Shown here piece by piece: positions 1-29,401 of a stretch of 29,401 bases of DNA (its first letter is position 1; each line of letters begins with the position of its first letter). The notes under the pieces were generated by a model. It had not been told where the DNA came from. It did no database searches and saw nothing but the letters and a program-made list of their open reading frames with translations. The stretch is from an uncultured Methanosarcinales archaeon (lineage in GTDB: Archaea; Nanobdellota; Nanobdellia; Woesearchaeales; GW2011-AR9). The stretch is from positions 62,001 to 91,401 of the forward strand of contig CAYFJV010000001.1 in NCBI GenBank assembly GCA_964343575.1, read 5' to 3'. A program made the translations under genes and the position numbers.

Positions 1-70
1 TTTTTTCGATCGCTAGAATTGAGTTCTCTTGAAAAGGATCTAGGGTGAGCCCTTTGAATTTCATTGACAT
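1..70 (-). CDS. 5' end of probable Ski2/HelY-like DEAD/DEAH-box helicase (runs off window)
   Basis: Not in ORF track. Minus strand from ATG at 70 reads MSMKFKGLTLDPFQENSILAIEK; 'LDPFQxxxIxxIE' resembles the Q-motif preceding Walker A in Ski2-like helicases. TATA-like CTTATAA ~30 nt upstream. Confidence 0.55.
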   Translation of the reverse strand, partial: MSMKFKGLTLDPFQENSILAIEK

Positions 71-130
71 ATTGGGTTCTGAGAAGGGGAGTTGGGGTTA
101 TAAGGGTTTCTGTGTTTTCTTTACTGTGTT

Positions 131-670
131 TTATCTATATAAGCGATAATCAAGCGTTGAGAAATAATTTTGTGTTCTGCGATCCATTTCAAATCTAGTT
201 AACTCGCCTATGAGTTTGTTAAAATTCCCTGTGCCTGACCATCCGCCGTTTTTCATCCAAGCATCTAAGACAAGTCCCGCTTGGACTTGTGATCTTGTTG
301 TGTATTCTTTTCCAATGGTAATCTCAATAGATCTTGCTGCTCTTTGAGATGCGATATGGTGGATCTTAAGGAGTGCATGTGTTCTTGCAAACATTTGAAA
401 CCCACCTTGGCTTCTCCCAGAGACTATGCCTACTTTATCTGAATATTCCCTTATCTCTTGGATAATTTCTTCTTCACCGAATGGGTTGGTTCTAGTGTAA
501 ACGTGATTAATGCAACTTACGCATCCCATCTCTCTTCCTTGTGCTATTAGCTCTGAATTTTCTGGTTGCCTACCTACAAGGATAAGTTCAGGAAGCTCTA
601 TTGTTTCAGGTGAAGTTCCTAGTGCGCGAGAAAAATTTCCAGAAACCTTGTTCATTCTACCAGAAAGCAT
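131..670 (-). CDS. hypothetical protein (179 aa)
   Basis: Longest ORF in the interval, ATG start, co-oriented with neighbours; no recognisable motif. Confidence 0.6.
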   Translation of the reverse strand: MLSGRMNKVSGNFSRALGTSPETIELPELILVGRQPENSELIAQGREMGCVSCINHVYTRTNPFGEEEIIQEIREYSDKVGIVSGRSQGGFQMFARTHALLKIHHIASQRAARSIEITIGKEYTTRSQVQAGLVLDAWMKNGGWSGTGNFNKLIGELTRFEMDRRTQNYFSTLDYRLYR

Positions 671-750
671 TGGTGTTTTGCCAAAGTGCCTTCATAAAAT
701 GATTTGCCCGCAATTCTGTGGTTTTTGTGTTTTTTGCTTTAGTCAAGATT

Positions 751-1080
751 CTAATTAAAGAGATCTAAAACGCCACTTTGAGCGAGTACTGCAATGGTCA
801 GACCAAGAATAATAAGAAAGGAGTAGAGTATTCTGAGCTCGAATGCTTCTGCTTTGAGTTCTTTGTCTTTGTAGCTTTTGATAAAAATAGCATGGTAAAG
901 AAAAACTCTCCCTCTGATTACTGCTAGAGTACTCACCCGATCACCTCTCATTGGCGGATCCCACTCTTTGTAGTAGGAAGTTTCTTTACTCATAACTTGC
1001 TTAAGAAATTTCAGATACCTTCCATGGATGAGTAAGGATAAACAAAGGAGTACAAAAAAAACAATAAAAAATTTTTCCAT
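751..1080 (-). CDS. small membrane protein (2 predicted TM helices)
   Basis: Hydrophobic N- and C-terminal segments; starts 2 nt after the stop of the upstream gene (operon). Confidence 0.7.
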   Translation of the reverse strand: MEKFFIVFFVLLCLSLLIHGRYLKFLKQVMSKETSYYKEWDPPMRGDRVSTLAVIRGRVFLYHAIFIKSYKDKELKAEAFELRILYSFLIILGLTIAVLAQSGVLDLFN

Positions 1081-1082
1081 TT

Positions 1083-1568
1083 TTAAGAGAAAGACATCAT
1101 CTTTTCCTTCTTTGCCTTCTTAAGATGGTTTACAAAGGTAATCCACAGTGTTACTCTTACAATGGTACCAACAGTAATGATCACAAAGGCGAATGTGCTT
1201 CCTGCTGCTATAAAGAAAGCACCTGCATTCGTGAAAGAATCTTGCGCTATTAAAAAAGAAGTGATTAAGACTTCTGTAATACTCTTGATGATCGCCGCAC
1301 TGAAGGCAATGTGTGTCCATGAGATTACATCTTTCTTTACTCTGTAGAGTTTTAGAAAGTAGATAATCATTATTGGTGTGTAGATCAGCGCAATCAATGC
1401 TGTTGCCATAGAAAAGCTTAACGTTGTGCTAGGAACAGTTCCAAGAAGAAAAAGAACTGTGGAAATAATGCTTGTAAAAATAGAGGAAATACCTTGCAGT
1501 ATGGCAATCCCTACTAGAACTAACATTATAATCGTAAATGTTGTTTTGCTTGTTTTTTTCGTTTTCAT
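1083..1568 (-). CDS. integral membrane protein (~4 TM helices)
   Basis: Four hydrophobic stretches, basic termini; archaeal-type SD AGGTGA a few nt upstream of the ATG. Confidence 0.75.
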   Translation of the reverse strand: MKTKKTSKTTFTIIMLVLVGIAILQGISSIFTSIISTVLFLLGTVPSTTLSFSMATALIALIYTPIMIIYFLKLYRVKKDVISWTHIAFSAAIIKSITEVLITSFLIAQDSFTNAGAFFIAAGSTFAFVIITVGTIVRVTLWITFVNHLKKAKKEKMMSFS

Positions 1569-1580
1569 TTTCTATCACCT

Positions 1581-2411
1581 TCAATTTGATTCAGTCCAAA
1601 TTGGAAGCTCAACCCATCTCTCTGTTGGAGAGTATGTGATTCTTGCTTCTCTACTTGGACAATCATTTGGTTCTATATTAATGATTGTTTCTAAAGTACC
1701 GTCTTGTGGTTGACTCTCACTAAAGGTAAGGTTGTGGTGTTTTCCTGAAACGTCAAAGAACTCTCCATTTGGGTTGGAGTTCCCTTCACTTGCTTCAACA
1801 TTGAATGAAATAGATCGTCCATTGTAGTTGATGTCAGTTGAATGGTTCTTTGTTAAGAAGATTTCATAATCTCTATGTGAAAAAACTCTGCTGCTGGTGT
1901 TCATGTCTATGTAAAATGTGTTTGTATACAGACAAGTTCTATCTGAAAATTCATTCACAATCAGAATCTCCGCATCCACTTCGAATTCTTCTTGGTTTAT
2001 AATCACTGGAGGATTATCATAACTTTCATACTCAATTGCACAACTTTCAATATCGCCCTCCTCAGCGTAAGCTTGTACGCTGAATGTAGTGAGAGCAGAC
2101 TCAATTCTAATGTCAACAAAATATGTTTCGGGACTTGCAACAACACTGAATGGTTCGAGACCATTGAAAGTTTGAAATTCTCCATTCCCTCTGTAGTCCG
2201 TGTTTAGGTTTAGTCTTACAATCCCAATTTCTTGAGTATCACAAGGATCTTGGTTATCTGAGTCTAGAAGGCCAGAATCAATTGAATCTGTGTGGTAGTT
2301 AGTATCTTGTTGCACTGCGGTTTCAAGTGCTACTGGTTCAGTTGGCTCTGTATTTGGTGCACAGGCACCTAAGTATGCTGCAGTGATTACTGCAAGTGCT
2401 TTGTATGTCAT
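1581..2411 (-). CDS. putative lipoprotein, acidic beta-rich exported protein
   Basis: Start re-assigned to ATG at 2411 (MTYKALAVITAAYLGAC, lipobox-like LGA-C, GGAG upstream). The ORF-track extension to 2471 lies in the conserved leader element. Confidence 0.7.
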   Translation of the reverse strand: MTYKALAVITAAYLGACAPNTEPTEPVALETAVQQDTNYHTDSIDSGLLDSDNQDPCDTQEIGIVRLNLNTDYRGNGEFQTFNGLEPFSVVASPETYFVDIRIESALTTFSVQAYAEEGDIESCAIEYESYDNPPVIINQEEFEVDAEILIVNEFSDRTCLYTNTFYIDMNTSSRVFSHRDYEIFLTKNHSTDINYNGRSISFNVEASEGNSNPNGEFFDVSGKHHNLTFSESQPQDGTLETIINIEPNDCPSREARITYSPTERWVELPIWTESN

Positions 2412-2443
2412 GTTCTCATCTCCATATCTATATGATTTAGGGA

Positions 2444-2603
2444 AACAGAAATCTTCAGCGGGACAGAGCACATACTTTTTGCTGAGGATTTTTGGGGAAA
2501 ATTAAGCAGAAAATCGAACAGAGTAAAGCAAGTTACTTTGCAGGATTTTCAGGGATATCTCCCGGGTTGTTGTTCCTAAACCTGGTCCCAATTTTCTTGG
2601 GAT
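2444..2603 (-). ncRNA. conserved structured 5'-leader element, copy 1
   Basis: About 85% identical by eye over the first ~125 nt to 8494-8658 (inverted orientation); several hairpins; begins 30 nt after TTTATAA. Confidence 0.65.
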
Positions 2604-2623
2604 GAGATTCGAAGAATTGCGCC

Positions 2624-2640
2624 TTTTTATAAAATTTTTC
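2624..2640 (-). promoter_or_regulatory. archaeal BRE + TATA box
   Basis: Minus strand GAAAAATTTTATAAAAA upstream of leader copy 1. Confidence 0.65.
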
Positions 2641-2705
2641 AAAAAAACACCAAATGTGCTGCTTTTCTCTTTTTATTTTTGTAATTATTAAAATGGTGTT
2701 TTAGG

Positions 2706-4523
2706 TTAGTTCTTCACTTCTTCTAACCAACCCTTTATGATGGCAAAGCCGCCTTCCCAGAACTTAGCATCTGTGATGTTTACATCAACGCTCTTGAGCA
2801 ATTTTACTGGATCTTGACTTCCGCCCGCTTTGAGAATCTTTTCTAGTTTGGGTAAGAATGCTTTTCCTTCCTCTTTGTATCTTGCATAAAGTGCAAGACT
2901 GAGGAGTTCTCCAAAGTTGTAGGCATAAATGTAAAACGGGCTGTGGAAAATGTGTGGCATGTAAGACCATTCATACTTAAATTCTTCAGAGATTTCAACA
3001 GCATCACCAAAATGCTCTGTAAGAGTTGAGAAGAAAATCTTTGAGAGTTCGTCTTTGTTGATCCCTTCTTGAAGTGCTTTGTGAGCGAGTATTTCAAATT
3101 TTAAGAAATAGTTTTGACGAATGATTGTGGCGTAACTGTCTGCTAGCTTGTCCATGAGCATTGCTGTTTTTTCTTCTTTACTTTTTGTTCTAGAAAGCAT
3201 CTCTTCAAAGACAATCATCTCTCCAAAGGTACTTGCTGTTTCGCAAAGAGGAAGTGGGGCGTGTGTTACACTATGATAATGCTTGCTTGCGTACATATCA
3301 TGCACTGCATGACCCAACTCATGAGCCAAAGTCGAGACATCTGTTTGTCTTCCAGTATAATTTGTTAAGACATAAGGTAAAATCGAAGGAGTAATACTCA
3401 TACAGAAAGCGCCATTTCTTTTGTTTTCTTTTGGATGACTATCTAGATGTCCTGCCTGAAGAACAGATTTTGCCTTTTGTGCAAAGTCTGGAGAAAAATT
3501 TTCGAAGGTTTCAAAGACAATTTTTTTTGCTTCTTTGAAAGGAATTTGCTCTTTTTTTCTTTGACTAATTGGAGCATAGACATCATATCTTCTTAACTTC
3601 TTAACCCCAAGCATTTTTGCCTTTATCTTGAAGTATTCCTGGAAGAGATCTGTGTTCTTCTCACATGTTTTTAGGAGCGTTTCTATAACTTTATCGGGGA
3701 TTTGGTTTGCAAAGTTTCGCACAGAGATACTGTTTGGATACTTTCTTATTTTTGCTTCTTGCGCCCAATCTTTTGCAATGGCTGCATAGATCAAAAACAA
3801 TTTATCACTGTTCTTCTGATATGGTTCTAAGAGTGCTTGGTAAGCAGCTTTTCTTATTTTTGGATCTTTATTTCTCACGTAGGCAACTACTTTTTCTTGT
3901 CCTTTAATCTTCTTCTCCTCTATGCTTCCGTCTTCTCTTTCTATCTTCATTGTGTAAATAAAATCGTTAACAATAAGATCGTAAAGCTCACTAATCACAT
4001 CAATTCCATTGGTATCTTTTTTGTGAATGAGTTGTTCTTCTTTTACTGAAAGTGTATGTTTTGCTGCTTCTCTGCTGTGATTTAAGGAAAAGTTGAGGTC
4101 TGGAATGCTCTTGAAGAGTCGCTTTGCGTTTGTATCGTCAAGCATGTCTTTTTCTTTGATATCTTCAACTGGAAGTCCTTTGATCCAATGACTTAAGAAT
4201 AAAGTCTCTTCACTGATCTTGATACTGAGGTTGTCAAGCTTGCTTTGGAAAACTCTTGCCTCTTGGTTTTTGATATCTGTTGCTAGAAGAAGGCTGGTGT
4301 AAGCACCAAGCCTGCTTAGGTCCTCTTTGAACTCTTCACTGAGTTCCATAATCTCTTTGAATCGTTTCTCTGTGAGTGTAGGAGAAAGTTCTTTTTTGAT
4401 TACTTTGAATTGTTTGAGTTCGGTTTCTACTTTTTGATAAAGCTTGTCGAATTCTTTGTTTGGAATGATATCATCTAATTGCCAGTTTGTGCCTTCTTTT
4501 TTTTCTTGATCTTGTTTTGTCAT
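2706..4523 (-). CDS. pepF: M3B family oligoendopeptidase F
   Basis: N-terminal WQLDDI, KRNGAF, zinc motif TLAHELGHAVH, CETASTFGE, WSYMPHIF..PFYIYAYNFG; 605 aa. Confidence 0.93.
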   Translation of the reverse strand: MTKQDQEKKEGTNWQLDDIIPNKEFDKLYQKVETELKQFKVIKKELSPTLTEKRFKEIMELSEEFKEDLSRLGAYTSLLLATDIKNQEARVFQSKLDNLSIKISEETLFLSHWIKGLPVEDIKEKDMLDDTNAKRLFKSIPDLNFSLNHSREAAKHTLSVKEEQLIHKKDTNGIDVISELYDLIVNDFIYTMKIEREDGSIEEKKIKGQEKVVAYVRNKDPKIRKAAYQALLEPYQKNSDKLFLIYAAIAKDWAQEAKIRKYPNSISVRNFANQIPDKVIETLLKTCEKNTDLFQEYFKIKAKMLGVKKLRRYDVYAPISQRKKEQIPFKEAKKIVFETFENFSPDFAQKAKSVLQAGHLDSHPKENKRNGAFCMSITPSILPYVLTNYTGRQTDVSTLAHELGHAVHDMYASKHYHSVTHAPLPLCETASTFGEMIVFEEMLSRTKSKEEKTAMLMDKLADSYATIIRQNYFLKFEILAHKALQEGINKDELSKIFFSTLTEHFGDAVEISEEFKYEWSYMPHIFHSPFYIYAYNFGELLSLALYARYKEEGKAFLPKLEKILKAGGSQDPVKLLKSVDVNITDAKFWEGGFAIIKGWLEEVKN

Positions 4524-4600
4524 GAGTCTTCGAAGAAGTAGGGGGAATATAAAGCTTGTTGTGTTTTACTCGTATTTGCTTTAGACCTTATTTCCTATCT

Positions 4601-5353
4601 CTAGGCAACGTTGGAGGTGATTCTCTCTAATTTTGCTAACCTTTCTTTTCTTAGGTCGATTCTTCTTTCTGTCATAAATTCTTGGTATCCTTCTAGAGCT
4701 TCTCTGTAGTGAACCCTTCTGACCATCCCTTTCTTTCCTTTTCTCATGCCAAATAAAGAAACTCTTTGTTCAAGCTCTTCTTTTCTTTGATCTCTTCCAA
4801 GTCCGCTAAGATATCTACAAAATATCCTCACTAAATCTGAATCTCTGGTAAGAACCGCAACTCTTTTTCCTTGATAAGCAGCATGGATCCCAGCACCCAC
4901 AATCTCTAAATCTGCTGGACTCTCATTTTCTAGGAAGGGGATTGCACTATCATATCTCCTTAAACATCTTCTAATTCTTCCAAGGGCAGTAACCTGTTGG
5001 GATAAAAGATCAAGACATTCTTCTGCGGTGCGACTCTTTCCTCTTTTTCCATTCAAATAATCTTGGCTTAGAGCAAAGTAAAGAAGCTTTTTTCTCATCT
5101 CTTCTCTTACCTTAGGGGTTGTGTGAGCAGGGAGTCTTCTAAACTGTTCTAACTGCCAAAGGAGTGCTTCAACTTCTCTTTCTACGGGCTTTCTTAAAAC
5201 AGTAAAATCTTGGTTTGTTCTTGCTTTTTTAATCTCTGCTAAGCGATCATTAGAAAGTCCGAGTGCGCAAGTATCAACGAGAAGGAGATCATAACTTTCT
5301 ATTGCTCTGGGAAGTTCTTCGAGTTTTCCTAAATAATCTGGTGACCAAAGCAT
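4601..5353 (-). CDS. PIN-domain-like putative nuclease
   Basis: Acidic PIN signature in order: LLVDTCAL, TPKVREE, SPADLEIV, VLTRDSDL. Confidence 0.7.
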   Translation of the reverse strand: MLWSPDYLGKLEELPRAIESYDLLLVDTCALGLSNDRLAEIKKARTNQDFTVLRKPVEREVEALLWQLEQFRRLPAHTTPKVREEMRKKLLYFALSQDYLNGKRGKSRTAEECLDLLSQQVTALGRIRRCLRRYDSAIPFLENESPADLEIVGAGIHAAYQGKRVAVLTRDSDLVRIFCRYLSGLGRDQRKEELEQRVSLFGMRKGKKGMVRRVHYREALEGYQEFMTERRIDLRKERLAKLERITSNVA

Positions 5354-5417
5354 ATGATCTTAGAATGCGCTTCTTTTAAAAAACTAGAGATATAAAATTG
5401 TCTAATAATCTTCTTTC

Positions 5418-6188
5418 TTAGCATCTTGTTTGTTGATTTCTCTGCCTTCTCTTTCCTCTTCTCCTTCTTGATTTTGCTTCTCTTGCTTTGTAGATACTAA
5501 AAGCTATGCTGAGATCAACCTTTCTTACTTTTTCTGCATCATCTTCTTCCACACGATAAATCTCAAAAAAACTACTCACAAAACCAATTATATCTTCTTG
5601 GCCATTAAGGTACTTGTAGGTGAGAAAAACAATATCATCATCTCTAGTGAGTAAAATTACTTTTTCGTTCTCTTGGGTGTACCTTCCAAGAGCAGCTCCG
5701 ACTAATTTCCTATCTACTCTGTATTTCTCTAAGTGTGAGTTGATCTCAACAATTGGACCCTCATATCTTTCAATTCCTTCTAAAACAGACCTGGCACTTT
5801 CTCTTACTCCTTCTATGGAACCTATCACTCTTTGTAGCCGTGCTCTCTCTTCTCTGCGCATTTCATGCTGTTCTCTTTTCAACTTTCTTCTTAAGAATTC
5901 TTCTCTTCCTGCTAAGAGTCTTGTATACTTTCCTGCTTCTTCCAAAACTTCATTGACAGTTATCGCTCTTCCTCTAAAGAGTTCCCTTTGTCTTTGCAGC
6001 GCTCTTTGCTCAGATCTCATTTTTCCCAAGAGGGTGACATACTCCTCAGTATTTCTTGCTTCTTTGAGATTTCTGCTTAATCCGTTTCTCACCCCAAGAG
6101 CACAATTATCTAAAAAAAAGAATGGGGATCCTTCTAGAACTCCTTCTAGGGCCATTGTAGGTGAAAGGTAACTCTCGCTCCAAACCAT
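5418..6188 (-). CDS. PIN-domain-like putative nuclease (paralog of 4601-5353)
   Basis: FLDNCAL, TVNEVLEE, VDRKLVGAA, LLTRDDDI. Start re-assigned to MVWSESYL, matching MLWSPDYL of the paralog. Confidence 0.7.
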   Translation of the reverse strand: MVWSESYLSPTMALEGVLEGSPFFFLDNCALGVRNGLSRNLKEARNTEEYVTLLGKMRSEQRALQRQRELFRGRAITVNEVLEEAGKYTRLLAGREEFLRRKLKREQHEMRREERARLQRVIGSIEGVRESARSVLEGIERYEGPIVEINSHLEKYRVDRKLVGAALGRYTQENEKVILLTRDDDIVFLTYKYLNGQEDIIGFVSSFFEIYRVEEDDAEKVRKVDLSIAFSIYKAREAKSRRRRGKRRQRNQQTRC

Positions 6189-6247
6189 AAGAAAGTATTT
6201 TTGAGGGCTACTTAAAAAGGGTTCCCTTGTTTTTCCTCCTCTTCTTC

Positions 6248-8242
6248 TCAACCGTGTCGCAGGAATTTCTTCTCTAGTTCTTCAGCAGAAATCTTGGCCA
6301 CAATTGCTCTTCCATGGGGGCAAGTGTAAGGTAAGTTACAGTCGACTAACTCTTTCATCAACTTCTTGATCTGTGGAATGGTCATGGTATCTCCTGCTTT
6401 TACTGAAGCTCGACAAGCCATTCGAGTGATGATCTCTTCTTGCAAGCGTTCCAACTCTTTTACTTTTCCTTCGGCAATTTCTTTGATAATAATGTAGACT
6501 AGCTCTTTGCTCAGGTTTCTTCCAAAAATAGTTGGCATAGAGCTCAGGAAATAATCGTTCTCTCCAAAGTGTTCAAGAGTGAAACCAAAATCTTTGAGCT
6601 TCCATATGTGTTTTTCGACAATGGCTTTTTCTGCTGCAGTAAAGGTTAAGAGTTCTTTTTCAAGGAGTTGTTGGGTCTCGACTTTCTTGTTTAAGTATTC
6701 AGTCATAAAACGCTCATAGAGAACACGCTCCTGTACAACGTGTTGATCGATGAGAAGCATTCCTCCCGGTGTTTCAGCTACGAAAAATGTCTTGTGAATT
6801 TGCCCCAACACTTTCATTGGGGGAAACCTGATGCTTCCTGCGATGAAGTTTTCGTGTTGGTGTTCTGGCCTGGTAAGCTCTTCTGTTCTCGCAGATTGGA
6901 TGATTTGCTCAGCACTGCTTCCATAAGCTGCAATTTCACTTGCTTCTTTCACCTTTGGGTTAGTATAAGTAGTGCTGTAACTTGCAGTACTTTCTTGTTG
7001 CATCTCTTTTTCAATATTGTTTGTTGCTTGTGTGTCTAATTGTAACTCTGCTGTGTTTGTTTGCGCATTTGTATCTGGAAAGACAGTTTGTTCAGATTTT
7101 TCAAAGGCGTATTTTGGATAAGGAGATTTTTCTTGTGGTTTTGGCTCTCCAAAAGTGATCTGTTCTTCAACTTCTAAAGTAAATTCTGGGATAAGATTAT
7201 TCTTTCTGAGAGCTTCGTGCACTGCGTTATAGACTGCTTGATAGACAATTTCTTTTTGCTCAACTTTAATTTCTGTTTTGTTTGGGTGCACGTTGACATC
7301 AATACTTTTTGGATCAAGATCAACATTGAGAATAAAGATGGGATGTTTTCCAGTGAAGAGTAAAGAGTGATAAGCATCGTAAACTGCTTGACTCATGCTT
7401 GCATTTTTCACCCACCTTCCATTAACAAAGAAAGCTTGTTGTGTTTTGTCATTCCTGGCAGAGAGTGGTTTTGAGATGTAGCCTTCCACCTTGATAGCAT
7501 TCTCTTCGTGGAGTCTGCTTACCTTAAGTAAGTCTTTTGCAATGCTTGACCCATAGATGTAAGAAATATTTGTTCTTTGATGCTCAGTGCTTGTTGCGTT
7601 AAGAATTTCTTTTCCCTCATTGATGAGTTTGAAAGAAACATGCGGGTTTGCAAGCGCATATTTAGTAATAATATCAATGATGTGTTTAAGCTCAACAAGG
7701 TCACTTTTGAGAAACTTTTTTCTTGCAGGTGTGTTAAAGAAAAGGTCTCGAATAGTAATGCTTGTTCCAAGATTTGCTGCTGCAATAGTTGATCTAGTAA
7801 TTTGTCCCCCTTCAACATTGATCTGGTAACCTTCAAGGTTTTCTTCCCTGTGTTCAATACTTGGTCCTTGCACTCTTCCTTGATTGTTTCTGATTCTTTT
7901 TTTGGTTAAAATCTGTAATCTTGATACTGCAGAAATGCTTGCTAAAGCTTCTCCTCTGAAACCAAGACTTATGATGTTAAAGAGATCATCTTGCGTTTTG
8001 ATCTTACTGGTTGCATGCCTTAGGATGGATTTTTTGGCATCTTCTTCATCCATTCCTTCCCCATTGTCAATGACTTTGATGAGTTTTTTTCCCGCTTCTT
8101 TGATCTCTACGATGATTTGTGTGGATCCCGCATCGAGGCTGTTCTCGACCAATTCTTTTACTACGCTGGCAGGTCTTTCTACCACTTCACCTGCTGCAAT
8201 TTTGTTGATAATGTCCTCAGAAAGCATGCTAATTTTTGGCAT
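6248..8242 (-). CDS. mutL: DNA mismatch repair endonuclease MutL
   Basis: KIAAGEVVERPASVVKELVENSLDAG, GFRGEALASI, FFNTPARKKF, DVNVHP, C-terminal DQHVVQERVLYE / ACR / CPHGR. Start re-assigned to MPKISML at 8242, TATA-like CTTATAAA just upstream. Confidence 0.97.
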   Translation of the reverse strand: MPKISMLSEDIINKIAAGEVVERPASVVKELVENSLDAGSTQIIVEIKEAGKKLIKVIDNGEGMDEEDAKKSILRHATSKIKTQDDLFNIISLGFRGEALASISAVSRLQILTKKRIRNNQGRVQGPSIEHREENLEGYQINVEGGQITRSTIAAANLGTSITIRDLFFNTPARKKFLKSDLVELKHIIDIITKYALANPHVSFKLINEGKEILNATSTEHQRTNISYIYGSSIAKDLLKVSRLHEENAIKVEGYISKPLSARNDKTQQAFFVNGRWVKNASMSQAVYDAYHSLLFTGKHPIFILNVDLDPKSIDVNVHPNKTEIKVEQKEIVYQAVYNAVHEALRKNNLIPEFTLEVEEQITFGEPKPQEKSPYPKYAFEKSEQTVFPDTNAQTNTAELQLDTQATNNIEKEMQQESTASYSTTYTNPKVKEASEIAAYGSSAEQIIQSARTEELTRPEHQHENFIAGSIRFPPMKVLGQIHKTFFVAETPGGMLLIDQHVVQERVLYERFMTEYLNKKVETQQLLEKELLTFTAAEKAIVEKHIWKLKDFGFTLEHFGENDYFLSSMPTIFGRNLSKELVYIIIKEIAEGKVKELERLQEEIITRMACRASVKAGDTMTIPQIKKLMKELVDCNLPYTCPHGRAIVAKISAEELEKKFLRHG

Positions 8243-8456
8243 GATGAAGATAAGGAAATTTAGCTTTATAAGCATTTGTGGAATGGAGCAAACAGGAGCT
8301 TTATGGGGTTGTGCTTGGCTGGCTAGGAGCTTATTTTGTTGTGGTTTTTGTCTATTTTTGCTTGCTTTTTGTTGTTTGTGAGCTTTAAAAAGGCTAAATT
8401 TTGTCTGGCAGATTTCCCATTTTTGAGAAGTTTTCACTGAAAAGTGACAAACTGCC

Positions 8457-8473
8457 CAAAAGTTTTATAAATA
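8457..8473 (+). promoter_or_regulatory. archaeal BRE + TATA box
   Basis: CAAAAGTTTTATAAATA upstream of leader copy 2, divergent from mutL. Confidence 0.65.
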
Positions 8474-8493
8474 AATGCTGCTTTTCGCTTCTT

Positions 8494-8658
8494 ATCCCAG
8501 GAAATCTGGGACCGGGTTTAGGAACAACAACCTGGGGAATTTCCCTGAAAATCCTGCAAAGTGAATTGTTTTCCTTTGTTTGATTTTCTGCTTCATTTTT
8601 CCCTAAAAATCCTCAGTGAAGAAGAGAGTATGCTCTTGTTTTGCTGAAGATTTCTGTT
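8494..8658 (+). ncRNA. conserved structured 5'-leader element, copy 2
   Basis: Homologous to the reverse complement of 2444-2603; compensatory change in the first hairpin; begins 30 nt after TTTATAA. Confidence 0.65.
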
Positions 8659-8702
8659 GTTTTCTGAGCCTTTCGTTTAAGATTAAAAGAGGCTACAAAA
8701 AA

Positions 8703-9848
8703 ATGGATAAAAAAACACTTGATGAGCTTGCTATATTAGACGCTGCTAAGTTTGAGCGTTTAGCTTTGAGCTCAAAAGAGGGAAGAAAAGTTGGTGCTAG
8801 TTCTAGGAATGCATTGGTGCGTCATGGTTCAACAGAGAAAGCTCTTATTGAAACTCATGCAGGAGAGAATGGAAGCTTGCAGCATACTTTCTATTTTGCT
8901 AAACTTGGCTTTAAGGTACAAGGTTCAAGAAAAGTGTTTGAACAGTCCTTTACTGGTTCTCTTGTGAAAGGGATACGTTTGGCTAGAGAAGAAGTGAGAA
9001 GGAAAGGATATGATCCTAACGTACTTGATTTTAAAGGAGTTGGGGAGAAGACAGTTTGTGGCGAACAAATAACTAATCCAAGAGAATTCTCTGAAGAAGC
9101 ACGTGCAGTTTTGACTAAACTTCAATCCTTAAGAAGAAAAGAAGGGTTGAGTGGAGTCTATTTGTCTCGAAATCACTTGAGAGGTGAAACTTTCGTAGAG
9201 ATTGCTGTGGCTGATTATGTAACAGAAAATCTTGAAGATCCTCAGAAAGCGGTTGGCCTTGTTGTTTCTCCTTTTCTTCAAGGATATACTGGAGCACTTT
9301 TGGCAGCAGCACAAGAATCTGGACTTCGCTTGCAAGAAGCTTACGCTGGCGCAGGTGGAGTTATTGCTTATGAAAGCCTTCCTGGAAAGTTAGACCTCTT
9401 ACAAGGTCGTGTTGGGGGCCTTACTCAGCTTTTAACCCAGAGAGTTCTTAACCTAGATGATAGATCTATGAAATATTTTCTTCAAGGATCTGAACATAAG
9501 GGATTAGCAGTCTCTCGAAGAGATCTTGCTTTGATAAAGCGTCAATCTAAGAATTACAAATTTAATTATTGTAGAGGTGGTGGCGTGAGGGATAGACTTA
9601 TTCGGCTAAGAGAGAGTCAAGCACGACTCCCTTCCGTTGTGACCCATGTTGTTTTTGATCCAAGTGAGCTTGCTGATGTTTATCAAGCACATCAAGTAAA
9701 AGCCATAGAAGATGAAGCATCAAGGTTCATCTCAGCTGGGCAGTTAGCTCTTGGAGATGAAAGGCATACTTCTTCTGGTGTCCGGGGGTTGGGCAGTTCT
9801 GGTTATGCTAGTCCTCTTCTTACCAAAAGAACTAATGGAGATTATTGA
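8703..9848 (+). CDS. hypothetical soluble protein (~381 aa)
   Basis: Long ORF; start re-assigned to ATG 8703 (MDKKTL, AGAGG upstream) because the upstream extension lies in the leader element. Confidence 0.75.
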   Translation: MDKKTLDELAILDAAKFERLALSSKEGRKVGASSRNALVRHGSTEKALIETHAGENGSLQHTFYFAKLGFKVQGSRKVFEQSFTGSLVKGIRLAREEVRRKGYDPNVLDFKGVGEKTVCGEQITNPREFSEEARAVLTKLQSLRRKEGLSGVYLSRNHLRGETFVEIAVADYVTENLEDPQKAVGLVVSPFLQGYTGALLAAAQESGLRLQEAYAGAGGVIAYESLPGKLDLLQGRVGGLTQLLTQRVLNLDDRSMKYFLQGSEHKGLAVSRRDLALIKRQSKNYKFNYCRGGGVRDRLIRLRESQARLPSVVTHVVFDPSELADVYQAHQVKAIEDEASRFISAGQLALGDERHTSSGVRGLGSSGYASPLLTKRTNGDY

Positions 9849-9850
9849 AA

Positions 9851-10717
9851 ATGAGAAATACTTTAGTAAACATTGTTGGTGCTGCAAGCTTTGCAGTTGG
9901 TGTTGGTGTAGCAAGCCCTGCTTTGGCTGCACAGTGTGATGTGAAGGAAACAACACTTCTTGAACGATTACAATCTGAAGGAAAGTTGAGTGATTGGAGT
10001 AAAGAAGTTATGCAAAAAGAAAAAACTCCTTGTCCAAAGTCTGGTAAAACTGCAGATGGTAGGGACCTCCATTTTCAAGAGTGTGATAACCATGATGGAA
10101 AGGTATACTTTGCAGCTGATTCTAAAAGGTTTGTTTATGGGGATGGGAAAGGGAACTATCTTACAAATGGGGATTATCTTCTTACCAAAGCGGGTTCTGA
10201 TGCTTCCTCTCTTGTTGAAGCTGTTGCTGATGGAAGTAAGATTGATTTAGGAGAAAAGGTTCATGTTTATCATACTGTTTGGGATGCACAAAGAGCACTT
10301 GATATGGATAGAATGAGTGAAGTCTACTCTCCTTTAGAATGTGCTCAAAGAGAGCAAGCAGCTCAAGAACTTGCTAATGGTGAGTATGTTCAGGTTGGTA
10401 ACACGGTTCTTGTTCCAGGTAGAAACCAATACGCTGTTACTCACTTAGATATGGGATACCCAGAAACAGGGTTGTGTATTGAGTTTGAAAAAGGTTACAT
10501 CCTTGAGTTAGACCTTAACAGAGGTGGAAAAGTAACTCAAGTTTATCTCTCCAATCATCCTGGTCAGTCTAGCCATAAGCCAATTGCTGGCAGAAAGCGA
10601 GAAGGTTGTAGTGATGCTGCTCCTCTAACTTTTAGAGAAGCCGTCTCTGATGAATATATGGGTGTTGTAAAAGCAATTATGACTCGAAGCGAGATCATTG
10701 CTCATCCCATTAAGTGA
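9851..10717 (+). CDS. secreted hypothetical protein with signal peptide
   Basis: MRNTLVNIVGAASFAVGVGVASPALA-AQ signal peptide; six Cys; GGAG SD. Confidence 0.75.
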   Translation: MRNTLVNIVGAASFAVGVGVASPALAAQCDVKETTLLERLQSEGKLSDWSKEVMQKEKTPCPKSGKTADGRDLHFQECDNHDGKVYFAADSKRFVYGDGKGNYLTNGDYLLTKAGSDASSLVEAVADGSKIDLGEKVHVYHTVWDAQRALDMDRMSEVYSPLECAQREQAAQELANGEYVQVGNTVLVPGRNQYAVTHLDMGYPETGLCIEFEKGYILELDLNRGGKVTQVYLSNHPGQSSHKPIAGRKREGCSDAAPLTFREAVSDEYMGVVKAIMTRSEIIAHPIK

Positions 10718-10735
10718 GTTGATTGGTGAGTAAGA

Positions 10736-11473
10736 ATGGAGAAAGAAATTTTGTTAGGATTAGCAGATTTAAGCAGAGATTGTTTTTTTGATTTAGGATC
10801 AATGCCTCTTGTCTTTGAAGCAAGGCTTGGGTTTGTTTATGAGACACAACCTTCTTCTTTGGAGGCTTTGGGCGTTTTTTATTCTCAGGGAGACCTCTCT
10901 CAAAAGTTACATGGCCCCCTTCGTGGAAGATCGCTTCAAGGAGATACTGTAGAAGAGAGAGACCTGGGTAGGTGGAATGTTTACGAGTTCTCTGCTTTGG
11001 ATCTCAAACTGGGAGAGAGTGCTCGGTCTGATGTTCAAGTTCAGCCTTATCTTGCAACTAAACAGATTTCTGTAAATCGTGGCCCAACCCTGTCCTCTTT
11101 AGAACTTGTAAACGGTGTTTACTCTCCCCAAGATTCAGTAGAAATATCTTCTGCTGAGGTGGTGCGTTCTTTGGTTTCTCAAGCTCCTGATTTTATTAGA
11201 TATGTTGAAACTAAAGAAGAACCCTTACTTGCTTATGTGGGGGTGACTTTGCGTCATATCTCCCCAGATTCTAATGGGGCTTATGTTTCTTTACTCACTA
11301 GCGCCCGGGCTCATGATCTTCATCGGATTTTTGGTCTTTCCTCTCAAACTCTTGAAGAGAAATCTCCCCCTCTCGTTGCTAGATCTTTTCGAGGAAGTGT
11401 GGATGATTCTAGAAGCAGATTTTCTTACCTTTCAGCTATCTCTTTTGATTCTAAGAAGCTTTTAAGAAGGTAA
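10736..11473 (+). CDS. hypothetical protein (245 aa)
   Basis: SD GGTGAG before ATG; followed by T-tracts; no motif recognised. Confidence 0.7.
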   Translation: MEKEILLGLADLSRDCFFDLGSMPLVFEARLGFVYETQPSSLEALGVFYSQGDLSQKLHGPLRGRSLQGDTVEERDLGRWNVYEFSALDLKLGESARSDVQVQPYLATKQISVNRGPTLSSLELVNGVYSPQDSVEISSAEVVRSLVSQAPDFIRYVETKEEPLLAYVGVTLRHISPDSNGAYVSLLTSARAHDLHRIFGLSSQTLEEKSPPLVARSFRGSVDDSRSRFSYLSAISFDSKKLLRR

Positions 11474-11618
11474 TATTTTTAGATTTTTTTACTTGTTTCT
11501 CTCTTTTTCTTTTTTCCTTTGACTTGTCCAACAGCAAGCTATATAAATGCTAAAATTTTCTTTCACTCTTGTGTTTTGGAGTTGCTTAGGTCTTGTGGAT
11601 CTCTTTTAGGCTTCTTCT

Positions 11619-14018
11619 ATGGTGAGAGATGTGGTAAAGAAAAAAAAAGCGAAGGCTGGAGCAAGGAGTTCTTCTTCAAATTATCACCCAAGCCAACATA
11701 CCCAAAGTTCGCTTGATGCAACCTTACAATTGTTGATTCCGCCGCTTTTGATTGCACTTCTTGCGCTTACTATTTACGAGCTTTTTTTCCCAGTAAATTT
11801 CATTTTCCATGTTTTTATTGATGCATTTGATATCTTTGTCATCTTAGTTTTTGCAACTGATCTTTACTTTCGTTGGAAGGCACATACTGGCTCTGTTTTT
11901 GCTTATATCACTAAGTATTGGTTGGACATACTTGCAACCATCCCATTCAATCTTTTCTTTGCAGGGATACAAACACTTCCTTTGCTTAGAGGACTTCGAC
12001 TTGTTCGCATCATTGGTCGAGCAGGAAGGTATGTTCGTCTTGTTCGGTTCTTTGCAAGAGCCCCAAGGTTTATTCGTTTGACTGGTAAGGTTCCTCCTGC
12101 TCAAACTGGTATTCGTAAGGTGCAACCTCACGAGAAGAAATTGAAGAAAACGCTGAGCTTCAAAACTATCTTACTTATTACTATAAACTCTATTATGGGA
12201 ACTGGTATTTGGTTCTTAACTGCTGCAGGAGCAAAGCATGCTGGTCCAGCATCACTTGTTTCCTGGGCAATTCTTTCTCTTATTTCGCTTTATATCTCTA
12301 TGTGTTTTGCAGAGTTAGTAAGTATGTACCCAAAAGCTGGCGGAGTATATGAGTTTGCAAAACAGGCTTATGGTCGTTTTCCTTCTTTTGTGATTGGATG
12401 GACTACTGCCATTGCAGGAGCAGTAACCATTGCTATGCTTTTGCTTGGGGCGCTTCAGTATTTAATCCCCATTGAGTATGCTTTTACTTACATTCCAATT
12501 GCGGTTGCGCTTATCGTTATCTTTAGTTATGTTGCTTATCGTGGAATGCAAACCTCTACTGTAATGCTGGTTACTTTTGCACTTATCACTTTATTTGCAG
12601 TGCTTGCGATCATTCTTCCTGGTTTGATTAAGTTTAACCCTCAGAATTTGGATCCTTTCTTTGTTTTCCCAACGATGAGTATCTTGCTTACCATCTTTTT
12701 TATCGCAGAGACTTTCTTTGGTTGGGAGAGTGCAGTATTCTTATCTGCTGAAACAAAAAACCCAACTAAGGTTATGCCAAAGGCGCTTATTTACGGAACA
12801 CTTGTTATTGCCTTGCTTTCCTTTTTGCTTGCTTTCACCGCAATTGGAACCATTCCTTGGGAGCAGTATGCAGAATCTGTAGCTCCACTTCGTGATCTTG
12901 GAGAAGCTCACTTTGGGGCCTTGGGAGGTGTCTTTTTTGCAATCCTTATTTTTGTCTCTGTGATAGGAGCTACTGCAGGTTGGGTGGTAACTGCTCCTCG
13001 CTTGTTTATGGCATTGGCTGAGGATAAACTGTTCTTTACACAGTTTGCAAAGATTCATCCTAAAAATAAGAGTCCTTATGTTTCAATATTGTTTCAGGTT
13101 CTTGTGGTTTCTGTTCTCGTGGTGATCGGGGCTGGATCTTATGAAGTCCTACTTCATATGTTGATTCCACTTGTAATCTTGATTTATTCTTCAGTCTTGC
13201 TTGCGGTAATTATTTTACGTTATAAGCGACCGAATGTGAAGAGGGCTTTTAAAGTGCCTTTTGGAAAAATTGGTCCTTTCTTTACCGTATTGTTCATGGT
13301 CTTTTTGCTAGTGATGTTTATTAAAGAGACGCATAGCGCGCTTGATATCTTACGTGTCTCCATCGGGCTTGTACTCTTTGGACTTCCTGCTTACTTTTTT
13401 ATTGAGCTCTTTTACGAGCAAAAGTATGCAAAGTTACGTCAGGAAATTTGGGCTCGTCTGCTTCATTATTTTCCTTTCTTGCACCCAATAGTTCCTTACA
13501 GACGTATTATTGGTATGGTGGGACCCCTTCGTGCTAAGACGAAAATCATGTCAGTGAGCTTTCCTTCAGATATCTTTAGCCATTATCTGCTTCGTCGTGC
13601 TTATGCCTTTGGAAGTATCTTAAGCTTACATCAATCTCAGTATGAACTTCAAGGAATTAAGAAGAAAATTTCATCCCACTCATCAAGAAAGAAGGTTACT
13701 TTGAAGAGAGTAAAATCTTTGTCTGTACTCCCGGGAGCAAACACTAAGAACAACTTCAATGTAATTGTTTCTTATAATGATCTTGGATATACTAAGAACC
13801 TTCCTAAGTTCTTCAAGAGCGTATCTTCTAATTTGACTCGTGGTGGAAAGTTTTGTTTGTATGTGCGCCATAGCTTTTTTGATATGAAACCTAACGCAAT
13901 TGAGCTTGATAAGACCAAAGAGCTCTTGAAGATGGCTAAAGAAAGTGGTTTGCAAGCAAAATATTTGAAGCTGAATCGGGTAGGGTATACTGAGATCTTT
14001 ATTTATGGGAAGAAGTAG
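11619..14018 (+). CDS. APC-family amino-acid permease fused to an N-terminal voltage-sensor-like (S1-S4) domain and a C-terminal degenerate class I methyltransferase-like domain
   Basis: VSD: VFATDLYFR (S2), YWLDILATIP (S3), LRGLRLVRIIGRAGRYVRLVRFFARAPRFIR (S4). APC: LKKTL, NSIMGTGIW, GPASLVSW, YPKAGGVYEF, FFGWES, ETKNPTKVMPKA, RPNVKRAFKVP. MTase-like: FNVIVSYNDL..NLPKFFKSVSSNLTRGGKFCL. Confidence 0.88.
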   Translation: MVRDVVKKKKAKAGARSSSSNYHPSQHTQSSLDATLQLLIPPLLIALLALTIYELFFPVNFIFHVFIDAFDIFVILVFATDLYFRWKAHTGSVFAYITKYWLDILATIPFNLFFAGIQTLPLLRGLRLVRIIGRAGRYVRLVRFFARAPRFIRLTGKVPPAQTGIRKVQPHEKKLKKTLSFKTILLITINSIMGTGIWFLTAAGAKHAGPASLVSWAILSLISLYISMCFAELVSMYPKAGGVYEFAKQAYGRFPSFVIGWTTAIAGAVTIAMLLLGALQYLIPIEYAFTYIPIAVALIVIFSYVAYRGMQTSTVMLVTFALITLFAVLAIILPGLIKFNPQNLDPFFVFPTMSILLTIFFIAETFFGWESAVFLSAETKNPTKVMPKALIYGTLVIALLSFLLAFTAIGTIPWEQYAESVAPLRDLGEAHFGALGGVFFAILIFVSVIGATAGWVVTAPRLFMALAEDKLFFTQFAKIHPKNKSPYVSILFQVLVVSVLVVIGAGSYEVLLHMLIPLVILIYSSVLLAVIILRYKRPNVKRAFKVPFGKIGPFFTVLFMVFLLVMFIKETHSALDILRVSIGLVLFGLPAYFFIELFYEQKYAKLRQEIWARLLHYFPFLHPIVPYRRIIGMVGPLRAKTKIMSVSFPSDIFSHYLLRRAYAFGSILSLHQSQYELQGIKKKISSHSSRKKVTLKRVKSLSVLPGANTKNNFNVIVSYNDLGYTKNLPKFFKSVSSNLTRGGKFCLYVRHSFFDMKPNAIELDKTKELLKMAKESGLQAKYLKLNRVGYTEIFIYGKK

Positions 14019-14041
14019 TTTTTTAGTTTAGTTTTTTATCT

Positions 14042-14749
14042 TTACTTTCCAAAGTTTCTTTGTCTATTTTGGAATTGTTCAAGAACAGTGATGAGGTCTT
14101 CTTTGGTAAACTCTGGCCAGAATTTTTCTAGGAAGAACCATTCAGAATACCAAGTCTGCCAGATAAGAAAATTGGATGTTCTTGTGTTTCCTTTTCCTGT
14201 TCGGATTACAAGATCTGGTTCACTTTGCAAAAGAAGTTCTTGGCTAAATTCTTCCATGGTAAAAGGCTTTTCTCTTTTGTTAGTGATTGCTTTATTTACA
14301 GCATCTAAGATTTCTTCCCTTCCGCCGTAAGCAAGTGCAAAGTTAGCAATAAGTTCTTTGTTTTCCTTGGTTTTCTCTTCAAGATCCTTCATGAGTGTTT
14401 GAATCTTCTCGTTGAACATATGTTTTCTCCCAATGAATTTGATGCGAATCTTTTTCTCTTCGAGCACCTTGAGCCTCTCTCCTAAGAAATCATCAAGCAT
14501 CTTTCTGAACAGTGAGAGTAAGAAATTGACTTCAGTTTTTACTCGTTTAAAATTTTGAATAGACATAGCATAAAAGGTAAACTCTTTTACACCAAGCTCT
14601 TTAATGTTCCAGTTGAAGAGTGCGTTTTCTATCACTTCTAGGCCTTTCTCGTGCCCTTTTCCTGGAGCTAAACCTTGTTCTTTAGCAAATCTGCGGTTAC
14701 CATCCATGATGAAAGCTACATGTTTTGCCTGATGTTTTAGAGTTGTCAT
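14042..14749 (-). CDS. uppS: cis-prenyltransferase (undecaprenyl/polyprenyl diphosphate synthase)
   Basis: HVAFIMDGNRRFA, YAMSIQNFKR, LAYGGREEI, EPDLVIRT..RTSNFLIWQ, WPEF, RQRNFGK. Confidence 0.96.
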   Translation of the reverse strand: MTTLKHQAKHVAFIMDGNRRFAKEQGLAPGKGHEKGLEVIENALFNWNIKELGVKEFTFYAMSIQNFKRVKTEVNFLLSLFRKMLDDFLGERLKVLEEKKIRIKFIGRKHMFNEKIQTLMKDLEEKTKENKELIANFALAYGGREEILDAVNKAITNKREKPFTMEEFSQELLLQSEPDLVIRTGKGNTRTSNFLIWQTWYSEWFFLEKFWPEFTKEDLITVLEQFQNRQRNFGK

Positions 14750-14843
14750 GACTTAGTGTAGAAAGTAGCTGTTGCTTTTTAAATGTTGATATGGATAATT
14801 AATGCTGGCAACTTTTTTAAACCACTTATTAGAATTTTTTTCT

Positions 14844-15443
14844 ATGAGAACAAAAAAACTTCCAATTGTTATTATGCCTTATAACTATAGAGCAGTTGAT
14901 CCTTCTTTGACAGAAGATGGAGAACTATTTTGGATGCAAGTTCAAGATGAGCTTGGAGTAGCTTCGCTGCCTTTGCTTGAGTTGCAATGTGGCCCACTAG
15001 TTTATGTGAAGTATGTGCCACCAGAGAAGGTTTATTCAAGAGATCTAGAAAGGGACCCCACTCTTGCAAAGCTTGAGCTTGCTTATCTCTTTTGTGAGAG
15101 AAGGACAAGGCTTGATAAACAAGTAGTAAACCCCAGGAACCGTAACCATGTTGGTTTTGTTAGAGAGTTTTTCCCCCCAGATTGCCCTCCTCTACCAAGT
15201 GAAGAAGCCAGGGACATTTTGTATAATCTTCTAGTTGGTCAAGGAGATCTTCCAAGGGCAGCTTATCAAGCTGCGACCAAAAGTTCTAGGGGAAGAGCTA
15301 CGGATTTATCTCCTCGTAGGGCGAAGCTTCTTTGTGTCTCAACGGCAGATTTTGAAGACATTGATACCTTGGAAAGGTTCGTGATTTCTTCAGCAAAGAA
15401 AGCTAGTTTTGAACCATCTGTTTACAGGTTTGAGGTCTTGTAA
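14844..15443 (+). CDS. hypothetical protein (~199 aa)
   Basis: Long ORF; start placed at ATG 14844 because TTTTTAAA lies ~30 nt upstream (14802 and 14874 are alternatives). Confidence 0.6.
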   Translation: MRTKKLPIVIMPYNYRAVDPSLTEDGELFWMQVQDELGVASLPLLELQCGPLVYVKYVPPEKVYSRDLERDPTLAKLELAYLFCERRTRLDKQVVNPRNRNHVGFVREFFPPDCPPLPSEEARDILYNLLVGQGDLPRAAYQAATKSSRGRATDLSPRRAKLLCVSTADFEDIDTLERFVISSAKKASFEPSVYRFEVL

Positions 15444-15489
15444 TTTTCTTCCTTTAAACAGCTTCTAAGGCATTTCCTTTTCCTTTTTT

Positions 15490-18063
15490 TTAGAATTTTT
15501 CTAAGCTCATCTGTTCGTGCATCTTTTTAGCTTTGATCTTTTTGACCATCTCATCTTCTGCTTCTAATGCACGCTGGATCTCTCTTGCACGCTGAACCAC
15601 ACTTGCTGGCATGCCTGCTAATTTTGCTACATGCACTCCATGGCTTTGATCAGTACCACCATGTACAAGTTTTCGTAAGAAAATAACTTCTCCAGCAATT
15701 TCTTTAACAGCAATGTTGTAGTTGCTGATCTTTTCAAAGCGATCTTCCAGTTTATTGAGCACATGATAATGCGTAGCGAATAAGGTTTTTGCTTTGATAT
15801 GATTGTAAATGTGCTCAGCTGTGCTCCAGGCAATAGATACTCCATCGAAAGTGGAAGTTCCTCTGCCAATTTCATCTAAGATGATAAGACTTTTTTCTGT
15901 TGCGTTGTTGAGAATGTTAGCAGTCTCAAGCATCTCTACCATAAAAGTACTTTGCCCTGCTGCCAAGTCATCATGCGCTCCAACACGAGTGAAGATGCGA
16001 TCTACAATGCTAAGTGTTGCAGAACTTGCTGGAACAAAGGATCCAATTTGTGCCATAAGTACAATGAGCGCAGTTTGTCTCATCACTGTACTTTTTCCTG
16101 AAGTGTTTGGTCCAGTGATAATCATAATTTCCCCTTGCTCAAGTTTGATGCTGTTTGGAATAAAATTTTCCTCAATGCGCTCGACCACCGGATGTCTTCC
16201 ATCAATAATTTGAAGTGAATGTGGGTCCTTGTTGTCAAGTAGGGTTGGCTTACAGTAGTTGTATTCAGTTGCGCAAGAGCTAAAAGAGCAAAGTACATCA
16301 AGCAATGCGATCTTGTTGGCAGTCTCTTGAATAATTTTGGTGTGCTGCTTTGCGGCATCAAGAATTTGTTGGAAAATGTTGTACTCAAGCACTTTGATTT
16401 TTTCTTCTGCGCCAAGAATCTTGTCTTCTTCGATCTTTAATTCTTCTGTGATATAGCGTTCAGCGTTAGCTGTGGTCTGTTTTCGAATGTAAGTTTCTGG
16501 AACAAGACTTGTGTTCTTTTTGGTTACTTCAATGAAATAGCCAAAGACTCGATTAAATCCAACTTTAAGACCTGTTGTGATACCAAGTTTTTCTTTTTCT
16601 CTTTCCTCAATTTGTGCTAGAAATTGTTTTGCATTTGTTTTGATGGAGACGAGCTCTTGCAGTTCCTTGTTGAACTCTGCTTTGATGAAGCCACCTTCTC
16701 TTATGGTAATTGGAGCATCTTCACGAATGGCGTTGTTAATAAGGTTGTACACTTCTGCAAGGTTTGGAAGTTCTTTAATCTCTTTGATGAGCTGGCTGTT
16801 GCATTTGAGAAGCTCTTGCTGTATGTAGGGGAGTTGTAGTAAGGTGTCCCGAAGAGCTAGAAGATCTCTTGGACTTGCATTCCCATAATTAATTCTTCCA
16901 ATGAGGCGTTCAAGATCATACACATTTTTGAGAAGTGTTTTGACATCTTCACGCTGCAAGACTTTCTGATTGAGCTCTTCTACTGCATCAAGTCGTTGTT
17001 TAATTTTTTCCTTTTTTAGTAAGGGTTCTTTGATGATTCTTTTGAGCATACGTTTCCCAAGAACAGTAATTGTTTTGTCGATGACACTCAGAAGAGTTCC
17101 TTTTGCACCAAGCTTTCCTTGCTCAGAGATGTTACGCATATTGGTGAGTAATTCAAGGTTGAGTAGTGTACTGCGATCAAGTTGCATAATGTCGCTGTGT
17201 TTTACTTGCTTTATTCTTTTGAAATGTGAGAGGCTCTTTTTTTGTGTTTCAAGAAGGTAATTGAAGAGTGCTCCTGCAACACGAATCTCGTTTGTATTAT
17301 TGCCTTCTTTTTCTCTACTCCCTTTTTTCTTTTCTTTTTGTTCCTCTAGTCCAAATGCCTTAAGACTTTTCACGTTAAACTGTTCGTGAAGAATTTTGCT
17401 TGCTGTGTCTGGCTTAAAATAATAATCCGGATAACTGTTTACTGTTGCTCCGATCTTTTTTATTTGGTTGATAAGCTCTTGGTTTACGAGAAGTGATTCT
17501 GGGACCAAACACTCAGCAATTGCTCTTCGTTGCATTTCTGCTAAGATAAGGTCTTCGTTGTTAAGAGAGCCAGTGAGAAACTCTCCAGTGGAAAGGTCTG
17601 CTAGCGCATAGTTGTACTCTTCCCCTTGAACTAGTAGAGCAAAGATGTAATTGTTTGTTGTTGCGTCTAGAAGATTTGATTCGATAAGTGTTCCTTTGGT
17701 AACAATTCTTACCAATCCTCGTTTGACTAATCCCTTTGCTTTTTTAGGATCTTCAAGTTGCTCGATAATTGCTACTTTGTGTCCTTTTTGTACCAGTCTT
17801 CCAAGATAGGTTTCTAAGGCATGATAAGGAACGCCAGCAAGTGGGGCTGTTTTTTCTCCTTTACCACGTTTGGTAAGCGTGATTTCAAGATCTCTTGCTG
17901 CGATCTCAGCGTCTTGGTAAAACATTTCATAGAAGTCGCCCATCCTGAGCATGATGAGGCAGTCTGGATTGGCTTCCTTTGCTTCACGATACTGCTTCAT
18001 TCCAGGTGTGAGGAGGTGGAGTGGAACGTCTAGAATACTAGTGCCAAGGGCGCTGTTTACCAT
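15490..18063 (-). CDS. mutS: DNA mismatch repair protein MutS (MutS1 type)
   Basis: TPGMKQY, RMGDFYEMF (F-x-E mismatch motif), YDLERL, GRHPVVE, ITGPNTSGKST, IFTRVGAHDDL, STFMVEM, DEIGRGTST, FATHYH. Exact start uncertain. Confidence 0.97.
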   Translation of the reverse strand: MVNSALGTSILDVPLHLLTPGMKQYREAKEANPDCLIMLRMGDFYEMFYQDAEIAARDLEITLTKRGKGEKTAPLAGVPYHALETYLGRLVQKGHKVAIIEQLEDPKKAKGLVKRGLVRIVTKGTLIESNLLDATTNNYIFALLVQGEEYNYALADLSTGEFLTGSLNNEDLILAEMQRRAIAECLVPESLLVNQELINQIKKIGATVNSYPDYYFKPDTASKILHEQFNVKSLKAFGLEEQKEKKKGSREKEGNNTNEIRVAGALFNYLLETQKKSLSHFKRIKQVKHSDIMQLDRSTLLNLELLTNMRNISEQGKLGAKGTLLSVIDKTITVLGKRMLKRIIKEPLLKKEKIKQRLDAVEELNQKVLQREDVKTLLKNVYDLERLIGRINYGNASPRDLLALRDTLLQLPYIQQELLKCNSQLIKEIKELPNLAEVYNLINNAIREDAPITIREGGFIKAEFNKELQELVSIKTNAKQFLAQIEEREKEKLGITTGLKVGFNRVFGYFIEVTKKNTSLVPETYIRKQTTANAERYITEELKIEEDKILGAEEKIKVLEYNIFQQILDAAKQHTKIIQETANKIALLDVLCSFSSCATEYNYCKPTLLDNKDPHSLQIIDGRHPVVERIEENFIPNSIKLEQGEIMIITGPNTSGKSTVMRQTALIVLMAQIGSFVPASSATLSIVDRIFTRVGAHDDLAAGQSTFMVEMLETANILNNATEKSLIILDEIGRGTSTFDGVSIAWSTAEHIYNHIKAKTLFATHYHVLNKLEDRFEKISNYNIAVKEIAGEVIFLRKLVHGGTDQSHGVHVAKLAGMPASVVQRAREIQRALEAEDEMVKKIKAKKMHEQMSLEKF

Positions 18064-18293
18064 GGCATTTTTGTTTAAAAAGACCTTCTTAACCTTTTCG
18101 CCAGTTGAGCAGAGGGATTTGGGTAGAGGTATTGAGTATGTATTTTGCTTGGTTTTGCGGTTTTTGGCTCTGTTTGGCGTTGCTGTGGTGTTTTTAGGCA
18201 CTCTTTGGCAGCTTAGTGATTCTGGAGGATCATTTTAGGAAAATTATAGAAAAAAGAAGTATATTTTTAAAAAAAGCATAAATTTCTTGGCAA

Positions 18294-19208
18294 ATGGCTG
18301 CAAAATTACTAGTTTATCCTCAAAAAGCATTAGAACAGATTGTGACCTATAAGGCAGGTTTATGCGTCTCGGGCCCCGGTAGGGAGAGACCAACTATTAA
18401 TGCTGCAGGTAGAGCGATGGCTCAAGCAAAGCTTTTGCAAGGTCAAACAGGAAAAGGTGTCCCCTATGAGGGATATTCCATTGTTATACATGAAAGCAGC
18501 CCCAACCTTGTTGATGACTTTTCTTCTTTGGATGGAAAGTTGAGATTGTATCAGGACCTAGAAGAACATCTTTCTGCCGCTGCTAAGGAGGGAGATGAGA
18601 AAGCCGGTAATCTTCTTGAAGACCTTCAAAGAGAATTTCTTTTAGATCCTCAAACAGGAGCGTTTGTTCCTTTAGGTTATCTTCTTGAGAGAAGAGGCAT
18701 AGGGCGTGATTATACCATTAATCCAGAGAGCGAAGTAATTGTTTACTTGGATGGGAATAATATGCATGCATTTAATCGTTCCGAAGATAAAGGAGAACAA
18801 TGGGTCGATCGCATGTTGGCCCTCTCGGGAAAGGGACTTATTGCTGCAGCAAATGCAGTAAGGAGAAGGACTCCTCAACAAGGGACCCCCGTTTGTGTGT
18901 TGGGTGGAAGAGTTGTTTATATTAATCAAAGAAGAGCTAGAAGGGAAGAAGAAACTCAGGACCCCCCTGATATTGCGCTTCGAGTAAATGGAGAAAAAGG
19001 TGATGAGCTTGTTCTTCATTGCTTTCAAGGGATTCCTTCCAAATTAGTGTCCTATTTTATGACGGTTAGAATTCTTAACTCAACTTATGAAGTGCAGTTT
19101 GCTGAATTGGTTAGGCAAGGAGAGCTTGAATGCATGCCAGAATTGGTTGTAGCTCCTTGGTTTAGTGAAGACTTTCTTAGAAAACTTGGTCAATCATCGC
19201 TAAGTTGA
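18294..19208 (+). CDS. divergent GGDEF (nucleotide cyclase)-like protein, apparently circularly permuted
   Basis: LDPQTGA, VIVYLDGNNMHAFN, VDRML, DIALRVNGEKGDELVL in canonical order; VTYKAGL..AAGRAMAQAK..G at the N-terminus. Confidence 0.6.
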   Translation: MAAKLLVYPQKALEQIVTYKAGLCVSGPGRERPTINAAGRAMAQAKLLQGQTGKGVPYEGYSIVIHESSPNLVDDFSSLDGKLRLYQDLEEHLSAAAKEGDEKAGNLLEDLQREFLLDPQTGAFVPLGYLLERRGIGRDYTINPESEVIVYLDGNNMHAFNRSEDKGEQWVDRMLALSGKGLIAAANAVRRRTPQQGTPVCVLGGRVVYINQRRARREEETQDPPDIALRVNGEKGDELVLHCFQGIPSKLVSYFMTVRILNSTYEVQFAELVRQGELECMPELVVAPWFSEDFLRKLGQSSLS

Positions 19209-19247
19209 CCAGAAGTATTTTAATAGTGCATTAAAATTATTAGTTTC

Positions 19248-20060
19248 ATGAACAATGCTCTTTTCCAAGCGATTCGTAAGCGAGTGAACCATGATAGTGT
19301 TGCTCTTGTTAACAGAGGGAATGCTGCAATTTTTTTAGCCTTTCAAAAATTTGGTACTAAAATCTTTGCTCCGGCTGAAGGGGGATGGCTTACTTACAAA
19401 AAGTACGCTAAAGACTTAGGTTTGGAGTATGAAGAGATTGCTTGTAACTCTGCTGTGATTGATCTTGTTGATTTAGAGAAGAAGTTGACTCCGGGTGGGG
19501 TTTTTATTTATCATTCTCTGGGCGCTTATTGCGCTGAGCAAGATATTGCTGAGATTTATGCCATCTGTCAGCGTAAAGGTTGTCTTGTGATTCAGGATGT
19601 TTCTGGAAGTTTTGGAATAAAGTTTTGTGATGGAAAATATGCCGATATTTGTTTAGGAAGTTTTGGTAAGTGGAAGTTAGCTGATCTGGGCCAGGGAGGA
19701 TTTATTTCTTTTCGAGATCCGGGGATGTATGAACAGGTGAAACCACTTCTTTCTGCTTTTACTTTCTTTGGTGATGAGCAGAAGTTATTGGAAAAAGTTG
19801 AAAATGTTGAAAAGCGTATTGCTTTTTTGCTTGAGAAGCGATCGCAGGTGCTTGAAGATCTTAAAAGCCAAGATATTTTGCATAACGATATTGATGGTGT
19901 TGCTTTTGTAGTCATTGTTCGTTTTGCAAGTGAAATGGATAGGCTTCGTATTATCTCCTATTGTACTGAGAAAGGCCATGAGTATGTGATGTGTCCAAGA
20001 GAAATTCGTGTTAATGAGCAAGCAGTGAGTATTGAGTTGAAACGTTTAGAGAGTAACTGA
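19248..20060 (+). CDS. PLP-dependent DegT/DnrJ/EryC1/StrS-like transferase, short form
   Basis: NRGNAAIFLA, LVIQDVSGSFG (PLP Asp), GSFGKWKLADLGQGG (Schiff-base Lys region). Confidence 0.8.
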   Translation: MNNALFQAIRKRVNHDSVALVNRGNAAIFLAFQKFGTKIFAPAEGGWLTYKKYAKDLGLEYEEIACNSAVIDLVDLEKKLTPGGVFIYHSLGAYCAEQDIAEIYAICQRKGCLVIQDVSGSFGIKFCDGKYADICLGSFGKWKLADLGQGGFISFRDPGMYEQVKPLLSAFTFFGDEQKLLEKVENVEKRIAFLLEKRSQVLEDLKSQDILHNDIDGVAFVVIVRFASEMDRLRIISYCTEKGHEYVMCPREIRVNEQAVSIELKRLESN

Positions 20061-20109
20061 ATTCTGAGAGACAGAAAGACATATAAATCATAAAGAGAGG
20101 TTTTGTTTC

Positions 20110-20826
20110 ATGGTAGTCAAAAGTTTTGTTCAAAAAATTGTAGATAAAAAAGTAGATGATTTAGTTCATAAAAGATTCACTCGTTTTAGCGTAGGTGAAT
20201 ATCCAAGAGAAGCAGTGCTTATCAAGAAGACCAGTAAAGGGGTCCAGATGCAAGCTGGCTTTGAGTGGACTACAGATTTGTATTACCTAGTTGCTGAACT
20301 GTTAGCTGGTTCTGGAGTAACTCTAAAGGGAGATGGGGCAATGGTTACTGCAAACAAAAGCGCTCACAAAGAGATTCAAAACGCTGGTTTTGCAGTTAAG
20401 TCCTCTCGGGGGAAAAAATATACAATCACCTTTGAGCTAAGTCCTGAAGATTTGAAGAAAGGACTTGATGCACTTAAGGATTATATAGTCTTGATTAAAT
20501 TCAAAGTGGATGGTTTAGAGTTGAAAGGAAAATTATCGCCTCCTAAGCCAGGAAGTATCACTGAGAAATTTGTTACTTTGAAAGTAAGTAAGGATTATGC
20601 TGATGCGCTTCTTTCTTTTGCTCTATTTGATGTAGATGCTTCATTAGTTAAGAAGTCTGCTGAGGTACAGAGTACTTTTCTGATTGATGATGTGGTTATT
20701 CCAAAAGAGTATGAGAATGACTTTGCTGCTGCTCGCCTTCATGCGAAAAAGAAGGGAAAGATTGTTCGTAAGATTTCGATCGATAAAGAAGAAGTAAAAT
20801 CTTATGAGATAAAGTTTGAAGCTTAG
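20110..20826 (+). CDS. conserved archaeal hypothetical protein (Lys-rich, 238 aa)
   Basis: Housekeeping-like codon usage, TATA-like CATATAAA ~30 nt upstream; HKRFTRFSVG and ARLHAKKKGKIVR blocks look conserved; function unknown. Confidence 0.8.
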   Translation: MVVKSFVQKIVDKKVDDLVHKRFTRFSVGEYPREAVLIKKTSKGVQMQAGFEWTTDLYYLVAELLAGSGVTLKGDGAMVTANKSAHKEIQNAGFAVKSSRGKKYTITFELSPEDLKKGLDALKDYIVLIKFKVDGLELKGKLSPPKPGSITEKFVTLKVSKDYADALLSFALFDVDASLVKKSAEVQSTFLIDDVVIPKEYENDFAAARLHAKKKGKIVRKISIDKEEVKSYEIKFEA

Positions 20827-20930
20827 TTTTGTTTCTCTTTCCTTTCTTCTCTTATTTTTTATCTCTTCTTAATTTTTGTAGTTTAGACGTTTTTCTTCCT
20901 TTTTCCCTTCTTTTGCCTCTTTTTCTCTCC
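20827..20930 (+). terminator. long pyrimidine/oligo-T tract (archaeal-type terminator region)
   Basis: Successive T-runs directly after the stop of 20110-20826. Confidence 0.5.
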
Positions 20931-20940
20931 AAAATGGCCT

Positions 20941-20983
20941 TGTTCACCCTATGTTCACCCCATAAATTAAGCTTTGTTCACCC
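20941..20983 (+). promoter_or_regulatory. three TGTTCACCC direct repeats flanking a TATA-like AATTAAG
   Basis: Exact 9-mers at 20941, 20952 and 20975 (spacing 11 and 23). Confidence 0.7.
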
Positions 20984-21010
20984 CTTAGGAACGTTATGAG
21001 CACATGTGAT

Positions 21011-21062
21011 GGCTTGGGTGGGTCCTGGTTTTCCACCTCTTTTTGCTTGGACCCACTTAGCC
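21011..21062 (+). other. GC-rich stem-loop in putative 5' UTR
   Basis: GGCT-T-GGGTGGGTCC pairs with GGACCCACTT-AGCC (14 bp, two G-U, one bulge). Confidence 0.55.
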
Positions 21063-21190
21063 TTCCTTTTTGTGTTAGGGTATGAATATGAAGAATAAAA
21101 CAATTGGAGAATTTGATCCTTTCACTTTCCTTTTTTTGTTTGTGACTGTTGGATTTTTGGTGTTTTAAATAAGTTGGGTTGAAAACTGAT

Positions 21191-21469
21191 ATGAAAATGA
21201 GTACAAAGTTAGGATTATGCTTGCTCTTGCTGGCGAGCTCTTTTTTTCTTGTAGCTTGTGATGAACTTGAAGAAAGCGCACATACAAGTTTGGAAGAAGA
21301 GTTTATTCTAGGAGTCTTGGCCGAGATTGAGAATGAGCTAAACGAGTCAAATGATTCATTAGATATGTCTTTGAAAGCTGATTACACCATTGAGGATTCT
21401 TTAGTCAAGAGTTGGATTGATCCAGAAACAGGTTTGCAGGTAACAGAAATCTCTTGTCCGGGAAGCTAG
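21191..21469 (+). CDS. small acidic putative lipoprotein
   Basis: MKMSTKLGLCLLLLASSFFLVA-C lipobox-like signal followed by an acidic mature region. Confidence 0.7.
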   Translation: MKMSTKLGLCLLLLASSFFLVACDELEESAHTSLEEEFILGVLAEIENELNESNDSLDMSLKADYTIEDSLVKSWIDPETGLQVTEISCPGS

Positions 21470-21529
21470 GGGCTTTTGAGTTAGGTTTATATAAATAGAA
21501 GAATTATTTTGGGGGAAAGTATCGGGAAA

Positions 21530-22699
21530 ATGGGAAGAAAGAACAAACTTATGGCTTTTGCTTTTTTATTGTTGCTCTCTTGCCTTTTTGCTGGGCTTGT
21601 TTCTGCTGAAGAATCTCTTATTGGGGTGGATGATGGAAAGTCGAATGTCATTCTTAGTTTTGTTGATACCCTTACTGGAGAAATAGTTGACGATTTCTAC
21701 CTTCGTGTTTTGATCGATGGTGTTGAGAAAAATTACTACCTTGGAACTGGGGAGACCTTGCGTTTGGAACTAAGCGAAAAGAATTATCTTTTTGAAGTCT
21801 ACGCTGATGATCCCGAAAGTCCGGGTGTTGATTATTATGATTCTTTTGTTTTGGAAGTTTCTGGGAGTACTGTTAATGAAGTAGTTTATCTTTACCCCGG
21901 AGCAAGTCTTCGTGGTTTTGTTAAAGATGAGCTTGATTTTACTATCGCTGATGCAGAACTAAATGTTGAGTGTACTGGCCCAACTCCTTTAGATTATCCT
22001 TCTAAAACAGATAATTTTGGATCTTTTCATCTGAGTTTTATTCCTCAGGGAAACTGTTTTATCTACGGAAGTCATAATGGTGCTCTAGCCGTTGGGGAAC
22101 TTGCTGTCTCTCAGGGAGAGGATGTTTATCTGGAACTTTCCTTGGACGATGCTCAAATTGCAGCGCAGAATTCTTTTGGGGTATGGATCCTTTTCGTTGT
22201 TGTAGCTTTGCTTGCTTTTGCCTTTGTTCTTTTGTTTTTGTTCTATAATTCTAAGACAAAAGGAGGGAAGAGGGAAAAGAGTTCCTTGAAAGAGAAAGGA
22301 GTAGTCGGTCAAAGTAATTTGTTGAACTCTCAAGAGAATGGAGCTGGCCAAGATGAAGGAGATGAAAATCTTAGCCCTAAAGGTGAAGCGGTATTTGCAG
22401 TACTTCGAGGAAATGAGCGCAAGGTTATTGCTTTTCTTAAAAGTCAGGAGAAGCCGATTTATTTTTCAAAAATCCATTATAAAGCAAACATCTCAAAAAG
22501 TTCTCTCTTTAAGGCACTTAACTCTTTGGAGAAACGGGGCATTGTTGAGATGTTTAAGGAAGGGAGAGTGAAAAAAGTAACACTTTCTGCATGGATGAAA
22601 AAGCCCACAGTGAGCGAGGCAAATAACGGTGGAAGTACACAAAAGGGAGTGGATGAAGAAAAAGGAGGTGAACTTAGTCGTTCCTCTCAGGATATTTAA
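21530..22699 (+). CDS. membrane-anchored winged-helix transcriptional regulator with extracellular beta-sandwich domains
   Basis: Signal peptide; LRGFVKDELDFTIADAELNV..KTDNFGSF (carboxypeptidase-regulatory-like); one TM helix; LRGNERKVIAFL..NISKSSLFKALNSLEKRGIVEMFKEGR (MarR-like wHTH). TTTATATAA upstream. Confidence 0.8.
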   Translation: MGRKNKLMAFAFLLLLSCLFAGLVSAEESLIGVDDGKSNVILSFVDTLTGEIVDDFYLRVLIDGVEKNYYLGTGETLRLELSEKNYLFEVYADDPESPGVDYYDSFVLEVSGSTVNEVVYLYPGASLRGFVKDELDFTIADAELNVECTGPTPLDYPSKTDNFGSFHLSFIPQGNCFIYGSHNGALAVGELAVSQGEDVYLELSLDDAQIAAQNSFGVWILFVVVALLAFAFVLLFLFYNSKTKGGKREKSSLKEKGVVGQSNLLNSQENGAGQDEGDENLSPKGEAVFAVLRGNERKVIAFLKSQEKPIYFSKIHYKANISKSSLFKALNSLEKRGIVEMFKEGRVKKVTLSAWMKKPTVSEANNGGSTQKGVDEEKGGELSRSSQDI

Positions 22700-22709
22700 T
22701 TTGTTCCTG
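22679..22709 (+). promoter_or_regulatory. GTTC-N19-GTTC promoter/operator
   Basis: CGTTCCTCTCAGGATATTTAATTTGTTCCTG; GTTC at 22680 and 22703 flank TATTTAAT. Confidence 0.55.
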
Positions 22710-22752
22710 TTTAGAGATCAACTAAGAATGGTGAAGACACGGAGTTGATATC

Positions 22753-24702
22753 ATGAAAGTTAAAACGAAGTATAAAAATTGGATCTTTGGACTGAAGCTG
22801 AGTTTCTCTCTTTTACTAGTTTTTTTGCTCTTGGGAGTTTCTCTTACTGGAGTTCAGGCGGGCCATGCTGATGAGAAGACAATGGGATCTTTGGATGCGC
22901 CTGTAACTATGATCGAATATGCTGATTTTGAATGTCCTTTTTGCGCAAGATATTTTGATCAGACTTTTGGTTTGATTAAAGAGAACTACATTGATACTGG
23001 TTTGGTTAGATATGAGTTTAGACACTTCCCTTTGAGTTTTCATCTTGAAGCAGAAAATGCAGCTTTAGCTTCGGAGTGTGCTGCAGAGCAAGGAGAGTTT
23101 TGGGAATATCATGATCTTTTATTTGAAAATCAAGAGTATCTTAGCAGAGCAAGCTATATTGAGTGGGCAGGAGAACTTGGCCTTGATGTTGGTGACTTTA
23201 CCTCATGTTATGATTCTGAAAGATATCTAGATCTTGTGGAGGATGACTTTGATGGGGGTCAAGCAATTGGCGTTCAAGGAACACCTGCTTTCTTTGTTGA
23301 TGGTGAGCAAATTGCAGGAGCACAACCTTACTATGTTTATGAGGACGTTATTGAAGCTGCGCTGGAAGATGTTCCTATAATGAGTTGTTCTCGACCAATG
23401 GTTTTACAGGAAGGTGATTCTGCTTACTTTAGCTATTGTAGTGAGGAAGAAGACCTTTGTTGGTCAAACTTTCGAGTGACTGCACATGTAGTTGGCTATG
23501 ATTCTCTCAGAGATGAAAATTATGTTGAAATTTCTTCTAGTAGAACTTCTACTTTGATAGATGATTTTGATAGGTACTATGAAGGAGATACTCAAGAGAT
23601 GTTTCTCCTAGGAGACGGAGTTGATCTTAAGATACTTGACATTGTCTCTCAAGAGTTTGCTGGTGGAGTTAGGAATGTTGAGATCTGTTTTGATGGGGCG
23701 GAATATCTTGGAGATGAGTTTGCTGGGACTCTGGTAGTCGAAAGTATGGTTGTTGTAGAGACTGAACCGACGGTGGTTGTTGAGACCATTGAACCCGAAG
23801 TTGTCGTTGAGACTTATGTCTACGAAGAAGAGCATTACGACCTTTCAGATTATCCTGAAATCTTCATAGATGGTGGGGACTTTGATGCGATTGTGGTGAT
23901 TGGTGCGAAAGCATCTTCAGAAGAGAGTCTTGCTGCATCTATTCTTTTAGAAAGGATTAGTGATGACGGTTTGGACATCTCTGATGGAGTTTACCTTGAC
24001 TCTGAGCTTAACTTTGATTCAATGCTTGATGAGAACCTTATCATTATTGGAACGGAGGAGAGTAACACTTTTGTTTCGGAGTTTTCCTATTACCTTCATA
24101 GTTATGGTTCTTACTCCATTGATCTTTTTGAAGGAGAAGCGCAACTTACTCTCTTGAAAGGAGGAGAAGGAAATTACGTCCTTCTTATAGTAGGAGAGGA
24201 CTCAATCACTACAAGAGATGCAGCTGAATACTTGGCTTATGCTGCTTATGAACTCGAAGGAATTGGCTCTACGATAGTTTATCAAAACGGAGAGTTAACT
24301 GTCTTAAGAGAACAAGTTGATAAGCTTTTGTCGCATCTTCTTTTAGAAGGAGAATCGACCACTCCTACTTTTGATGTGACTCCTGAGATAGAAACGGTCT
24401 CTGAGGCTTCTGTAGTTTTTGTTACTGAAGAAACAGAAGCGTCTTGCGCTGGTTGCCTTGAAGGAGATGTTTGTTTGCCATTTGGAACACGAACACTTGT
24501 TGATGAGCTTCCAATGTATTGCGCCATTGATGGGGAGCTCCATGAACAAACAACCGTTGCAGCAAGCTGTCAGAATAACTATGAATGTTTAAGTAACCAA
24601 TGTAGTAATGGGCAGTGTGTCGACCTTTATGGAGAACTTCAAAAAACGAACACCTTTTTGGAGAAAATCTCTTCTTGGTTTAGAAGCGTCTTTGGCTCTT
24701 AG
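22753..24702 (+). CDS. exported DsbA-family thiol-disulfide oxidoreductase fused to S-layer-like and Cys-rich domains
   Basis: Signal peptide; GSLDAPVTMIEYADFECPFC, FRHFPL, GVQGTPAFFVDG, GAQP; later YDLSDYPEIF..IVVIGAKA..NLIIIGT; C-terminal CAGC..C..C..CQNNYECLSNQCSNGQC and amphipathic tail. Confidence 0.85.
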   Translation: MKVKTKYKNWIFGLKLSFSLLLVFLLLGVSLTGVQAGHADEKTMGSLDAPVTMIEYADFECPFCARYFDQTFGLIKENYIDTGLVRYEFRHFPLSFHLEAENAALASECAAEQGEFWEYHDLLFENQEYLSRASYIEWAGELGLDVGDFTSCYDSERYLDLVEDDFDGGQAIGVQGTPAFFVDGEQIAGAQPYYVYEDVIEAALEDVPIMSCSRPMVLQEGDSAYFSYCSEEEDLCWSNFRVTAHVVGYDSLRDENYVEISSSRTSTLIDDFDRYYEGDTQEMFLLGDGVDLKILDIVSQEFAGGVRNVEICFDGAEYLGDEFAGTLVVESMVVVETEPTVVVETIEPEVVVETYVYEEEHYDLSDYPEIFIDGGDFDAIVVIGAKASSEESLAASILLERISDDGLDISDGVYLDSELNFDSMLDENLIIIGTEESNTFVSEFSYYLHSYGSYSIDLFEGEAQLTLLKGGEGNYVLLIVGEDSITTRDAAEYLAYAAYELEGIGSTIVYQNGELTVLREQVDKLLSHLLLEGESTTPTFDVTPEIETVSEASVVFVTEETEASCAGCLEGDVCLPFGTRTLVDELPMYCAIDGELHEQTTVAASCQNNYECLSNQCSNGQCVDLYGELQKTNTFLEKISSWFRSVFGS

Positions 24703-24736
24703 TTTTTTCTTTTCATTTTTTTAGTTAACTCTTTTT

Positions 24737-24767
24737 TGTTCTCCGTAGGTATTAAGTATTGTTCTCT
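24737..24767 (+). promoter_or_regulatory. GTTC-N19-GTTC promoter/operator
   Basis: TGTTCTCCGTAGGTATTAAGTATTGTTCTCT; GTTC at 24738 and 24761 flank TTAAGTA. Confidence 0.6.
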
Positions 24768-24809
24768 CTTAGGAATTTTTAGAAATTATCTAAATTTCTG
24801 GAGAATAAA

Positions 24810-25229
24810 ATGATATCGAAAAATATAACAACATTTTTGGGAAAGCGAGTTTCAAGTAAGTCTTTGGCCTTGCTTTTCTTGTTTGCCTTGATTGGTTTTT
24901 TAGTTTTTGAAAGCAGCAATGTTGAAGCTGCAGGGACTTTCGGTTTTGGACACTGTGATGCGTTTGGTACTTTGTATGAGGGAGAAACAGGTTACTATGC
25001 TAGTAACCATGAAGATCTAAAGCATGTTGATACTCTCGTTGAATGTACTGGCTCTGGGAAATGTGCTGCCAAAGGAACTGCCTTTGAACACGAGGGAGAA
25101 CGAAGCCCTTATTTGTTACCTGGGCAGAGCTATATCTTTAGAGATAATGTTGATATTCGGCATCTTGGTTATGGCTTAGTGCGTGGCTTTGTTGGAGGTA
25201 CAGAAGTGAGATTTTGTATTAATGATTAA
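24810..25229 (+). CDS. small secreted protein with four Cys
   Basis: Signal peptide ending NVEA-A; Gly-rich mature part. Confidence 0.7.
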   Translation: MISKNITTFLGKRVSSKSLALLFLFALIGFLVFESSNVEAAGTFGFGHCDAFGTLYEGETGYYASNHEDLKHVDTLVECTGSGKCAAKGTAFEHEGERSPYLLPGQSYIFRDNVDIRHLGYGLVRGFVGGTEVRFCIND

Positions 25230-25258
25230 TTTTTTTTTCTTTTTTTCTTTCCCTTTTA

Positions 25259-25300
25259 GTTCCAGCTGGCGTTCCAGCTAGGAGTTAAGTATCGTTCGCT
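25259..25300 (+). promoter_or_regulatory. GTTC-N19-GTTC promoter/operator with extra upstream GTTCCAGCT repeat
   Basis: GTTC at 25259, 25271 and 25294; TTAAGTA at 25285. Confidence 0.6.
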
Positions 25301-25313
25301 TTCTGGGTAGTTT

Positions 25314-25463
25314 ATGTCACTCACATTATTAAAAGAAACAGAGCTTTGTTCTTCTTGTGGACATAAGCTTGGAAACCACTTTAGCCCATTTATTCACTTT
25401 ACAAGGTGTACTTCTCTTGGTTGCTTCTGTCGCCGGGCAAAATGGGGAACTTTAGGGGAGTAA
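25314..25463 (+). CDS. 49-aa zinc-finger-like microprotein
   Basis: Not in ORF track. MSLTLLKETELCSSCGHKLGNHFSPFIHFTRCTSLGCFCRRAKWGTLGE; ATG 29 nt after the start of the TATA-like box (leaderless geometry). Confidence 0.7.
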   Translation: MSLTLLKETELCSSCGHKLGNHFSPFIHFTRCTSLGCFCRRAKWGTLGE

Positions 25464-25557
25464 ATTTAAAGAATTTCAGATTTCTGGTGTTCGTGTTCTG
25501 CTTTTTACAATATTCCCAGTTATATTTATATAGAAAATCTCTTCTCTGTTCTCTCTG

Positions 25558-27777
25558 ATGGCAAATCTCTTCTTAACCCTTAAAGATAAGGAAATGGTAA
25601 CTATTGCTTTGGCACTTCCTTATGTGAATGGGCCATTGCATTTGGGACACCTTTTAGGTTTTACACGCTCAGAGATCTATGCTCGATTTTTGCGTCTTGT
25701 GGGAAGAAAGTGTTTGTATGTTTGTGCCTCTGATATGCATGGGACGCCAATTATGATCAATGCAAAAAAGAAAGGCCTTACTCCAGATGAGTTCGTACAA
25801 CAAAATCATGAATCCCACCTTCGAGACCTTGCCAAGTTCTCTTTTGCTTTTGATAGTTATCATTATACTCGCTCCGAAGAGAACCGTGTTCTTGCAGAGC
25901 TTTTTTTCAAAACCTTGCGTGAAAAGGGTTATATCTACACTAAACAGATCCAACAATTGTATGATGAGGAAGCAGGACAGTTTTTGCCTGATCGTTTTAT
26001 CAAAGGAGAATGTCCGAAATGTGGGGCTGCTGATCAGTATGGAGATGTTTGTGAGAGTTGTGGAGCGACCTATGAGCCAACAGACTTGGTCAACCCTTTC
26101 TCTACAATTACTAAGACAAAACCTGTCCTTAAAGAGACCATTCATTATTACTTTAAGTTGAGTGAATTTTCTGATTTTTTGAGAGCTTGGGTTAGTGATG
26201 AGAAAAGTTGTATTCAAAAAGAAGTGAAAAACTGGCTTATGAGATGGCTTGATGATGGTTTAAAGGACTGGTGTATTAGTCGTGACGAGCCTTACTTTGG
26301 CTTTGAAATTCCTGGGAGTAAAGAAGAGACAGGAGAGCAAAAATATTTTTACGTTTGGCTTGATGCTCCGATTGGCTATTTGTCTTCTACTGAGAAATAT
26401 TGTTTAGACCATGGTGGTGGAGGAAATTGGAGAGATTATTGGCAAGGTGAAGATACTGCTGTATTTCAGTTTTTAGGAAAAGATATTGTGTATTTTCATT
26501 ATCTTTTTTGGGTGGCAATGCTTCATGCGATGGAAGTTCCAACGCCTTATTTTCATGTGAATGGATTTATTACAGTTGATGGTAAAAAGATGAGTAAGTC
26601 TCGTGGAACTTTTTTCACTGCGGAGGAGTTTTACGACCTTTATGGTGGAGAAAACCTTCGTTTTTATTTTGCTTATAAGTCTCAGCGTAATGTCCAAGAT
26701 ATTGATTTAAACCTTGATGATTTTAAATCTGTAAGCAACACTGTATTCATGGGAAAGTTAGGAAACTTTTGCTATCGGACCCTTAGCTTTGCTGCTCGAA
26801 ATTATCCTGGCGGTTTTTCTGCAATTGCTCAAGGAAAAGAAGAGGAAGAGCTTCAAAAAGAATTTTGGAGTGTGGCAGAGAAGATTAAGGCAGCTTATTA
26901 CGAGCAAAATTATCGTGAAGCGGTGCAGGGAGTGCTTAAGATTTCTGATCTTGGAAATATTTATTTTCAAAAACTTGAACCTTGGCGAGCAAGAAGTGAT
27001 ACCGCTGAGCAAAAAGAAGTTGAACAAAAGGTTGCTTTCATGGCAAACCTTGCGCGAAACTTGGCAATTCTTATCAAACCAGTTGTTCCTGTTTTTAGTT
27101 CTAAGGTAGAGCACTGCTTTGGAGTTGAGGCAGTGATTGGTGAGAGTGGTTCTGGTTTGCACTGGGAAGATCTTAGCTTTGAGTATTCTGGGCAAATTTT
27201 GATGCCAGAAAAGTTAGTTGAGAAAATTGAGTTGAAGAAAAGAGCAGGAGAGAAAGAGAAGGTTGCAGTTGGGGCAGGAGTTGCTAAACAGTTTCCGTTG
27301 GATGCTCGAGTAGGTAAGATCATTGAAGTTGGTGATCATCCTAGTGCAGATAAGCTCTTTGTCTTTAAGATTGATCTTGGAGAAAAGCTTGGTGAACGCC
27401 AGATTGTTGCTGGAATTAAAGAGTTCTTTAAGGCAGAAGACTTGCTTGGGAAGAAGACCTTGTTTCTGGTTAATCTTGAGCCTGCTAAAATTCGTGGAGT
27501 TAAGAGCTCTGGAATGACACTTACTGCCGAAGATAAGGAAGGAAATTTGACTCTGCTCTTTCAAGAAGAAGATGTGGCGCTTGGAAGTACTGTTAAGATA
27601 GAAGGTTATGGCCATAGTAGTGAGCAGATAAATTTCAAACAGTTTCAGAAAGTAAAAATGCGTGTTGGAGAAGGAGGGGTTGTTGTTTGGAAACGTGAAG
27701 GGAAAATGTTGCCTTTGCTTGTTGCTGGGAGTGGAATAAAAGTGGATGGTATGGCTGTTGGAGCTAAGATAGTTTAA
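25558..27777 (+). CDS. metG: methionyl-tRNA synthetase with C-terminal tRNA-binding OB domain
   Basis: ALPYVNGPLHLGH, SDMHGTPI, CPKC..CESC zinc knuckle, YVWLDAPIGY, GKDIVYFH, KMSKSRG, HPSADKL..RQIVAGI. Confidence 0.98.
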   Translation: MANLFLTLKDKEMVTIALALPYVNGPLHLGHLLGFTRSEIYARFLRLVGRKCLYVCASDMHGTPIMINAKKKGLTPDEFVQQNHESHLRDLAKFSFAFDSYHYTRSEENRVLAELFFKTLREKGYIYTKQIQQLYDEEAGQFLPDRFIKGECPKCGAADQYGDVCESCGATYEPTDLVNPFSTITKTKPVLKETIHYYFKLSEFSDFLRAWVSDEKSCIQKEVKNWLMRWLDDGLKDWCISRDEPYFGFEIPGSKEETGEQKYFYVWLDAPIGYLSSTEKYCLDHGGGGNWRDYWQGEDTAVFQFLGKDIVYFHYLFWVAMLHAMEVPTPYFHVNGFITVDGKKMSKSRGTFFTAEEFYDLYGGENLRFYFAYKSQRNVQDIDLNLDDFKSVSNTVFMGKLGNFCYRTLSFAARNYPGGFSAIAQGKEEEELQKEFWSVAEKIKAAYYEQNYREAVQGVLKISDLGNIYFQKLEPWRARSDTAEQKEVEQKVAFMANLARNLAILIKPVVPVFSSKVEHCFGVEAVIGESGSGLHWEDLSFEYSGQILMPEKLVEKIELKKRAGEKEKVAVGAGVAKQFPLDARVGKIIEVGDHPSADKLFVFKIDLGEKLGERQIVAGIKEFFKAEDLLGKKTLFLVNLEPAKIRGVKSSGMTLTAEDKEGNLTLLFQEEDVALGSTVKIEGYGHSSEQINFKQFQKVKMRVGEGGVVVWKREGKMLPLLVAGSGIKVDGMAVGAKIV

Positions 27778-27856
27778 CTTTAAATCTTAATCTGCTTGGT
27801 CCTGCTTTTTTAAGTAAAAGTAAAGATTAAAAACTTCTTTCCATTTCTTACTGTTT

Positions 27857-28324
27857 ATGAAGATTCGCCTTATGAAAGAGGAAGATATTCCTAAGATCGT
27901 TGAGATTTATAAATCCGTTAATTTGGATGATGCAAAGATTATTAGAAAGGTCTATACTCGCTTTTACAAAAATCTGAAAAGAAAGAAATTTGTAAAAGAT
28001 TATCTTCTTGTTGAAGGAAAAGATGTTATTGCTTTCTCTGGTTTTAACAAAGAACAAACGGAAACAAAAGATATTTTTTGGCTTAATTGGACCGGGGTTA
28101 AGGAAAACTTTCGTCATCAAGGGAAGGGAACCTTGCTTCTTAAGCATATCTTCTCTGAGGTTAAGAAACTAGGTGGTAGGAAGATTTATGTTTCAAGTTC
28201 GACACAAAAAGAGTACAAAAATTCTTTGAAATTTTATCGTTCTCTTGGTTTTAAATTGGAAGGAAGACTTAAAGATTATTACGGGCTAGGGGTTGATAGT
28301 CTTATGTTTGGTAAAAAGCTTTGA
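27857..28324 (+). CDS. GNAT family N-acetyltransferase
   Basis: MKIRLMKEEDI start, VKENFRHQGKGTLLL acetyl-CoA motif, FYRSLGF, LKDYY. Confidence 0.92.
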   Translation: MKIRLMKEEDIPKIVEIYKSVNLDDAKIIRKVYTRFYKNLKRKKFVKDYLLVEGKDVIAFSGFNKEQTETKDIFWLNWTGVKENFRHQGKGTLLLKHIFSEVKKLGGRKIYVSSSTQKEYKNSLKFYRSLGFKLEGRLKDYYGLGVDSLMFGKKL

Positions 28325-28462
28325 TTTTCTCCTCTTTCTGACTTCTTCCTAACAAAAACATTTAAATACCTTCTTGGCTTGTTTTTCTCTTTAAACGCAA
28401 CTTGTTTTTGGGCTTCTTGGATTGGGGTTTGCTTGTTGCTTTTTTAAAAGGGGTAGAGAGAG

Positions 28463-29401
28463 ATGGATCGTAGGGCGCAGGTGACTATATTTATCATTGT
28501 TGGAATCCTTCTCTTAGCAATTTTTGCTGTTGTTCTTTATGTTACCCAAAACACTGTTACCACTGAATTTGAAACTGAAGGAAGACCTGTTATTCAAACA
28601 GTTCCTCAAGAATTTATTGCCCTTCAAGAGTTCACTGAGAGTTGTTTACAATCAGTTACAGAGCAAGGACTTGTTATTTTAGGTCAACAAGGGGGTTACA
28701 TTTACCCGTCAAGTCTTGGTGATTTCTCTCCAATTGATCCGACCAATGCAGATGGTTTAAGTTTAGATCCTTTACTTGTTCCTTACTGGCATTACAATGC
28801 TCATGAAAATGGTGCAGGAACTACTTTCTTGCAAAGTTTGCAGCCTGATTTGTATGATGATGAAGGAGAATACATGAGTATTGAATCTCAACTTGCTCGT
28901 TATGTTGAGGAAGAATTGGGAACTTGTTTACAAGATTATACTGCTTTTGCAGGTCAAGGTTATGCTGTTGACCTTGGTGATAAAAGTGCACAAGTGCGGG
29001 TTTTTGATGGTTATGTTGATGTGATCTTGGACATGCCCTTGGCTGCAGAGCGTGATGGAGCAAACGCAGATTTGGAGACATTTTATTCTGCAGTGAATTT
29101 GGATCTTAAGGGACTTTATGAATTTGCAGATGCGCTTACCTCTGCAGAGCAGGAAAATTACTTCTTGGAATATCACACTCTTAATGTCTTGAGTTTGCAT
29201 ACTGGTTTAGATCCAGAAAAGTTTCCTCCTACTCTTGCGCTTGAGTACGATGAAATTGTAGGGACAAGTTGGGTAACTGTGGCTCTTGAGGAGGATCTTA
29301 AGGATTTACTAGCGACTTATGTTCCTATGCTTCGTTATTATGGTGCGGAAAACTTTCATCGACATGAATATGCGCTCTCTGATCTGAGTGATATTTATCA
29401 G
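28463..29401 (+). CDS. large surface protein with class III (pilin-like) signal peptide; runs off window
   Basis: Not in ORF track (no stop in window). MDRRAQVTIFIIVGILLLAIFAVVLY.., later ESCL..LGQQGGYIY and VPYWHY. Confidence 0.85.
   Translation, partial: MDRRAQVTIFIIVGILLLAIFAVVLYVTQNTVTTEFETEGRPVIQTVPQEFIALQEFTESCLQSVTEQGLVILGQQGGYIYPSSLGDFSPIDPTNADGLSLDPLLVPYWHYNAHENGAGTTFLQSLQPDLYDDEGEYMSIESQLARYVEEELGTCLQDYTAFAGQGYAVDLGDKSAQVRVFDGYVDVILDMPLAAERDGANADLETFYSAVNLDLKGLYEFADALTSAEQENYFLEYHTLNVLSLHTGLDPEKFPPTLALEYDEIVGTSWVTVALEEDLKDLLATYVPMLRYYGAENFHRHEYALSDLSDIYQ

Follow-up and report, generated by a model that had tools for sequence, protein, structure and literature searches.

A duplicated promoter with a predicted structured leader at the head of two putative orphan operons in an archaeal genome

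Two leader-headed cassettes and their setting

The window analysed is a stretch of 29,401 nt from the genome of an uncultured archaeon (GenBank assembly GCA_964343575.1, contig CAYFJV010000001.1, positions 62,001 to 91,401). It contains two non-coding sequences, copies A and B, that are 81-86% identical, lie 5.9 kb apart and are inverted relative to each other. Each has the same position and orientation with respect to a promoter on its upstream side and a protein-coding gene on its downstream side, and the parts of the two cassettes are collected in Table 1. An earlier note on this DNA, made from the letters alone, had described two non-coding copies of about 85% identity, and these are present where it placed them. 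In a BLAST search of the 1.21-Mb genome the copies align with 82% identity over 165 nt (E 8.8e-39), and their alignment of 167 columns comprises 135 identical and 32 differing columns.

Table 1. Window positions of the two promoter-leader copies, their predicted RNA elements and the associated genes. SD, Shine-Dalgarno sequence.
Feature	Copy B (plus strand)	Copy A (minus strand)	Remarks
Cassette	8243-11490	71-2705	promoter, leader and three (B) or four (A) orphan genes; A is flanked by a conserved gene (start 70) and the pepF stop (2706)
Promoter	8458-8471	2626-2639	in B an A-rich BRE-like stretch and TATA, 13/14 positions as in A; TTTATAA at 8464-8470 (B) and 2633-2627 (A)
Leader	8494-8671	2603-2434	from A8494 or A2603 (predicted starts) up to and including the long-range helix (clamp)
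H1	8495-8511	2602-2586	predicted 5′-end hairpin
Invariant 18-mer GGTTTAGGAACAACAACC	8515-8532	2582-2565	can form H2 or provide the clamp with its 5′ strand (B 8514-8529)
H3	8534-8539 with 8598-8603	2563-2558 with 2500-2495	
H4	8547-8588	2550-2509	
H5	8604-8656	2494-2446	
Internal direct repeat	TTTCCCTGAAAATCCT 8540-8555; TTTCCCTAAAAATCCT 8598-8613	2485-2498; 2542-2555	in B opens H4 and H5, respectively; spacing 57 in A
Clamp core, invariant GGUUUAGG	8515-8522 with 8663-8670	2582-2575 with 2441-2434	
Clamp 3′ strand	8655-8659 and 8661-8671		
Expression platform	8667-8705		anti-SD 8667-8673 can pair with 8688-8694
SD	GAGG 8689-8692	GGAG 2423-2420	
First start codon	8703-8705 (B1)	2411-2409 (A1)	
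First gene	B1 8703-9848	A1 1581-2411	orphans
Second gene	B2 9851-10717	A2 1083-1568	orphans
Third gene	B3 10736-11473	A3 751-1080	orphans
Fourth gene		A4 131-670	orphan
End of operon B	11476-11480 (T5); 11484-11490 (T7)		T-tracts
Amino-acid permease unit	11540-14018		plus strand; own TATA TATATAAA at 11540-11547

None of the cassette genes A1-A4 and B1-B3 belongs to a Pfam or NCBIfam family, and in PHROGs they give marginal matches only (E about 0.005). A1 and B1 have no match in 113 genomes of the family and B3 has none in 5 relatives; for B1, the candidates scored out of 5.8 billion proteins include no relative, and the downstream genes have no usable match in the Atlas. The genes that follow the two copies had been called unrelated, which is borne out by BLASTP for A1 and B1 (E 2.6). 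Beyond the promoter and leader the two cassettes have no DNA in common. There are no terminal repeats at their ends, and they yielded no match to a transposase or integrase family.

In a genome of the same genus (G001, with orthologous proteins 65-71% identical to those here) the genes that flank cassette A are 47 nt apart, and mutL and uppS, between which cassette B lies, are 54 nt apart. In a second genome of the genus (G002) the left gene is 74 nt from pepF, and between mutL and uppS there is a 294-aa orphan gene distinct from those of cassette B, with a short upstream region (L069:2625-3735), so that this site is variable within the genus. The absence of both leader-headed stretches from the same junctions in G001 is a new observation. 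From these comparisons the stretches 71-2705 and 8243-11490 are lineage-specific at conserved junctions, either by insertion here or by loss in the others, the comparison being one of three genomes and unrooted. A foreign origin was considered on the basis of composition and rejected, since GC is 0.35-0.44 throughout with no step.

This placement could mean that the shared 165-200 bp serve as a site of recombination or form one end of a mobile element, i.e. the edge of inserted DNA that is recognized at the level of DNA. It is true that each copy lies at the inner edge of a stretch that same-genus genomes lack at the corresponding junction, that the copies are mutually inverted, and that one of the two sites is variable. 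However, the cassettes lack any other common sequence, terminal inverted repeats at their far ends and a transposase or integrase family, the copy number is two, and the G-U-type changes described below favour an RNA made from one strand. We consider such an origin highly improbable. With two copies and no terminal inverted repeats at the cassette ends, the element is not classed as a MITE or the end of an insertion sequence. Further copies scattered at random with respect to genes had been named as the mark of a MITE; since there are no further copies, that mark does not appear.

The permease gene that follows cassette B is a conserved gene outside the leader-driven operon. G001 and G002 have orthologues of 63-64% identity, located elsewhere on other contigs. 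Its product (11619-14018) has an N-terminal extension of ~170 residues, with the Pfam transporter match running from residue 179; orthologues in three relatives, again on other contigs, are 59-64% identical and align from residue 28 on. The mutL/uppS junction of this genome (8243-14041) holds cassette B together with the relocated permease. Between pepF and mutL there are tandem genes on the minus strand (4601-5353 and 5418-6188) with N-termini that are alike by eye. Neither can be placed firmly in a family, the only Pfam line being a sub-threshold TPR match for the first (17.4 bits, cut-off 27.9), and at this site G001 has one gene, which is 28% identical to the second. To the left of the window, stretches of ~2.0 kb (C1:54724-56776) and ~1.4 kb (C1:58729-60103) between conserved genes are missing from G001, whose corresponding gaps measure ~360 and ~440 nt. 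Lineage-specific stretches look common in this genome.

Promoters, divergence and predicted fold of the leader

The TTTATAA sequence that precedes both copies also occurs elsewhere in this genome, 34 nt upstream of where mature tRNA-Asn and tRNA-Arg begin. Among 951 long ORFs, TTTAWA peaks at -35 to -26 from the first ATG, with 196 occurrences in two 5-nt bins compared with ~15 per bin elsewhere. Judged by this placement, TTTATAA is the TATA box of the organism. The homology between the copies had been said to start 30 nt past the first T of TTTATAA, and this is exact in both (8464 to 8494, and 2633 to 2603). From the distance to the TATA box we infer that transcription starts at these positions, ~30 nt downstream of the promoter.

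SD-like 4-mers peak at -15 to -6 in the same set of ORFs, the two signals occurring together in only 13 of them. Since TATA and SD signals are rarely combined, promoter-proximal genes look mostly leaderless while an SD appears typical of operon-internal genes, and an SD-led gene after a leader of ~200-210 nt is therefore unusual here. The GGAG and GAGG sequences before A1 and B1 are spaced from the ATG like those of other SD-led genes in this genome. The GATCACCTCC motif, which we take to be the 3′ end of 16S rRNA, has a single occurrence in the genome. Leaderless transcripts are reported to make up 72% of the protein-coding transcripts of Haloferax volcanii (PMC4983044). An inverted repeat, TCACT-GAAA-AGTGA, is located at 8434-8447, ~17 nt upstream of the copy B TATA box. 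It is without a counterpart in copy A, and may be due to chance.

The divergence of the two copies is uneven along their length. The BRE/TATA segment is identical at 13/14 positions and the body (the 5′ 123 columns) at 106/123, while within H5 the 3′ arm is identical at 15/15 positions and the apical loop at 13/26. The spacer between TATA box and element had been described as not conserved, which overstates the case, as 11/22 positions are identical; downstream of the element the figure is 23/56 columns. For segments defined post hoc, with the data already seen, this heterogeneity gives a chi-square of 33.8 (p 8e-7). The strong homology ends 44 nt (8658, ATG at 8703) and 32 nt (2444, ATG at 2411) before the start codons, within the 30-45 nt first estimated. 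Past these ends ~12 nt more can be aligned (to 8670 and 2434), where the differences are transitions only. That identity is 86-100% in the stems and TATA box, but ~50% in the spacer and in the H5 apical loop, suggests a constraint on the fold of the sense-strand RNA.

Six-frame translation of both copies revealed no ORF with a conserved start codon on either strand. A small protein was rejected as an explanation, the sole frame that is open in both copies having no common ATG, GTG or TTG after the predicted start. There is no tRNA within the window. A search of the whole window against Rfam 15 gave 0 matches at the gathering threshold, the best sub-threshold match being to c4-a1b1 (19.2 bits compared with a cut-off of 46.7, E 0.013), in keeping with the first impression that no known riboswitch could be recognized.

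In the predicted fold H1 would be located at the extreme 5′ end, and would be followed by a domain in which H4 lies inside H3 and H5 comes next. An internal direct repeat (TTTCCCTRAAAATCCT, spacing 57-58) is present in both copies, so that H4 and H5 can be regarded as two similar modules. The H4/H5 domain would be closed by a long-range helix, the clamp, in which the invariant GGUUUAGG would pair with the bases that directly follow H5. The stems GGUU/AACC, GAAAAUC/GAUUUUC and AAAUC..CAGY/GCUG..GAUUU that had been proposed by eye are also predicted by RNAalifold. The covariation proposed for hairpin 1 is found as a single compensatory pair (G-C or A-U, depending on the copy); this is the covariation available from two sequences, and statistical assessment needs more than two.

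Compared with shuffled sequences, copy B has fold z-scores of -3.9 (167 nt) and -3.5 (247 nt, flank included), and copy A has -2.2 (162 nt) and -2.7 (229 nt, flank included). When the flank is included, the same clamp is present in the minimum free energy (MFE) structure of each copy, predicted independently. The 3′ strands of the clamp differ at 4/8 positions between A and B, with all pairs retained. The clamp duplex has an energy of -18.8 kcal/mol in copy B, compared with -8.2 +/- 2.4 for shuffles (2/2000 as good), and -11.2 kcal/mol in copy A, compared with -6.8 +/- 2.3 (94/2000 as good).

When the MFE structure of copy A is imposed on copy B, 1/46 pairs is broken, compared with 8.4 +/- 2.1 for random substitutions (0/5000 as good). 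The reverse operation, with a copy B structure that includes pairs specific to that copy, breaks 12/56 pairs compared with 13.4 expected (1770/5000 as good). In a 46-pair model, which was picked with both sequences in view, 92/92 cells pair; 36 pairs are invariant, nine are changed on one side, all by G-U-type substitutions, and one is compensatory. All 11 substitutions at paired positions retain pairing, and controls in which the model is slid along the sequence are 36-59% paired. On the opposite strand, each of the nine G-U-type changes would produce an A-C mismatch, and this favours an RNA with the sense-strand sequence over a DNA palindrome. The shuffle control of the 46-pair model (255/500) is uninformative with two sequences. 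A simulation of structure conservation was not significant, with 44/400 randomly mutated copies reaching the RNAalifold energy of -33.25, and the antisense consensus energy of -40.8 is better than that of the sense strand.

These data bear on the possibility that we are looking at a passive relic of promoter capture, a fragment of ~200 bp that was copied or gene-converted, in which the TATA box would be the only part with a role, the leader RNA itself having none. The presence of two copies only, in one genome, would be expected of a relic, as would the outcome of the simulation and the breaking of the B-derived fold in copy A; patchy gene conversion could also yield the blocks of identity. 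Yet the pattern of divergence is that expected of a promoter and a folded RNA, the A-derived fold is retained in copy B, pairing survives all of the substitutions at paired positions, and the 3′ flank has changed at half of its clamp positions while remaining complementary in both copies. We regard a functionless leader as a real but doubtful possibility, and favour a promoter that is coupled to a structured leader.

A putative switch at the Shine-Dalgarno sequence

The untranslated leaders would be ~210 nt (B) and ~200 nt (A) in length, with the first ~178 and 170 nt, respectively, common to both. Each would run into an SD-led orphan operon, B1-B3 or A1-A4, presumably as one transcript. It had been proposed that CRGG can pair alternatively with CCUG, hinting at a switch; this pairing is possible in copy B but in copy A it needs an A-C mismatch. 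Another alternative fits both copies in the models. The clamp and H2 (GGUU/AACC, formed on the invariant 18-mer) would be mutually exclusive, and the 3′ strand of the clamp could also mask the SD, so that a translational switch is plausible. With the clamp open, this pyrimidine-rich strand would be free to pair with the SD region.

In partition-function folds, forcing H2, a perturbation of our own choice, cuts the accessibility of the SD from 0.83 to 0.01 in copy B and from 0.54 to 0.02 in copy A. The ensemble cost of the forced H2 is 3.5 kcal/mol (B) and 2.2 kcal/mol (A). The difference in accessibility was matched by 0/150 shuffles of the 3′ flank in each copy, a test that in part restates the existence of the clamp. 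In the H2 state the SD was equally masked in 8/150 (B) and 17/150 (A) of the shuffles, in which the SD is mostly paired anyway. Masking of the SD on its own is not exceptional.

On these models the most likely mode of action would be control of translation in cis by anti-anti-SD, anti-SD and SD segments, and both orphan operons would come under one signal, for which a protein, a small RNA, a ligand or temperature may be considered. Translational riboswitches and RNA thermometers have such an arrangement. As in those systems, three segments of the leader would be mutually exclusive, with the accessibility of the SD set by the helix that is formed. Unlike them, the leader has neither a conserved aptamer family nor Rfam membership, and is found in one genome only. 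Stem-loops at the 5′ end of an RNA can have a stabilizing role, and H1 may protect the 5′ end here.

The leaders could instead be two paralogous small RNA genes, or could give rise to small RNAs by early termination or processing, acting in trans in either case. Each copy has its own promoter and a compact fold with a 5′ hairpin, and T-runs occur within or behind the element (in copy B, a T5 run at 8596-8600 and a T4 run at 8660-8663). These runs are, however, short and unconserved, with T4 and T3 at the equivalent places in copy A, whereas the tracts after B3 are much stronger (T5 and T7). Moreover, an SD and start codon are found 22-32 nt downstream, with no second TATA box between the element and the gene. 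Elsewhere in the genome there are weak matches only, the best of 17-34 nt with E of at least 0.09, in BLAST (E<=10) and covariance model searches that were aimed at copies rather than at targets in trans. We think small RNAs acting in trans distinctly unlikely, and prefer a leader that acts in cis on the operon it precedes.

Distribution and relation to known systems

We searched for further examples using BLAST and a covariance model of the element, with which the true copies score 192-205 bits. In its own genome the model recovers both copies, along with the hairpins on their antisense strands, and nothing else, while BLAST (E<=10) finds the two copies and otherwise 17 short matches of 14-34 nt with E of at least 0.09. 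BLAST in 60 relatives gave two matches of 29-39 nt in the T-rich part (E 1.3e-4 and 5.4e-4), which were discarded when the model gave no confirmation. In the 113 family genomes the model gave 9 weak matches (E 0.0125-0.99, at most 22.7 bits); six full-length alignments were inspected, and all are without the conserved blocks. In 150 genomes of the order there were two weak matches (E 0.0029 and 0.042), the better of which lies inside a 60-codon ORF, on the opposite strand. The two same-genus genomes, 89% and 77% complete, have no homologue. RNAs with an important function tend to be distributed more broadly than this.

Pattern scans of large collections, which may omit records of the window's own genome and which needed exact matches of 18-21 nt and could thus miss diverged copies, returned 12 metagenome and 10 genome loci, and 0/22 of these match the model at E<=1. 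Viral scans with five patterns gave 1, 1, 0, 4 and 4 loci. For the last two patterns 4/8 loci match the model, over the 19-20-nt seed region only; of the single-locus patterns, one gave no match to the model and the other returned the contig range of an unmatched metagenome locus. BLAST against phages and plasmids gave no match. In the full texts available to our literature search we found no paper on RNA-based gene control in DPANN archaea that bears on the element.

The proposal of a new class of archaeal cis-regulatory RNA is not supported, given two copies in one genome and no homologue in 113 family and 150 order genomes. This is a new sequence family, of a kind already known. The promoter and leader module is real and genome-specific, and it is probably functional. 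We interpret it as a lineage-specific, reused promoter with a structured 5′ leader, of the kind called a putative mobile promoter (PMP), that may control translation in cis; our confidence in this reading, drawn from sequence comparison and folding models, is evenly balanced. The shared control by promoter and leader was probably copied from one site to the other.

PMPs were described by Matus-Garcia, Nijveen and van Passel (NAR 2012) as sequences of at least 50 nt with at least 80% identity upstream of non-paralogous genes in one genome. The summary in PMC3575422 gives >4000 families in 1362 genomes, mostly pairs, and states that some carry RNA regulatory motifs, riboswitches included. The present case is likewise a pair of similar non-coding upstream sequences. 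The copies are 86.2% identical over 123 nt (8494-8616 and 2603-2482), a match that overlaps the -150 to -50 windows used by those authors, and their neighbours are non-paralogous, as seen in the comparison of A1 with B1 and in the lack of any other common DNA. Unlike the PMPs described, we have an archaeal TATA promoter with a leader of ~178 nt that would be transcribed, and an identity of 81-86% compared with the 92% average of PMP pairs (PMC3575422). A further difference is that both copies head orphan stretches that are absent from the sister genomes. We note that the abundance of similar upstream pairs before unrelated genes, >4000 families in 1362 genomes, also fits the relic of promoter capture discussed above.

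In archaea, a parallel for the leader can be found in Methanolobus psychrophilus, where long 5′ UTRs with predicted stem-loops that mask the ribosome-binding site are reported (PMC5378194). In both cases an archaeal leader of >150 nt is predicted to mask the ribosome-binding site, and control of translation or stability is proposed. The leaders described for M. psychrophilus are gene-specific and were mapped experimentally (PMC5378194), whereas that found here is a duplicated family, predicted from sequence. A second difference is that the promoter-proximal genes of the present genome appear to be mostly leaderless.

We also considered a metabolite-binding riboswitch of a new class. The invariant 18-nt segment, the alternative pairings tied to SD masking in both copies and the absence of an Rfam match would be compatible with this. 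On the other hand, a riboswitch class should have an aptamer that is found in several lineages and supported by covariation, and here both copies come from a single genome. Phylogenetic spread is lacking, the genes controlled would be orphans without a metabolic link, and the structure consists of repeated simple hairpin modules and not of a compact multi-stem junction. A riboswitch is thus very unlikely. The suggestion in the earlier note of a riboswitch, protein-binding leader or small RNA therefore holds in that there is a promoter with a structured leader before two orphan operons, but not as regards the riboswitch.

DPANN genomes are rich in orphan genes that lie between conserved ones. 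A more far-reaching reading, which we consider unlikely, is that a portable unit of promoter and sensor RNA switch, gating the access of ribosomes, is copied before orphan cassettes, newly arisen or acquired, in such fast-evolving genomes, which would thereby come at once under a common signal. If true, this would be a new archaeal riboregulator family, with a sensor that responds to protein, RNA or ligand, and a means by which orphan genes become regulated. Should the putative reused promoter and leader described here be a working switch, orphan genes would gain regulation through the copying of a ready-made promoter with its leader, and the RNA is a concrete and mutable one for which the clamp and the SD-masking helix give clear predictions. 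If it is merely a captured promoter, it is a further case of a common phenomenon.

Several other repeats were observed in this genome. A non-coding family of ~130 nt with at least 7 copies has complementary ends (GGCGCTTGCC ... GGCAAGCGCGCC) and a conserved core. Its copies are at C1:421619-421762 (L063:220-363), C2:331701-331833 (L067:202-334), C2:367705-367841, C2:97083-97212, C2:434635-434768, C1:126750-126870 and C1:419079-419177. Rfam gives nothing for it at E<=0.01, and one copy is ~25 nt from a tRNA-His gene (ARAGORN; L067 358-429, minus strand). The family could be a MITE or a structured RNA. A second family of ~160 nt has 4 copies, at C1:196560-196716 (L064:221-377), C1:548227-548387, C1:618026-618189 and C2:223875-224035. 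By eye its core is like that of the ~130-nt family (CTGTCCGCC ... GAAAATGGCTCCCAGGAAGATCAC) and its complementary ends are different (GTCCTAAGAG ... CTCTTAGGAC); for two of the four copies there is overlap with long ORFs, and Rfam gives no match for the family. The third repeat, which is non-coding and likewise unmatched in Rfam, is 120-150 nt long and has 3 copies, two of which are 96% identical, at C1:22693-22813 (L065:224-344), C2:144075-144195 (minus) and C1:503225-503373 (minus).

ARAGORN found 14 tRNA genes only in this genome, which is rated 95% complete; the remaining tRNAs are probably of forms that ARAGORN misses, or are unassembled. Finally, a gene for a protein of 73-74 aa with a very basic C-terminal tail is duplicated (C1:414828-415049 and C1:416321-416545; L066:229-450 and L066:1722-1946). 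The DNA of the two copies is ~89% identical over ~300 nt, and they flank a gene of 348 aa.

Follow-up and report, generated by a model that had tools for sequence, protein, structure and literature searches.

The window, the whole 29,401-nucleotide stretch of DNA analyzed here, carries at 11619..14018 on the forward strand an open reading frame (ORF) which begins with ATG and encodes a protein of 799 amino acids. No second plausible start codon was seen for this frame, and in the family alignment the start of most relatives lies near residue 27. The features of the ORF are listed below, each with the evidence by which it was delimited; residue numbers refer to the translated protein.

11619..14018, + strand: whole ORF, 799 aa plus stop; voltage-sensor domain (VSD), linker, APC permease, and methyltransferase-like domain
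11619..11708, + strand: N-terminal Lys-rich cytoplasmic extension, residues 1-30 (alignment; pLDDT <60 in the AF2 model)
11709..11786, + strand: S1 helix, residues 31-56, with E54 (AF2 helix 31-56)
11799..11882, + strand: S2 helix, residues 61-88, with D68, D71, F78, D81, and R85 (conservation; alignment with KvAP and Kv-like channels)
11895..11975, + strand: S3 helix, residues 93-119, kinked, with W101, D103, and P109 (AF2 helices 93-99, 101-107, and 110-119)
11979..12086, + strand: S4 and its cytoplasmic extension, residues 121-156, with ten Arg and P149 (sequence; alignment with hERG and Kv-like S4)
12087..12152, + strand: S4-to-TM1 linker, residues 157-178 (near-invariant I165-R-K-V-Q-P170-H171-E-K173)
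12153..13418, + strand: APC (LeuT-fold) amino-acid permease, residues 179-600 (Pfam, TIGR00909, solved structures)
13419..13520, + strand: cytoplasmic helices between TM12 and the C-terminal domain, residues 601-634 (AF2 helices 601-617 and 625-634)
13521..14015, + strand: C-terminal class I methyltransferase-like alpha/beta domain, residues 635-799 (weak Pfam matches, AF2, family profile)

The genes around the ORF in the window encode MutL, MutS, UppS, and a peptidase M3, together with several ORFs which have no Pfam match; a Pfam scan of these neighbouring genes gave no functional clue. The product is a tripartite inner-membrane protein and consists of a pore-less VSD, an APC permease, and a degenerate methyltransferase-like domain. 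The original prediction had described a two-part VSD-APC protein and missed the third domain at residues ~635-799, while the motifs which it quoted (VFATDLYFR, S3 W-x-D-x4-IP, the Arg-rich S4, GTG, and FFGWE) were all found in the translation.

Residues ~31-156 are a genuine S1-S4 VSD, homologous to the VSDs of channels and lacking a pore. S2 supplies acidic residues on the outer side as well as the charge-transfer centre F-x-x-D-x-x-x-R, here the motif VFATDLYFR at residues 77-85 (F78-x-x-D81-x-x-x-R85), and the S3 motif reads W101-L-D103-I-L-A-T-I108-P109. The residues of a charge-transfer centre and its outer acidic countercharges, F78, D81, D103, D71, D68, and E54, are all in place, and the equivalent KvAP positions align with them. 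In S4, a stretch of 30 residues contains ten Arg at intervals of 3 or 4 (124, 127, 130, 134, 137, 140, 143, 147, 150, and 153), and each position is retained in 64-87 of the 87 aligned family members. Of the other key residues, E54, D71, F78, D81, R85, and D103 are jointly retained, allowing conservative exchanges, in 85/87 members; chance does not account for such a pattern, and these functional residues are under selection. Individually, position 54 is E in 85/87 and D in 1; D71, F78, D81, and R85 are conserved in 86/87 apiece; position 103 is D in 83/87 and E in 3; and P109 is found in 87/87. The S4 region measures 36 residues in this protein and has a median length of 45 in the relatives, in which the number of basic residues in the region has a median of 15 and a maximum of 19.

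The profile scan proposed in the original prediction was borne out for AA_permease_2 but not for Ion_trans, as residues 1-176 returned 0 Pfam families at E<=10. Measured against the curated cut-off of PF00520, the VSD region falls short and scores below the reporting level, and PF00520 is absent from the precomputed domain annotation of all 87 family members. Homology to channel sensors was nevertheless detected through relatives. A phmmer search with residues 1-176 against 1.84 billion representatives yielded 112 matches at E<=1e-3, and 49 of the 68 relatives which were scanned matched Ion_trans (E<=0.01), the match in every case lying within the S1-S4 portion of the model (positions ~3-130). 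Among the same 68 relatives, 17 exceeded the Ion_trans cut-off and 5 were full channels with an Ion_trans_2 pore. When a profile of the VSD and 93 short relatives, from which pore-bearing sequences had been left out, was compared with solved structures, seven chains were matched at E<=0.01 and 7/7 were channel VSDs, the best being the KvAP VSD (1ors, 1.1e-4). Alignment by hhalign of the fused-family N-termini with six pore-bearing Kv-like channels gave a probability of 98.1% and an E of 8.8e-14 over 103 columns covering S1-S4. Single-sequence phmmer of the N-terminal domain against solved structures returned E values of 0.35-0.69, too weak to stand alone, with S4 aligned to that of hERG.

The predicted fold agrees with these searches. 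In the AF2 model of the N-terminal domain (pLDDT 76), helices at 31-56, 61-88, 93-119 (kinked), and 121-156 are predicted to form a four-helix bundle. An all-against-all structural search with this model covered 48,161 chains, and the best 30 matches to the prediction all carry S1-S4, with Z scores of 7.6-9.4 which are middling, as helical bundles may reach such values from a shared arrangement alone. These matches include Kv4.2 (Z 9.4), Ci-VSP (Z 8.3), the SLC9C1 VSD (Z 7.9), and the KvAP VSD (Z 7.9), and the comparison with known sensors which had been proposed came out in favour of a VSD. Foldseek with the N-terminal model gave no match at E<=0.001, the best being the KvAP VSD at E 0.014. 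In the full-length AF2 model, S4 has a pLDDT of 47-64 and residues 156-205 fall below 50; this low confidence coincides exactly with the region where coupling between VSD and permease would take place. The S1-S4 signatures had originally been located at residues ~33-153, and the relatives, the profile search, hhalign, and the predicted fold together uphold a VSD at residues ~31-156.

A Pfam scan of the whole protein found neither Ion_trans_2 nor the C-terminal half of Ion_trans after S4, in agreement with the earlier statement that no S5-pore-S6 follows. Identification of the protein as a six-TM voltage-gated channel was rejected, as S4 is followed by the linker and APC TM1 and not by an S5/P-loop/S6 pore. 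The linker, which had been put at ~20 residues, is indeed short, but its length is about 22-25 residues (157-178); P170 and H171 are present in 87/87 members and Q169 in 86/87.

Residues 179-600 are a complete 12-TM APC (LeuT-fold) amino-acid permease in the same frame as the VSD, as had been predicted. AA_permease_2 was matched at residues 179-566 with an E of 9.9e-47 and a score of 160.2 bits (cut-off 27), spanning profile positions 1-406 of 427; in the whole-protein scan AA_permease was also above its cut-off, and Spore_permease and Methyltransf_31 gave weak matches. TM1 carries G194-T-G196 and TM6 carries F366-F-G-W-E370. The domain aligns with SLC7-type carriers over about 420 residues, and among solved structures it matched BasC (6f2g, E 4.6e-31), LAT1 (6jmq, E 1.1e-27), GkApcT (5oqt, E 1.5e-27), and xCT. 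Matches to substrate-specific NCBIfam equivalogs were all far under their cut-offs, the best being TIGR00909 with 195.6 bits against 556.8 (E 1.4e-57).

The C-terminal domain gave weak Pfam matches to Methyltransf_31, 12, 23, and 11, and Pfam methyltransferase matches were present in 32/87 family members. Strands and helices alternate at 642-798 of the AF2 model, with pLDDT mostly 74-97, and a family profile of the domain matched 36 solved chains at E<=1e-3, all of them methyltransferases. In the window protein S-F-P-S-D replaces the C-G-x-G-G of SAM motif I and H-Q replaces the acidic residue of motif II; since both motifs are degenerate, this copy is probably non-catalytic, judging from its sequence. 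Both SAM motifs are retained in 15/86 fused relatives, and the domain is present in all fused members except one fragment.

Beyond this protein, the VSD-APC-methyltransferase architecture recurs in 86 clusters, which stem from several data sources and lie on contigs of up to 922 kb. Among the sampled genomes of the phylum it occurs in 23/401, all within one order, so that the survey of DPANN genomes which had been suggested showed the fusion to be shared. In the phylogenetic tree the fused proteins form one clade (support 100) on a single branch among unfused APC-methyltransferase proteins, and the fusion had a single evolutionary origin, within a DPANN lineage. The unfused proteins, which form the sister group, come from Woesearchaeota/Nanoarchaeota, are ~626 aa long, and are annotated as 'amino acid permease'. 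They share the permease and the C-terminal domain, lack the VSD, and start directly after the linker motif of the fusion; their SAM motifs are intact (e.g., in the G007 protein and in the window genome's paralog). Split layouts in which a VSD gene lies next to an APC-methyltransferase gene occur naturally in relatives and could have suggested that an assembly error or frameshift had joined two genes. This reading is refuted by the uninterrupted frame in the 86 clusters, the occurrence of the fusion in 22 other genomes, the invariant junction sequence, and the single well-supported clade, and its probability is negligible.

Textbooks treat voltage sensors as components of ion channels, and few non-channel effectors of VSDs are known. 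In agreement with the original prediction, which knew of no characterised VSD-APC fusion, no description of such a fusion or of any prokaryotic VSD-transporter fusion was found in the literature searched, which comprised few subscription journals. SLC9C1 is the closest analogue, described in a 2023 structure paper as the sole known transporter regulated by voltage-sensing domains (PMC10620092). Both proteins unite three elements in one chain, namely a secondary transporter, a canonical VSD which has a long S4 but lacks a pore, and a cytoplasmic domain whose fold is a ligand-binding one, and the SLC9C1 VSD (8pcz, residues 676-818) superimposes on the AF2 model with Z 7.9 and an rmsd of 3.1 A over 103 residues. 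They are analogous, not homologous as wholes. SLC9C1 is eukaryotic and is an exchanger of the CPA/NhaA fold, whereas the archaeal transporter is an APC/LeuT-fold permease; the chain of SLC9C1 runs from the transporter to the VSD and then to a CNBD, whereas that of the fusion has its VSD on the N-terminal side, attached straight to TM1, and a degenerate methyltransferase fold as the cytoplasmic domain. Pfam detected no CNBD in the fusion protein. The voltage dependence of SLC9C1 has been demonstrated, whereas for the archaeal fusion we infer voltage control.

Among solved structures the best sequence relatives of the VSD are KvAP and the prokaryotic Kv VSDs (the S1-S4 half of PF00520). The Asp/hydrophobic/Asp/Arg positions of S2 and the acidic-plus-Pro positions of S3 align with those of KvAP, and S4 aligns with channel S4. 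Unlike prokaryotic Kv channels, the fusion has no S4-S5 linker, S5, P-loop, or S6, and its S4 is far longer, carrying 10 Arg in the window protein; among relatives the median is 15 basic residues. Ci-VSP (4g7v, Z 8.3 over 125 residues) likewise places a short post-S4 linker between a pore-less VSD and a non-channel effector; that effector is a soluble PTEN-like enzyme, whereas here it is a polytopic carrier and the enzyme-like domain comes much later. BasC, LAT1, and GkApcT align with the permease domain along its whole length, but they all lack both the N-terminal VSD and the C-terminal methyltransferase-like domain. In a different setting, mammalian Slc7a5 (LAT1) modulates Kv1 channels in a manner dependent on the Kv1 voltage-sensing domain, according to one report (PMC7690953).

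In our preferred interpretation, to which we assign a probability of about 0.5, the pore-less VSD switches amino-acid transport on or off by voltage through the linker to TM1a. S4 would move with the membrane potential, and the S4 extension, followed by the invariant linker, would carry this movement on to TM1a. In LeuT-fold carriers TM1a is the helix which opens the inner gate. The cytoplasmic methyltransferase-fold domain may serve as a platform, and amino-acid transport would then be turned on or off by voltage; movement of the sensor and its coupling to the carrier are both putative, as are the gating polarity and the substrate. A plausible purpose would be to block carrier-mediated leakage once the membrane potential of a small, host-dependent archaeon collapses. 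Coupling is compatible with the well-established topologies of the two families, in which the end of S4 and the start of APC TM1 both lie on the cytoplasmic side. A short, invariant linker between S4 and TM1 favours a direct mechanical link. A scan of the whole window genome (95% complete) for the Ion_trans_2 pore domain gave no match, so there is no K-channel pore for the sensor to serve, and the A and B subunits of an A/V-ATPase are encoded in the same genome.

The S4 region, at 36 residues and a median of 45 in relatives, far exceeds what is needed to span the membrane, and some of it may serve a purpose other than voltage sensing. One alternative is that the sensor acts through the cytoplasmic domain, as in SLC9C1 and Ci-VSP, and not by a direct pull on TM1a. 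The basic S4 extension would then dock on the methyltransferase-like domain, which would clamp the inner face of the permease; in a variant of this scheme, enzyme activity would be switched in those relatives whose motifs are intact. [quoted passage not shown] The short, invariant S4-TM1 linker argues instead for the mechanical link, and we consider the cytoplasmic route quite unlikely. It is likewise unlikely that the VSD fold is retained for a role other than that of a voltage switch. Such a role might be to anchor the protein in the membrane, to help the permease in the manner of a chaperone, or to act in assembly or in lipid binding, with a polybasic helix resting on the anionic lipids of the archaeon. 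Voltage-insensitive S1-S4 domains do exist in polycystin and TRP-type channels and are among the structural matches, the pLDDT of S4 is low, and stand-alone VSD-like ORFs are present in many genomes of the phylum; nevertheless, the conserved residues (the Phe and Asp of S2, the Asp of S3, the outer acidic residues, and the Arg ladder) are exactly those for charge transfer and not just for packing.

The original prediction had also raised the possibility that the VSD provides its own ion pathway. Such a pathway could be a Hv1-like proton path or an omega-type leak, by which the coupling ion would be supplied or dissipated next to the permease. Hv1 is a VSD-only protein which conducts protons without a pore domain; its S4 is short and holds three Arg, and an Asp in its S1 confers proton selectivity. 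A Hv1 chimera (3wkv) also turned up in the structural search, though only at rank 47 with Z 7.1, and the window genome has no pore domain. The VSD of the fusion has ten S4 Arg and an attached carrier, and its S1 carries E54, which may or may not correspond to the Asp of Hv1; its full Arg ladder and conserved F78 plug are features of occluded, non-conducting sensors, and its nearest sequence relatives are Kv-type sensors. According to the review cited above, omega currents in channels require loss of an S4 Arg, and no Hv channels are found in bacteria or archaea (PMC13095418). A conducting VSD is accordingly very unlikely.

If voltage-gated transport through the linker is correct, the coupling of a sensor to a carrier would have evolved more than once. 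Such coupling would also be workable on the LeuT fold, that of neurotransmitter and SLC7 transporters, and would exist in prokaryotes, in organisms without any pore domain. The fusion would offer a compact, naturally occurring model in which to study the control of an alternating-access cycle by S4 movement, with the unfused sister clade and the stand-alone sensors at hand as natural controls. For host-dependent DPANN cells it suggests that nutrient uptake is tied to the state of energisation.

We further propose, more tentatively, that one DPANN order independently built a voltage-gated LeuT-fold carrier, with a former SAM-binding domain as its third module, and that stand-alone VSDs are detachable sensing subunits for carriers in genomes devoid of channel pores, which we regard as possible but doubtful. 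The fusion would in that case have arisen by convergence as the prokaryotic equivalent of SLC9C1 with its three parts. Stand-alone VSD genes tie the sensor to this type of transporter independently of the fusion, which also speaks for the preferred interpretation: one adjoins an APC-methyltransferase gene at 4/17 VSD sites examined. Viewed from the unfused APC-methyltransferase genes, a VSD gene lies nearby in 9/79 loci, while none is nearby in 70/79, which speaks against it. In the window's own genome a stand-alone VSD gene, for a protein of 219 aa, is located beside an unfused APC-methyltransferase gene, for a paralog of 722 aa.

A single long ORF (11619-14018, + strand) codes for a protein of 799 aa, and the motifs quoted in the original prediction were all found in its translation at the places where they had been reported:

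residues 77-85, VFATDLYFR
residues 101-109, W101-x-D103-x4-I108-P109 (within the voltage-sensor domain, VSD)
residues 124-153, ten Arg spaced 3 or 4 apart (S4)
residues 194-196, GTG
residues 366-370, FFGWE

The ATG at 11619 was the sole plausible start, and most relatives start approximately 26 residues further downstream. A sensor lacking a pore and followed by a complete APC permease had been proposed, and this was borne out by Pfam analysis of the whole protein, which matched AA_permease_2 at residues 179-566 (E 9.9e-47) and found no pore family. The permease aligned over its full length with the solved SLC7-type carriers BasC, LAT1, xCT and GkApcT; every NCBIfam equivalog scored far under its cut-off, and no substrate-specific assignment was obtained. 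The neighbouring genes were as follows:

6248-8437 (-) and 15490-18201 (-), flanking full-length MutL and MutS homologues
8616-11473 (+), upstream, three consecutive ORFs of 410, 290 and 245 aa, with no Pfam match at E<=0.001
14042-14749 (-), directly downstream, undecaprenyl-diphosphate-synthase homologue

Of the two Pfam families named for an HMM scan, AA_permease_2 was thus recovered while Ion_trans was not, the N-terminal domain itself matching 0 families at E<=10. Compared as a single sequence with solved structures, it gave nine matches, all Kv channels, which at E 0.35-0.69 are only suggestive. When the N-terminal domain was run with phmmer exhaustively against 1.84 billion representatives, 112 proteins were returned at E<=1e-3, of which 68 were scanned with Pfam. 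Ion_trans was present at E<=0.01 in 49 of these, always in its S1-S4 half at profile positions ~3-130 (17 exceeded the Pfam cut-off), and was absent in 19; five were whole Kv-like channels, Ion_trans_2 pore included. A profile (A1) built from the N-terminal domain and 93 short relatives, with every pore-bearing sequence excluded, matched seven solved chains at E<=0.01, all of them channel VSDs, including KvAP (1.1e-4), a bacterial Nav and Shaker. The HMM of the fused family's N-termini reached P0198, which is a full channel, at E 2.5e-6 (scored for 1.84e9 sequences), and hhalign of these N-termini against six pore-bearing Kv-like channels gave 98.1% probability (E 8.8e-14) over 103 columns running from S1 through S4, with S4 placed on S4.

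The AF2 model of the domain contained four helices (pLDDT 76.2); in the full-length model, confidence was low in S4 and in residues 156-205, the stretch through which any coupling to the permease would have to pass. Foldseek returned no match at E<=0.001, its list above that value consisting almost entirely of VSD proteins with the KvAP VSD at the top. In a Foldseek-independent structural search of 48,161 chains, S1-S4 proteins filled all top 30 rows and the first unrelated row was at rank 31, which agrees with the structural resemblance to known sensors that had been anticipated. Matches included Kv4.2 (Z 9.4), Ci-VSP (Z 8.3), SLC9C1 (Z 7.9) and KvAP (Z 7.9), as well as Nav, Cav, HCN and KAT1; Z values of this size are not decisive alone for helical bundles, and what counts is how uniform the list is, together with the sequence evidence. 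These five lines (phmmer, profile A1, family HMM, hhalign, and AF2 with structural search) settle that the N-terminal domain is a voltage-sensor domain.

The N-terminal domain is shared by 86 other protein clusters, at 42-55% identity within the domain and 55-66% when whole proteins are compared. They come from several data sources, on contigs of up to 922 kb, and with few exceptions are 750-790 aa long. Those that have a name in their source are called 'amino acid permease' of Woesearchaeota or Nanoarchaeota; in no cluster does Pfam annotate Ion_trans, and the architecture has therefore gone unnoticed so far. Conservation across the 87 sequences was as follows:

E54, kept in 85/87
D71, kept in 86/87
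F78, kept in 86/87
D81, kept in 86/87
R85, kept in 86/87
D103, kept in 83/87, with Glu in 3 more
P109, kept in 87/87

All six charge-centre positions were retained together in 85/87 members, and it is the residues defining a working sensor that are conserved. The S4 region is exceptional and carried a median of 15 basic residues per 45 (range 9-19), the window protein lying at the short end of the family with 10 in 36. The linker I165-R-K-V-Q-P-H-E-K173 was almost invariant (P170 and H171 in 87/87), and since unfused sister proteins begin directly after this motif, I-R-K-V-Q-P-H is specific to the fusion.

For the C-terminal domain (residues ~635-799), AF2 predicted an alpha/beta fold with high confidence, and four Pfam methyltransferase families gave weak scores. 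When fused and unfused relatives were combined in a profile of the domain (A4), the profile matched 36 solved chains (best 2.7e-8), every one a class I SAM-dependent methyltransferase. The window protein has neither the glycine-rich motif I nor the acidic residue of motif II, and both SAM motifs were retained in only 15/86 fused relatives; the domain of the window protein is degenerate and probably non-catalytic.

The survey of the architecture suggested in the original prediction was carried out on 401 genomes of the phylum, each at least 90% complete; the window's genome is 1.21 Mb and 95% complete. A VSD-like match at E<=1e-5 was present in 129/401, most matches being stand-alone VSD-like ORFs of about 130-340 aa, which are common phylum-wide. 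Fused frames (about 600-870 aa, E<=3e-32) were found in 23/401 genomes: the window's own, 15 of the 41 further genomes in the same family, and seven from five other families of the same order. In the other orders searched no fused form was found, and the VSD frames there were short and stand-alone. APC-methyltransferase proteins that are unfused (~626 aa) occur in the same lineages (27 clusters, 79 loci). A FastTree tree of 115 proteins was computed from the permease and C-terminal domain alone. In it a single branch (support 100, one change) set the 86 fused rows apart and, under midpoint rooting, their sister was the ~626-aa unfused group. The sensor was therefore added a single time to an APC-methyltransferase protein that already existed; a single loss is the less simple alternative. 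APC-methyltransferase relatives at three loci (L069, L070, L071) had stop-to-stop frames of about 840-847 aa, with ~200 extra residues and no VSD match.

Like SLC9C1, the fused protein combines a transporter, a VSD and a cytoplasmic regulatory fold, and by analogy may work like it as a whole. Unlike in SLC9C1, the carrier fold, domain order and third domain all differ, and it is therefore not a member of that family. SLC9C1 has been described as unique in the abstracts of two papers, as the sole transporter known to be regulated by VSDs (PMC10620092) and for a 'unique tripartite domain composition' (PMC10620091). The non-channel VSD proteins given in passages of a 2024 review are SLC9C1, VSPs, Hv1 and TMEM266 (PMC13095418); neither these passages nor those of a 2025 review (PMC13661669) name a prokaryotic VSD-transporter fusion, and 'transporter', 'exchanger', 'permease' and 'archaea' do not occur in the latter review. 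No published prokaryotic VSD-transporter fusion was found in the literature covered, which excludes most subscription journals. VSD-controlled non-channel effectors are a class already known, to which the protein would add a variant.

The analysis shows a sensor that is complete and maintained by selection, with an invariant tether from it to TM1; the carrier is also complete, and the cytoplasmic part is an enzyme fold that has degenerated. In a VSD, S4 ends on the cytoplasmic side, which is also where APC TM1 begins, and the inner gate of LeuT-fold carriers is opened by a swing of TM1a. We put at about one in two the probability that S4, shifting with membrane voltage, would act through its extension and the linker on TM1a, whose movement would switch the transport cycle. 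The C-terminal domain may brace this transmission; in a variant that we consider improbable, it would itself couple the sensor to transport. Activation by hyperpolarisation would be physiologically attractive, with the carrier locked in a de-energised cell, but this is only a guess by analogy, made because a long S4 marks HCN, KAT1 and SLC9C1. In SLC9C1 the long S4 extends into the cytoplasmic domains (PMC13095418).

The window's genome encodes three APC genes, the A and B subunits of an A/V-type ATPase and a second, stand-alone VSD protein (Ion_trans 20.9 bits); no Ion_trans_2 (K-channel pore domain) match was obtained in this 95%-complete genome. The second VSD gene lies tail to tail with an APC gene, 20 bp apart, at locus L014 (G000:C1:460001-470000), and the pair corresponds to the fused gene in split form:

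4007-4666 (+), stand-alone VSD, 219 aa
4686-6854 (-), APC permease, 722 aa, C-terminal domain with intact SAM motifs

Among 17 non-APC VSD ORFs of the window's genome and 14 relatives, four had an APC-methyltransferase gene as neighbour (the fused gene for one of the four), and a VSD-bearing gene lay within 4 kb at 9/79 APC-methyltransferase loci (none at 70/79); the genomes are related to each other and these counts overstate independence. Even so, genes of which there are two or three in roughly a thousand would lie adjacent far less often than this. The arrangements included:

L030 and L101, divergent VSD/APC pairs
L059, convergent VSD/APC pair
L036, L039 and L106, about 3980-9875 in each, tandem arrays of unfused APC-CTD, fused VSD-APC-CTD, stand-alone VSD (-) and APC (+), in that order

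The arrays suggest that genes for sensors and carriers were duplicated and reshuffled locally. In one relative, an unfused carrier gene was divergent from a channel gene and a sensor gene (L017, G007:C23:55500-65900):

3797-4777 (-), Kv-like channel with TVGYGD filter
4818-5441 (-), VSD-only gene
5578-7467 (+), unfused APC-methyltransferase gene

Other pore-less VSD fusions were observed among relatives of the domain (P0116, P0130, P0159, P0170, P0160 and L015 52-1545 (-)). These comprised a 498-aa protein with an N-terminal VSD and a C-terminal part without Pfam match, one protein in which the VSD was followed by dGTP_diPhyd_N, and four of ~305-313 aa in which TM_HPP preceded the VSD.
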